In this document: positions 1 to 32,000 of the stretch, one piece after another
Layout of the letters: the number at the start of each line of letters is the position of its first letter
Numbering within the stretch: position 1 is the first letter of the stretch
Assembly (NCBI RefSeq): GCF_000284115.1
Contig: NC_017080.1
Location: 750,001 to 782,000 of the forward strand
Reading direction: 5' to 3'
Length of the DNA stretch: 32,000 nucleotides
DNA from: Phycisphaera mikurensis NBRC 102666
Lineage (GTDB): Bacteria > Planctomycetota > Phycisphaerae > Phycisphaerales > Phycisphaeraceae
Made by a program: the position numbers and the translations under genes
The notes under the pieces: generated by a model
What the model was told of the DNA's origin: nothing
The model's input: only the letters and a program-made list of their open reading frames with translations
Databases searched by the model: none

Positions 1-136
1 CGGCGACCCGCTGGCACAGGGCGATCACGCAGAAGCCGATGGCGAATCCGATCGCGAAGTCCAGCGGGTGCCCCGAGCCGACCAGGCCCGCGTAGAGCAC
101 CGCGAGGAACACGTTGAGCATGAACGTCCGCAGCAT
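1..136 (-). CDS. mrpE: Mrp/Mnh Na+/H+ antiporter subunit E, N-terminal fragment (continues beyond the window start)
   Basis: The minus-strand ATG at 136 overlaps the mrpD stop by 1 nt (TGATG). My translation is MLRTFMLNVFLAVLYAGLVGSGHPLDFAIGFAIGFCVIALCQRVA, a hydrophobic MnhE-like N-terminus. Its operon position after mrpD fits. Too short to appear in the ORF track. Confidence 0.5.
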   Translation of the reverse strand, partial: MLRTFMLNVFLAVLYAGLVGSGHPLDFAIGFAIGFCVIALCQRVA

Positions 137-1899
137 CACTTCGTTCCTCCTGCGGAGGAACGAGGGGTCGTGCCCTCGCCGGTGTGGTGACTCCGCGGCG
201 GCGGAGCCGCCGCTGCGTGTGTGGCGTCTGCATGCTCACCGGCGTGAGCCGAGGCGGCGGGATCCGGTGAGGATCCGTGCTTCCCATACGCCTCGGCTGT
301 TGGTTTCCCGATCTTCGGCGGCGGGACGGGGGCGACGTCGATGACGGCCGGATCGGCGGGCAGCACGGCCCGCACATAGGCGGTGGGTTCGGCGAGGCCG
401 GCGCCGGCCCTCTTCGCCAGGGCGAGCGCGGGCTCGGGGGCCAGGCTCATCCAGCCGGCGGCGACCAGCAGCAGCGCCACCGCGACGGCGCGGTGCCAGC
501 CGCAGCGGGCGGGTGCGGGCGGCACGGGACCGGCGGCGGCCTCCGCCGGCTCCTCCGCTTCCGGGAACACCCAGAACACGCCCGCCCAGGCCCGCAGCAC
601 CGCGAGCAGCGTGACGGCCCCGGTCAGGAGCGCGACCACGCCGAGCACCGGGTGCCCGGTCCCGAGCGCCTCCTGGACGATCAGCAGCTTCCCGTAGAAG
701 CCCGACAGCGGCGGCAGGCCCACCAGCGCGAGCAGGATTGCGAGCAGGCCGACGGCCAGCCAGGGGTGGCCGCGGTGCAGGCCGCCGGGGACCCGCCCCC
801 CCCGGAACCGGTCGGTGCCGGCCGCGGCCTCGAGCCGCCCGCAAAGGAGGAAGGCCACCGACACCACCAGCATCGACTGGACGCAGTAGAAGACCGTCCC
901 GGCGAGCGCATCGGCGCTGCCGACCGCGATGCCGGCCAGCGCGAAGCCCACGCCGGTGAGGATCATCATGCACAGCACCATCCGCATCCGCGGGTAGGCC
1001 ACCGCCATCAGCGCCGGCACGAGCATCGTGGCGCCGGCGGTCAGCCCCAGCAGCGGGCCGATCGCGTCGGCGGCGTGGTTCGCCCCGAAGACCGCGGGGA
1101 ACAGCCGCGCCAGCGCGTAGACGCCGACCTTGGTCAGCACGCCGCCGAAGACCGCGAGCGTGGGCGTCGGCAGCGACGGGTAGACGTCGGGCAGCCAGAA
1201 CCACAGCGGGAAGGCACCGGCTTTGAGCGCGAAGACGATCAGCAGCGTGACCGACACCGCCGCGAAGCCCGCCGGCGGCTCGAAGCCCGGCTCCAGGAAG
1301 GTCCGGCACAGGTCCGCCACGTTCAGCGTGCCGAACATTCCGTACACCAGCCCCGCGCCGGTGACGAACAGCGTCGAGGCCAGCAGGTTCAGGAGCACGT
1401 ACTTGTACGCCTGGGCCAGCTGGACTCGCCCGCCGCCGAGGACGACCAGCCCGTAGCTGGCCATCAGCATCACCTCGAAGGCGACGAAGAGGTTGAAGAG
1501 GTCGCCGGTCAGGAACGAGAGGTTCACGCCCGCGACCAGGAAGGCGAACAGCGGGTGGAAGTACCGGCGTTGCAGCGTCTCGGGCAGCGCGGCCACCGCG
1601 TAGAGGTGCCCGCAGAACGCGACCAGCGCGGTGGACGCGAGCAGCATCGAGCTCGTCGCGTCGGCCACGAGGCTGATGCCCAGGGGCGCGGCCCAGCCGC
1701 CCATCTGGCTGGAGAGCACGGCGCTGACCGCATCCGGAGCGCTCGCCACCGCGTTCAGCAGCCACAGGCACAGCCCGAGATTCGCGACGAGCCCGACCGA
1801 GATCACGCGGCCGCACGCGCGTACGCGGGGCACCAGCGGCAGGCTGGCGATCCCCAGCAGCACCGGGAGCAGGACGGGGAGGACGACCCAGCGGTTCAC
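136..1899 (-). CDS. mrpD: Mrp/Mnh antiporter subunit D (NuoN/NuoM-like proton-translocating subunit)
   Basis: 587-aa polytopic membrane ORF with the NADH-quinone oxidoreductase chain M/N-like core (GAFPLWFWLPDVYPS...). The GTG start at 1899 overlaps the mrpC stop (GTGA). Operon context supports the call. Confidence 0.85.
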   Translation of the reverse strand: MNRWVVLPVLLPVLLGIASLPLVPRVRACGRVISVGLVANLGLCLWLLNAVASAPDAVSAVLSSQMGGWAAPLGISLVADATSSMLLASTALVAFCGHLYAVAALPETLQRRYFHPLFAFLVAGVNLSFLTGDLFNLFVAFEVMLMASYGLVVLGGGRVQLAQAYKYVLLNLLASTLFVTGAGLVYGMFGTLNVADLCRTFLEPGFEPPAGFAAVSVTLLIVFALKAGAFPLWFWLPDVYPSLPTPTLAVFGGVLTKVGVYALARLFPAVFGANHAADAIGPLLGLTAGATMLVPALMAVAYPRMRMVLCMMILTGVGFALAGIAVGSADALAGTVFYCVQSMLVVSVAFLLCGRLEAAAGTDRFRGGRVPGGLHRGHPWLAVGLLAILLALVGLPPLSGFYGKLLIVQEALGTGHPVLGVVALLTGAVTLLAVLRAWAGVFWVFPEAEEPAEAAAGPVPPAPARCGWHRAVAVALLLVAAGWMSLAPEPALALAKRAGAGLAEPTAYVRAVLPADPAVIDVAPVPPPKIGKPTAEAYGKHGSSPDPAASAHAGEHADATHAAAAPPPRSHHTGEGTTPRSSAGGTK

Positions 1900-2426
1900 G
1901 TTCCACCTCCGGTGGAGGGTGAGGTCCGGCCGATGGAGGCCGCTGCCGGCCTCGCTTCGTCGACGGGCGTGGCCGCAAGGCCTCCGTCGAGCCCCGGCCC
2001 GTCCGGGTCGCCGGCGGCGCCGGTCTTGATCGCGGCCAGCTCGGCGACGCTCATGCTCCCCGCCGCCCGGCTGGTCACCACCAGCAGGGTGAGCGTGAGG
2101 CCCATGACGGCGAAGCCGATCACGATGGCGGTGAGGATGAGCGCCTGGGGCAGCGGGTCGACCATCACGTCCAGCGCGGCGGAGACCTCGCCGGACCGCA
2201 GCTGCGCGTCAAAGGCGTAGCTGCTCACCGGCGGCCGCTTGATGGAATAGCCCTCGCCGCCCTCGCCGGGGAGGACCGCCGAACCGGAGACCGCGAGGAT
2301 CGCCAGGTTCGCGGCGTGCGACAGCAGGAAGACGCCCATGGCCACGCCCTTCATCTCCCGGGAGAGCAGGAGGTAGACCGACACCCCGAAGCAGGCGGCG
2401 ACGCAGCAGGCGAGGACGAAGATCAA
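1896..2426 (-). CDS. mrpC: Mrp/Mnh antiporter subunit C (NuoK-like) with a low-complexity C-terminal tail
   Basis: Only the C-terminal 176 codons of the 347-aa track ORF look real ([41 protein letters not shown]...[18 protein letters not shown]). The TTG start at 2426 overlaps the mrpB TGA (TTGA). The upstream part of the track ORF is an Arg/Gly-rich shadow. Confidence 0.75.
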
Positions 2427-2926
2427 GCTTCCTCCCTCCCGAGCGGCGGAGCGGTCGCAGGCGCGGGCTCCACGCCGGTGGCGCCGGCGATCGGCTCCTC
2501 GCCGTCCTCGATCTGCTCGCCGAGCCGCTGGATCAGCCCGGTCGACGCCCCGATCACCACCAGCACCACGCCGGTGTCGAAGAAGAACACGCTCACGAAG
2601 TGGATGCTCTGGCCCCAGACGATCGGGAACGCGTCGATGACGGTCGAGGTGAGCATCGGGTTGCCCCACAGAAGCGGCAGCGCCCCGGTGACCGCCGCGA
2701 GCAGCAGCCCCGCGGCAATCAGCGTCCGCGGGTGCACCGGGATCAGCCGGAGGAGGGCCTCCCGCCCGCACGCCATCGCGTACACGATCAGCGCCACCGC
2801 CGCCGTGAGCCCGCCGATGAACCCGCCGCCGGGCGCGTTGTGCCCCTTGAGCATCATGTACGCGGCGAAGACCAGCGACAGCGGGAGGATCAGCCGCGCG
2901 GCGGTCTGGAAGAGAAGGGAACTCAT
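2423..2926 (-). CDS. mrpB: Mrp/Mnh antiporter subunit B
   Basis: Internal ATG at 2926 of track ORF 2423..3253. The sequence [40 protein letters not shown] is a typical MnhB start. The upstream part of the ORF is non-membrane-like. Confidence 0.8.
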
Positions 2927-3242
2927 CGGGGCGCTCCAATCGTCCGGGCAGCGAACCGCTTGGCCGCAGAGGACTGGCACGGGCACAGAGGCACGAAGAA
3001 CGGCATCCAGGTCGAGCGAAGGAGCATCAGGCCGACGCGATCTTCGCACGCTCTGCCAACGCCGCGGAGGTGCGAAGCATCCGCGGACCGTGGTCGCCAT
3101 CGACCGATCAAGCTCGCGGTCCGCGGATTTGCGGCAACGCGGAGGCCCCTGCTCCCCGTCTCGGCTCTGTGCCTCTGTGCCTTCGCGCCCTCCGTGATGA
3201 AGCGGAGCGCCTGCTCGCAAGTCGCTGGAACTCGAAGAAGAC

Positions 3243-5780
3243 TCACGCGTCACCTCCCGCCGGGGCGTCGCTCTTTCCGGTCTTCTTCTTCGCGAGCATG
3301 GCCCACACGCACAGGGCGGCGAGGCCGAGCACCGAGATCTCGCCGAGGGTGTCGAAGCCCCGGAAGTCCACGAGGATGACGTTGACGATGTTCCAGCCGC
3401 CGCCGCCGCGGCCCAGCTCGCCGGTCACCGGGTCTTCCACGCCCTTGTAGGTCGCCCGCACGAAGGCCTCGCCCAGCCGCGTTGGGGGATCCGCCGTCGC
3501 GGCGAGCAGCGTTAGCCAGCCGAGCGTGAGGCCCACCGCCGCCGAGAGCACCGGCCGCCAGGGGCCCGGCTTGCCGCAGGGCTTCGCGTCCGCGGGCAGC
3601 AGCCGCAGCGCCAGCACGAACAGCAGCACGGAGATGATCTCGAAGAACAGCTGCGTGAGGGCCAGGTCGGGCGCCTCGAAGAGCACGTACATCGCGACCA
3701 CCGCGAAGCCGCAGGCGCCCAGGAGCAGCACCCGGACGACGCGCTCCCGGGCGACCGGCAGCAGGAAGGCGGTGAGGCAGATCATGCCGCCCAGGAACAC
3801 GACCGGCCACGACTCCCCCGCGTCGGCGAGAGCCGCCAGCACCGCTTCGCTCATCGACCGGTCGCGTGCGTACGCCAGAGCGAATCCCGCGACGAGCACG
3901 GTGAGCACCACCGAGACGTAGTGACGGATCGAGCCGGTCTGGAGGTGTCGCTGCGCGAGGCCACCGAGTCCTTCCAGGCTTCCAGAGGCGAGGGGGAAGA
4001 TCCTCGTGTGAGCGTCGGGGTTCGCCCCGCGTAGGAGCGGCGACAGCCCCAGCGCAACGCCGGCCGCGATCGCCACCGCCGAGAGCAGGAGCTCGACGGA
4101 GAGGTGCGGGATCCACGGCACCTCGCCGTGGAAGCCGGGGTAGTGGATGTTGGTCTCGAAGGGCAGGAACAGGGCGTTCCACAGCGGCGTCGCCGTGCCG
4201 CCAACGAACTGCAACGCCACCAGCGGCACCGCCGGCAGCCAGATCATCGCCCCCCAGAGCCCGCCCTCGGCCGCGTGGTGATGCCCGTGGTCCTCGTGCC
4301 CGTGGCGGCCGTGCGTCGGCTTCATCCCGAAGCGCTCGCTCCCGAGCAGCGTCGTGGCCAGCCGCACGAAGATCGCCACGTTGCACATCGCCGTGAGCAG
4401 CGTGGCGACGAGCACGACGTACACCAGCGGGTGCTCCTTCGCCGCATGGACCACCGCGTAGAGGAAGATCTCCTTCGCCTGGAAGCTGATCGACAGCGGC
4501 AGCGCGGCGAGGCACCAGCCCGCCGCCAGCAGCACGCCGCAGATCGCCTTGTGCTTGTGGAAGGCTCCGAACAAGTCGGGCAGCTGCCGGCTGGCGACGT
4601 GGCCGATCGCGCCCGCGCAGATGAACAGCGGGGCCTTGTAGAAGGCGTGGTTGGCGATCTGCGTGACGTCGAAGTCGATCGCCGGCAGCACCTTCTCGTA
4701 GCCGTCGCCGGCGTACGCGTACGTGAGCCCGCCGAGCCCGTACATCGTCATCAGCAGGCCGAGCTGGGAGATCGTCGTGTACGCGAAGACCTGCTTGAGG
4801 TCGTGCTTGCACACCGCCATCACCCCGCCGAGGAGCATCGTGACGGTGCCGAAAGGGATGATCACCCCGGCCCAGCTGCTGATCGACACGCCATCGGTCG
4901 CGTCGCCGAAGGCCGGGAACAGCCGGCCCACGAGGAAGACGCCGGCCTTGACCATCGTCGCCGAGTGCAGGAAGGCGGACACCGGCGTCGGCGCCGCCAT
5001 CGCTCCCGGCAGCCAGTAGTGCAGCGGCCACTGGGCCGACTTCGCCGCCGCTCCGACGAACATGAACACGAAGCCGAGCACCACCCCCGTGCTGCCGAAG
5101 TCGACGTCGGCTCCGGCCAGCTCGCTCCAGCGCCACACGCCGGTGGTCGCTCCGAAGACTGCGATGCCGCCGAGCAGGAACATCCCGCCCAGCCCGGTCG
5201 TGAAGAAGGCTTGCACCGCCAGCTTGATCGCGTTGCGATCGTGCCGGTCCCAGCCGATCAGCAGGAACGAGCTGACCGAGGTGAGCTCCCAGAACACCAG
5301 CGTCAGCAGCGTGGAGTCCGCCAGAACCACCCCGAGCATCGCCGTGGTGAAGAAGCCCAGCGTCGCGTAGAAGCGGCGGAGGTCCAGCCGGGCCTGCTCG
5401 TCCGCCGCCCCGAAGTAGCCCCGGGCATAGAGCACGATCAGCACGCCGATGCCCGAGACCAGCAGCCCGAAGAACCCGCCGAGGCCGTTGGGCCACCACG
5501 AGAGGTTCAGGTTGAGGGATGGGATCCAAGGGACCGACGGCGGGGGTGCGGCGGAGACTGCCGGGGGTGTGGCGTAGGTCGCGTGCCCCGCGGCCGCTGC
5601 GCCCGCCGCGTCTGCGGCGGGCAGCGAGAGGTTCGACGCGATCAGCACGAAAGCCAGCAGCGGCCCGAGCATCGCCAGCAGCACCCGCGGCTTCACCGAC
5701 CGGCTCGGCAGCAGCAGCGACGCGAGCCCCGTCCCCAGCGGGAGCAGCACAGCCAGCAACAGGATCCAGACGACGCTCAT
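3243..5780 (-). CDS. mrpA: Mrp/Mnh antiporter subunit A (NuoL-like, with C-terminal MnhB-like domain)
   Basis: 845-aa polytopic ORF with an NuoL/MnhA-like core ([48 protein letters not shown]). The C-terminus ([13 protein letters not shown]) is typical of the MnhB domain fused in MrpA. Confidence 0.9.
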
Positions 5781-6022
5781 CGAGCCGGGTCAGCGGTGAA
5801 GTCGGACGCGGCGGCAACCGTGCCACCCGCGCGAGCCACCGACCCTATCGGATCCGCGGACTACAGCCCCATCGGCCGCAAGGAGCCAACCATCCGCGGC
5901 CCGCGCCCGTGTCCGAGAACCAGCCGCCACACCCGCACCCCACCTCCTCCTCCACAACCTCACTCTTCTTCAAGGGGACGCGTCCCTTGACAGGAGGCGG
6001 GGGTGGGGTAGGGTTGTGGGAG

Positions 6023-7186
6023 ATGGCACGTCGCACGCGATCTTGTTTGTTGCCGCTGGGGGCTCCGCGGTTCTTGGTGCATTGTGTGGCGCGGTGCACG
6101 AGGCAGTTGCACATGCTTGCGGATGCCGGGGGTGGGGCGGCATCCGGTGGAGCGGCTGGCTGCTGCGAGCCGGCGGGCCTGCGGAAGGAGATCCTGCTGG
6201 CCCGGCTCGAGGAGCTGGTGGGGGTGATGGCGGTGGAGGTCATCGCCTTCGCGGTCATGGACAACCACGTCCACCTGGTGCTGCGGGTGAGCCGGGCGGA
6301 GGCGCAGCGTTGGAGCGACGAGCAGGTGCTGCAACGCTGGTGGCGGCTTCACCCGCTGCGTGACGGGTACAACCGTCCGCGGGAGGCGGCGGAGGAGGAG
6401 GTGGCTTCGGCGCTGGCGGATGCGGCGTTCCTGGCCGGCTGCCGGGAGAAGCTGGCGAGCCTCTCGAAGTTCATGCAGTGCTTCTCCCAGCACGCGGCCG
6501 AGCGGATCAACAAGCTGGAGGAAACCGGCGGGCCGGTGTGGGCGGGACGCTTCAAGAGCGTGCTGGTGAAGGACCTGGAGCAGCTGGTGGCGACGATGGT
6601 GTACGTCGACCTGAACCCCTTCGCGGCGGGCGTGTGCGAGACGCCCGAAGACGGCCGCCACACCTCGCTGGCGGGGCGGCTGGGGCGGGACGAGCCGTGC
6701 GGTGCCGAAGCCGCGGACCCGGCGGACCCGGCCGCCACCCGCCGATCCGGCCGATCCGGCCGATCCGCGGACCGCGAGCCCGGTGAGGCCGCAACGCCCG
6801 ACGGTCCGCGGCCGCCGCGTCGGCGGCCCAGCGGCCGCTGGCTGCGTCCGCTCGACGAGTCGCTGGAGCGTCAGCGTCGCCGGGGCCACCGGCCGCTGGC
6901 GGACGGTGAAGCGGTGCGGGCCGCCTCGGTGGGCACGGTGGCGGCGGGGCTGTCGCTGCGGGCGTACCTGCGCGTGCTCGATGCGGTGGCGCGGAAGCTG
7001 CGCAAGGGCAAGCGGCGGCTGGCGGCGGGCACGGCCGGCGTCTTCGAGCGGCTGGGCCTCGAAGCCGACGCGGTGGCGGGCCGCGTGCTGGCGCTGGCGC
7101 AGCGGGACGGGCTGCTCGGGACGCAGCCCGTCGCGGCCGGACCGCTGCGGCGACCTCGCCGCCTGGGCCAGGTCGCGGCTTCATGA
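6023..7186 (+). mobile_element. IS200/IS605-type Y1 (HUH) transposase homolog, REP-associated tyrosine transposase (RAYT)-like, with a long Arg/Pro-rich C-terminal extension
   Basis: ATG at 6023 inside track ORF 5519..7186; the upstream part overlaps mrpA and is a shadow. HUH motif in AFAVMDNHVHLVLRV and catalytic-Tyr motif in MVYVDLNPFAAGV. No inverted terminal repeats or second IS gene are visible. Confidence 0.7.
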
Positions 7187-7292
7187 CCGGGCGCCCGGGA
7201 AATGCGAAGAGACGCCCCGCGCCTCTGAAGCCTGATCCATGAAGGCGCAAGCGGGTCGCTCCGCGATGAGCGGATCGCGGCCCCGGAGCATC

Positions 7293-7721
7293 TCACGCCG
7301 CCGACATCCGCTGCTGCACGATCTCCACGCCGACGAGGAAACCCCCGTCACTCTCGCGGCACTGACGCACCGTGCCGAAGCGGTCCACGCCCGGCTCACC
7401 GCCCTGGCCGGGGATGAACATCGACAGCCGGGAGCCCACGGGGATCGGCGTCGGCGACCAAGCGCCCACGCCGCCCTCGCTCGCGTCCACCAGCTCCAGC
7501 GAGCCGATCTGGCCGAGGCTGCGCGAGGCGTTCATGTGATCGTCCTCGCCGTCCCCGTAGCGGACGAAGGTGACGCGGCCGGCGGTCTGCCAGCGGGCCT
7601 GCAGCCGGCGCTCGAACTTGAAGGGGCCCACGTCCTCGGCGGGCTTGTCGGTGACCAGTCGCAGGGCGGGCGCGGCGTCCGCGTTCGGCTGGGTGTTCTC
7701 GAGGGGGAGGTCCTGCTGCAT
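7293..7721 (-). CDS. PilZ-domain protein (putative c-di-GMP receptor)
   Basis: 142-aa product starting at ATG 7721 (MQQDLPLEN...) within track ORF 7293..8339. It has an RxxxR motif (FERRLQAR) and a DxSxxG motif (DASEGG). Confidence 0.6.
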   Translation of the reverse strand: MQQDLPLENTQPNADAAPALRLVTDKPAEDVGPFKFERRLQARWQTAGRVTFVRYGDGEDDHMNASRSLGQIGSLELVDASEGGVGAWSPTPIPVGSRLSMFIPGQGGEPGVDRFGTVRQCRESDGGFLVGVEIVQQRMSAA

Positions 7722-7815
7722 AAGATGCCCGGGTTGAAGCGTGCTGCCCGCCGCCGAAACGTCTTCGGGGAACCGGGGCGGGGATGGCAAGCCCATCGGC
7801 GGATTTTCGAACCGG

Positions 7816-9468
7816 ATGAAGCCGCTCCGCCCGCCTGTGCCAACGATGCCGATCGCAACGCCCACGGACGCCGCCGAGACCGTTCCATCGATCGGTCGGG
7901 TGTGCCTCGTCGGCGCCGGCCCGGGTGATCCGGGTCTGCTGACGGTCGCCGGGCTCGACCGCCTCCGCCGGGCCGACGTCGTCGTGTACGACGCGCTCGC
8001 AAGCCCGCGCCTGCTCGCCGAGGCGAAGCGGGGGGCCGACCTCGTGGACGTCGGCAAGCGGGCCCGCCACCACAAGATGCAGCAGGACGACATCAACGCC
8101 CTGCTCGTGGCCGAAGCGCGGGCGGGACGCTCGGTGGTCCGCCTCAAGGGCGGCGACCCGTACCTCTTCGGACGCGGCGCCGAGGAGGCGGCGGCCTGCG
8201 CCCGCGGGGGCGTCGCCTGCGAGGTGCTGCCCGGGGTGACCTCCGGGCTGGCGGCGCCCGCCACGGCCGGCATCCCGGTCACGCACCGCAGGGTCGCCTC
8301 GACGGTCACGCTGGTCACCGGCCACGAGGACCCGACCAAGGAGGGGACCTCGGTCGACTACCGCGGCCTCGCGCTGCTGATCGCCCGGGGCGGGACGGCG
8401 TGCTTCTACATGGGCGTCGGCCGGCTGCCGCTCATCGCGCAGCAGCTCGCGGCGGAGGGCCTCGACACCGCGACGCCCGCGGCCGTCGTGCAGTGGGGCA
8501 CGACGCCGCGGCAGAGGCGCTGCGTCGCCCCGCTGGACGGGCTCGCCGCCGCCGCGGCGGCCGCGGGCGTGTCGTCGCCCGCCATCGTGGTGGTCGGCGA
8601 GGCCGCGGGCATCCAGGAGCCCGGGCTGGACTTCTTCACCGACCGCCCGCTCTTCGGCCAACGCGTGCTCGTGACGCGGACGCGGCAGGACCCCTCCCGC
8701 CTCGAGAATCTGCTGCTCGCCGCGGGCGCCGACCCGATCGAGGCGCCGACGCTGCGGCTGGTCGCGCCCGAGGATCCCGCCCCCGCCGACGCGGCCCTCC
8801 GCCGGCTCGGGCCCCCGCCCGCCGCGTCGGACCCGGCGGCACCACCGCGCTTCGACGCCCTCGTGCTGACCAGCGGCAACGCCGTCGACGCCCTGGCCGA
8901 TCGCCTCGACGCGTTGGGCCTCGACGGGCGGGTGCTCGCCGGCGTCGAGCTCTGCGTCGTCGGCCCCGCGACCGCCGCACGCCTGCACGAGCGGCTCCGC
9001 CTGCGGGCGGACCGGCTGCCCGAGACGCTCACCGGCGCGGGCGTCGCCGAGGCGTTCGCCGCCGCGGGCGCCGCCGCCGGACGCCGCTTCCTGCTGTACC
9101 GGGCCGACATCGCCCGCCCCGAGCTGCCCGAAGGTTTGGAGGCCGCCGGCGCGGCCGAGGTGTGCGAGGTCGTGGCGTACGAGAGCCGACCCGCGGCGTC
9201 GCTGCCGGAGGAGGCGATGGCGGCGCTGCGCGACCGAAGCGTCGACTGGCTGACCTTCACCAGCGCCGCCACCGCCCGGAACCTCGTCGACCTGCTCGGC
9301 GAGGAGCGGGCGCTGCTGGACGCCCCCCGCGTCGCCTCGATCGGCCCGATCACCAGCGAGGCCTGCCGCGGGCTTGGCCTCCGCGTCGCCGCTGAAGCCG
9401 AGGACCCCTCGCTGGAGTCGCTCACCGCGGCCATGGCGGCCGCGGGGCCGCGGGAGCCCAACGCTTGA
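7816..9468 (+). CDS. cobA: Bifunctional uroporphyrinogen-III C-methyltransferase / uroporphyrinogen-III synthase (CobA-HemD fusion)
   Basis: The N-terminal half has the tetrapyrrole methylase signature (VCLVGAGPGDPGLLTVAG, RLKGGDPYLFGRG, VLPGVTS). The C-terminal half is HemD-like (RVLVTRTR...LVLTSGNAV...SIGPITS). The start is uncertain: ATG 7816, ATG 7846 or GTG 7741. Confidence 0.85.
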   Translation: MKPLRPPVPTMPIATPTDAAETVPSIGRVCLVGAGPGDPGLLTVAGLDRLRRADVVVYDALASPRLLAEAKRGADLVDVGKRARHHKMQQDDINALLVAEARAGRSVVRLKGGDPYLFGRGAEEAAACARGGVACEVLPGVTSGLAAPATAGIPVTHRRVASTVTLVTGHEDPTKEGTSVDYRGLALLIARGGTACFYMGVGRLPLIAQQLAAEGLDTATPAAVVQWGTTPRQRRCVAPLDGLAAAAAAAGVSSPAIVVVGEAAGIQEPGLDFFTDRPLFGQRVLVTRTRQDPSRLENLLLAAGADPIEAPTLRLVAPEDPAPADAALRRLGPPPAASDPAAPPRFDALVLTSGNAVDALADRLDALGLDGRVLAGVELCVVGPATAARLHERLRLRADRLPETLTGAGVAEAFAAAGAAAGRRFLLYRADIARPELPEGLEAAGAAEVCEVVAYESRPAASLPEEAMAALRDRSVDWLTFTSAATARNLVDLLGEERALLDAPRVASIGPITSEACRGLGLRVAAEAEDPSLESLTAAMAAAGPREPNA

Positions 9469-10016
9469 GCGTTGCCCGCCTCCCCGGGGGCAGAACCGCC
9501 GTGCTGCTCATCGACCTGCAGGAGAAGCTGCTGCCCGTCGTCGACGGAGGCGACACCGTGCTGCGCCGCGTGGAGCGGCTCGCCCGCGGGGCGGCGGTCC
9601 TGGACGTGCCGCTGCTCGTCACCGAGCAGTACCCGCAGGGGCTCGGCCGCACCGTGTCCGCGCTCCGTCGCGAGCTGGCCGAGGACGTGCCGCGGCTGGA
9701 GAAGACCCGCTTCTCGGCCGGCGGCCCCAAGCTGCTCGCTCAGCTGCGCTCCTGGGACGCCGAGGCCGTGGTGCTCGCGGGCGTCGAGACCCACGTGTGC
9801 GTGCTCCAGACCGCCCTGGACCTGCTCGACGCGGGCTTCACCGTCGCCTGCTGCCGCGACGCGGTCGGCTCCCGCCGGGCCGGGGACGCCGCCGCGGGCA
9901 CCGCCCGCATGGAGGCGGCCGGCGTGCTGCCCGCGACGGTGGAGTCCGTGCTGATGGAGCTCTGCGGCGACGCCGCCACGCCGGGCTTCCGCCGGCTCCA
10001 CCCGGTGATCCGCTGA
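9465..10016 (+). CDS. Isochorismatase-family cysteine hydrolase
   Basis: 183 aa. TAVLLIDLQ, VTEQYP and LAGVETHVCVLQTALDL (catalytic Cys context) are typical of the family. The TTG start overlaps the cobA-hemD stop (TTGA). Confidence 0.75.
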   Translation: MSVARLPGGRTAVLLIDLQEKLLPVVDGGDTVLRRVERLARGAAVLDVPLLVTEQYPQGLGRTVSALRRELAEDVPRLEKTRFSAGGPKLLAQLRSWDAEAVVLAGVETHVCVLQTALDLLDAGFTVACCRDAVGSRRAGDAAAGTARMEAAGVLPATVESVLMELCGDAATPGFRRLHPVIR

Positions 10017-10145
10017 ACGCCGGTCGGCATTGCCCGCTTCCGCGGCTCCGGCCCCGCCGCGGCGGATTGCTGTAGGGTCGAAGCTCCTTCCGCGGCGGCC
10101 TCCCGAGGCCTCCGCCTCCTTCCCCCGGCTCCGGAGCACCCACCG

Positions 10146-10322
10146 ATGAACGAAACGTACGAACAGCTCAAGCAGCTCGTCTCCTCCATTGAGGACGACA
10201 TCCAGAAGGCCGGCCAGGGCAACCGAGCCGCCGGCACCCGCGTGCGCAAGGCGATGCAGGACGTCAAGAACCTCGCCCAGGACCTCCGCAAGAAGATCCT
10301 CGAGGACCGCGACAGCGACTGA
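10146..10322 (+). CDS. hc1: Histone H1-like nucleoid protein Hc1 family
   Basis: 58-aa ORF below the track cutoff: MNETYEQLKQLVSSIEDDIQKAGQGNRAAGTRVRKAMQDVKNLAQDLRKKILEDRDSD. The GNxAAGTRVRKxMQ core matches the Hc1 family. Confidence 0.75.
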   Translation: MNETYEQLKQLVSSIEDDIQKAGQGNRAAGTRVRKAMQDVKNLAQDLRKKILEDRDSD

Positions 10323-10395
10323 GCGGCGACGCTCGACGGACCCGCGAGGCGCCGGCGGGCTTCCCCCGGGCCGACTTGCCCGACACGTTTGGCCC

Positions 10396-10872
10396 ATGGC
10401 ACCTTCCGCTTTCATCGACTTCGAGACGCTCCGCGACGCGCCGGTCACCGCCGACGCGGCCGCAATCGAGGCGGTCAACCCCCATCGCGGCGCGATGCGC
10501 CTGCTGACGGCGGTGACCCACCGCGACGCCGAGGACGCCAGCCTGCTCGGGGCGTACTACGACGTGCCCACCGACGCTTTCTGGGTGCCCGGGCACATCC
10601 CGGGGCGCCCGATCTTCCCCGGCGTGCTGATGCTCGAGGCCGCCGCCCAGCTGTGCAGCTACAGCTGCATCACGCACTTCCCCGACATCGCCTTCATGGG
10701 CTTCGCCGGGGCGGACGCCATCAAGTTCCGCGGCCAGGTCTCCCCCGGCGACCGGCTCTACCTCGCCCTCCGGCAGGTGGAGCTGAAGAAGCGTCGGAGC
10801 ATCTGCGACGTCCAGGGCTTCATCGGGGGCAACCTCGTGTTCGAGTGCCGGATCAAGGGCATGCCGCTGTAG
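10396..10872 (+). CDS. Hotdog-fold 3-hydroxyacyl-ACP dehydratase (FabZ/FabA-like)
   Basis: ATG 10396 within track ORF 10189..10872. The active-site region reads WVPGHIPGRPIFPGVLMLEAAAQL. Confidence 0.7.
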   Translation: MAPSAFIDFETLRDAPVTADAAAIEAVNPHRGAMRLLTAVTHRDAEDASLLGAYYDVPTDAFWVPGHIPGRPIFPGVLMLEAAAQLCSYSCITHFPDIAFMGFAGADAIKFRGQVSPGDRLYLALRQVELKKRRSICDVQGFIGGNLVFECRIKGMPL

Positions 10873-10957
10873 ACCGCCTCCGGCGGGCTCCCGCCCAACG
10901 GGGCGACCGCGGCGTGGAGGAGCCGCCAGCCCGGGGGTCCGGGAGCGCGACCGGCCC

Positions 10958-13045
10958 TCAGCCCGTCGGCTCCGTCAGCGCCACCACGCCGAACGGCGGC
11001 AGCGTCCACGTCGCCGCCTCGCCCGACAGAAGGTCCCGCCGCGGGCCGAGGTCCGGCAGCCCGACCGGGCGCTCGGTGGGGTTCAGCAGGAACGTCACCG
11101 GGCCCCGCGGACCGACCCGCTGCACGGCCTCCACGCCGGCGGGCAGGCCGGGGAGGATCGGCCTCACGCCGGCGGCGTCGAGCAGCGGCGGGAGCAGCGC
11201 CCCGGCCGTCGTCGGCGTGAGCCAGCAGCCGGCGTAGACGACGCGGCCGGCGCCAACCCCGCGGCCCGTGACCGCCGGACGCCCGGCGAAGCCGTCGTCC
11301 GCGGCGTCTCCGGCGACCGCCGCCCAGCGGGCCAGCACCTCCGCGTTCTCCCCCGGCTCCAGCACCTCCGCCCACTGCTCCACGCGCACGCCCGCCTCGC
11401 CTTCCCGCTCGAGCACCAGCGGCCGCACCGAGGCGTCGTTGATCCGCCGGCTGTCCCGCACCGTCACCCCCGCGAGGTCGGCGAGGACCCCCGGCGGCGG
11501 CGAGGCGACCAGGTTGTTCTGCCGGTCCCGCGTCCCGGTCATGGCCCCGACGACCAGGTGCCCGCCGCCGCGCACCCACGCCTCCAGCGGCTCCACCCAC
11601 GACGGATCGAAGAGCGTGACGTGCGGCAGCAGGTACAGCTTCACGCCGGTGAGGTCGTCCGCGGGGTGGACGCTCCCGCTGGCGATCCCGCGGTCGAAGA
11701 GCACGCGGTTGGCGTGCGCGGCAACGGTCTCGGGCGGATCCAGGCCGAGCGAGCAGGCCCCGAAGCCGGCGTTGAGCGTGAAGTCGGCCCCCGCCGTCGC
11801 GGCGTCCACGCGCACGTGGCTCCCCCGGATCGCCGGAGCCAGCCGCTGCAGCTCGGCCCCCAGACCGGCCGCCTCGTCGTGCCGCCGGCTCGGCCGGTCG
11901 TCGGCGTCCAGCAGCCCCAGCCACGGCTGCTCGGCCCCGAAGCGGGCCGTCCGCCAGCGGAAGAACAGCAGCCCGTCGCAGCCGCGGGCGACCGCCCGCA
12001 GCGCGAACTGCCGCATCTCCCCCGGGGCCGGGGAGTCGAGCATGTAGCCGCCGCGCCCGCCCGAGCCGCTCTGCCCGCCGGCCCCGGACTGCTGCTCGGG
12101 CACGATGAAGTTGCCCGTCCAGCCGCGGACCCGGTCCAGCCGGGCGGCGTCGTTGGCGGGCCGGCGCCGCGGGTCGTTCCAGAACATCGGGTAGCTGTCG
12201 AAGCCCAGGAAGTCGAGGTCCTCGGCGAAGCGCCCGCGGTAGTCCAGGTCGGCGAAGACGCCGTTGTGCGTGATCCACCAGCGCGGGTTCGCCGCCCGCA
12301 GGATCTCCGCCTGGTCGCGCTGGAAGGTCGCGGTCGCGTCGGAGAGGTACGCGAGGTGGTCCAGCCGGTGCGCCGGGTTCGAGTGCGTCGGCGCCTCGGG
12401 CTTGGGCGTGAGCAGCTGGTCGAAGCCGCCGTACTCCTGGCTCCAGAAGGCGGTGCCCCAGGCCCGGTTGAGGGCGTCGATGTCGCCGCCGAATTTCTTC
12501 TCGCACCACGCCGCGAAGCCGAGCCGCGCCGCCTTGGAGTGGTCGTCGTGGAAGTGGCAGTGGAACTCGTTGTCGGTCTGCCAGCCGACCACGTGCGGGT
12601 TCGTGGCGTAGTGCTCGGCCATCGCGGCGGTGATCCGGCGGCTCGCCTCGCGGTACGCCGGGTGGGCCGCGGAGACGTGCTGGCGCGAGCCGTGCGAGAG
12701 CGACCGGCCGCGGCCGTCGACGCGGAGGCTGTCGGGGTGGGCGGCCGTGAACCACCGCGGCGGGGCGGCCGTGGGCGTGCACAGCATCGACTTGACGCCC
12801 CGCTCCGCGAGCGCGTCGATGACGCGATCGAAGAGCGAGAAGTCGAAGCGGCCCGGCTCGGGCTCCATCCGCGTCCACGCGAACTCCGCCATGCGGGCGA
12901 GGTTGAAGCCCGCCGCCGCCATCCGCTCGGCGTCCCGCGCCCAGAACCATTCGGGGCAGTGCTCGGGGTAGTAGCAGCAGCCGTAGGGGAACCACGACAA
13001 CCCCGTGGGCCGGCGGTGCGAGGGCGCGGGGCGGTGGCCAGGCAT
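10958..13045 (-). CDS. Glycoside hydrolase family 42 beta-galactosidase
   Basis: 695 aa. YYPEHCPEWFWARDAERMAAAGFN and VVGWQTDNEF (acid/base Glu context) are typical of the GH42 TIM barrel, with trimerisation-like C-terminal domains. Confidence 0.8.
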   Translation of the reverse strand: MPGHRPAPSHRRPTGLSWFPYGCCYYPEHCPEWFWARDAERMAAAGFNLARMAEFAWTRMEPEPGRFDFSLFDRVIDALAERGVKSMLCTPTAAPPRWFTAAHPDSLRVDGRGRSLSHGSRQHVSAAHPAYREASRRITAAMAEHYATNPHVVGWQTDNEFHCHFHDDHSKAARLGFAAWCEKKFGGDIDALNRAWGTAFWSQEYGGFDQLLTPKPEAPTHSNPAHRLDHLAYLSDATATFQRDQAEILRAANPRWWITHNGVFADLDYRGRFAEDLDFLGFDSYPMFWNDPRRRPANDAARLDRVRGWTGNFIVPEQQSGAGGQSGSGGRGGYMLDSPAPGEMRQFALRAVARGCDGLLFFRWRTARFGAEQPWLGLLDADDRPSRRHDEAAGLGAELQRLAPAIRGSHVRVDAATAGADFTLNAGFGACSLGLDPPETVAAHANRVLFDRGIASGSVHPADDLTGVKLYLLPHVTLFDPSWVEPLEAWVRGGGHLVVGAMTGTRDRQNNLVASPPPGVLADLAGVTVRDSRRINDASVRPLVLEREGEAGVRVEQWAEVLEPGENAEVLARWAAVAGDAADDGFAGRPAVTGRGVGAGRVVYAGCWLTPTTAGALLPPLLDAAGVRPILPGLPAGVEAVQRVGPRGPVTFLLNPTERPVGLPDLGPRRDLLSGEAATWTLPPFGVVALTEPTG

Positions 13046-13152
13046 GGCGAAAACCTACGGGCTGAGAGTCGTTGCCCCCATCACGGCCTCCCGGTGCTTG
13101 TCCAGGCCGTGCCGCAGGCGTCCGGCTTCGGCGGCGTGGTAGCGTTCCGGTC

Positions 13153-14349
13153 ATGCCTCAGCCCCTCCAAATCGCCCTTCTCGGCTCCAAGTTCATGGGC
13201 CGCACGCACTCCAACGCGTACCTGAACGTCGCGAAGTTCTTCAAGCTCCCGCTGGAGCCGGAGATGCACACGATCTGCGCCCGCGACGCGGAGGACCTCG
13301 CCGTGTTCGGCCCCCGCTGGGGCTGGGCCGGCTTCTCCACCGATTGGAAGAGCGTCGTCGACAACCCCGACGTCGGCCTCGTCGACGTCGCCACGCCCAA
13401 CCACGTCCACAAAGAGCAGGCGATCGCCGCGCTCGAAGCCGGCAAGCACGTCGCCTGCGAGAAGCCGCTCGCCGGCACGCTGGACGAGGCCCGCGCGATG
13501 AAGGACGCCGCGGCCGCCCGGCCCGACCAGCACACCTTCGTCTGGTTCAACTACCGCCGCTGCCCGGCGATCGCCTACGCCCGCCAGCTCGTGAAGGAGG
13601 GCCGCCTCGGCCGGCTCTTCCACGTCCGGGCGGCGTACCTGCAGGACTGGGGCGGCCCCGACACCCCGCTGCTCTGGCGCTTCCAGGGCGACCAGGCCGG
13701 CTCGGGCGCCCACGGCGACCTCAACGCCCACTCCATCGACATGGCCCGCTTCGTCACCGGCGAGGAGTTCACCGACGTGATCGGCGCGGTCAACGAGACC
13801 TTCATCGAGGAGCGGGAGATCGTCGATTCGGCCGGCGGCGAGATCTCCGGCCGGGGGGCGGGCGGTGGCGGCGACAAGCGCATGGGGAAGGTCACCGTCG
13901 ACGACGCCGTTCTCTTCCTCGCCCGTCTCTCCGGCGGGGCGGTCGCCAGCTTCGAGGCCACGCGTCTGTCCACCGGCGACAAGAACCGCAACCGCATCGA
14001 GATCCACGGCGAGAAGGGCGCCATCCGCTTCGACTTCGAGCGGATGAACGAGCTGGAGTGGTACGACGCCACGCTGCCCGGGGCCGAGCAGGGCTGGTCG
14101 ACCATCAACGTCACCCGCGGCGGCGACGGCCACCCCTACGCCGCCGCGTGGTGGCCCGACGCCCACATCATCGGCTACGAGCACGGCTTCGTGAACCAGG
14201 CCGCCGACATGATCAAGGTGCTCGGCGGTGAGGAGCCCGAGGCGCCGATCCCCGACTTCGCCGACGCCTGGGAGACCCAGCGGGTGCTGGAGGCCGCCCT
14301 CCGGTGCGCCGACAAGCGTGCTCCCGTGTCGATCGCCGACGTCACCTGA
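13153..14349 (+). CDS. Gfo/Idh/MocA-family NAD(P)-dependent oxidoreductase
   Basis: ATG 13153 (MPQPLQIALLGSKFMGRTHSNAY). Rossmann N-terminus with the EKP motif (ACEKPLA). The C-terminal dimerisation domain is typical of the family. Confidence 0.8.
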   Translation: MPQPLQIALLGSKFMGRTHSNAYLNVAKFFKLPLEPEMHTICARDAEDLAVFGPRWGWAGFSTDWKSVVDNPDVGLVDVATPNHVHKEQAIAALEAGKHVACEKPLAGTLDEARAMKDAAAARPDQHTFVWFNYRRCPAIAYARQLVKEGRLGRLFHVRAAYLQDWGGPDTPLLWRFQGDQAGSGAHGDLNAHSIDMARFVTGEEFTDVIGAVNETFIEEREIVDSAGGEISGRGAGGGGDKRMGKVTVDDAVLFLARLSGGAVASFEATRLSTGDKNRNRIEIHGEKGAIRFDFERMNELEWYDATLPGAEQGWSTINVTRGGDGHPYAAAWWPDAHIIGYEHGFVNQAADMIKVLGGEEPEAPIPDFADAWETQRVLEAALRCADKRAPVSIADVT

Positions 14350-14438
14350 CGCGGCGGCCGCGGCCGGATTGACAGCCGCCGCGTACGCTCTACAGTCTCG
14401 CTCCGCACGCAAGCGCGGCCCCTGATCCCACGATCGTC

Positions 14439-14512
14439 GGGGGTGTAGCTCAATTGGTTAGAGCATCGGACTGTCGATCCGAAGGTTGCGGGTTCGAGCC
14501 CCGTCACCCTCG
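14439..14512 (+). tRNA. tRNA-Asp (anticodon GTC)
   Basis: Hand-folded cloverleaf. Acceptor GGGGGTG/CACCCTC with discriminator G. D arm GCTC-AATTGGTTA-GAGC. Anticodon arm TCGGA-CTGTCGA-TCCGA (GTC). T arm GCGGG-TTCGAGC-CCCGT. No encoded CCA. Confidence 0.9.
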
Positions 14513-14828
14513 CTTGCTGAAACGCGAACACGAACGGGACCGCCGGCGAAGCCGCGGCTTGTTCTGCGGGGTGCGGCTCCGCGGGTGAGGGGGCTCGGGT
14601 GCCGACCCGCCTCTGCTTTTCATGGCAGGGCTTGGGGCTGGCGGCAGGCGCAGAGAGGCGAACAGGGCACGGAGGCGCCACCCCCGGCCGCGAAAGCTGC
14701 GTGGCGACGCCACGCTGTCCGCACCGCAAGACGGCCGAGAACGCGGAGGCGTTCCGCGGCTCAGCCAGCACGGTGTCGGAGTGCCGCTCCCGCGGCCAGC
14801 GATCTTCCACAGGCCGCCCCCGGCCGCT

Positions 14829-16142
14829 TCAGACCCCCGCCGCCTCCCGCACGGCCAGCATGGTGTACGGCCCCTCGGGGATCACGGCGACCCGGCCGCC
14901 GGGGTTCGCCTCCACCCAGCCGTCGACGAAGGCCTGCGCCCGCGCGACCGCGTCGCCCGCCCCCGGGCAGGGCGTCGTCGCGATCTTCCGCTGCGTCGCC
15001 GCGTCCAGGCCGTCGTTGGCGAGCACCAGGCCGCCGATGCCGATCCGCGAGAGCACGCGCGTCTGCATCTGGTACTCCCACTGGTCCTTGTCGGTCACGC
15101 CGCTGGTCTCGATGTGCTCGAGGAAGGCCCGCCATTCCGGGCCGAAGCGCTCGTACAGCGCCTCGTACGCCGGCTCGCCCACCTCGTCGCAGGCGGAGAG
15201 CACCAGCAGCGTCGAGCCCTCGCCCAGCGCCGGCAGCGCCGTGCACATGCTCTTGACCGTCTGGTAGAAGTTCTTGTCCAGCGGGTAGCCGCCGGCGGAG
15301 GTGACGACCAGGCCGAAAGGCGCGTCGACCGCCGCCGAGGTCCAACCGGCAACGTCGGCGCAGCCGGCGCGGAAGGCCTCCGTCAGCTCGCCGGCGTAGA
15401 CCCCCGCGACCTCGCGGCCGTGCGTGATCGCCACGTTCAGCAGGAACTCGGGCGCCACGATGCCCGCGACCTCCGTCGCGATCTCGTGGCAGGGGTTGCC
15501 GTCGAGCCGGCCCTCCACGCTGTTGGGGTCGCCCATCGTGCCCACGCCGTGGAAGCGTTGCACCGTGTCCAGGTCGACCAGCCCCGGGCACACGCCCTTG
15601 CGGCCGCCCGAGAAGCCCGCCATGAAGTGCGGCTCGATCAGCCCGGTGACGATGCGGAAGTCGGCGTCGAGGAAGCGCTCGCACACGCTCACCGGCGGGT
15701 CCTCGCTCACCCGGCGGACGCTGCCGGCCACGTGCGCCGTGTGGTCGATCACCTCCAGCCGGGCGGGCAGCGTGTCGCCGAGCATCGTCCGCCGCTCCTC
15801 GGGCGTGCTCTCGCGGTGCATGCCGGTGGCGACGATCACCACCACCGCCGACTCGGGCACCGGCGGCTCCGCCGCGGCGAGCTCGCCGAGCACCGCCTCG
15901 ATCAGGAGCTCGTTGGGCACGGGCCGCGTGATGTCGCTGATCGAGATCGCCACCGTCCGGGGCTTCGCCTCGCTCACCCGCGACCGCAGCGACGCGCAGC
16001 CGATCGGCTCCCGCAGCGCCGCCCGCACCGCCGCGGCCGGATCCGGCAGCGCCGGGATCTCCGGGCCGCTGAGCACGCGGGCGTCGTCGGGGAGGCGGAG
16101 CGAAGCGTGCGATCGGCCGTAGCGGAGGGAGACGTGAGCCAT
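14829..16142 (-). CDS. larA: LarA-like nickel-dependent (lactate) racemase family protein (DUF2088)
   Basis: ATG 16142 (MAHVSLRYGRS...) within track ORF 14829..16364. The motifs IVATGMHR, EPHFMAGFSGGRKGVCPG and GNPCHE are typical of the LarA N-terminal domain. Confidence 0.75.
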   Translation of the reverse strand: MAHVSLRYGRSHASLRLPDDARVLSGPEIPALPDPAAAVRAALREPIGCASLRSRVSEAKPRTVAISISDITRPVPNELLIEAVLGELAAAEPPVPESAVVVIVATGMHRESTPEERRTMLGDTLPARLEVIDHTAHVAGSVRRVSEDPPVSVCERFLDADFRIVTGLIEPHFMAGFSGGRKGVCPGLVDLDTVQRFHGVGTMGDPNSVEGRLDGNPCHEIATEVAGIVAPEFLLNVAITHGREVAGVYAGELTEAFRAGCADVAGWTSAAVDAPFGLVVTSAGGYPLDKNFYQTVKSMCTALPALGEGSTLLVLSACDEVGEPAYEALYERFGPEWRAFLEHIETSGVTDKDQWEYQMQTRVLSRIGIGGLVLANDGLDAATQRKIATTPCPGAGDAVARAQAFVDGWVEANPGGRVAVIPEGPYTMLAVREAAGV

Positions 16143-16499
16143 GACCGAGCGTAAGGGTGGGCGATGCGCCGCCCGGGGCCCGCCGCGGACCGCGACGCGA
16201 GACGGCTCCTCCGGCCCGCGGTCCGCGGCGCGCGGCCGGCGATCCGCGGCCGGCGGCCCCGCTCGACGCGTCGCGCGACGCGGGCGGGCGCCCGCCAACC
16301 TTGCGCGAAAGCGGGAGGAACCCGCCGTTTTCCGCAGAGACAGCCCGCCGCAGCCGCGGCACATTGCTCAGGCGTCACCGGCCCGCGCCTCCAGCGGGCA
16401 CGCGTGCCGCGTCTCTCTCAGCGTGGATCCCGTCTTCCCCACGCGACTCCTTCTCCCCCACCGGCTGCGTTCGCGGCCGGCCCTTTTCAAGGAAACGCC

Positions 16500-18515
16500 A
16501 TGGACGTTCGTCTCTTCGCGCGGTCGCTCCCGCCAAGGCTCCTCCGCCTCGCGCTTGTCCTTCTGCTCCCCGCCGGCCTCGCCGCCGCGGAGACCCTCAC
16601 CGTCAGCGACGTGAACCGCCAGAAGGTGGAAGGCTGGGGCGTCTTCGCCTTCGGCCACACCGGCGTGTGGGGCACCGACGGCGGCACGTTCCCCTTCGAG
16701 TTCGACAACCGCCCGGCGGTGCTCGACGCGGTCTTCCGCGACATGGGCGTCACGCACCTGCGGGTGCAGATCAGCGCCCTCGGGCACGACAGCCGCAAGC
16801 CCGGCTGGCTTGCGACCTACGACCACGACGGCAACGCCGCGACCGCCGAGGTGCCGAGGCTCAAGGAGATCGCCGACCTGATCAAGGCGGCGCGCACCCG
16901 CAACCCCAACCTCAAGTGGTACGTCAGCGTCTGGAGCCCGCCGGGCTCGATGAAGACGCCCGAGAACCTCTTCAACAACATCTTCAGCCACGTGTACGAC
17001 CCCGCCCGCGGCGGCATGGTCTCCACGGGGATCCGCCCCGCCTCCAACCGCACCTTCGCGCAGTGGATCGTCAAGGCGCTGCAGTACCTCGAGGGCCAGG
17101 GCGCAGGCAAGCCCGTCGCCGTGAGCCCCTTCAACGAGCCGCGCCACCTCGTCGGCTACGAGGGCGTGGGCGTCATCGACGCCCAGCAGGTGAAGACGAT
17201 CGTCAACTTCTTCCGCTCCGAGTTCAACGCCGCGGGCTTCAGCGCCACGCGGGTCATCGCCCCCGAGGGCAACCACTACGACGCCACGACCAGCCTCACG
17301 GGCGACTGGAGCAGCGGGTACCTCTGGCTCTTCAACAACGACAGCGCCGGCCAGCCCAACATCCACACCTCCGCCATCGTCGGCACGCACTCCTACGACA
17401 GCTGGGCCAGCGATCAGACGCTGCAGAAGATGTTCGACCGCTACCGCGGGGCGCAGAACTCCACCCGCAGCCGCAGCCAGTGGATGACCGAGTGGAGCGC
17501 CGACGCCAACGACCAGTACAGCGACTTCGACCCGAACCGCCCGCTCTCGGAGCTCACCGGGCGCCCGGAGATGGACGTCGCGATCACCACCGCGCGCCAC
17601 CTGCTCCGCGAGATGATGCAGTTCAACTTCAACCTCTGGACGCAGTGGAACGTCTTCGACCGGCAGAGCAACGCCTGGAGCGGCGACGAGGTGCTCTACG
17701 GCTTCGTCCGGCAGAACAGCAACGACGCCCCGAAGAAGAGCAAGATCTACCACGTGCTCTCGAGCATCTGGAGCCGCGTCCCGGCCGGCTCGCACGTCCG
17801 CACCGTCCGCAACGACGCCGGCACCGGGAGCTTCTTCAACACCGAAGCCCGGCCCGTCGGCAACGGCGAGCGCGGCGTCGACGTCGGCGCCTTCCGCCGG
17901 CCCGACGGCCGGGTGGTGATGGTCGTCGTCAACGACGAGACCCGCGGCCGCAGCGTGAACCTCGCCGGCCTTAACGCCGGACCCGCCGACGTGTACGTCA
18001 CCGACGGCGGCCGCAACAACGTGAAGGCCGGCTCGATCACCGTCGACGCGGTCGGCCGAGCCAACCACTGGTTCGGCGCCCGCAGCGTCACCGTGATCCA
18101 CTGCCTCGGCGGCGGCGGCGGCGCCCGGCCGAACCTGGTCGCCAACGCCGGCTTCGAGTCCGGCCAACTCCATCCCTGGCGGGGCTACGGCAGCGGGACC
18201 CGCCTGCAGGACTGGGGCACCCACACCGGCAGGCGTGCCGCCCGCCTGGGCAACAGCAGCACCAACGGCATCTGGACGGTCGTCAACGGGCTCGTCCCGG
18301 GCACGACCTACCGCATGACCGCCTGGATCCGCGGCAACGCCGTGATGAAGGCCACCGGCTGGGGCGGCGTCGAGCAGCTCTCCAACAGCGGCACCCGCTA
18401 CAACCAGAAGAGCTTGACCTTCACCACCGGCCCCGGCGTGACCTCCGCCCGCCTGGACTTCTGGAGCGGCGGCGGCGACGTCCGCATCGACGACGTCGAG
18501 CTGCGCCGGGAGTAG
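16500..18515 (+). CDS. Secreted clan GH-A glycoside hydrolase (GH30-like) with a C-terminal CBM4/9-type carbohydrate-binding module
   Basis: ATG 16500 followed by a signal peptide (MDVRLFARSLPPRLLRLALVLLLPAGLAAAE). FNEP acid/base-like motif and WMTEW nucleophile-like motif. The C-terminal NLVANAGFESGQLHPW...RIDDVEL is CBM_4_9-like. Confidence 0.6.
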   Translation: MDVRLFARSLPPRLLRLALVLLLPAGLAAAETLTVSDVNRQKVEGWGVFAFGHTGVWGTDGGTFPFEFDNRPAVLDAVFRDMGVTHLRVQISALGHDSRKPGWLATYDHDGNAATAEVPRLKEIADLIKAARTRNPNLKWYVSVWSPPGSMKTPENLFNNIFSHVYDPARGGMVSTGIRPASNRTFAQWIVKALQYLEGQGAGKPVAVSPFNEPRHLVGYEGVGVIDAQQVKTIVNFFRSEFNAAGFSATRVIAPEGNHYDATTSLTGDWSSGYLWLFNNDSAGQPNIHTSAIVGTHSYDSWASDQTLQKMFDRYRGAQNSTRSRSQWMTEWSADANDQYSDFDPNRPLSELTGRPEMDVAITTARHLLREMMQFNFNLWTQWNVFDRQSNAWSGDEVLYGFVRQNSNDAPKKSKIYHVLSSIWSRVPAGSHVRTVRNDAGTGSFFNTEARPVGNGERGVDVGAFRRPDGRVVMVVVNDETRGRSVNLAGLNAGPADVYVTDGGRNNVKAGSITVDAVGRANHWFGARSVTVIHCLGGGGGARPNLVANAGFESGQLHPWRGYGSGTRLQDWGTHTGRRAARLGNSSTNGIWTVVNGLVPGTTYRMTAWIRGNAVMKATGWGGVEQLSNSGTRYNQKSLTFTTGPGVTSARLDFWSGGGDVRIDDVELRRE

Positions 18516-18652
18516 GCGGCGGCGAAGGCGTCGACACCCTCCGCTCCCCAGTCCAATCCTGCCTCACGTGGTGCCGGCCTCACGCAAGCTGACCAGGCGA
18601 CCTCACGCCTTCAGATGCGGACCTCAAGCCCGAGGCCGCCCCCCAAACCAGT

Positions 18653-18670
18653 GCCGACCCCAGGGTCGGC
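18653..18670. terminator. GC-rich hairpin between the hydrolase gene and the distal end of the CRISPR array (possible bidirectional terminator)
   Basis: GCCGACC-CCAG-GGTCGGC, a 7-bp stem. It is followed by TTCGGG on the plus strand and by ACTGGTTTGG on the minus strand. No strong U-tract. Confidence 0.3.
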
Positions 18671-18722
18671 TTCGGGCGCGGCCGAGATCGAGGCCGAAAT
18701 CGGCGAAATCGGTGGCTGTCAC

Positions 18723-21700
18723 CTTTTCCGCTCCGCCCGCGTGGAGCGGGCGACTGGTCCACCATGAGCGGGTTGCCATGGTGCAGGGTGTTTCGATCCA
18801 CGCCCGCGTGGAGCGGGCGACACGAAGCGCTGCGAGAGCTGACGGCTGGCCAGAAGTTTCGATCCACGCCCGCGTGGAGCGGGCGACTCCGTCCGGCCGC
18901 ACCTCCTCCGGCATCGAAGCGTTTCGATCCACGCCCGCGTGGAGCGGGCGACCCGCCGCCGCCGCAAGCGACCCGCTGCCTGCAGGTTTCGATCCACGCC
19001 CGCGTGGAGCGGGCGACGGCCTTGTCGACGCCGATCGTCTTGTGCTCGCTGTTTCGATCCACGCCCGCGTGGAGCGGGCGACGGCAGGGTCCGCCGCGGA
19101 AGGACCTCGACCCGGCGTTTCGATCCACGCCCGCGTGGAGCGGGCGACGCTGCTGCCGCCGCCGGTGCTGGCCCCGGTGCTGGCGTTTCGATCCACGCCC
19201 GCGTGGAGCGGGCGACCGGGGATCATGTCGATCAGCGGCGCGATAACCGGTTTCGATCCACGCCCGCGTGGAGCGGGCGACACGTCTACGTGGAGCGTTG
19301 CCCGCGAGGCTTTGCGTTTCGATCCACGCCCGCGTGGAGCGGGCGACCGGAATCCCGCTTCTCTTTGTCGCGTTGCTTATGTTTCGATCCACGCCCGCGT
19401 GGAGCGGGCGACTTGAGCAACGGGAAGCGCTCTTGCATCCGTGAGTGTTTCGATCCACGCCCGCGTGGAGCGGGCGACCGGTCGATCTTGATGCTGTGCA
19501 TCGGGGGCTCCTGTTTCGATCCACGCCCGCGTGGAGCGGGCGACGGAAGCCGGCGTCCGCCTCGACCTCGAAACAGTTGTTTCGATCCACGCCCGCGTGG
19601 AGCGGGCGACGTTCGAGGCGGTCGAGGCGTTTCTCTCGGAGATCGTTTCGATCTACGCCCGCGTGGAGCGGGCGACGGCAGCCAAGAAACCGGGTCGTAG
19701 GTGAGGGTCGCGTTTCGATCCACGCCCGCGTGGAGCGGGCGACCCTCAGTACCAGGCACCATCGGCCGGCTCAGACTGTTTCGATCCACGCCCGCGTGGA
19801 GCGGGCGACCTCGGATCGCGTCGAAGTCCTTGCGCGAGTCGATGTTTCGATCCACGCCCGCGTGGAGCGGGCGACCGCGGTCCACGCCGCTCGCCGCGAG
19901 CGCCTTCGTGTTTCGATCCACGCCCGCGTGGAGCGGGCGACCAACTCCGGGAAGCGTCGTTTGACTACGTACCCGTTTCGATCCACGCCCGCGTGGAGCG
20001 GGCGACGCGGCGGCGCCGAGTGCCGACCCGGCCGGCGTCGTTTCGATCCACGCCCGCGTGGAGCGGGCGACCGGTCGATGTGAGGAGAAGAAGGGGCTGG
20101 AGCGGTTTCGATCCACGCCCGCGTGGAGCGGGCGACCACCAGCGGCGGTCTAGGGACCCGAGACGCCGAGTTTCGATCCACGCCCGCGTGGAGCGGGCGA
20201 CGGGGGGTGCGACCGACCCGCGGTCGATGTGAGGAGTTTCGATCCACGCCCGCGTGGAGCGGGCGACCCCCGTGGATCGTCCGCGTCTCGGCGTTCACCG
20301 AGTTTCGATCCACGCCCGCGTGGAGCGGGCGAAGAACATCGTGATCCCGTCGACCACCCGCGACGGGTTTCGATCCACGCCCGCGTGGAGCGGGCGACCC
20401 TCGGGGATCGTCGCCGCCGCGTCCGTCGTGGTGTTTCGATCCACGCCCGCGTGGAGCGGGCGACGCTCATCAGCTTGAGCTGCGCGAACTCCATCTCGTT
20501 GTTTCGATCCACGCCCGCGTGGAGCGGGCGACGCCCCAGCGGCCGCCACCAAGTGTCGCCCCAGGCGTTTCGATCCACGCCCGCGTGGAGCGGGCGACCT
20601 GCTCACCCCCGCGGCGGAACGCTCCGCGGATGTTTCGATCCACGCCCGCGTGGAGCGGGCGACGTGGGCAGGTACGTCGGCGTCTCGCCCGGGCGGGCGT
20701 TTCGATCCACGCCCGCGTGGAGCGGGCGACCAGGGCGTGGGCGCCGGCCATGTCGTCGGCGATGTTTCGATCCACGCCCGCGTGGAGCGGGCGACGAGCT
20801 GCTGGGGCGGCCTCTGCGGTCGGTGGCCGAGTTTCGATCCACGCCCGCGTGGAGCGGGCGACATCAGACCGTCGGCGAGGTGCTCGCCCCCCAGCTGGTT
20901 TCGATCCACGCCCGCGTGGAGCGGGCGACCCGAGGCGCCGGTCGAGTTCGGCGGTCCAGACGGTTTCGATCCACGCCCGCGTGGAGCGGGCGACCCCCAG
21001 GGGCCGCGGCTGGGCGTGTTCACGCGGTGGTTTCGATCCACGCCCGCGTGGAGCGGGCGACGGATGCCGGGCAGGTCGCCGCCGCCGGGCTCGGTGTTTC
21101 GATCCACGCCCGCGTGGAGCGGGCGACCTGCTCACCCCCGCGGCGGAACGCCCCGCGGATGTTTCGATCCACGCCCGCGTGGAGCGGGCGACCGAACTCG
21201 AACGCCGCCGACTCGTCCGCGCTCGTGTTTCGATCCACGCCCGCGTGGAGCGGGCGACCCGTGCGGGTGCGGGGGGAGGGCGTGACGTCAGAGTTTCGAT
21301 CCACGCCCGCGTGGAGCGGGCGACCCCCGCCCGCGGCTCCAACGGTCGCCGGCGGCTTGTTTCGATCCACGCCCGCGTGGAGCGGGCGACGCGTCTGCGG
21401 GAGGTGCGGCCCGGCGGGCCGCTGTTTCGATCCACGCCCGCGTGGAGCGGGCGACCACGCGTGGGAGATGCGTGAGCGCGAGGTTGACGGTTTCGATCCA
21501 CGCCCGCGTGGAGCGGGCGACCCCGCCCCGGACCGGCCATGAGCCCCGGGGTTGGGTTTCGATCCACGCCCGCGTGGAGCGGGCGACCTCCCGGACCAGC
21601 TGGAGCACGGAACCAGCATCGTGTTTCGATCCACGCCCGCGTGGAGCGGGCGACGGGCCGAGCGCTGGTGGACCACGATCTACAGGGCGTTTCGATCCAC

Positions 21701-22772
21701 GCCCGCGTGGAGCGGGCGACCCGGCCCAAGGGCCAGTGAGCGGGGGACCGCTTGTTTCGATCCACGCCCGCGTGGAGCGGGCGACGGCCCGGATGGGCGA
21801 CTTCCTGCCCCGCCTGCGGTTTCGATCCACGCCCGCGTGGAGCGGGCGACGCCACGGTCCGCGGAACCGGCCGATCGGTGGACATGTTTCGATCCACGCC
21901 CGCGTGGAGCGGGCGACCCCCGCCCGCGGCTACACCGGTCGCCGGCGGCTTGTTTCGATCCACGCCCGCGTGGAGCGGGCGACCAGTACCAGGCACCATC
22001 GGCCGGCTCAGAGACTGTTTCGATCCACGCCCGCGTGGAGCGGGCGACGGGGGCCACGATGGCGCCGGAGCGCCGGAGAGAGTTTCGATCCACGCCCGCG
22101 TGGAGCGGGCGACCCGGGCGCGTAACTGGATCCGTCGCGGAAAACGTTTCGATCCACGCCCGCGTGGAGCGGGCGACAGACCAACCCGTAGTCGCTCGCG
22201 GCCTCGCTGGAGTTTCGATCCACGCCCGCGTGGAGCGGGCGACGCCCATGCGTCCAGGTCGTCGTCGTCCGGGACCGGTTTCGATCCACGCCCGCGTGGA
22301 GCGGGCGACGAGGGGCCATCGTCTTCCGCGCCGCCATCGTCAGTTTCGATCCACGCCCGCGTGGAGCGGGCGACCCTCTTGCTCTCGACAAGGCTCTCGA
22401 CGCCGCCGAGTTTCGATCCACGCCCGCGTGGAGCGGGCGACGTGATCGCGTGCCATTCCTCGCTCAACCTGCGGGTTTCGATCCACGCCCGCGTGGAGCG
22501 GGCGACGGCTGTAGGTGCATCCCACCGCCCACGCCGACGCGTTTCGATCCACGCCCGCGTGGAGCGGGCGACGCGCATCTCGTACCAGTCGCCGTTCGTC
22601 ACCCCGAAGTTTCGATCCACGCCCGCGTGGAGCGGGCGACGGTATGCGACCTTCCGGCCGCCGCGTGCCGGACAGTTTCGATCCACGCCCGCGTGGAGCG
22701 GGCGACAGACCAACCCGTAGTCGCTCGCGGCCTCGCTGGAGTTTCGATCCACGCCCGCGTGGAGCGGGCGAC
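18723..22772 (-). CRISPR. Type I-C CRISPR array, 62 repeats / 61 spacers
   Basis: - **Repeat:** the 32-nt repeat is GTTTCGATCCACGCCCGCGTGGAGCGGGCGAC on plus. On minus it reads GTCGCCCGCTCCACGCGGGCGTGGATCGAAAC, with a 7-bp hairpin and an 11-nt TGGATCGAAAC handle. The ...ATCGAAAC end is typical of I-C.
- **Spacers:** 32-36 nt, hand-enumerated.
- **Polarity:** the repeat at 18723-18754 is degenerate (7 mismatches), marking the leader-distal end. The leader and cas2 abut the 22772 end. Confidence 0.97.
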
Positions 22773-22972
22773 GGCTCCATCCTAAGCGGTGGCTCAGGCG
22801 GAGTTTGAGGACGCGTTTCCGCGAACCTCGGTGCCCGCGCGGCCGGAGTCGAGCCGGCGGCGGGGGCGAGGGGACTCTTTGGCTGTCAGAGAGCGGCTCA
22901 GGGGGCTTCGCGAACCCACCCGGGTGCGGGTGCGCGCTGCGGGTTCGCGGAGGGAGGGGGCGGGCCTCGGAA
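22773..22972 (-). promoter_or_regulatory. CRISPR leader (cas2 stop to first repeat)
   Basis: 200 bp of non-coding sequence between cas2 and the intact, leader-proximal repeat R61. It contains a 9-bp inverted repeat, CGCGAACCC (22909-22917) / GGGTTCGCG (22941-22949). No clear -35/-10 was found by eye. Confidence 0.6.
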
Positions 22973-23263
22973 TCAGACGATGAGGGGGCCGTTGAGGTCG
23001 ACGGCGGCCTTGGCGCCGACGTGCTCGACGCGGCGCTGCCAGTTGGCGCCGAGAAAGTAGTAGCGGAGGCTGTCGACTTTCGGGTCGATGATCTTCTCCA
23101 ACCGATCCTTCAGCTCCACCCACTCGGAGGGGTCGACTTCGCACTCGAAGACCGAGTACTGCACGCGCTGGCCGCGGTTCAGGCAGCACTTGGCGACGCG
23201 GCGGAGGCGGCGGACGCCGGCCCTCGTGCTCGTCGCCACGTCGTAGGTCACGAGCACCATCAT
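22973..23263 (-). CDS. cas2: CRISPR-associated endoribonuclease Cas2
   Basis: The C-terminal 96 aa of track ORF 22973..24175: MMVLVTYDVATSTRAGVRRLRRVAKCCLNRGQRVQYSVFECEV... This is the canonical Cas2 ferredoxin-fold start. Confidence 0.92.
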   Translation of the reverse strand: MMVLVTYDVATSTRAGVRRLRRVAKCCLNRGQRVQYSVFECEVDPSEWVELKDRLEKIIDPKVDSLRYYFLGANWQRRVEHVGAKAAVDLNGPLIV

Positions 23264-23301
23264 GGTCTGCGTCCGGGTTGGGGCAAGCGGCGGGCTCCGG
23301 T

Positions 23302-24351
23302 TCAGCGCCAGAGGAAGTCGGGGTAGGCGTCGTGGTCGCCGCGGAGGTGCCGGGCGAGCAGGCGGGCCTGGACGTGGGGCACGAGGCCCAGCTCGATCTT
23401 CTCGCCGATGAACGGGTGCATCAACTCGTCCCGCTTCCGCTCCTGGTAGGCGGTGAGCGCGGTGCGCCGGCCGGCCTCGGTGAGGAAGACGGCGCCCGAG
23501 GCGTGCGGCTCGAAGGAGCCGGCTTTGACCTGGCCGCGGTTGATGAGCGACAGCGTCAGCCGGTCGGCGAGCACGGGCCGCAGCGACTCCATCAGGTCCA
23601 GCGCGAGCGACGGCCGGCCGGGGCGGTCGCGGTGCAGGAAGCCGACGGCGGCGTCGAGCCCGGCGGCTTCGCAGGCGGAGCGGCAGTCGTGGGCGAGCAG
23701 CGTGTAGAGGAAGGACAGCAGGGCGTTGGTGCGGTTCAGCGGCGGGCGGCGGGAGCGCTTCTCGAAGCGGAAGGCGTCGCCGCCGGCCCGGATCAGGCCG
23801 TCGAAGGCGCGGAAGTAGGAGGCGCCGCTCTCGCCCTCGACGCCGCGGAGCCGGTCGAGCGAGGTGGCGGTCATGGCGAGGCGGGCGTCGTCGGCCATCC
23901 GCTGCGCGGTGGCCGCGGGGTCGGTCGGCCGCCCGGCGTCGGGCGTCGGATCTGCGGACGGGTGGTCGCGGGCGGCCCGCAGCAGCACGGTCCGCGTGTT
24001 GGCGATTTTGGCGGCGACGATCGGCCGGGCGATGAGCAGCGACGCTTCCTCCGAGTCCGCCCGCCGGTACTGCTCCCGCCGCAGCAGCACGTTCCCGGGG
24101 CTGAAGCCCTGGACCGCGGCGAGGAAGCGGCCGCGGCGGTCGAGCATGGAGAAGCGGACGCCGGCTCTCGCGCACGCCCCTTGCAGGAAGGGGCTGGCGG
24201 AGACCTGGCCGAAGGTCACGACGCCGTCGAGCTGGTGCAGCGGCACGCGGAGCGCGGTCTTCTTCTCGATGCGGACGACCACGGCGTCGCCCTCTTTGCG
24301 GAGGTACGCCCCCTGGGTCTGCACGAACAGCGTATTCAGGAGGCGCTTCAC
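23302..24351 (-). CDS. cas1: CRISPR-associated integrase Cas1 (type I-C)
   Basis: 349 aa from GTG 24351 ([26 protein letters not shown]...). Cas1 motifs are present ([11 protein letters not shown], [23 protein letters not shown]). The GTG overlaps the cas4 stop (GTGA). Confidence 0.92.
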
Positions 24352-25052
24352 GCGGAGCCCGCCTTCAGGCTCCGGGCCAGCTCCCGGTCGAAGCGGGCGG
24401 CGGCGGAGCCGTCGCGGCCACCCTGCTTGGGCATGCACACGCGGATGAGCGAGCAGCGGTCGCACTTCGCGCTCTCGTACACCGCGGCGGGCGTGCGGCC
24501 CGATCCGAGCAGTTCGTGCAACCGGGCGGCGGTCGCGGCGGTGAGCGTGCGGAGGCGCAGATCGAAGACGACCGGCTCGCGCCGGCGAACCTTCCCGTAG
24601 AAGAGGTGGCCGGAGGCGATCTCCAGCCCGAGCATCTCCTCCAGGCACAGCGCCTGGGCGCACAGCTGCACGCGGTCGGCCTGGTGCGCCTTGGGCTTGC
24701 CCCGCTTGTACTCCACCGGGCGGACCGCCCCCGGAGCGGCAGTGGCTCCGGAACCCTCGGCGGGGTCGTCGAACTCCACCACGTCGGCCTGGCCGATGAG
24801 CCCGTGCTCGAAGGAGCGGAGCGGCAGCCCGCGGGTGGTGCGTCGGCCGGGTCCGCCGTCTCGGCCGGGCCGGTGCTCCTTGGCTGTGTCGTCGTGCGCC
24901 TTCTCGTGCAGCACGCGGCCCTCGGCGGTGAGGCGGTTCTCCTCCCACTCCTGCTCGTTGTGGATGAGCGCGCACTGGCGGGGGCAGAAGAAGAGGTGCT
25001 GGAGGGCGGAGATGGGCCGGAGGTCGGCTTCGGCGAAGGAGGTGCTTGCCAT
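24348..25052 (-). CDS. cas4: CRISPR-associated exonuclease Cas4 (RecB-like, Fe-S cluster)
   Basis: 234 aa. N-terminal Cys ([10 protein letters not shown]), a C-terminal [10 protein letters not shown] cluster, and a [11 protein letters not shown] nuclease motif. Confidence 0.9.
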
Positions 25053-25070
25053 CCCGGAGTCACGCAGCTA

Positions 25071-25106
25071 CGGTAGCAGCATGCTGATACCAGCCAGTAA
25101 AGTGAA
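25071..25106 (-). promoter_or_regulatory. Predicted Cascade docking site: TTC PAM plus partial protospacer for the orphan crRNA-like element
   Basis: The minus strand reads 5'-TTC (25106-25104) then ACTTTACTGGC (25103-25093). The pseudo-spacer starts ACTTTGCTGGC, so 10/11 match with the mismatch at position 6, and 20/33 match overall. PAM and seed lie within the 17-nt spacer of a weak minus-strand promoter candidate, TTGGCT (25115-25110) / TGGTAT (25092-25087), 35 nt or more upstream of the cas4 ATG. The PAM-distal end of the site also covers a weak plus-strand candidate -10 (TACGGT, 25069-25074) and the start of the small ORF. Confidence 0.45.
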
Positions 25107-25311
25107 AGAAGCCAACGACCTTGACCCCGCTCTCCTGGGAGCCTTCCGAGAGATGGGAGTTGGAGTCGAGACCATCGTTCATGACGTGAAAGCGTCACAC
25201 ACACTGTCGGATCGGGTTGCCGCTCGGCTCGGGGGAATCCACCTCCCGGTGGACCTGCTGATTGAGAGGCTCCTCGATCTCAATTCTCGCGGCTTTCTCC
25301 GAGGTAGTTAA
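25081..25311 (+). CDS. Hypothetical 76-aa ORF antisense to the cas operon, in the cas7-cas4 gap (coding status uncertain)
   Basis: ATG 25081 to TAA 25311: MLIPASKVKEANDLDPALLGAFREMGVGVETIVHDVKASHTLSDRVAARLGGIHLPVDLLIERLLDLNSRGFLRGS. I counted GC3 at about 60%, which appears much lower than the strongly G/C-ending codons of neighbouring genes. I recognise no family. It ends 3 nt before the orphan repeat. Confidence 0.25.
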   Translation: MLIPASKVKEANDLDPALLGAFREMGVGVETIVHDVKASHTLSDRVAARLGGIHLPVDLLIERLLDLNSRGFLRGS

Positions 25312-25314
25312 GAG

Positions 25315-25372
25315 GTCGCCCGAGGGCGTGGATTGAAATACTTTGCTGGCGAGACGCAGCAAGATCCGGTCT
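25315..25372 (+). ncRNA. Orphan hairpin-shortened CRISPR repeat (25315-25339) plus spacer-like segment (25340-25372): candidate CreA/CreR-like crRNA-resembling regulator
   Basis: GTCGCCCGAGGGCGTGGATTGAAAT versus the array repeat GTCGCCCGCTCCACGCGGGCGTGGATCGAAAC. The 5' GTCGCC is shared and the stem is reduced to CGCC-CGAG-GGCG. The handle TGGATTGAAAT matches 9 of 11 positions. It lies on the strand opposite the array and cas genes. The downstream 33 nt has the PAM-flanked seed match at 25106-25071. Confidence 0.55.
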
Positions 25373-25395
25373 TCGGCATCTCGCTGGAGGCCGGC

Positions 25396-26298
25396 TTACT
25401 CGGCAACCCATCGCTCCACGCTGACGCCCTCGGGCAGGTCGGCCTCGTCGACCGTGAGCTCGAAGTCCGCGAAGCGGCGGGCGGGCTCGGCGGCGTTGGG
25501 GTCTCTCCGCTTCGCCTCCACGCGGCGGAAGAGCTGGTCAGCCCGCGCGTTGCCCAGGCGGTGCTCGTGGCGGAAGGCGATGCAGGCCCGCGGGGCCATC
25601 GTGCCGCGGGCGGCGGAGCGGTCGTGCTCGAACATCTGGTCGAGGGCACGCTTGAAGAGGTTGAGGTCGTCTTCGCTGAAGCCGGTCTGCTGGGCGAGCG
25701 GGGCGTTGACGAAGCCGTGGACGCGGTAGAGGGCGTAGGGCACGGTGAACTTGCGGCCCATGGTGCGGTTGTCACCGTCTTGAGCGGCCGACTCCTTCTC
25801 GGTGGTGACGGCGCAGCGGGTGACGGCGTGCTCGGCGGGCACGATGGGCTCCAGGCTCCGGGCGATGCCCAGCTGCACGGGGCCGCGGACCTGGCCGCAG
25901 TTGACGCCGGTGGTCATGACGGCCCCGAAGGTGCGGATGTCGTAGAAGTTCTTGCACATCCACGCGGTGAGCTCGCGGTCCTTGGCCGCCTTCTCGTCGC
26001 CCTTGTCCTTCCGCTTCTTGGCGTCGACCGAAACGTCAAGTGCCTTGTAAGCCCGCTCGTGCTGCTGGTTGAGGATCGCCTTCTCCCGCACGTAGATCTC
26101 GTGCGGCGGCTCACCCTCGTGAACCAGCTGCACGTAGTTGCGGACCTTCCGCTTGAGGCAGACGTCGGTGACGAGGCCGTGGCCGGTCTCGGGGTCGACG
26201 CGCGGCAGGTTCCCGGCGTCGGGGTCGCCGTTGGGGTTGCCGTCGGTGACGTCGAAGAAGTAGGCGAAGTCGTAGCGGTGGGCGAGGGGTTCAGGCAT
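25396..26298 (-). CDS. cas7: Type I-C Cascade backbone subunit Cas7c (Csd2)
   Basis: ATG 26298 ([55 protein letters not shown]), the highly conserved Csd2 N-terminus. The start overlaps the cas8c end by 8 nt (ATGCCTGA). Confidence 0.93.
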
Positions 26299-28192
26299 AA
26301 GTGGCGGCTCCGGAAGGGGCGGTGGTGGTTTCGGTGCCGGCGGCGTCTCGATCGCCGGCTTCGGTGTCAAGCCCCCCGGGAACACGCTTGCGGAAGAAGT
26401 CCTGCGTCTGGTGGTGATAGCCGATCGCGAAGAGGCCCTGGTCCTCCATCGCGAGGTGGCGGGGGAAGCCGTCGAGGCGGTCGAAGACCTCGCCGATCTG
26501 CTTCTCCAGCCAGACGGCGCGGCCGGGACTCTCGCGGCGGAGCTTCCCGGCGTGGTTGCCGTTGAGCCGCGAGAGGCGGGGGAAGACCGCCGCGGGCGTG
26601 GAGGAGGCGGTGGCGAAGAAGCTGTCCCGGATCGTCCGGTTCAGGCCCTTGCCCTGAGCTTCCTGTTGGGCACGCTCGTACAGGGCGAAGAGACGCCCGA
26701 GGACGTAGGGCGGGTCGCTGCGGTCGGGATCGAGAGCCACGGGGATCTCCGGCTTGTGGGGGAAGAGGCGGTTGAGCCAGGCCCGCAGGATCGCGGCGCG
26801 GTTGGCGTTGACGACGGGATCGGCCCGCATCCGCCGGAGCACGCCGGCGGCGAGGTTCTGCGGGTAGGGAACACCGGTGAGGACCGCGCGGAGGAGGTCG
26901 CCCTCCAACCGCGGCGGAACGTCCTTGGCGTCGCGGACGGTCTCGCGGAGCATCGCCTGGACGCTGAGCGGGCGGTCGTCGTCGCGGCGGCCGACGATCT
27001 CCAATCCGCGGACGTGCGCAGCGAGGTGCTCCGCGAACGCTCCAGTGGTGGAACGGAGGAAGAAGCGGATGCTGATCCTTGCCGCGTTGGGGGCGAGGCC
27101 GAGGAGGAAGAAGCGGTGGCCCGGCTCCTCGAGTTCCGCGGACTGAGCGGCCGGGAGGCCCTGACGCAGCCGGTGGAGGAAGCCGGAGACGGCGGTCCGC
27201 GTCTCGTGGGCGGTGGGGGAGTCGTCGATGAAGCCGCTCTTGTTTGCCGCGTAGAGGAAGTCGTTCACCAACCCCGTTGCGAGCGGGGCGATCGGGTTGG
27301 ACGCTCGCTCCGACCACAGCACGCAGGTGGTGTCGCCGAGGCGGATGCGGCTGCGTTCGTCGCCGAGCAGGTGGTTGAGCGCAGTGCAGTAGGCGAAGGC
27401 GGCGGCCTCGGAGGTCGGGGCATTGCGACCGTCGGTGTGACCTTGCGAGAGATAAGCAGAATCGTTGAAGGAGACGATCAGGCCGCCGGAGGACTGGCCG
27501 CCGAGCACGCCCTTGATCTTGGGCTCGTGCAAGCGAGCGAGCGGGCCGGTGCGGCCGGTGACCAAGCACATGCCGGCGGGCGCCGCGTCGTCGCCGGCTG
27601 CGGCGTCGGCTGGCGCCTCCAGCGTGGCCCGCCAAAACGCGTCGACGGCGGGCCGCTCGTGGACGTCTTGCCGCTCGCCGCTGAGGCGGAAGACGCCGAA
27701 GCCGGGGCCGTCGAGGTTCTCGCGGCCGGGCGTGTCCGGGAGGCGGGCCGGATCCCACGCTTCCAGGAAGCGGCAGACGGCGGCGTAGCCCGCATCGTCG
27801 ATGGCCTCCTCCAGCGCCAGGTGCCGCTCCCGCAGGGCGGCGAAGCTCTCGGCGGCCCGGGCGACCTTCTTCTCGTCTTCGGGATCGGCGGGCAGGCCCA
27901 GCAGGTACGCGGGGTTGTCCCAGAGGAAGCAGGGGTTCAGGCCCGAGCCGGACGGCTTCGCCTGCCCCGGCACGATCCGCTCCGCCGGCCGCGGCTTTCC
28001 CTTGCCGCCGCTCTCCTGCATGCGGGACTCGATCTGCACGAGTGAGCCGTCGGGCTCGAGCACCACGGCGAAGCTGACCTTCTGCTGGCTGTAGCCGTAG
28101 CGGGCGATGCGCGGGGCGGTGTCGCTGCCGTGGGCGCGTTCCTCCTGGGCGACGAGGCGGTCGTAGTGCTCGGCGAGGGCCTGGAGGATCAT
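26291..28192 (-). CDS. cas8c: Type I-C Cascade large subunit Cas8c (Csd1)
   Basis: 633 aa with the [14 protein letters not shown] start typical of Csd1. It sits between cas5c and cas7c. The ATG overlaps the cas5 stop (ATGA). Confidence 0.9.
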
Positions 28193-28878
28193 GCGACCAC
28201 CTCCGGGAGCGAGCCCTCGCCACCCGTGTCAACGGCCGCAGCGGGGTGCATCGGGGGCACGTCGATCACGCCGTCGACCATCTTCGCCCGGAAGAAGCGG
28301 GCGGCGCGGTCACGCGTGTAGTCGAAGTCGAGCATCGTCCAGCCGAGGTCGATCTCGCCTTGCAGCTCCTCCGGGCACGCGGGCGGGGCCGCGGGATCGG
28401 CCGGCTCGAAGTCGGCGAGGAACTCGCGGCAGCCCAGGTACGGGTGTTGGAAGCACTGCCCTTTCTTCGCCCGGCGGTTGAACTGGTCGAGGTGCTTGCC
28501 GGGGGTGCGGGGGCCCGAGAGGATGTCGAAGCGGGCCTGGATGACGTATGCCACGTCACGCAGCAGCGTGGCCGCCCGTTGCTGCCGCTCGTCCTCGACG
28601 GTGATCCCCAGCGTTCCGCGACCGGCTTTCATCGCCGACCTCGCGTTGGTGGCGGAGGCCTTTGCGCCGACTTCGTTGCGGCGGAGCGTGGTCCAGCGGA
28701 TCGGCTTCAGCACGCGGATCCGCTCGATCACCCACCGGATCTCCGGCTTCCAGTAGATCGCCTCCAGCACGCCGCGGGCGGCGGAGGGGGTGATGACGTC
28801 GTAGCTGACCCGCTCGACCTTCATCTCGGGCCGGGTGAAGCACGCGAGGTCGCCGGAGACTTGAAGATAAATGGACAT
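28189..28878 (-). CDS. cas5: Type I-C Cas5c (Cas5d) pre-crRNA endoribonuclease / Cascade subunit
   Basis: 229 aa. MSIYLQVSGDLACFTRPEMKVERVSYDVITPSAARGVLEAIYWKPEIRW is the canonical Cas5c N-terminus. No cas6 is present, as expected for I-C. Confidence 0.92.
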   Translation of the reverse strand: MSIYLQVSGDLACFTRPEMKVERVSYDVITPSAARGVLEAIYWKPEIRWVIERIRVLKPIRWTTLRRNEVGAKASATNARSAMKAGRGTLGITVEDERQQRAATLLRDVAYVIQARFDILSGPRTPGKHLDQFNRRAKKGQCFQHPYLGCREFLADFEPADPAAPPACPEELQGEIDLGWTMLDFDYTRDRAARFFRAKMVDGVIDVPPMHPAAAVDTGGEGSLPEVVA

Positions 28879-28989
28879 GGCCGGAAACCCCTGGTGCGTG
28901 TCGGCGGATTGTCTACCAGATGTCCCGGGGGGTCTACGGCCGATCGCCGCCGCCGCGGACAGCGTGGTGTCCGCGCCGCGGAAGGCGGA

Positions 28990-31305
28990 TCAGCAAACCA
29001 GCCCGCCCGGGGCGTTCAGCACGTCGTCCCGCAGGCCCAGCGCCTCGTCGTACGCCTCGGGCCGGAGCAGGTAGAAGGCCGGCTCCTCGCCCTCGGGGGT
29101 GAAGCCGGGCCGGATCACGGCGTTCTCGTCGAGCCGGTCGCGCTGGTTGTGGTAGACCGCGACAGTGTGCCGCTGGGCCTCGCGGAGGAGGTCGAAGCGT
29201 GGCTCCTCCGCCTCGGTCAATGCCGCAACGATCCGCCGGCCCTCCTCGCTGTAAGGCACGACGACCGGCGTGGTGGCGCTGTCGATCCAGCGGAAGCGGG
29301 AGGCGGCCTCGCGGAAGTTGTGGTGGTGCGCATCGGTCCCGTCCCGCTGGTCTGGCAGGAAGCCGCCGAAGCAGGGCATCACGTCGTGGGTGTCCCAGGG
29401 CGTCACCCCCGGCCCGGGGTTCTTCCAGAGGTGCTCCTCGAAGTAGGCGCGGATCGCCTCCGGCTGCAGCGGGTCGGGGTGGGCGGAGAGCAGCCCCCGG
29501 GCGATTTCCACGCCGCTCTTGACGCCTGGAGGCGGAGCGTGATCGGTCTCGAAGACGACGACGCGGCCAAGACCGCTCAGCCGGCCCTCGCGGTTGGCCC
29601 GGCCGGCGGCCTGGGCGACGGAGTCGAAGCCGGCGAGGGCCCGGTACACGACGGGGAAGTCGACGTCGACGCCGGCCTCCACCACCGTGGTGGAGATCAC
29701 CAGGCAGGGCTCGCCCGCACGCAGCCGCCGCTTCACCTCCGCGACGCGGTCGCTGCGGTGGGCCGGGCACATCGCGGCGGAGAGGTGCAGGGCATCGGGT
29801 CGACGCTCCCGCAGCCGCTCCAGCACGGCGGCGGCGTGTCTGCGGGCGTTGACGATGCACAGGGCCGCGGGCTCGCGGGCGAGGCGGTCGGCGAGTTCCT
29901 CGTCGGTGAGGTGTCCGGCGGGCTCGACCGCCACCCGCCGCATCGCCTCGAAGAGCCGCTCGGGCTCGGGAACGATGCGGGTGATCCGCTCGGGCGGGAT
30001 GCCGATGGCGAAGCCCTCCCGCCGGGCAACGGCGGGCTGCGTGGCGGTGCAGAGAACGACGGTGCAGCCGAAGTTGCGGACGAGCTCATCGAGTGCGGCG
30101 AGCACCGGCCGCATCAGGCCGGGCGGGATCGCTTGCGCCTCGTCGAGGATCAGGATGGCGTTGGCGAGCCGGTGCAGCTTGCGGCAGGGCGTGCCGTGGC
30201 TGGCGAACAGCGACTCGAAGAGCTGCACGTTGGTGGTGACGACCAGCGGGGCCGCCCAGTTCTCGGTGGCGAGCTGGGCGGCGAAAGACACGCCCCCGGG
30301 GTCGAGGCTGCTGTGGTGCTCGAGCACGACGGGTTCGCCACGCCGCGCCTCCAGGTCGCGGAAAACCTCCCGGTACCTCTCGGCGGTCTGCTCGATGATG
30401 CTTGTGAACGGCAGGGCGCAGACGATGCGCCGCTGGCCGGTGTGGCGGGCGTGGTCGAGCGCGAAACGGAGCGAGGCGAGCGTCTTGCCGCCGCCGGTGG
30501 GCACCTCCAACGTGAACCAGCCGGCGCCCTTCTTCGCGGCCGCGCGGCACGCGGCCAGCACGCCGGCCCGGGCGGCATCGACGGGCGACGGATCGCCCGT
30601 GCGGCCCGCCAGCAGCTCCGCCATCGACGCATCGAGCGCCGCGGACATCGCTTCCGCGTCGAGGTCCGGTCGCGCGGGCCGCCGGGCGTGCCCCGCGGGG
30701 TCGCTGAACCGCTGCGTGCAGAGCCGGTCGGCGTCGACCAGGCAGCTGAAGAGCATCCGTGTGAGGAAGGCGGTGGTGTGGCCGCCGAGCTCCTCCGCTC
30801 CGGGCCAGCGGATCGGTCCGACGGCCGCGGCTTGCGCGTCGTCCCAGGGGCTTTCGAAGCCGGGATCGTGCGGCTCGATGCGCTTGCGCTGCGGATCGAG
30901 CCGAGCCTCCAGGTCGCGGTCGCGAGCGGCGTCGGTCTGCCAGTCGGGCAGGTGCCCGTGGTGGCCGGCGACCGCGGCGGCGAGGCACGGCCCCAGCACG
31001 GGGCCGAGTTGATCCGCGGCGTAGCGCGCCCCGGCCGTGGCGTGGTCGACGCGTGCCCGGGGCCGCTGTGCCTCGCCCTCGGCTGCCGCCTCGTCGACCC
31101 CCGCTCCCAGCACCTTTTCCTGGAAGGCGAAGGTGGCTTTGCCGAGATCGTGCCAACGCCCGAGCGCATGCGCGAGCGGGCCGCACCCGAACGCTTCGCC
31201 GAATGCCGAAGCCGCGTCCGCGACTTCGCGGAGGTGGGTCGCGAGCGGTTCCCAGTGCTCGCGGCCGGCGGGGTGGGTGTGCGCGTAGAACATGCACCGC
31301 AGCAT
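28990..31305 (-). CDS. cas3: Cas3 HD nuclease / SF2 helicase
   Basis: 771 aa. N-terminal HD domain (YAHTHP...HDLGKATFAFQ). Helicase motifs include Walker A-like PTGGGKT, the DEAQ box (ILILDEAQ) and VVEAGVDVDF. An alternative start is ATG 31293. Confidence 0.93.
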   Translation of the reverse strand: MLRCMFYAHTHPAGREHWEPLATHLREVADAASAFGEAFGCGPLAHALGRWHDLGKATFAFQEKVLGAGVDEAAAEGEAQRPRARVDHATAGARYAADQLGPVLGPCLAAAVAGHHGHLPDWQTDAARDRDLEARLDPQRKRIEPHDPGFESPWDDAQAAAVGPIRWPGAEELGGHTTAFLTRMLFSCLVDADRLCTQRFSDPAGHARRPARPDLDAEAMSAALDASMAELLAGRTGDPSPVDAARAGVLAACRAAAKKGAGWFTLEVPTGGGKTLASLRFALDHARHTGQRRIVCALPFTSIIEQTAERYREVFRDLEARRGEPVVLEHHSSLDPGGVSFAAQLATENWAAPLVVTTNVQLFESLFASHGTPCRKLHRLANAILILDEAQAIPPGLMRPVLAALDELVRNFGCTVVLCTATQPAVARREGFAIGIPPERITRIVPEPERLFEAMRRVAVEPAGHLTDEELADRLAREPAALCIVNARRHAAAVLERLRERRPDALHLSAAMCPAHRSDRVAEVKRRLRAGEPCLVISTTVVEAGVDVDFPVVYRALAGFDSVAQAAGRANREGRLSGLGRVVVFETDHAPPPGVKSGVEIARGLLSAHPDPLQPEAIRAYFEEHLWKNPGPGVTPWDTHDVMPCFGGFLPDQRDGTDAHHHNFREAASRFRWIDSATTPVVVPYSEEGRRIVAALTEAEEPRFDLLREAQRHTVAVYHNQRDRLDENAVIRPGFTPEGEEPAFYLLRPEAYDEALGLRDDVLNAPGGLVC

Positions 31306-31335
31306 GGCGACCAGGCGGAGCTGCGTCCTCCTCGC

Positions 31336-31399
31336 GCGGGCGGATCCTCCCGCAGTGCAGGGAGCCGCCGACGGCGGACCCTCGGCGGGATCCGCCCGC
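31336..31399. promoter_or_regulatory. 12-bp perfect inverted repeat with nested hairpins upstream of cas3
   Basis: GCGGGCGGATCC (31336-31347) pairs with GGATCCGCCCGC (31388-31399). The 40-nt interval holds further small stems (TCCC/GGGA, CCGCCG/CGGCGG). It lies between the PhyH stop (31456) and the cas3 start (31305). Confidence 0.35.
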
Positions 31400-31455
31400 C
31401 GCGGACCGTGGGGTCTTGGGGCTGGAAACGCTGCCGGTCCGCGGATTCTGCTCGC

Positions 31456-32000
31456 TCAGGGTTCCTGCTGGATGCCGCTGCCGTCGCCGACGCACTCGGT
31501 GCCGAAGAGGAACTCGCCCTCGCGGCGGGGGCGGCGGCCGCGGACCATGAGGTTGGGGCGCTGGGCCGACTGGCCGCGGGTCTGCCGGTTCAGCGGGTGC
31601 TTGTAGCCGACGCGGACGAGCCGGCGCATGTCGTTCGTGCGGTTCACGTGGCTGCCGTGGACGGTGAGGATGTTGAAGACGACCAGGTCGCCGGCCTTGG
31701 CGGGCACCGGGTCGGTGTCGTCCAGCGAGAAGCGCTCCCAGGGCAGGTGCGGCGTGCAGGGCACGGTCTCGCCGGCGTCGTTGCGGTGCTCGGTGACGTG
31801 CTCCAGCGGCCCGAGCTTGTGCGAGCCGCTGACGAAGCGGATCTCGCCGTTCTCGTGGCGGGTGTCGTCGAGGTGGACGAGCGCGTCGACGTAGCGGGCG
31901 TCGGCGTGGTCGTAGAAGGCGAGGTCTTGGTGCATCGGGAAGGGGTGGCCGGTCTCCGGCGGCTTCACGTGCATCGTGGAGTGGTGCAGCTCGACGGGGG
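31456..32000 (-). CDS. Phytanoyl-CoA dioxygenase (PhyH) family Fe(II)/2-oxoglutarate oxygenase, 5'-truncated by the window edge
   Basis: The frame stays open to the window end (…PVELHHSTMHVKPPETGHPFPMHQDLAFY...). The HxD (HQD), DDTRHENGEIRFVSGSHK and TVHGS motifs are typical of PhyH. Confidence 0.7.
   Translation of the reverse strand, partial: PVELHHSTMHVKPPETGHPFPMHQDLAFYDHADARYVDALVHLDDTRHENGEIRFVSGSHKLGPLEHVTEHRNDAGETVPCTPHLPWERFSLDDTDPVPAKAGDLVVFNILTVHGSHVNRTNDMRRLVRVGYKHPLNRQTRGQSAQRPNLMVRGRRPRREGEFLFGTECVGDGSGIQQEP

Follow-up and report, generated by a model that had tools for sequence, protein, structure and literature searches.

The window analysed here (the whole stretch of 32,000 nt) holds a type I-C CRISPR-Cas system on its minus strand, in the order cas3-cas5c-cas8c-cas7-gap-cas4-cas1-cas2-array. 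This leads to the question as to what occupies the gap between cas7 and cas4, and whether its content is under the control of Cascade. A first-pass annotation had proposed that cargo lies there beneath a predicted Cascade site set by an orphan repeat, and all elements that it described were found at the positions it gave. Its core idea is borne out by an insertion, a conserved gene, conserved elements and matching seed/target pairs.

An inserted cassette between cas7 and cas4

The gap and its two neighbours are as follows.

24348-25052, minus strand: cas4 (NCBIfam TIGR00372), divergent from the small gene described below
25053-25395, no strand assigned: inserted cassette, from cas7 stop to cas4 start, 343 nt, 59% GC (blastn breakpoints, GC)
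25396-26385, minus strand: cas7/csd2 (NCBIfam TIGR02589), convergent with the small gene; 329 aa as the listed ORF versus 300 aa in the database gene call P0001

Base composition sets the gap apart, as had been noticed in the first pass: GC content is 57.3% at 25081-25380 and 59.2% over the whole gap (25053-25395), against 72.9% in cas4, 69.0% in cas7 and 72.1% in the 32-kb window. The nearest Cas7 relatives are Phycisphaeraceae MAGs, on which ground an actinobacterial host was rejected. In the closest relatives (loci L161, L162 and L164), whose Cas7 is 88-89% identical and whose CRISPR repeat is identical to that of the window, cas7 and cas4 are separated by 4-20 nt as opposed to 343 nt. Homology detected by blastn ends at 25039 on the cas4 side for all three loci and, on the cas7 side, at approximately 25406 for L161 and L164 and at 25383 for L162. 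Judged from these breakpoints, the gap is an insertion.

The cassette was found in five lineages (the window, L165, L003, L173 and L168-type), in each case within the cas7-cas4 gap, antisense to cas and with a GC content 13-18 points under that of the host. Every lineage shares one layout, in which the gene precedes a solitary repeat with its pseudo-spacer and 3' hairpin. The small-protein family is tiny, with five sequence variants on ten contigs, and an HMM search in which all ORFs of 172 loci were compared returned no members beyond those known. In other I-C loci, the same junction holds toxins of type II toxin-antitoxin systems (PIN, ParE, HicA, HepT, DUF4258 and DUF5615). The best explanation is that the cassette was horizontally acquired and is composed of three parts (a weak promoter, a 69-aa gene and a guide unit), which we hold with moderate confidence as part of the whole reading developed below.

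A small protein gene of a predicted new family

25102-25311, plus strand: small protein gene, 69 aa from GTG 25102 (conservation, purifying selection, AF2)

An alternative start at ATG 25081 yields the 76-aa ORF (25081-25311) of the first-pass annotation, whose length, GC3 of about 60% and stop 3 nt upstream of the orphan repeat (25315-25339) were all confirmed. Its GC3 of 0.60 compares with 0.90-0.94 in five of the six cas frames; the sixth stands at 0.74, and its coordinates may be out of frame. The third codon of the 76-aa ORF is ATA, which had been presumed to be rare in this genome and indeed occurs once in 2520 cas codons.

Comparison of homologous gaps, which had been put forward as a check and was made here by pN/pS, showed the ORF to be conserved and under purifying selection. 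Against the homologue in L165, which is 71% identical and of equal length, pN/pS is about 0.26 (pN/pS also listed as 0.19/0.50), and the differences by codon position are 18/8/36, with the third position dominating. The L003 and L173 homologues differ from each other by 27/12/53, with pS saturated. On the strength of these two independent pairs, the ORF is a real protein-coding gene under purifying selection. The earlier suggestion of a CreT-type rare-codon RNA toxin fails on this mode of evolution and on the ATA codon itself, which L165 replaces with GTC and which is probably situated ahead of the real start codon, GTG 25102. The homologues place their start codon on the PAM/seed junction (see below), and with a start at GTG 25102 the mRNA of the window would have a leader of about 21 nt, which renders the former description of the ORF as 'leaderless' doubtful.

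Homologues of the protein are P0121, P0123 and P0124 and, besides L165, come from three further lineages. A word-indexed protein search with the 76-aa ORF gave no matches, while an exhaustive HMMER search gave one true homologue, P0121; a second HMMER match, P0122, was rejected as a false, low-complexity one. A profile search from four family members returned just the three known proteins. The protein has no meaningful match in Pfam, NCBIfam, PADLOC, PHROGs or PDB sequences, and in these same collections no homology to any toxin family; neither the window protein nor P0121 had any Pfam match at E <= 10, KilA-C included.

A first AF2 model, built from two sequences, was poor (pLDDT 68), and its Foldseek matches were noise. 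The model from four sequences has a pLDDT of 89 and presents a compact, soluble four-helix domain, for which a fold search returned no PDB or BFVD matches with E < 1; the highest-ranking ones, short of significance, are DNA-binding domains of the Myb/trihelix kind (TMq 0.56-0.57, E about 3). A winged-helix motif at the C-terminus was a first impression that the AF2 model does not support. The pI is near neutral, and transmembrane and enzymatic features are absent. The homology search and structure prediction proposed earlier for the 76-aa peptide thus produced a few homologues and a confident four-helix model but no known family or fold, and the protein is predicted to represent a new family with a novel four-helix fold.

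An orphan repeat unit and its predicted target at the gene start

Downstream of the gene lies a putative guide unit, and its target spans the start of that same gene.

25315-25339, plus strand: solitary degenerate repeat (PsiR), GTCGCCCGAGGGCG plus the 11-nt handle TGGATTGAAAT, antisense to the cas operon (array-repeat alignment)
25340-25372, plus strand: pseudo-spacer (PsiS), seed 25340-25350 = ACTTTGCTGGC (window match to target; L165 conservation)
25366-25394, plus strand: 3' hairpin of 12 bp that closes the crRNA-like unit, ending just before the cas7 stop codon (fold prediction)
25071-25103, minus strand: protospacer-like target of PsiS, 20/33 match (window search)
25104-25106, minus strand: 5'-TTC-3' PAM (type I-C), directly 5' of the protospacer

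Aligned with the array repeat, PsiR lacks 7 nt internally, and it was the sole repeat-like element outside the array in a search of the window. A minus-strand repeat-like match at 25237-25253 was treated as chance, given its low score and its position inside the ORF. The handle (25329-25339) matches TGGATCGAAAC at 9 of 11 positions by hand count, and the repeat as a whole is identical to that of L165 at 24 of 25 positions (96%). The PsiR stem is of full length in L003, L173 and L168 and is 4 bp long in the window, where it is absent from the minimum-free-energy fold of the unit. A solitary degenerate repeat with a processing stem base and a 5' handle, as found here, characterises the class of cargo regulated by crRNA-like RNAs. 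PsiS is followed by the hairpin alone, with no second flanking repeat (PsiR2). Relative to L165, the hairpin displays one two-sided compensatory change (by eye), and L003, L173 and L168 carry a hairpin and a U-tract terminator at the equivalent place. The ORF stop and the repeat are 3-10 nt apart in the window, L003 and L173, and a promoter scan finds none in this interval, from which we infer that the guide is co-transcribed with the small gene.

The PAM of type I-C systems is TTC (bioRxiv 10.1101/2024.12.27.630466). In the 32-kb window, TTC followed by ACTTTNCTGGC has a single occurrence, on the minus strand at 25093-25106. This site is also the best non-self match to PsiS within the window; no seed match was found elsewhere in it, including upstream of cas3, cas5 and cas8. 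Positions 1-5 and 7-11 match, while positions 6 and 12 (flipped-out) and most of the distal part are mismatched, such that 10 of 10 non-flipped seed positions match next to TTC. The partial R-loop region previously proposed at 25071-25103, over the -10 and the ORF start, coincides with this PAM-flanked match. Together with the PAM (25071-25106), the predicted target takes in the small gene's -10, TSS region and start codon.

Comparison with L165 reveals where conservation is concentrated. The target seed and PAM agree at 14 of 15 positions (93%) and the distal protospacer at 11 of 21 (52%); likewise, the first 12 nt of PsiS agree at 11 positions (92%) and positions 13-26 at 8 of 14 (57%), while the promoter spacer is 59% conserved. 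The most conserved non-coding elements are therefore the orphan repeat, the PsiS seed, the PAM and the target seed. The seed/target pair reads ACTTTgCTGGC/ACTTTaCTGGC in the window and L165, ATGTTGTTG/ATGTTGTTG in L173 and ATGTTgTTG/ATGTTaTTG in L003: three differing seeds, for each of which the target matches and is flanked by a TTC PAM. The PAM is at the equivalent place in five of five lineages, and the PsiS seed matches a TTC-flanked site at the gene 5' end in four of the five; the L168 lineage is degenerate, with a 5-nt seed match and the PAM, followed by a 2-nt indel. As read from these alignments, seed and target co-vary between lineages.

Promoters and minus-strand candidates

25046-25051, plus strand: -35-like hexamer TTGCCA of the small gene, identical in L165
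25069-25074, plus strand: -10-like hexamer TACGGT, weak; position conserved, under the promoter-scan threshold

The reverse complement of TTGCCA forms the cas4 start codon (ATGGCAA), and the equivalents of this hexamer in L173 (TTGCAT), L168 (TTGACA) and L003 (TTGACT) overlap or abut the cas4 ATG. The -10-like equivalents are TACCTT (L165), TAGAAT (L173), TAGATA (L168) and TATACT (L003), and the spacer between the two hexamers is 17 nt in all five lineages. The plus-strand promoter of the first-pass annotation therefore stands as regards its hexamers and their conserved position but does not pass a standard sigma-70 scan, as no promoter in the window does, and neither does the minus-strand promoter that was envisaged to read into cas4-cas1-cas2. 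The hexamers of the latter, TTGGCT (25115-25110) and TGGTAT (25092-25087), are present on the minus strand; in L165, they are replaced by TTTTGT and AGGGAC, and a scan for a sense-strand promoter toward cas4 found none in the window, L003 or L168. Since the hexamers are unconserved and no sense-strand promoter is detectable, this promoter had to be abandoned, along with the CreR-like autoregulation through it.

The minus-strand mini-ORF is present at 25182-25060, but it ends 7 nt, rather than the reported 8, before the cas4 ATG and is not a gene: with a pN/pS of about 1.6 in its own frame, it was rejected as an antisense shadow frame of the small protein gene. A terminator-like site on the minus strand (25128-25108; 3 GC pairs; one found versus 0.3 expected) is weak and was given no weight.

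Proposed regulation and alternative explanations

We propose that Cas5c would cut the repeat between 25328 and 25329, on the 5' side of its 11-nt handle, that the resulting crRNA-like RNA would be loaded into type I-C Cascade, and that the loaded complex would bind the TTC-flanked site at 25071-25106 by a seed-only match. With both the -10/TSS region and the start codon lying within the bound site, the small gene would be repressed, and no Cas3 would be recruited for cleavage. Loss of Cascade, or its inhibition by, for instance, an anti-CRISPR, would allow the small protein to be made. Repeat processing, Cascade binding and repression are all deduced from sequence. Because the guide matches the start of the protein's own gene, the surveillance complex probably keeps that gene off, and we consider repression by Cascade to be quite likely; the fuller reading, a CrePA/CreTA-like cargo cassette under Cascade repression, has a reasonable chance of being correct. 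For the protein itself, the analogy with CrePA/CreTA and the toxins at the junction in other loci suggest growth inhibition or some other stress output as the most likely role, while the chance that it is a toxin falls slightly short of even. Since no separate guide promoter was found, the guide would be made solely from the promoter under its own repression, implying leaky steady-state expression. This counts against the reading, as do the failure of all promoters in the window in the sigma-70 scan, the short PsiR stem of the window, the degenerate seed match in L168, the small size of the family and a protein that resembles no known toxin. If true, a guide in the 3' UTR of the mRNA it represses would constitute a self-limiting loop, and bound Cascade would stand between cas7 and cas4.

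The latter position invites an explanation akin to CreR, whereby Cascade at 25071-25106 would block polymerase arriving from cas7 or from a gap promoter before it reaches cas4-cas1-cas2, tuning acquisition to Cascade levels. The site lies 19-54 nt upstream of the cas4 ATG, the cassette supplies the cas4 start codon, and cassette-free relatives have cas4 directly after cas7, so that transcription of cas4-cas1-cas2 in the window probably must cross the predicted bound site. A roadblock on read-through into cas4 may arise. As the main function, however, it is improbable: besides the loss of the minus-strand hexamers in L165 and the lack of a sense-strand promoter in the window, L003 and L168, the guide would base-pair with the strand that is template for cas4 and non-template for the small gene, and targeting of the template strand is reportedly the weaker orientation for type I Cascade roadblocks. 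Nor would such a function account for the conserved protein gene that each cassette carries. Alternatively, the regulated cargo may be something other than a toxin that a shortage of free Cascade would release: some small effector or regulator, such as a helical protein that binds DNA, a factor with anti-anti-CRISPR activity or one that activates further defences. Such cargo would agree with the compact soluble four-helix model, its weak top matches to Myb/trihelix domains, the near-neutral pI and the absence of transmembrane or enzymatic features. Furthermore, I-C crRNA-like RNAs supervise non-toxin defence systems (bioRxiv 10.1101/2024.12.27.630466). We nevertheless deem such cargo rather unlikely: the fold matches are non-significant, a selfish addiction module is the better fit for a distribution this sporadic, a low GC content and unusual codon usage, and toxin-antitoxin toxins dominate the junction in other loci.

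The seed/target match could also serve Cascade-independent antisense pairing, in which PsiS, either as a free RNA or as part of the 3' UTR in cis, would anneal to the translation-initiation region of the small gene's mRNA in the style of type I toxin-antitoxin systems. Indeed, the PsiS seed ACUUUGCUGGC is, by eye, complementary to mRNA 25093-25103, with a G-U at position 6, and this stretch of mRNA ends inside the GTG start. This is very unlikely, since RNA pairing needs no PAM, whereas the TTC is kept by the seed in all five lineages despite differing coding context; the 11-nt handle is nearly invariant, which points to Cascade loading, and the mismatches in the PAM-proximal 12 nt, at 6 and 12, are the positions flipped out in Cascade. 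Barely plausible is a decaying remnant, an orphan repeat and ORF left from an array or operon rearrangement and functionless now. The truncated repeat, the weak promoter and an L168 lineage without most of the seed match would accord with decay, yet two independent pairs show purifying selection on the ORF, handle, seed and PAM are selectively conserved, and the architecture is retained across lineages with saturated synonymous sites.

Comparison with known systems

The proposed repression of the small gene by Cascade has its closest parallels in systems that employ crRNA-like RNAs. [quoted passage not shown] As in CrePA, a small protein gene lies inside the cas operon next to a crRNA-like gene, and the pseudo-spacer partly matches the start of the protein gene by a cognate PAM, so that repression without cleavage would be expected. 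The two differ in subtype (I-C here versus I-F), in position (the cas7-cas4 gap versus the cas3-csy1 gap) and in having one repeat and a 3' hairpin as opposed to two flanking repeats. Moreover, the guide here follows the gene immediately, a dedicated promoter for it is not evident, and the candidate cargo has neither a KilA-C domain nor detectable relatives in known families.

Closer in subtype are the single-repeat crRNA-like RNAs (11-nt handle, 3' hairpin) that I-C Cascade uses to repress cargo promoters, and which in Neisseria supervise Nezha and Gabija under the name 'CRISIS' (bioRxiv 10.1101/2024.12.27.630466). The cassette shares with CRISIS the I-C subtype, the solitary repeat, the 11-nt 5' handle, the 3' hairpin, the TTC PAM and a predicted target at the cargo promoter within the cas operon. 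In contrast, CRISIS cargos are multi-gene defence systems between cas3 and cas5c, whereas the present cassette encodes a single 69-aa protein, antisense in the cas7-cas4 gap, in a Phycisphaerae-like host.

CreTA, from type I-B systems of haloarchaea, consists of the RNA toxin CreT and CreA. A degenerate mini-CRISPR that guides Cascade to a neighbouring toxin promoter by a seed-only match is common to both systems, as a prediction here and with putative cargo toxicity. Unlike CreT, a rare-codon mini-ORF that sequesters tRNA, the present ORF evolves as a protein, and its single ATA is unconserved. CreR, a cas-regulating crRNA-like RNA, has been described for types I-B, I-E and V-A (bioRxiv 10.1101/2023.03.10.532045). 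The resemblance lies in a crRNA-like RNA that is encoded in the cas locus and would act by a partial match; however, CreR targets an effector-gene promoter, while the target predicted here belongs to a non-cas gene, at its 5' end, and any consequence for cas4-cas1-cas2 would be a side effect.

CRISPR-guarded toxin or cargo modules explain the retention of costly CRISPR systems and cell responses to anti-CRISPRs. To our knowledge, the proven cases are still few: I-B and I-F CreTA, I-F CrePA and the I-C defence cargos. To these, the cassette would add cargo from a new protein family, a novel site of integration (the cas7-cas4 junction, occupied by classical toxins in other I-C loci) and, as the closest Cas7 relatives belong to the Phycisphaerae, a new phylum. 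In addition, effector occupancy may gate the adaptation genes. Possible but doubtful is the most far-reaching version: a CreTA-type module for addiction or anti-anti-CRISPR, the first of type I-C to use a protein toxin, with a hitherto unseen four-helix family, its guide in the 3' UTR of the repressed mRNA, and one site that couples effector availability to both a kill switch and the adaptation genes. Finally, with promoter, target, gene and guide all within 343 nt, the cassette would be compact enough for reuse as a sensor of Cascade activity.

Genomic context of the cas7-cas4 gap

The window has a GC content of 72%, and its minus strand carries a complete type I-C CRISPR-Cas system, arranged as follows:

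28990-31305, minus strand: cas3
28189-28878, minus strand: cas5c
26291-28192, minus strand: cas8c
25396-26385, minus strand: cas7
25053-25395: cas7-cas4 gap of 343 nt
24348-25052, minus strand: cas4, with cas1 and cas2 next in operon order
18790-22773: CRISPR array of ~61 repeats

The array repeat, in the crRNA sense, is GTCGCCCGCTCCACGCGGGCGTGGATCGAAAC, and the nearest Cas7 relatives in reference genomes are from Phycisphaeraceae MAGs (67-73% identity); judged by these Cas7 neighbours, the host is probably a planctomycete. Two repeat-spacer-repeat units of the array are duplicated (22146-22244 and 22675-22773, 100% identical; 20564-20663 and 21093-21192, 98%), which points to duplication inside the array or to one spacer having been acquired more than once. 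At 18711-18754, the end distal to cas2, lies a degenerate terminal repeat (…CCGCTCCGCCCGCGTGGAGCGGGCGAC), as expected of a trailer end.

A protein search revealed three Cas7 proteins 88-89% identical to that of the window, on contigs (L161, L162/L163 and L164) that have the CRISPR repeat in common with the window and are 79-89% identical to it in DNA over cas7 and cas4-cas1-cas2. The cas7-cas4 distance there is just 4-20 nt, and window homology to these contigs ends at ~25406 (25383 for L162) towards cas7 and at 25039 towards cas4. The intervening DNA, here termed the cassette, is also absent from four more Phycisphaerae-type loci (L166, L170, L174 and L175). GC content is 57.3% over 25081-25380, bearing out the ~57% counted by hand in the first-pass annotation, and 59.2% over the whole gap, compared with 72.9% for cas4 and 69.0% for cas7. 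The alignments show the gap to be an insertion. In three other lineages with a cassette (the L003, L173 and L168-type loci), its GC content is 13-18 points under that of the locus.

The -35-like hexamer of the cassette is the reverse complement of cas4 codons 1-2 (TTGCCAT / ATGGCAA; window 25046-25052), as likewise seen in L173, L168 and L165 (a contig described below); the cassette has therefore taken the place of the original cas4 N-terminus and supplies its start codon.

A small protein gene antisense to cas

Every feature listed in the first-pass annotation was found where it had been placed, including a plus-strand ORF of 76 aa (25081-25311; ORF (a)) that stops 3 nt short of a truncated repeat. 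Its low GC3 and the rarity of ATA were also borne out: GC3 is 0.60, versus 0.90-0.94 in five of six tabulated cas reading frames, and ATA occurs a single time among 2520 cas codons. When 1.8 billion representative proteins were searched exhaustively with HMMER, one homologue emerged, P0121 (71% identity, E 2e-25), encoded by an ORF of the same length on L165, a 532-nt contig spanning the whole homologous gap from cas4 start to cas7 end. The two ORFs differ at 18/8/36 sites in codon positions 1/2/3 (pN 0.19, pS 0.50, dN/dS 0.26), a substitution pattern that marks ORF (a) as a real gene. A 40-aa minus-strand ORF (25182-25060; ORF (c)) had been proposed as a second candidate; in the overlap, pN/pS is 0.11/0.39 in the plus frame and 0.19/0.12 in the frame of ORF (c), which is therefore the antisense shadow of ORF (a).

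Distant family members, 26-30% identical and collinear over the full length, occur in three other lineages (L003; L173; L168/L169/L171/L172), again in the cas7-cas4 gap and antisense to cas. The L003 and L173 proteins are 59% identical, with 27/12/53 differences by codon position and saturated synonymous sites.

Conserved order of putative promoter, target, gene and guide

Across five lineages, every cassette presents the same elements in the same order, antisense to cas. A -35-like hexamer overlapping or abutting the cas4 start codon is separated by 17 nt from a -10-like hexamer. Next come the complement of a 33-nt protospacer with GAA at its end (a TTC PAM on the cas-sense strand), the small-gene start codon at or near the PAM, an ORF of 66-76 aa, a solitary repeat whose handle is intact, a pseudo-spacer and a strong hairpin.

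Promoter-like hexamers (-35, -10), start codons and seed / target pairs of the cassettes
Window: TTGCCA, TACGGT; GTG overlapping the PAM-seed junction; ACTTTgCTGGC / ACTTTaCTGGC
L165: TTGCCA, TACCTT; GTG overlapping the PAM-seed junction; seed and target as in the window
L173: TTGCAT, TAGAAT; ATG overlapping the PAM-seed junction; ATGTTGTTG / ATGTTGTTG
L003: TTGACT, TATACT; start codon directly after the PAM; ATGTTgTTG / ATGTTaTTG
L168: TTGACA, TAGATA; start codon 4 nt past the PAM

The plus-strand promoter (a) of the window (25046-25051 and 25069-25074) had been called weak; its hexamers are present, and both it and the minus-strand promoter (b) fall below the standard sigma-70 scan threshold. 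The L003 pair alone passes the scan (10/12, with an extended TG). The conserved start/PAM layout argues that the window gene starts at GTG 25102 (69 aa), which places the ATA at 25087 in the 5' leader, inside the target. This codon, cited in the first-pass annotation as weak evidence for a CreT-like toxin, is GTC in L165.

The truncated repeat, GTCGCCCGAGGGCGTGGATTGAAAT (plus strand 25315-25339), corresponds to the array repeat minus 7 internal nt and retains a nearly intact 11-nt 5' handle; no other repeat-like element was found outside the array in the window. The sequence that follows, ACTTTGCTGGCGAG..., matches the minus strand at 25106-25071, where TTC precedes ACTTTaCTGGCtgG... Positions 1-5 and 7-11 match (20/33 overall), the first mismatches being the flipped-out positions 6 and 12, and the exact PAM and seed pattern occurs once in the 32 kb. 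Seed and target vary across lineages, yet agree inside each lineage for which a pair is listed.

Identity between window and L165
Solitary repeat: 96%
First 12 nt of pseudo-spacer: 92%
Target seed and PAM: 93%
Distal pseudo-spacer: 57%
Distal protospacer: 52%
Promoter spacer: 59%

Selection confined to handle, seed and PAM is what would be expected of a regulatory crRNA-like RNA. In L003, L173 and L168, the distal pseudo-spacer and target remain recognisably related, offset by indels, a pattern compatible with a guide that arose from its target and later degenerated, making a full R-loop impossible. L168 is the weak point: its match is limited to 5 nt and the PAM before a 2-nt indel, and this type of cassette may be either decayed or a version that works differently. 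Its pseudo-spacer (3984-3997; identical in L169, L171 and L172) opens with a perfect 14-nt palindrome, ACCTTGATCAAGGT.

The 3' hairpin of the window (25366-25394) has 12 bp and, from sequences read by eye, one two-sided compensatory change relative to L165; a U-tract follows the hairpin in L003 and, also read by eye, in L173 and L168. The solitary repeats of L003 (4966-4996), L173 and L168 have a full-length stem unlike in sequence to that of their own array repeats (in L003, GCCTGA/TCAGGC versus GCCCGC/GCGGGC), these differences being compensatory changes by which the hairpin is kept.

Proposed mechanism

In the mechanism that we infer as the most likely one, Cas5c would cut the solitary repeat, leaving an 11-nt handle (25329-25339) on a crRNA-like RNA closed at its 3' end by the hairpin. 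Cascade carrying this RNA would bind 25071-25106 and cover the -10 region, the transcription start and the small-gene start codon, while limited guide-target pairing would avoid cleavage by Cas3. The repeat lies 3-10 nt past the ORF in the window, L003 and L173, and no promoter is detectable between the two; hence, the guide is probably excised from the 3' end of the very mRNA under repression, and the circuit would then limit itself. With respect to the small gene, the strand paired by the guide is the non-template one; with respect to cas4, it is the template one. Luo et al. and Rath et al. reportedly found in 2015 that the type I Cascade roadblock is stronger when the guide pairs with the non-template strand.

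The regulatory principle is already known. Published type I-C crRNA-like RNAs repress cargo promoters, and the cassette resembles them in its single repeat, 11-nt handle, 3'-end hairpin and TTC PAM (bioRxiv 10.1101/2024.12.27.630466); its logic is also that of CrePA, a type I-F protein toxin under repression by Cascade (bioRxiv 10.1101/2024.01.05.574328; PMC12737573). What is new is the family of the cargo protein, its position between cas7 and cas4, antisense and head-to-head with cas4, the phylum, and a guide apparently embedded in the cargo 3' UTR. The CreTA-like module envisaged in the first-pass annotation was right in outline and wrong in mechanism, the cargo being a protein and not a rare-codon RNA.

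Alternative functions and cargo

The adaptation genes may be subject to polarity, since transcription has to cross the predicted bound site to enter cas4-cas1-cas2 and it is the cassette that provides the cas4 start codon; as the main function of the site, this seems improbable to us. The promoter (b) hexamers (TTGGCT and TGGTAT), proposed in the first-pass annotation to read into these genes, become TTTTGT and AGGGAC in L165, and no sense-strand promoter was found in the gap, so that CreR-like autoregulation as originally formulated is not supported. We consider it very unlikely that the small gene is controlled by RNA-RNA antisense pairing, in cis or in trans, which would leave the invariance of the PAM unexplained, even though the seed (25340-25350) is complementary to the small-gene mRNA at 25093-25103, position 6 forming a G-U pair, and this stretch sits just upstream of the GTG start and reaches into it. 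Such an interaction could exist in addition to DNA targeting.

With repression by Cascade as the preferred reading, our leading, still tentative, guess for the cargo is a toxin, because the cassette is sporadic and of foreign composition, resembles CrePA/CreTA in logic, and occupies a junction that in other type I-C loci holds extra DNA with toxin ORFs. That the cargo is instead a regulator or effector with no toxic activity is a serious, albeit rather unlikely, alternative. A confident AlphaFold model from a four-sequence alignment has four helices (pLDDT 89, pTM 0.76); no significant match to the small protein was found in any sequence or structure library searched, the best, non-significant, fold matches being Myb/trihelix DNA-binding domains.

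Among 160 type I-C loci (L001-L160), about half have a cas7-cas4 spacing of >100 nt, often of 450-1300 nt. Toxins (PIN, ParE, HicA, HepT, DUF4258 and DUF5615) are among the products of the longest ORFs in these gaps, together with ORF6N and Uma2 proteins, identities verified with Pfam for ten examples. The junction resembles an insertion hot spot for toxin-antitoxin and other cargo. Strong repeat-like matches on the cas-sense strand of two of these gaps (L076, gap 149-177, score 31; L078, gap 532-563, score 30) may be further candidate crRNA-like RNAs that are laid out differently.

Follow-up and report, generated by a model that had tools for sequence, protein, structure and literature searches.

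The window, the whole 32,000-nt stretch of DNA analysed here, comes from a bacterium of high GC content, its Cas7 being closest to Cas7 proteins of Phycisphaeraceae, and it carries a type I-C CRISPR-Cas locus. On the minus strand lie cas5c (28189-28878), cas8c (26291-28192), cas7 (Csd2, 25396-26385; TIGR02589, 1.6e-118) and cas4 (24348-25052; TIGR00372, 9e-32), the first gene of the adaptation block. The cognate CRISPR array, also on the minus strand (18790-22773), supplies competing crRNAs; it contains 61 repeats and 60 spacers and has its leader at 22774-22972. The preliminary description of the locus had taken type I-C operons to run from cas7 directly into cas4, which would make the gap between the two genes exceptional. 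It is not: among 145 related I-C loci, the cas7-cas4 gap is at most 60 bp in 58 and more than 250 bp in 68. Elsewhere the same gap holds genes for ParE and an Unstab_antitox protein (about 12 related loci), HicA and a partner ORF lacking a Pfam match (about 5 loci) or ORF6N genes (7 loci). In the window, no gene is annotated there in the recorded gene calls of the source assembly. A terminator-like site on the minus strand of the gap (25128-25108) falls within a chance expectation of 0.5.

The plus strand of the gap carries a lone degenerate I-C repeat, here called PsiR (25315-25339), whose 25 nt read GTCGCCCGAGGGCGTGGATTGAAAT: a 5' GT, a 4-bp hairpin CGCC-CGAG-GGCG (25317-25328) and an 11-nt handle, TGGATTGAAAT (25329-25339). 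The array repeat, GTCGCCCGCTCCACGCGGGCGTGGATCGAAAC in its transcribed orientation, folds into a 7-bp stem with a 5-nt loop; PsiR keeps 25 of its 32 nt, folds into a 4-bp stem with a CGAG loop and ends in the same kind of 11-nt tail, which agrees with the array handle at 9 of 11 positions. Handle identity is higher with the ending common to all related I-C arrays, GGATTGAAAC (9/10), and with its commonest form, TGGATTGAAAC (10/11). Allowing up to two mismatches, GGCGTGGATCGAAAC has two matches in the window outside the array, PsiR and a site inside cas7 that lacks a hairpin, with about 0.13 chance matches expected across the whole window; the same scan finds no orphan repeat in the cas3-cas5c gap of this locus. 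The best Rfam match in the PsiR region, CRISPR-DR9, scores 17.4 bits, under the threshold. PsiR, the pseudo-spacer and the target were all re-read from the sequence (25315-25339 on the plus strand and 25071-25106) at the places where the preliminary description had put them, and its account of a repeat cut down to a shorter hairpin holds. Orphan repeats in antisense orientation, which it had listed as a feature, are common among related I-C loci.

The repeat-like element is followed by a pseudo-spacer, PsiS (25340-25372, plus strand; seed 25340-25350), which reads ACTTTGCTGGCGAGACGCAGCAAGATCCGGTCT. A second repeat-like sequence downstream of PsiS is not found in the window, as had been reported; what had been missed is the conserved hairpin that occupies this position (25366-25394, plus strand), its 12-bp stem closed by the loop AUCUC (25378-25382), the cas7 stop codon lying 1 nt beyond it (the NCBI-derived gene calls give a cas7 product of 300 aa). 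The region 25329-25400 folds with a z-score of -3.2. The predicted Cas5c cut falls at the base of the PsiR hairpin, on the 5' side of 25329, and the downstream hairpin presumably sets the 3' end of a crRNA-like RNA of about 50-54 nt counted from there. Given the 4-bp stem and the 2/11 handle differences, acceptance of PsiR by Cas5c and Cascade is an assumption.

PsiS matches a protospacer-like target on the minus strand (25103-25071), ACTTTACTGGCTGGTATCAGCATGCTGCTACCG, which is flanked by a TTC PAM (25106-25104) and separated by 19 nt from the cas4 ATG downstream of it. The seed of the guide, ACTTTGCTGGC, faces TTC-ACTTTaCTGGC, and PsiS and target agree at positions 1-5, 7-11, 14, 18-22, 24, 26, 28 and 32. 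The overall identity of 20/33 given earlier is thus correct as a count, but its PAM-distal part (10/21) is not above chance (P = 0.41), so that the figure adds nothing beyond the seed. The seed carries the statistical weight: a 10/10 match to a TTC site of the gap arises from shuffled seeds with P = 1.5e-4, in line with the rough earlier estimate of about 1e-4. TTC+ACTTTNCTGGC occurs once in 32 kb even when two mismatches are allowed, and this sole PAM-plus-seed site, at 25093-25106, precedes the small ORF described below and cas4; the scan for this pattern finds no further target, for instance at the promoter of cas3 or cas5c, anywhere in the window. TTC is the published PAM for type I-C (bioRxiv 10.1101/2024.12.27.630466) and, as the preliminary description had argued from the locus's own spacers, it is backed by two overlapping array spacers (20072-20104 and 20203-20235), one of which supplies the TTC before the other. 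Protospacers within the window were dropped as a basis for the PAM, since the window contains no full protospacer for any array spacer. The element and its seed match are not a chance occurrence.

Between the target and PsiR lies an ORF of 76 codons (25081-25311, plus strand; MLIPASKVKEANDLDPALLGAFREMGVGVETIVHDVKASHTLSDRVAARLGGIHLPVDLLIERLLDLNSRGFLRGS), which is divergent from cas4; the module as a whole is convergent with cas7. Its predicted promoter (25046-25074, plus strand) has a -35 element TTGCCA (25046-25051), a 17-nt spacer and a -10 element TACGGT (25069-25074) that ends 6 nt before the ATG, and the mRNA would be leaderless. The promoter is weak by consensus and is not reported by a strict sigma-70 scan. 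A relative, L161, a 532-nt contig, has equal geometry (TTGCCA-17-TACCTT-6-ATG), though the -35 element overlaps the cas4 start codon and its conservation is therefore not independent evidence. The target overlaps the predicted -10 element, the transcription start and codons 1-8 of the ORF, which is most likely the regulated gene.

By its pattern of substitution the ORF is coding: relative to L161, whose homolog P0001 is 68% identical, changes at the three codon positions number 17/7/33. Within codons 1-7, 3 of 4 changes fall at third positions, and this synonymous pattern led us to keep ATG 25081 as the start and drop GTG 25102. The sole AUA codon of the ORF, at position 3, is not conserved in L161, and a reading of the ORF as a tRNA-sequestering RNA like CreT was dropped for that reason. 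The cas genes have a GC3 of 0.92, the small ORF one of 0.61. AF2 models the protein with three helices (pLDDT 68); it is helical and soluble-looking, unlike a typical small membrane toxin. It has no match in Pfam, PADLOC or PHROGs and none in a sequence profile search of the PDB; HMMER over 1.84 billion representatives retrieves P0001 as its only match, and AF2 models compared by Foldseek with PDB and BFVD yield no significant match. The small-protein profile and the handle-plus-seed pattern are both absent from viral contigs.

The comparison of cas7-cas4 gaps across I-C loci that the preliminary description had proposed reveals an antisense element in the same slot in four loci of three independent lineages among the roughly 160 loci listed: the window with L161; L003, a Phycisphaeraceae MAG; and L084/L162/L163. 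All share one layout, in which a presumed promoter with the target is followed by a small ORF, a repeat-like hairpin with an 11-nt handle, a pseudo-spacer and a 3' hairpin. The ORF stop codon lies 0-7 nt before PsiR in four of four loci (3 nt in the window), and a 3' hairpin or terminator follows PsiS in every lineage (L161, L003, L084). The repeat-like elements of L161 (GTCGCCCGAGGGCGTGGATTGAAAC), L003 (GTCGCCTGATGCTTCAGGCGTGGATTGAAAC) and L084/L162/L163 (GTCGCTGGCGCTGTCCGGCGTGGATTGAAAC) each fold, like that of the window, as a hairpin with an 11-nt tail in one register, their upper stems differing in sequence yet remaining complementary. In L161 the 3' hairpin is kept: one double change turns C-G into U-A, and several others create or remove wobble pairs. 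It begins at PsiS position 27 in the window and later, at about position 33-35, in L003 and L084; in L003 an intrinsic terminator lies downstream of PsiS. The L003 and window proteins are distantly homologous (Smith-Waterman shuffle test, P = 5e-4). The L084-type protein has no sequence similarity to the window type by BLASTP or by the same shuffle test, and BLASTP finds no matches among the three protein types.

The pseudo-spacers differ between the three lineages, and each has its own TTC-flanked seed match before the ORF; seed and target change together. In L003, the guide ATGTTGTTGCG faces TTC-ATGTTaTTGta, with positions 2, 3 and 7 differing from the window on both sides; in L162, the guide CCTCGTGCATT faces TTC-CCTCGaTGATT, on the opposite strand relative to the ORF. 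Both matches are weaker than that of the window (8/10). Counting beyond the window, TTC-flanked seed matches occur in three further loci, two of which have a different seed sequence, and the shuffled-seed P values for the four loci are 1.5e-4, 5e-5, 8e-3 and 9e-3. In L003, PsiS and target also share distal similarity interrupted by 1-nt indels (P = 6e-4), so the guide appears to be target-derived and to pair now in the seed alone. The same locus has strong antisense promoters, one of which by scan, TTAACC-16-TACAAT, lies within the protospacer.

Conservation between the window and L161 is selective: PAM and seed are identical in the target, and identity is 24/25 in PsiR and 11/12 in the seed, vs 12/21 in distal PsiS and 75% in the ORF; the 35/37 identities in PsiR plus seed exceed the 75% background with a binomial P of about 0.002. 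This bears on the possibility that the element is a non-functional relic, either a decayed repeat-spacer unit or a recombination scar from rearrangement of the array or of cas genes, with a fortuitous seed match. The truncation of PsiR to 25 of 32 nt, a handle that departs from the array's at two positions, the chance-level identity of the distal pseudo-spacer and the sub-threshold Rfam score speak for this reading. However, PsiR and seed are much better conserved than their surroundings, the hairpin is maintained through different complementary stems in three lineages that each have a distinct TTC-flanked seed match, all of them keep one order of ORF, stop, PsiR, PsiS and hairpin, and the PAM-plus-seed pattern is unique in 32 kb. 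On these comparative grounds the relic reading is disfavoured, and we regard it as very improbable.

Sequence anatomy and covariation point instead to a self-contained module with a repressed cargo, in which the lone shortened repeat quite probably gives rise to a guide RNA that parks Cascade on the promoter of the 76-aa gene. We infer a chain of events that runs from transcription and co-transcription through Cas5c processing, Cascade binding and repression to cargo activity. The promoter abutting the cas4 start codon would produce a single transcript, antisense to the cas operon, containing in order the 76-aa ORF, the degenerate repeat 3 nt past its stop codon, the pseudo-spacer and the 3' hairpin. 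Co-transcription of guide and ORF is assumed because inspection by eye of the 3' end of the ORF found no convincing or conserved promoter for the guide. Cas5c would cut at the base of the repeat hairpin, releasing a crRNA-like RNA of about 50 nt with an 11-nt 5' handle, which would be loaded into the I-C Cascade; Cas7 and Cas8c presumably take part with Cas5c in processing and loading. The complex would read the TTC PAM and pair through guide positions 1-5 and 7-11 with the promoter and start region of its own module. Since pairing would end after the seed, no full R-loop should form and Cas3 would not be licensed; Cascade would stay on the site and repress the small gene together with its own guide, an autoregulatory arrangement. 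When Cascade is lost, inhibited by an anti-CRISPR or titrated away, the small protein would be made. By analogy with CreTA, CrePA and CRISIS, and with the type II toxin-antitoxin pairs found in the same slot, this protein is most likely a toxin or an abortive-infection effector, one that would tie cell survival to a working Cascade.

Alternatively, the cargo could be a small DNA-binding regulator through which Cascade occupancy is passed on to other genes, for example to the array leader or the cas genes. AF2 models P0003, the L084-type protein, with a helix, a helix-turn-helix and short strands; its top PDB matches are mostly winged-helix proteins (Fur/PerR, Rio2, KAT6A, SAMD1), and the C-terminal motif RLLxDLxxxG shared by the proteins of the window, L161 and L003 looks like a recognition helix that runs into a wing. 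Yet none of the fold matches is significant (E > 1, probability < 0.3), the models behind them are of moderate confidence (pLDDT 68-70), the model of the window protein yields no winged-helix match, and there is no Pfam HTH match, which leaves a regulator rather unlikely.

The repressed-cargo module has close precedents. The I-C solitary repeat unit (SRU) of Neisseria and others directly follows its cargo and targets a TTC site before it; its crRNA-like RNAs are 48-50 nt long, carry an 11-nt handle and finish in the hairpin loop at the 3' side, and promoter repression is 5- to 60-fold (bioRxiv 10.1101/2024.12.27.630466). SRU cargo includes CRISIS, Nezha and Gabija, and TTA is an optional PAM (bioRxiv 10.1101/2024.12.27.630466). 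The window element is alike in subtype, in having a single repeat-like hairpin followed by the conserved 11-nt handle, in the presumed use of a hairpin, not a second repeat, to define the 3' end, in the TTC PAM and partial pairing with mismatches at positions 6 and 12, and in its placement on the 3' side of the cargo gene, with the target just before that gene. By contrast, it lies between cas7 and cas4, not cas3 and cas5c, and its module is convergent with and antisense to the cas operon, unlike the SRU cases; its cargo is one orphan 76-aa protein instead of a multi-domain defence system; its target covers the predicted -10 element and start site and the first codons, where SRU targets lie 37-46 bp upstream of the transcription start; and its RNA is predicted at about 50-54 nt vs the 48-50 nt measured for SRUs. 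Whether the I-C variant had been described, which the preliminary description left undecided, can thus be answered: the single-repeat form has already been shown experimentally in Neisseria (bioRxiv 10.1101/2024.12.27.630466), and the mechanism is known. What is new is the cas7-cas4 slot, the orphan cargo and their convergent orientation.

In Acinetobacter type I-F systems, CrePA combines a CRISPR-repressed proteinic toxin with CreA (bioRxiv 10.1101/2024.01.05.574328). It shares with the module predicted for the window a small protein-coding cargo within the cas operon, a promoter target with the correct PAM and a seed-matching crRNA-like RNA, and a proposed role in addiction and protection against anti-CRISPRs. 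CrePA differs in its subtype, in its CC PAM, in having two PsiRs and in occupying the cas3-csy1 slot; its protein, CreP, has 103 aa and a KilAC domain, whereas the window protein has neither KilAC nor any other Pfam match. CreTA comprises RNA toxin-antitoxin pairs of haloarchaeal type I-B systems (PMC8501985; Li et al. 2021 Science, cited there). In the H. hubeiense pair, seed positions 1-5 and 7-11 are used and toxin and antitoxin are co-transcribed from the autoregulated PcreTA (PMC8501985). In the window, the guide would likewise use positions 1-5 and 7-11 to pair with a promoter that lies within the cas locus, and one autoregulated promoter would drive both cargo and guide. CreT, however, acts as an RNA, either non-coding or with a mini-ORF, by sequestering a rare tRNA, whereas the cargo in the window is a protein under purifying selection; in type I-B, CreA is Cas6-processed and mostly flanked by two PsiRs, whereas the window has one, although single-PsiR creA genes exist, e.g., in H. 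hispanica (PMC8501985).

CreR elements, Cas-regulating RNAs of types I-B, I-E and V-A, were reported together with CreA-like elements found in I-C loci by manual survey (bioRxiv 10.1101/2023.03.10.532045). They resemble the window element in having a degenerate mini-CRISPR guide, partial complementarity and a PAM. They target the promoters of effector cas genes and have no cargo, whereas the window site precedes the small ORF and cas4, not cas3, cas5c or cas8c. The preliminary description had proposed a CreA/CreR-like Cascade guide that binds without cleavage; comparative evidence supports its core, but it had missed the 76-aa ORF, and with that ORF as the probable regulated gene the system would be one of cargo repression, as in CreTA, CrePA and CRISIS, not of cas autorepression, as in CreR.

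A CreR-like control of adaptation would have Cascade, bound 19 bp upstream of the cas4 ATG, throttle spacer acquisition, as the main or a second function, by blocking a cas4-cas1-cas2 promoter or read-through from cas7. The target lies upstream of cas4 in every lineage, within about 15-85 bp (19 nt in the window, 14 in L162 and about 47 nt in L003), a proximity that follows automatically from a cargo promoter abutting cas4. Strong hairpins stand just past cas7 in L003 and L084; if they end cas7 transcripts, cas4 would need its own promoter in the gap. Promoter scans detect no minus-strand promoter in the gap. Guide pairing with the template strand is the weaker orientation for a block to elongation in type I CRISPRi, and the window guide pairs with the plus strand, the template for cas4 transcription. 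In Haloarcula, derepression of the CreA/CreR circuit raises cas1, cas2 and cas4 expression and the uptake of self spacers, which fits control of adaptation, but the CreR elements described hit effector-gene promoters, not adaptation genes (bioRxiv 10.1101/2023.03.10.532045). Such control also leaves a conserved coding ORF between target and guide unexplained. Overall, we consider it unlikely, whether as the main or as a second function.

Also unlikely is a role of the module as a gate that reports Cascade status to adaptation, instead of or besides an addiction toxin. Abundant functional Cascade would then hold down both cas4-cas1-cas2 and a small, possibly winged-helix-like, regulator; if this quite improbable reading were true, depletion or inhibition of Cascade would free both, so that spacer acquisition would follow the condition of the interference machinery.

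If the repressed-cargo reading holds, crRNA-like self-regulation would extend to a new I-C slot, cas7-cas4, in a high-GC host that has a Cas7 closest to Phycisphaeraceae and is distant from the Neisseria, Acinetobacter and haloarchaeal models. This junction is occupied in nearly half of the related I-C loci, often by type II toxin-antitoxin pairs, in keeping with the idea of addiction modules being recruited by cas operons. The orphan family of 71-86-residue proteins may supply candidate Cascade-repressed toxins or defence effectors, and modules of this kind could be used as sensors of anti-CRISPR activity.

A type I-C system occupies the minus strand of the window and is complete: cas3 (28990-31305), cas5c (28189-28878), cas8c (26291-28192) and cas7 (25396-26385) are separated from cas4 (24348-25052), cas1 (23302-24351) and cas2 (22973-23263) by a 343-bp gap (25053-25395), and a leader (22774-22972) and an array of 61 repeats (18790-22773) follow on the same strand. 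The G+C content of the gap is 59-60% vs ~72% in its surroundings, and the gap contains no recorded gene in the gene calls of GCA_014207395.1 (contig JACHEL010000006.1), part of which is identical to the window. Among the matches listed, the nearest relatives of Cas7 come from Phycisphaeraceae MAGs and one metagenome contig (72-77% identity). The TTC PAM is supported internally, because two spacers (20072-20104 and 20203-20235) share 15 nt of their source DNA and, once joined, reveal TTC directly 5' of one protospacer; no protospacers of array spacers are present within the 32-kb window. A degenerate repeat (…TTTTCCGCTCCGCCCGCGTGGAGCGGGCGAC) at the trailer end (18711-18754) is consistent with a leader on the cas2 side. 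Repeat-spacer-repeat blocks 22146-22244 and 22675-22773 are 100% identical (spacers 1 and 9 counted from the leader are the same), a second pair (20564-20663 and 21093-21192) is 98% identical, and spacers 21325-21358 and 21918-21951 are near-identical, suggesting recombination inside the array or repeated acquisition from a single target.

The gap carries a degenerate repeat, PsiR, on the plus strand at 25315-25339 (GTCGCCCGAGGGCGTGGATTGAAAT), which is the array repeat in its transcribed orientation (GTCGCCCGCTCCACGCGGGCGTGGATCGAAAC) minus 7 nt at the hairpin top; the two share the folding register and the 11-nt single-stranded tail. The pseudo-spacer PsiS takes up the next 33 nt. Its target is 25103-25071 on the minus strand, with which it agrees in positions 1-5 and 7-11 (the seed) and in ten others, and 5'-TTC-3' directly precedes this target. 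The preliminary description had the repeat, pseudo-spacer, target and TTC right; its count of 20/33 identities is also correct, but the distal share (10/21) is not above chance. The repeat and seed match in the window is not due to chance: allowing two mismatches at most, the final 15 nt of the repeat occur at only two sites outside the array in the window (0.13 expected), the PAM+seed pattern occurs once in 32 kb even at two mismatches, and a 10/10 match to any TTC-flanked site of the gap arises from shuffled seeds at P = 1.5e-4. The other two-mismatch repeat end, GGCGTCGACCGAAAC at 26020-26034 (+), lies antisense inside cas7, has no hairpin, and is probably fortuitous. Repeats of the window array end in GGATCGAAAC, as compared to GGATTGAAAC in all related I-C arrays with the end captured; PsiR, unlike the window array, retains the common T at the differing position. 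This would mean either that the array repeat was altered later than the module's origin or that the module was acquired separately.

Three features had been overlooked: a 76-codon ORF between the target and PsiR (ATG 25081 to TAA 25311, plus strand), a possible promoter, and a 12-bp hairpin downstream of PsiS (25366-25394; z = -3.2 for 25329-25400). A 532-nt metagenome contig, L161, spans the entire gap at ~75-96% identity and encodes a protein, P0001, 68% identical to the 76-aa window protein. The two ORFs are separated by 17/7/33 substitutions at codon positions 1/2/3, and within codons 1-7 there are three third-position changes and a single Ile-to-Val replacement; the ORF is therefore coding, with its start at 25081. 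Its GC3 (0.61 vs 0.92 in cas4 and cas7) suggests a foreign or young gene. The candidate promoter reads TTGCCA-17 nt-TACGGT-6 nt-ATG in the window and, with equal spacing, TTGCCA-17-TACCTT-6-ATG in L161; it could give rise to a leaderless mRNA; a strict promoter scan did not report it, and conservation of the -35 element is not independent since it overlaps the cas4 start codon. Between the window and L161, PsiR is conserved at 24/25 positions and the seed at 11/12 vs only 12/21 for distal PsiS, and the 3' hairpin is retained, one pair differing by a double change (C-G to U-A) and several more by wobble changes.

Orphan hairpin-plus-handle sequences were sought in 160 related I-C loci collected from Cas7 scans. 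Two further lineages have the same layout, in the cas7-cas4 gap and antisense to the cas genes. L003 has promoters TTGACT-17-TATACT and TTAACC-16-TACAAT, a 72-aa ORF (P0002) and PsiR GTCGCCTGATGCTTCAGGCGTGGATTGAAAC, with a pseudo-spacer ahead of an intrinsic terminator; in L084, L162 and L163, a 71-aa ORF (P0003) and PsiR GTCGCTGGCGCTGTCCGGCGTGGATTGAAAC are followed by a pseudo-spacer and a terminator hairpin. In 4/4 loci, PsiR begins 0-7 nt after the ORF stop. The three PsiR types share 5' GTCGC and 3' GCGTGGATTGAAA(C/T), and their upper stems differ, each being internally complementary. Pseudo-spacers differ between lineages, each with its own TTC-flanked seed match before its ORF: in L003, target TTC-ATGTTaTTGta (guide ATGTTGTTGCG) lies exactly over the second promoter, and in L162, TTC-CCTCGaTGATT (guide CCTCGTGCATT) lies just 3' of a TTGACT hexamer (shuffled-seed P = 8e-3 and 9e-3, respectively). 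Seed positions 2, 3 and 7 in L003 differ from the window in guide and target alike. The L003 guide and target are also similar distally (P = 6e-4), with interruptions by 1-nt indels; a guide that derived from its target and was kept from full pairing would be expected to look like this. Selective conservation of PsiR and seed over distal PsiS, compensated hairpins and lineage-specific seed-target pairs disfavour a decayed scar.

The arrangement is rare (3 lineages among the ~160 loci listed); orphan repeats where the cas3-cas5c region is expected occur in at least 9 of the same loci. Hairpin+GGATTGAAAC units at L015:3380(-), L020:3494(+), L031:3382(-), L033:3323(-), L037:3325(-), L074:3402(-), L075:3251(-), L079:3343(-), L131:3511(+), L152:2536(-), L006:1176(-) and L036:1030(-) are positioned ~2.5-3.5 kb or farther upstream of cas7, approximately where that region would be; the majority are antisense to cas genes, and they are presumably known CreR- or CRISIS-type elements. 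Sense-strand repeat-like units between cas7 and cas4 in a Binatia MAG (L061:6890-6935 (+), TAGCACCCAGTCCAAAGGTTGGGAGGGGATTGAAAT, 29-bp gap) and in a Micavibrio MAG (L076 (+), …CAGTGGATTGAAAC, 248-bp gap) may be further variants of junction regulation.

The premise that I-C cas7 runs directly into cas4 holds for only 58/145 related loci; 68/145 have gaps of >250 bp (e.g., L015, L034, L031, L012 and L046), in which the recurrent contents are ParE + Unstab_antitox pairs (~12 loci), HicA with a partner ORF lacking a Pfam match (~5), ORF6N-domain genes (7) and unassigned ORFs; the junction looks like a cargo insertion hot spot. No orphan repeats were found in TA-pair, ORF6N or unassigned-ORF gaps. 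The window protein has no Pfam, PADLOC, PHROG or PDB sequence matches, and no relatives besides P0001 among 1.84 billion representatives; its AF2 model (three helices, moderate confidence, pLDDT 68) gave no significant match in a fold search. It is probably a distant homolog of the L003 protein (Smith-Waterman score 45 vs 22.7 +/- 4.1 for shuffles, P = 5e-4); P0003 shows no sequence relation to either. By analogy and from the slot context (ParE/HicA/ORF6N in related gaps), chances are about even that the cargo is a toxin or defence protein. The P0003 model, with winged-helix-like matches only, none significant, weakly hints that the cargo could instead be a regulator.

In the type I-C solitary repeat unit (SRU), cleavage by Cas5c at the one repeat-like hairpin yields a 48-50-nt RNA that carries an 11-nt handle and has its 3' end within a hairpin loop; the SRU sits directly 3' of cargo genes, its target right before them has a TTC PAM and mismatches at 6, 12 and the distal region, and promoter repression of 5- to 60-fold was measured experimentally (bioRxiv 10.1101/2024.12.27.630466). 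In CreTA of H. hubeiense, pairing likewise spans 1-5 and 7-11, and one autoregulated promoter serves toxin and guide (PMC8501985). In CrePA of Acinetobacter I-F the cargo is a protein (bioRxiv 10.1101/2024.01.05.574328). The window element matches the SRU in repeat, PAM, mismatches, 3' hairpin and position next to its presumed cargo, and is quite likely a functional crRNA-like regulator. A single plus-strand transcript would carry the small ORF and the guide; Cas5c would release a ~50-54-nt guide with its 5' end at 25329; and guide-loaded Cascade would bind 25071-25106 via PAM and seed, failing to recruit Cas3 because a full R-loop cannot form. Alternatively, the guide might affect cas4-cas1-cas2, either by occluding a promoter or by blocking read-through from cas7, given that the target invariably lies within ~15-85 bp of the cas4 start; this we consider improbable, since a minus-strand promoter was sought in the gap and not found, the short distance is a consequence of the cargo promoter's place right beside cas4, and the conserved ORF is left without explanation. 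Guiding of Cascade by crRNA-like RNAs to repress cargo in cas operons, I-C single-repeat forms included, is already known. New here are the cas7-cas4 slot (the published I-C survey, bioRxiv 10.1101/2024.12.27.630466, covered cas3-cas5c only), an orientation convergent with the cas operon, the small orphan protein and the host lineage. If the element is such a regulator, the ORF promoter would be held repressed, and loss or inhibition of Cascade would derepress the small protein.
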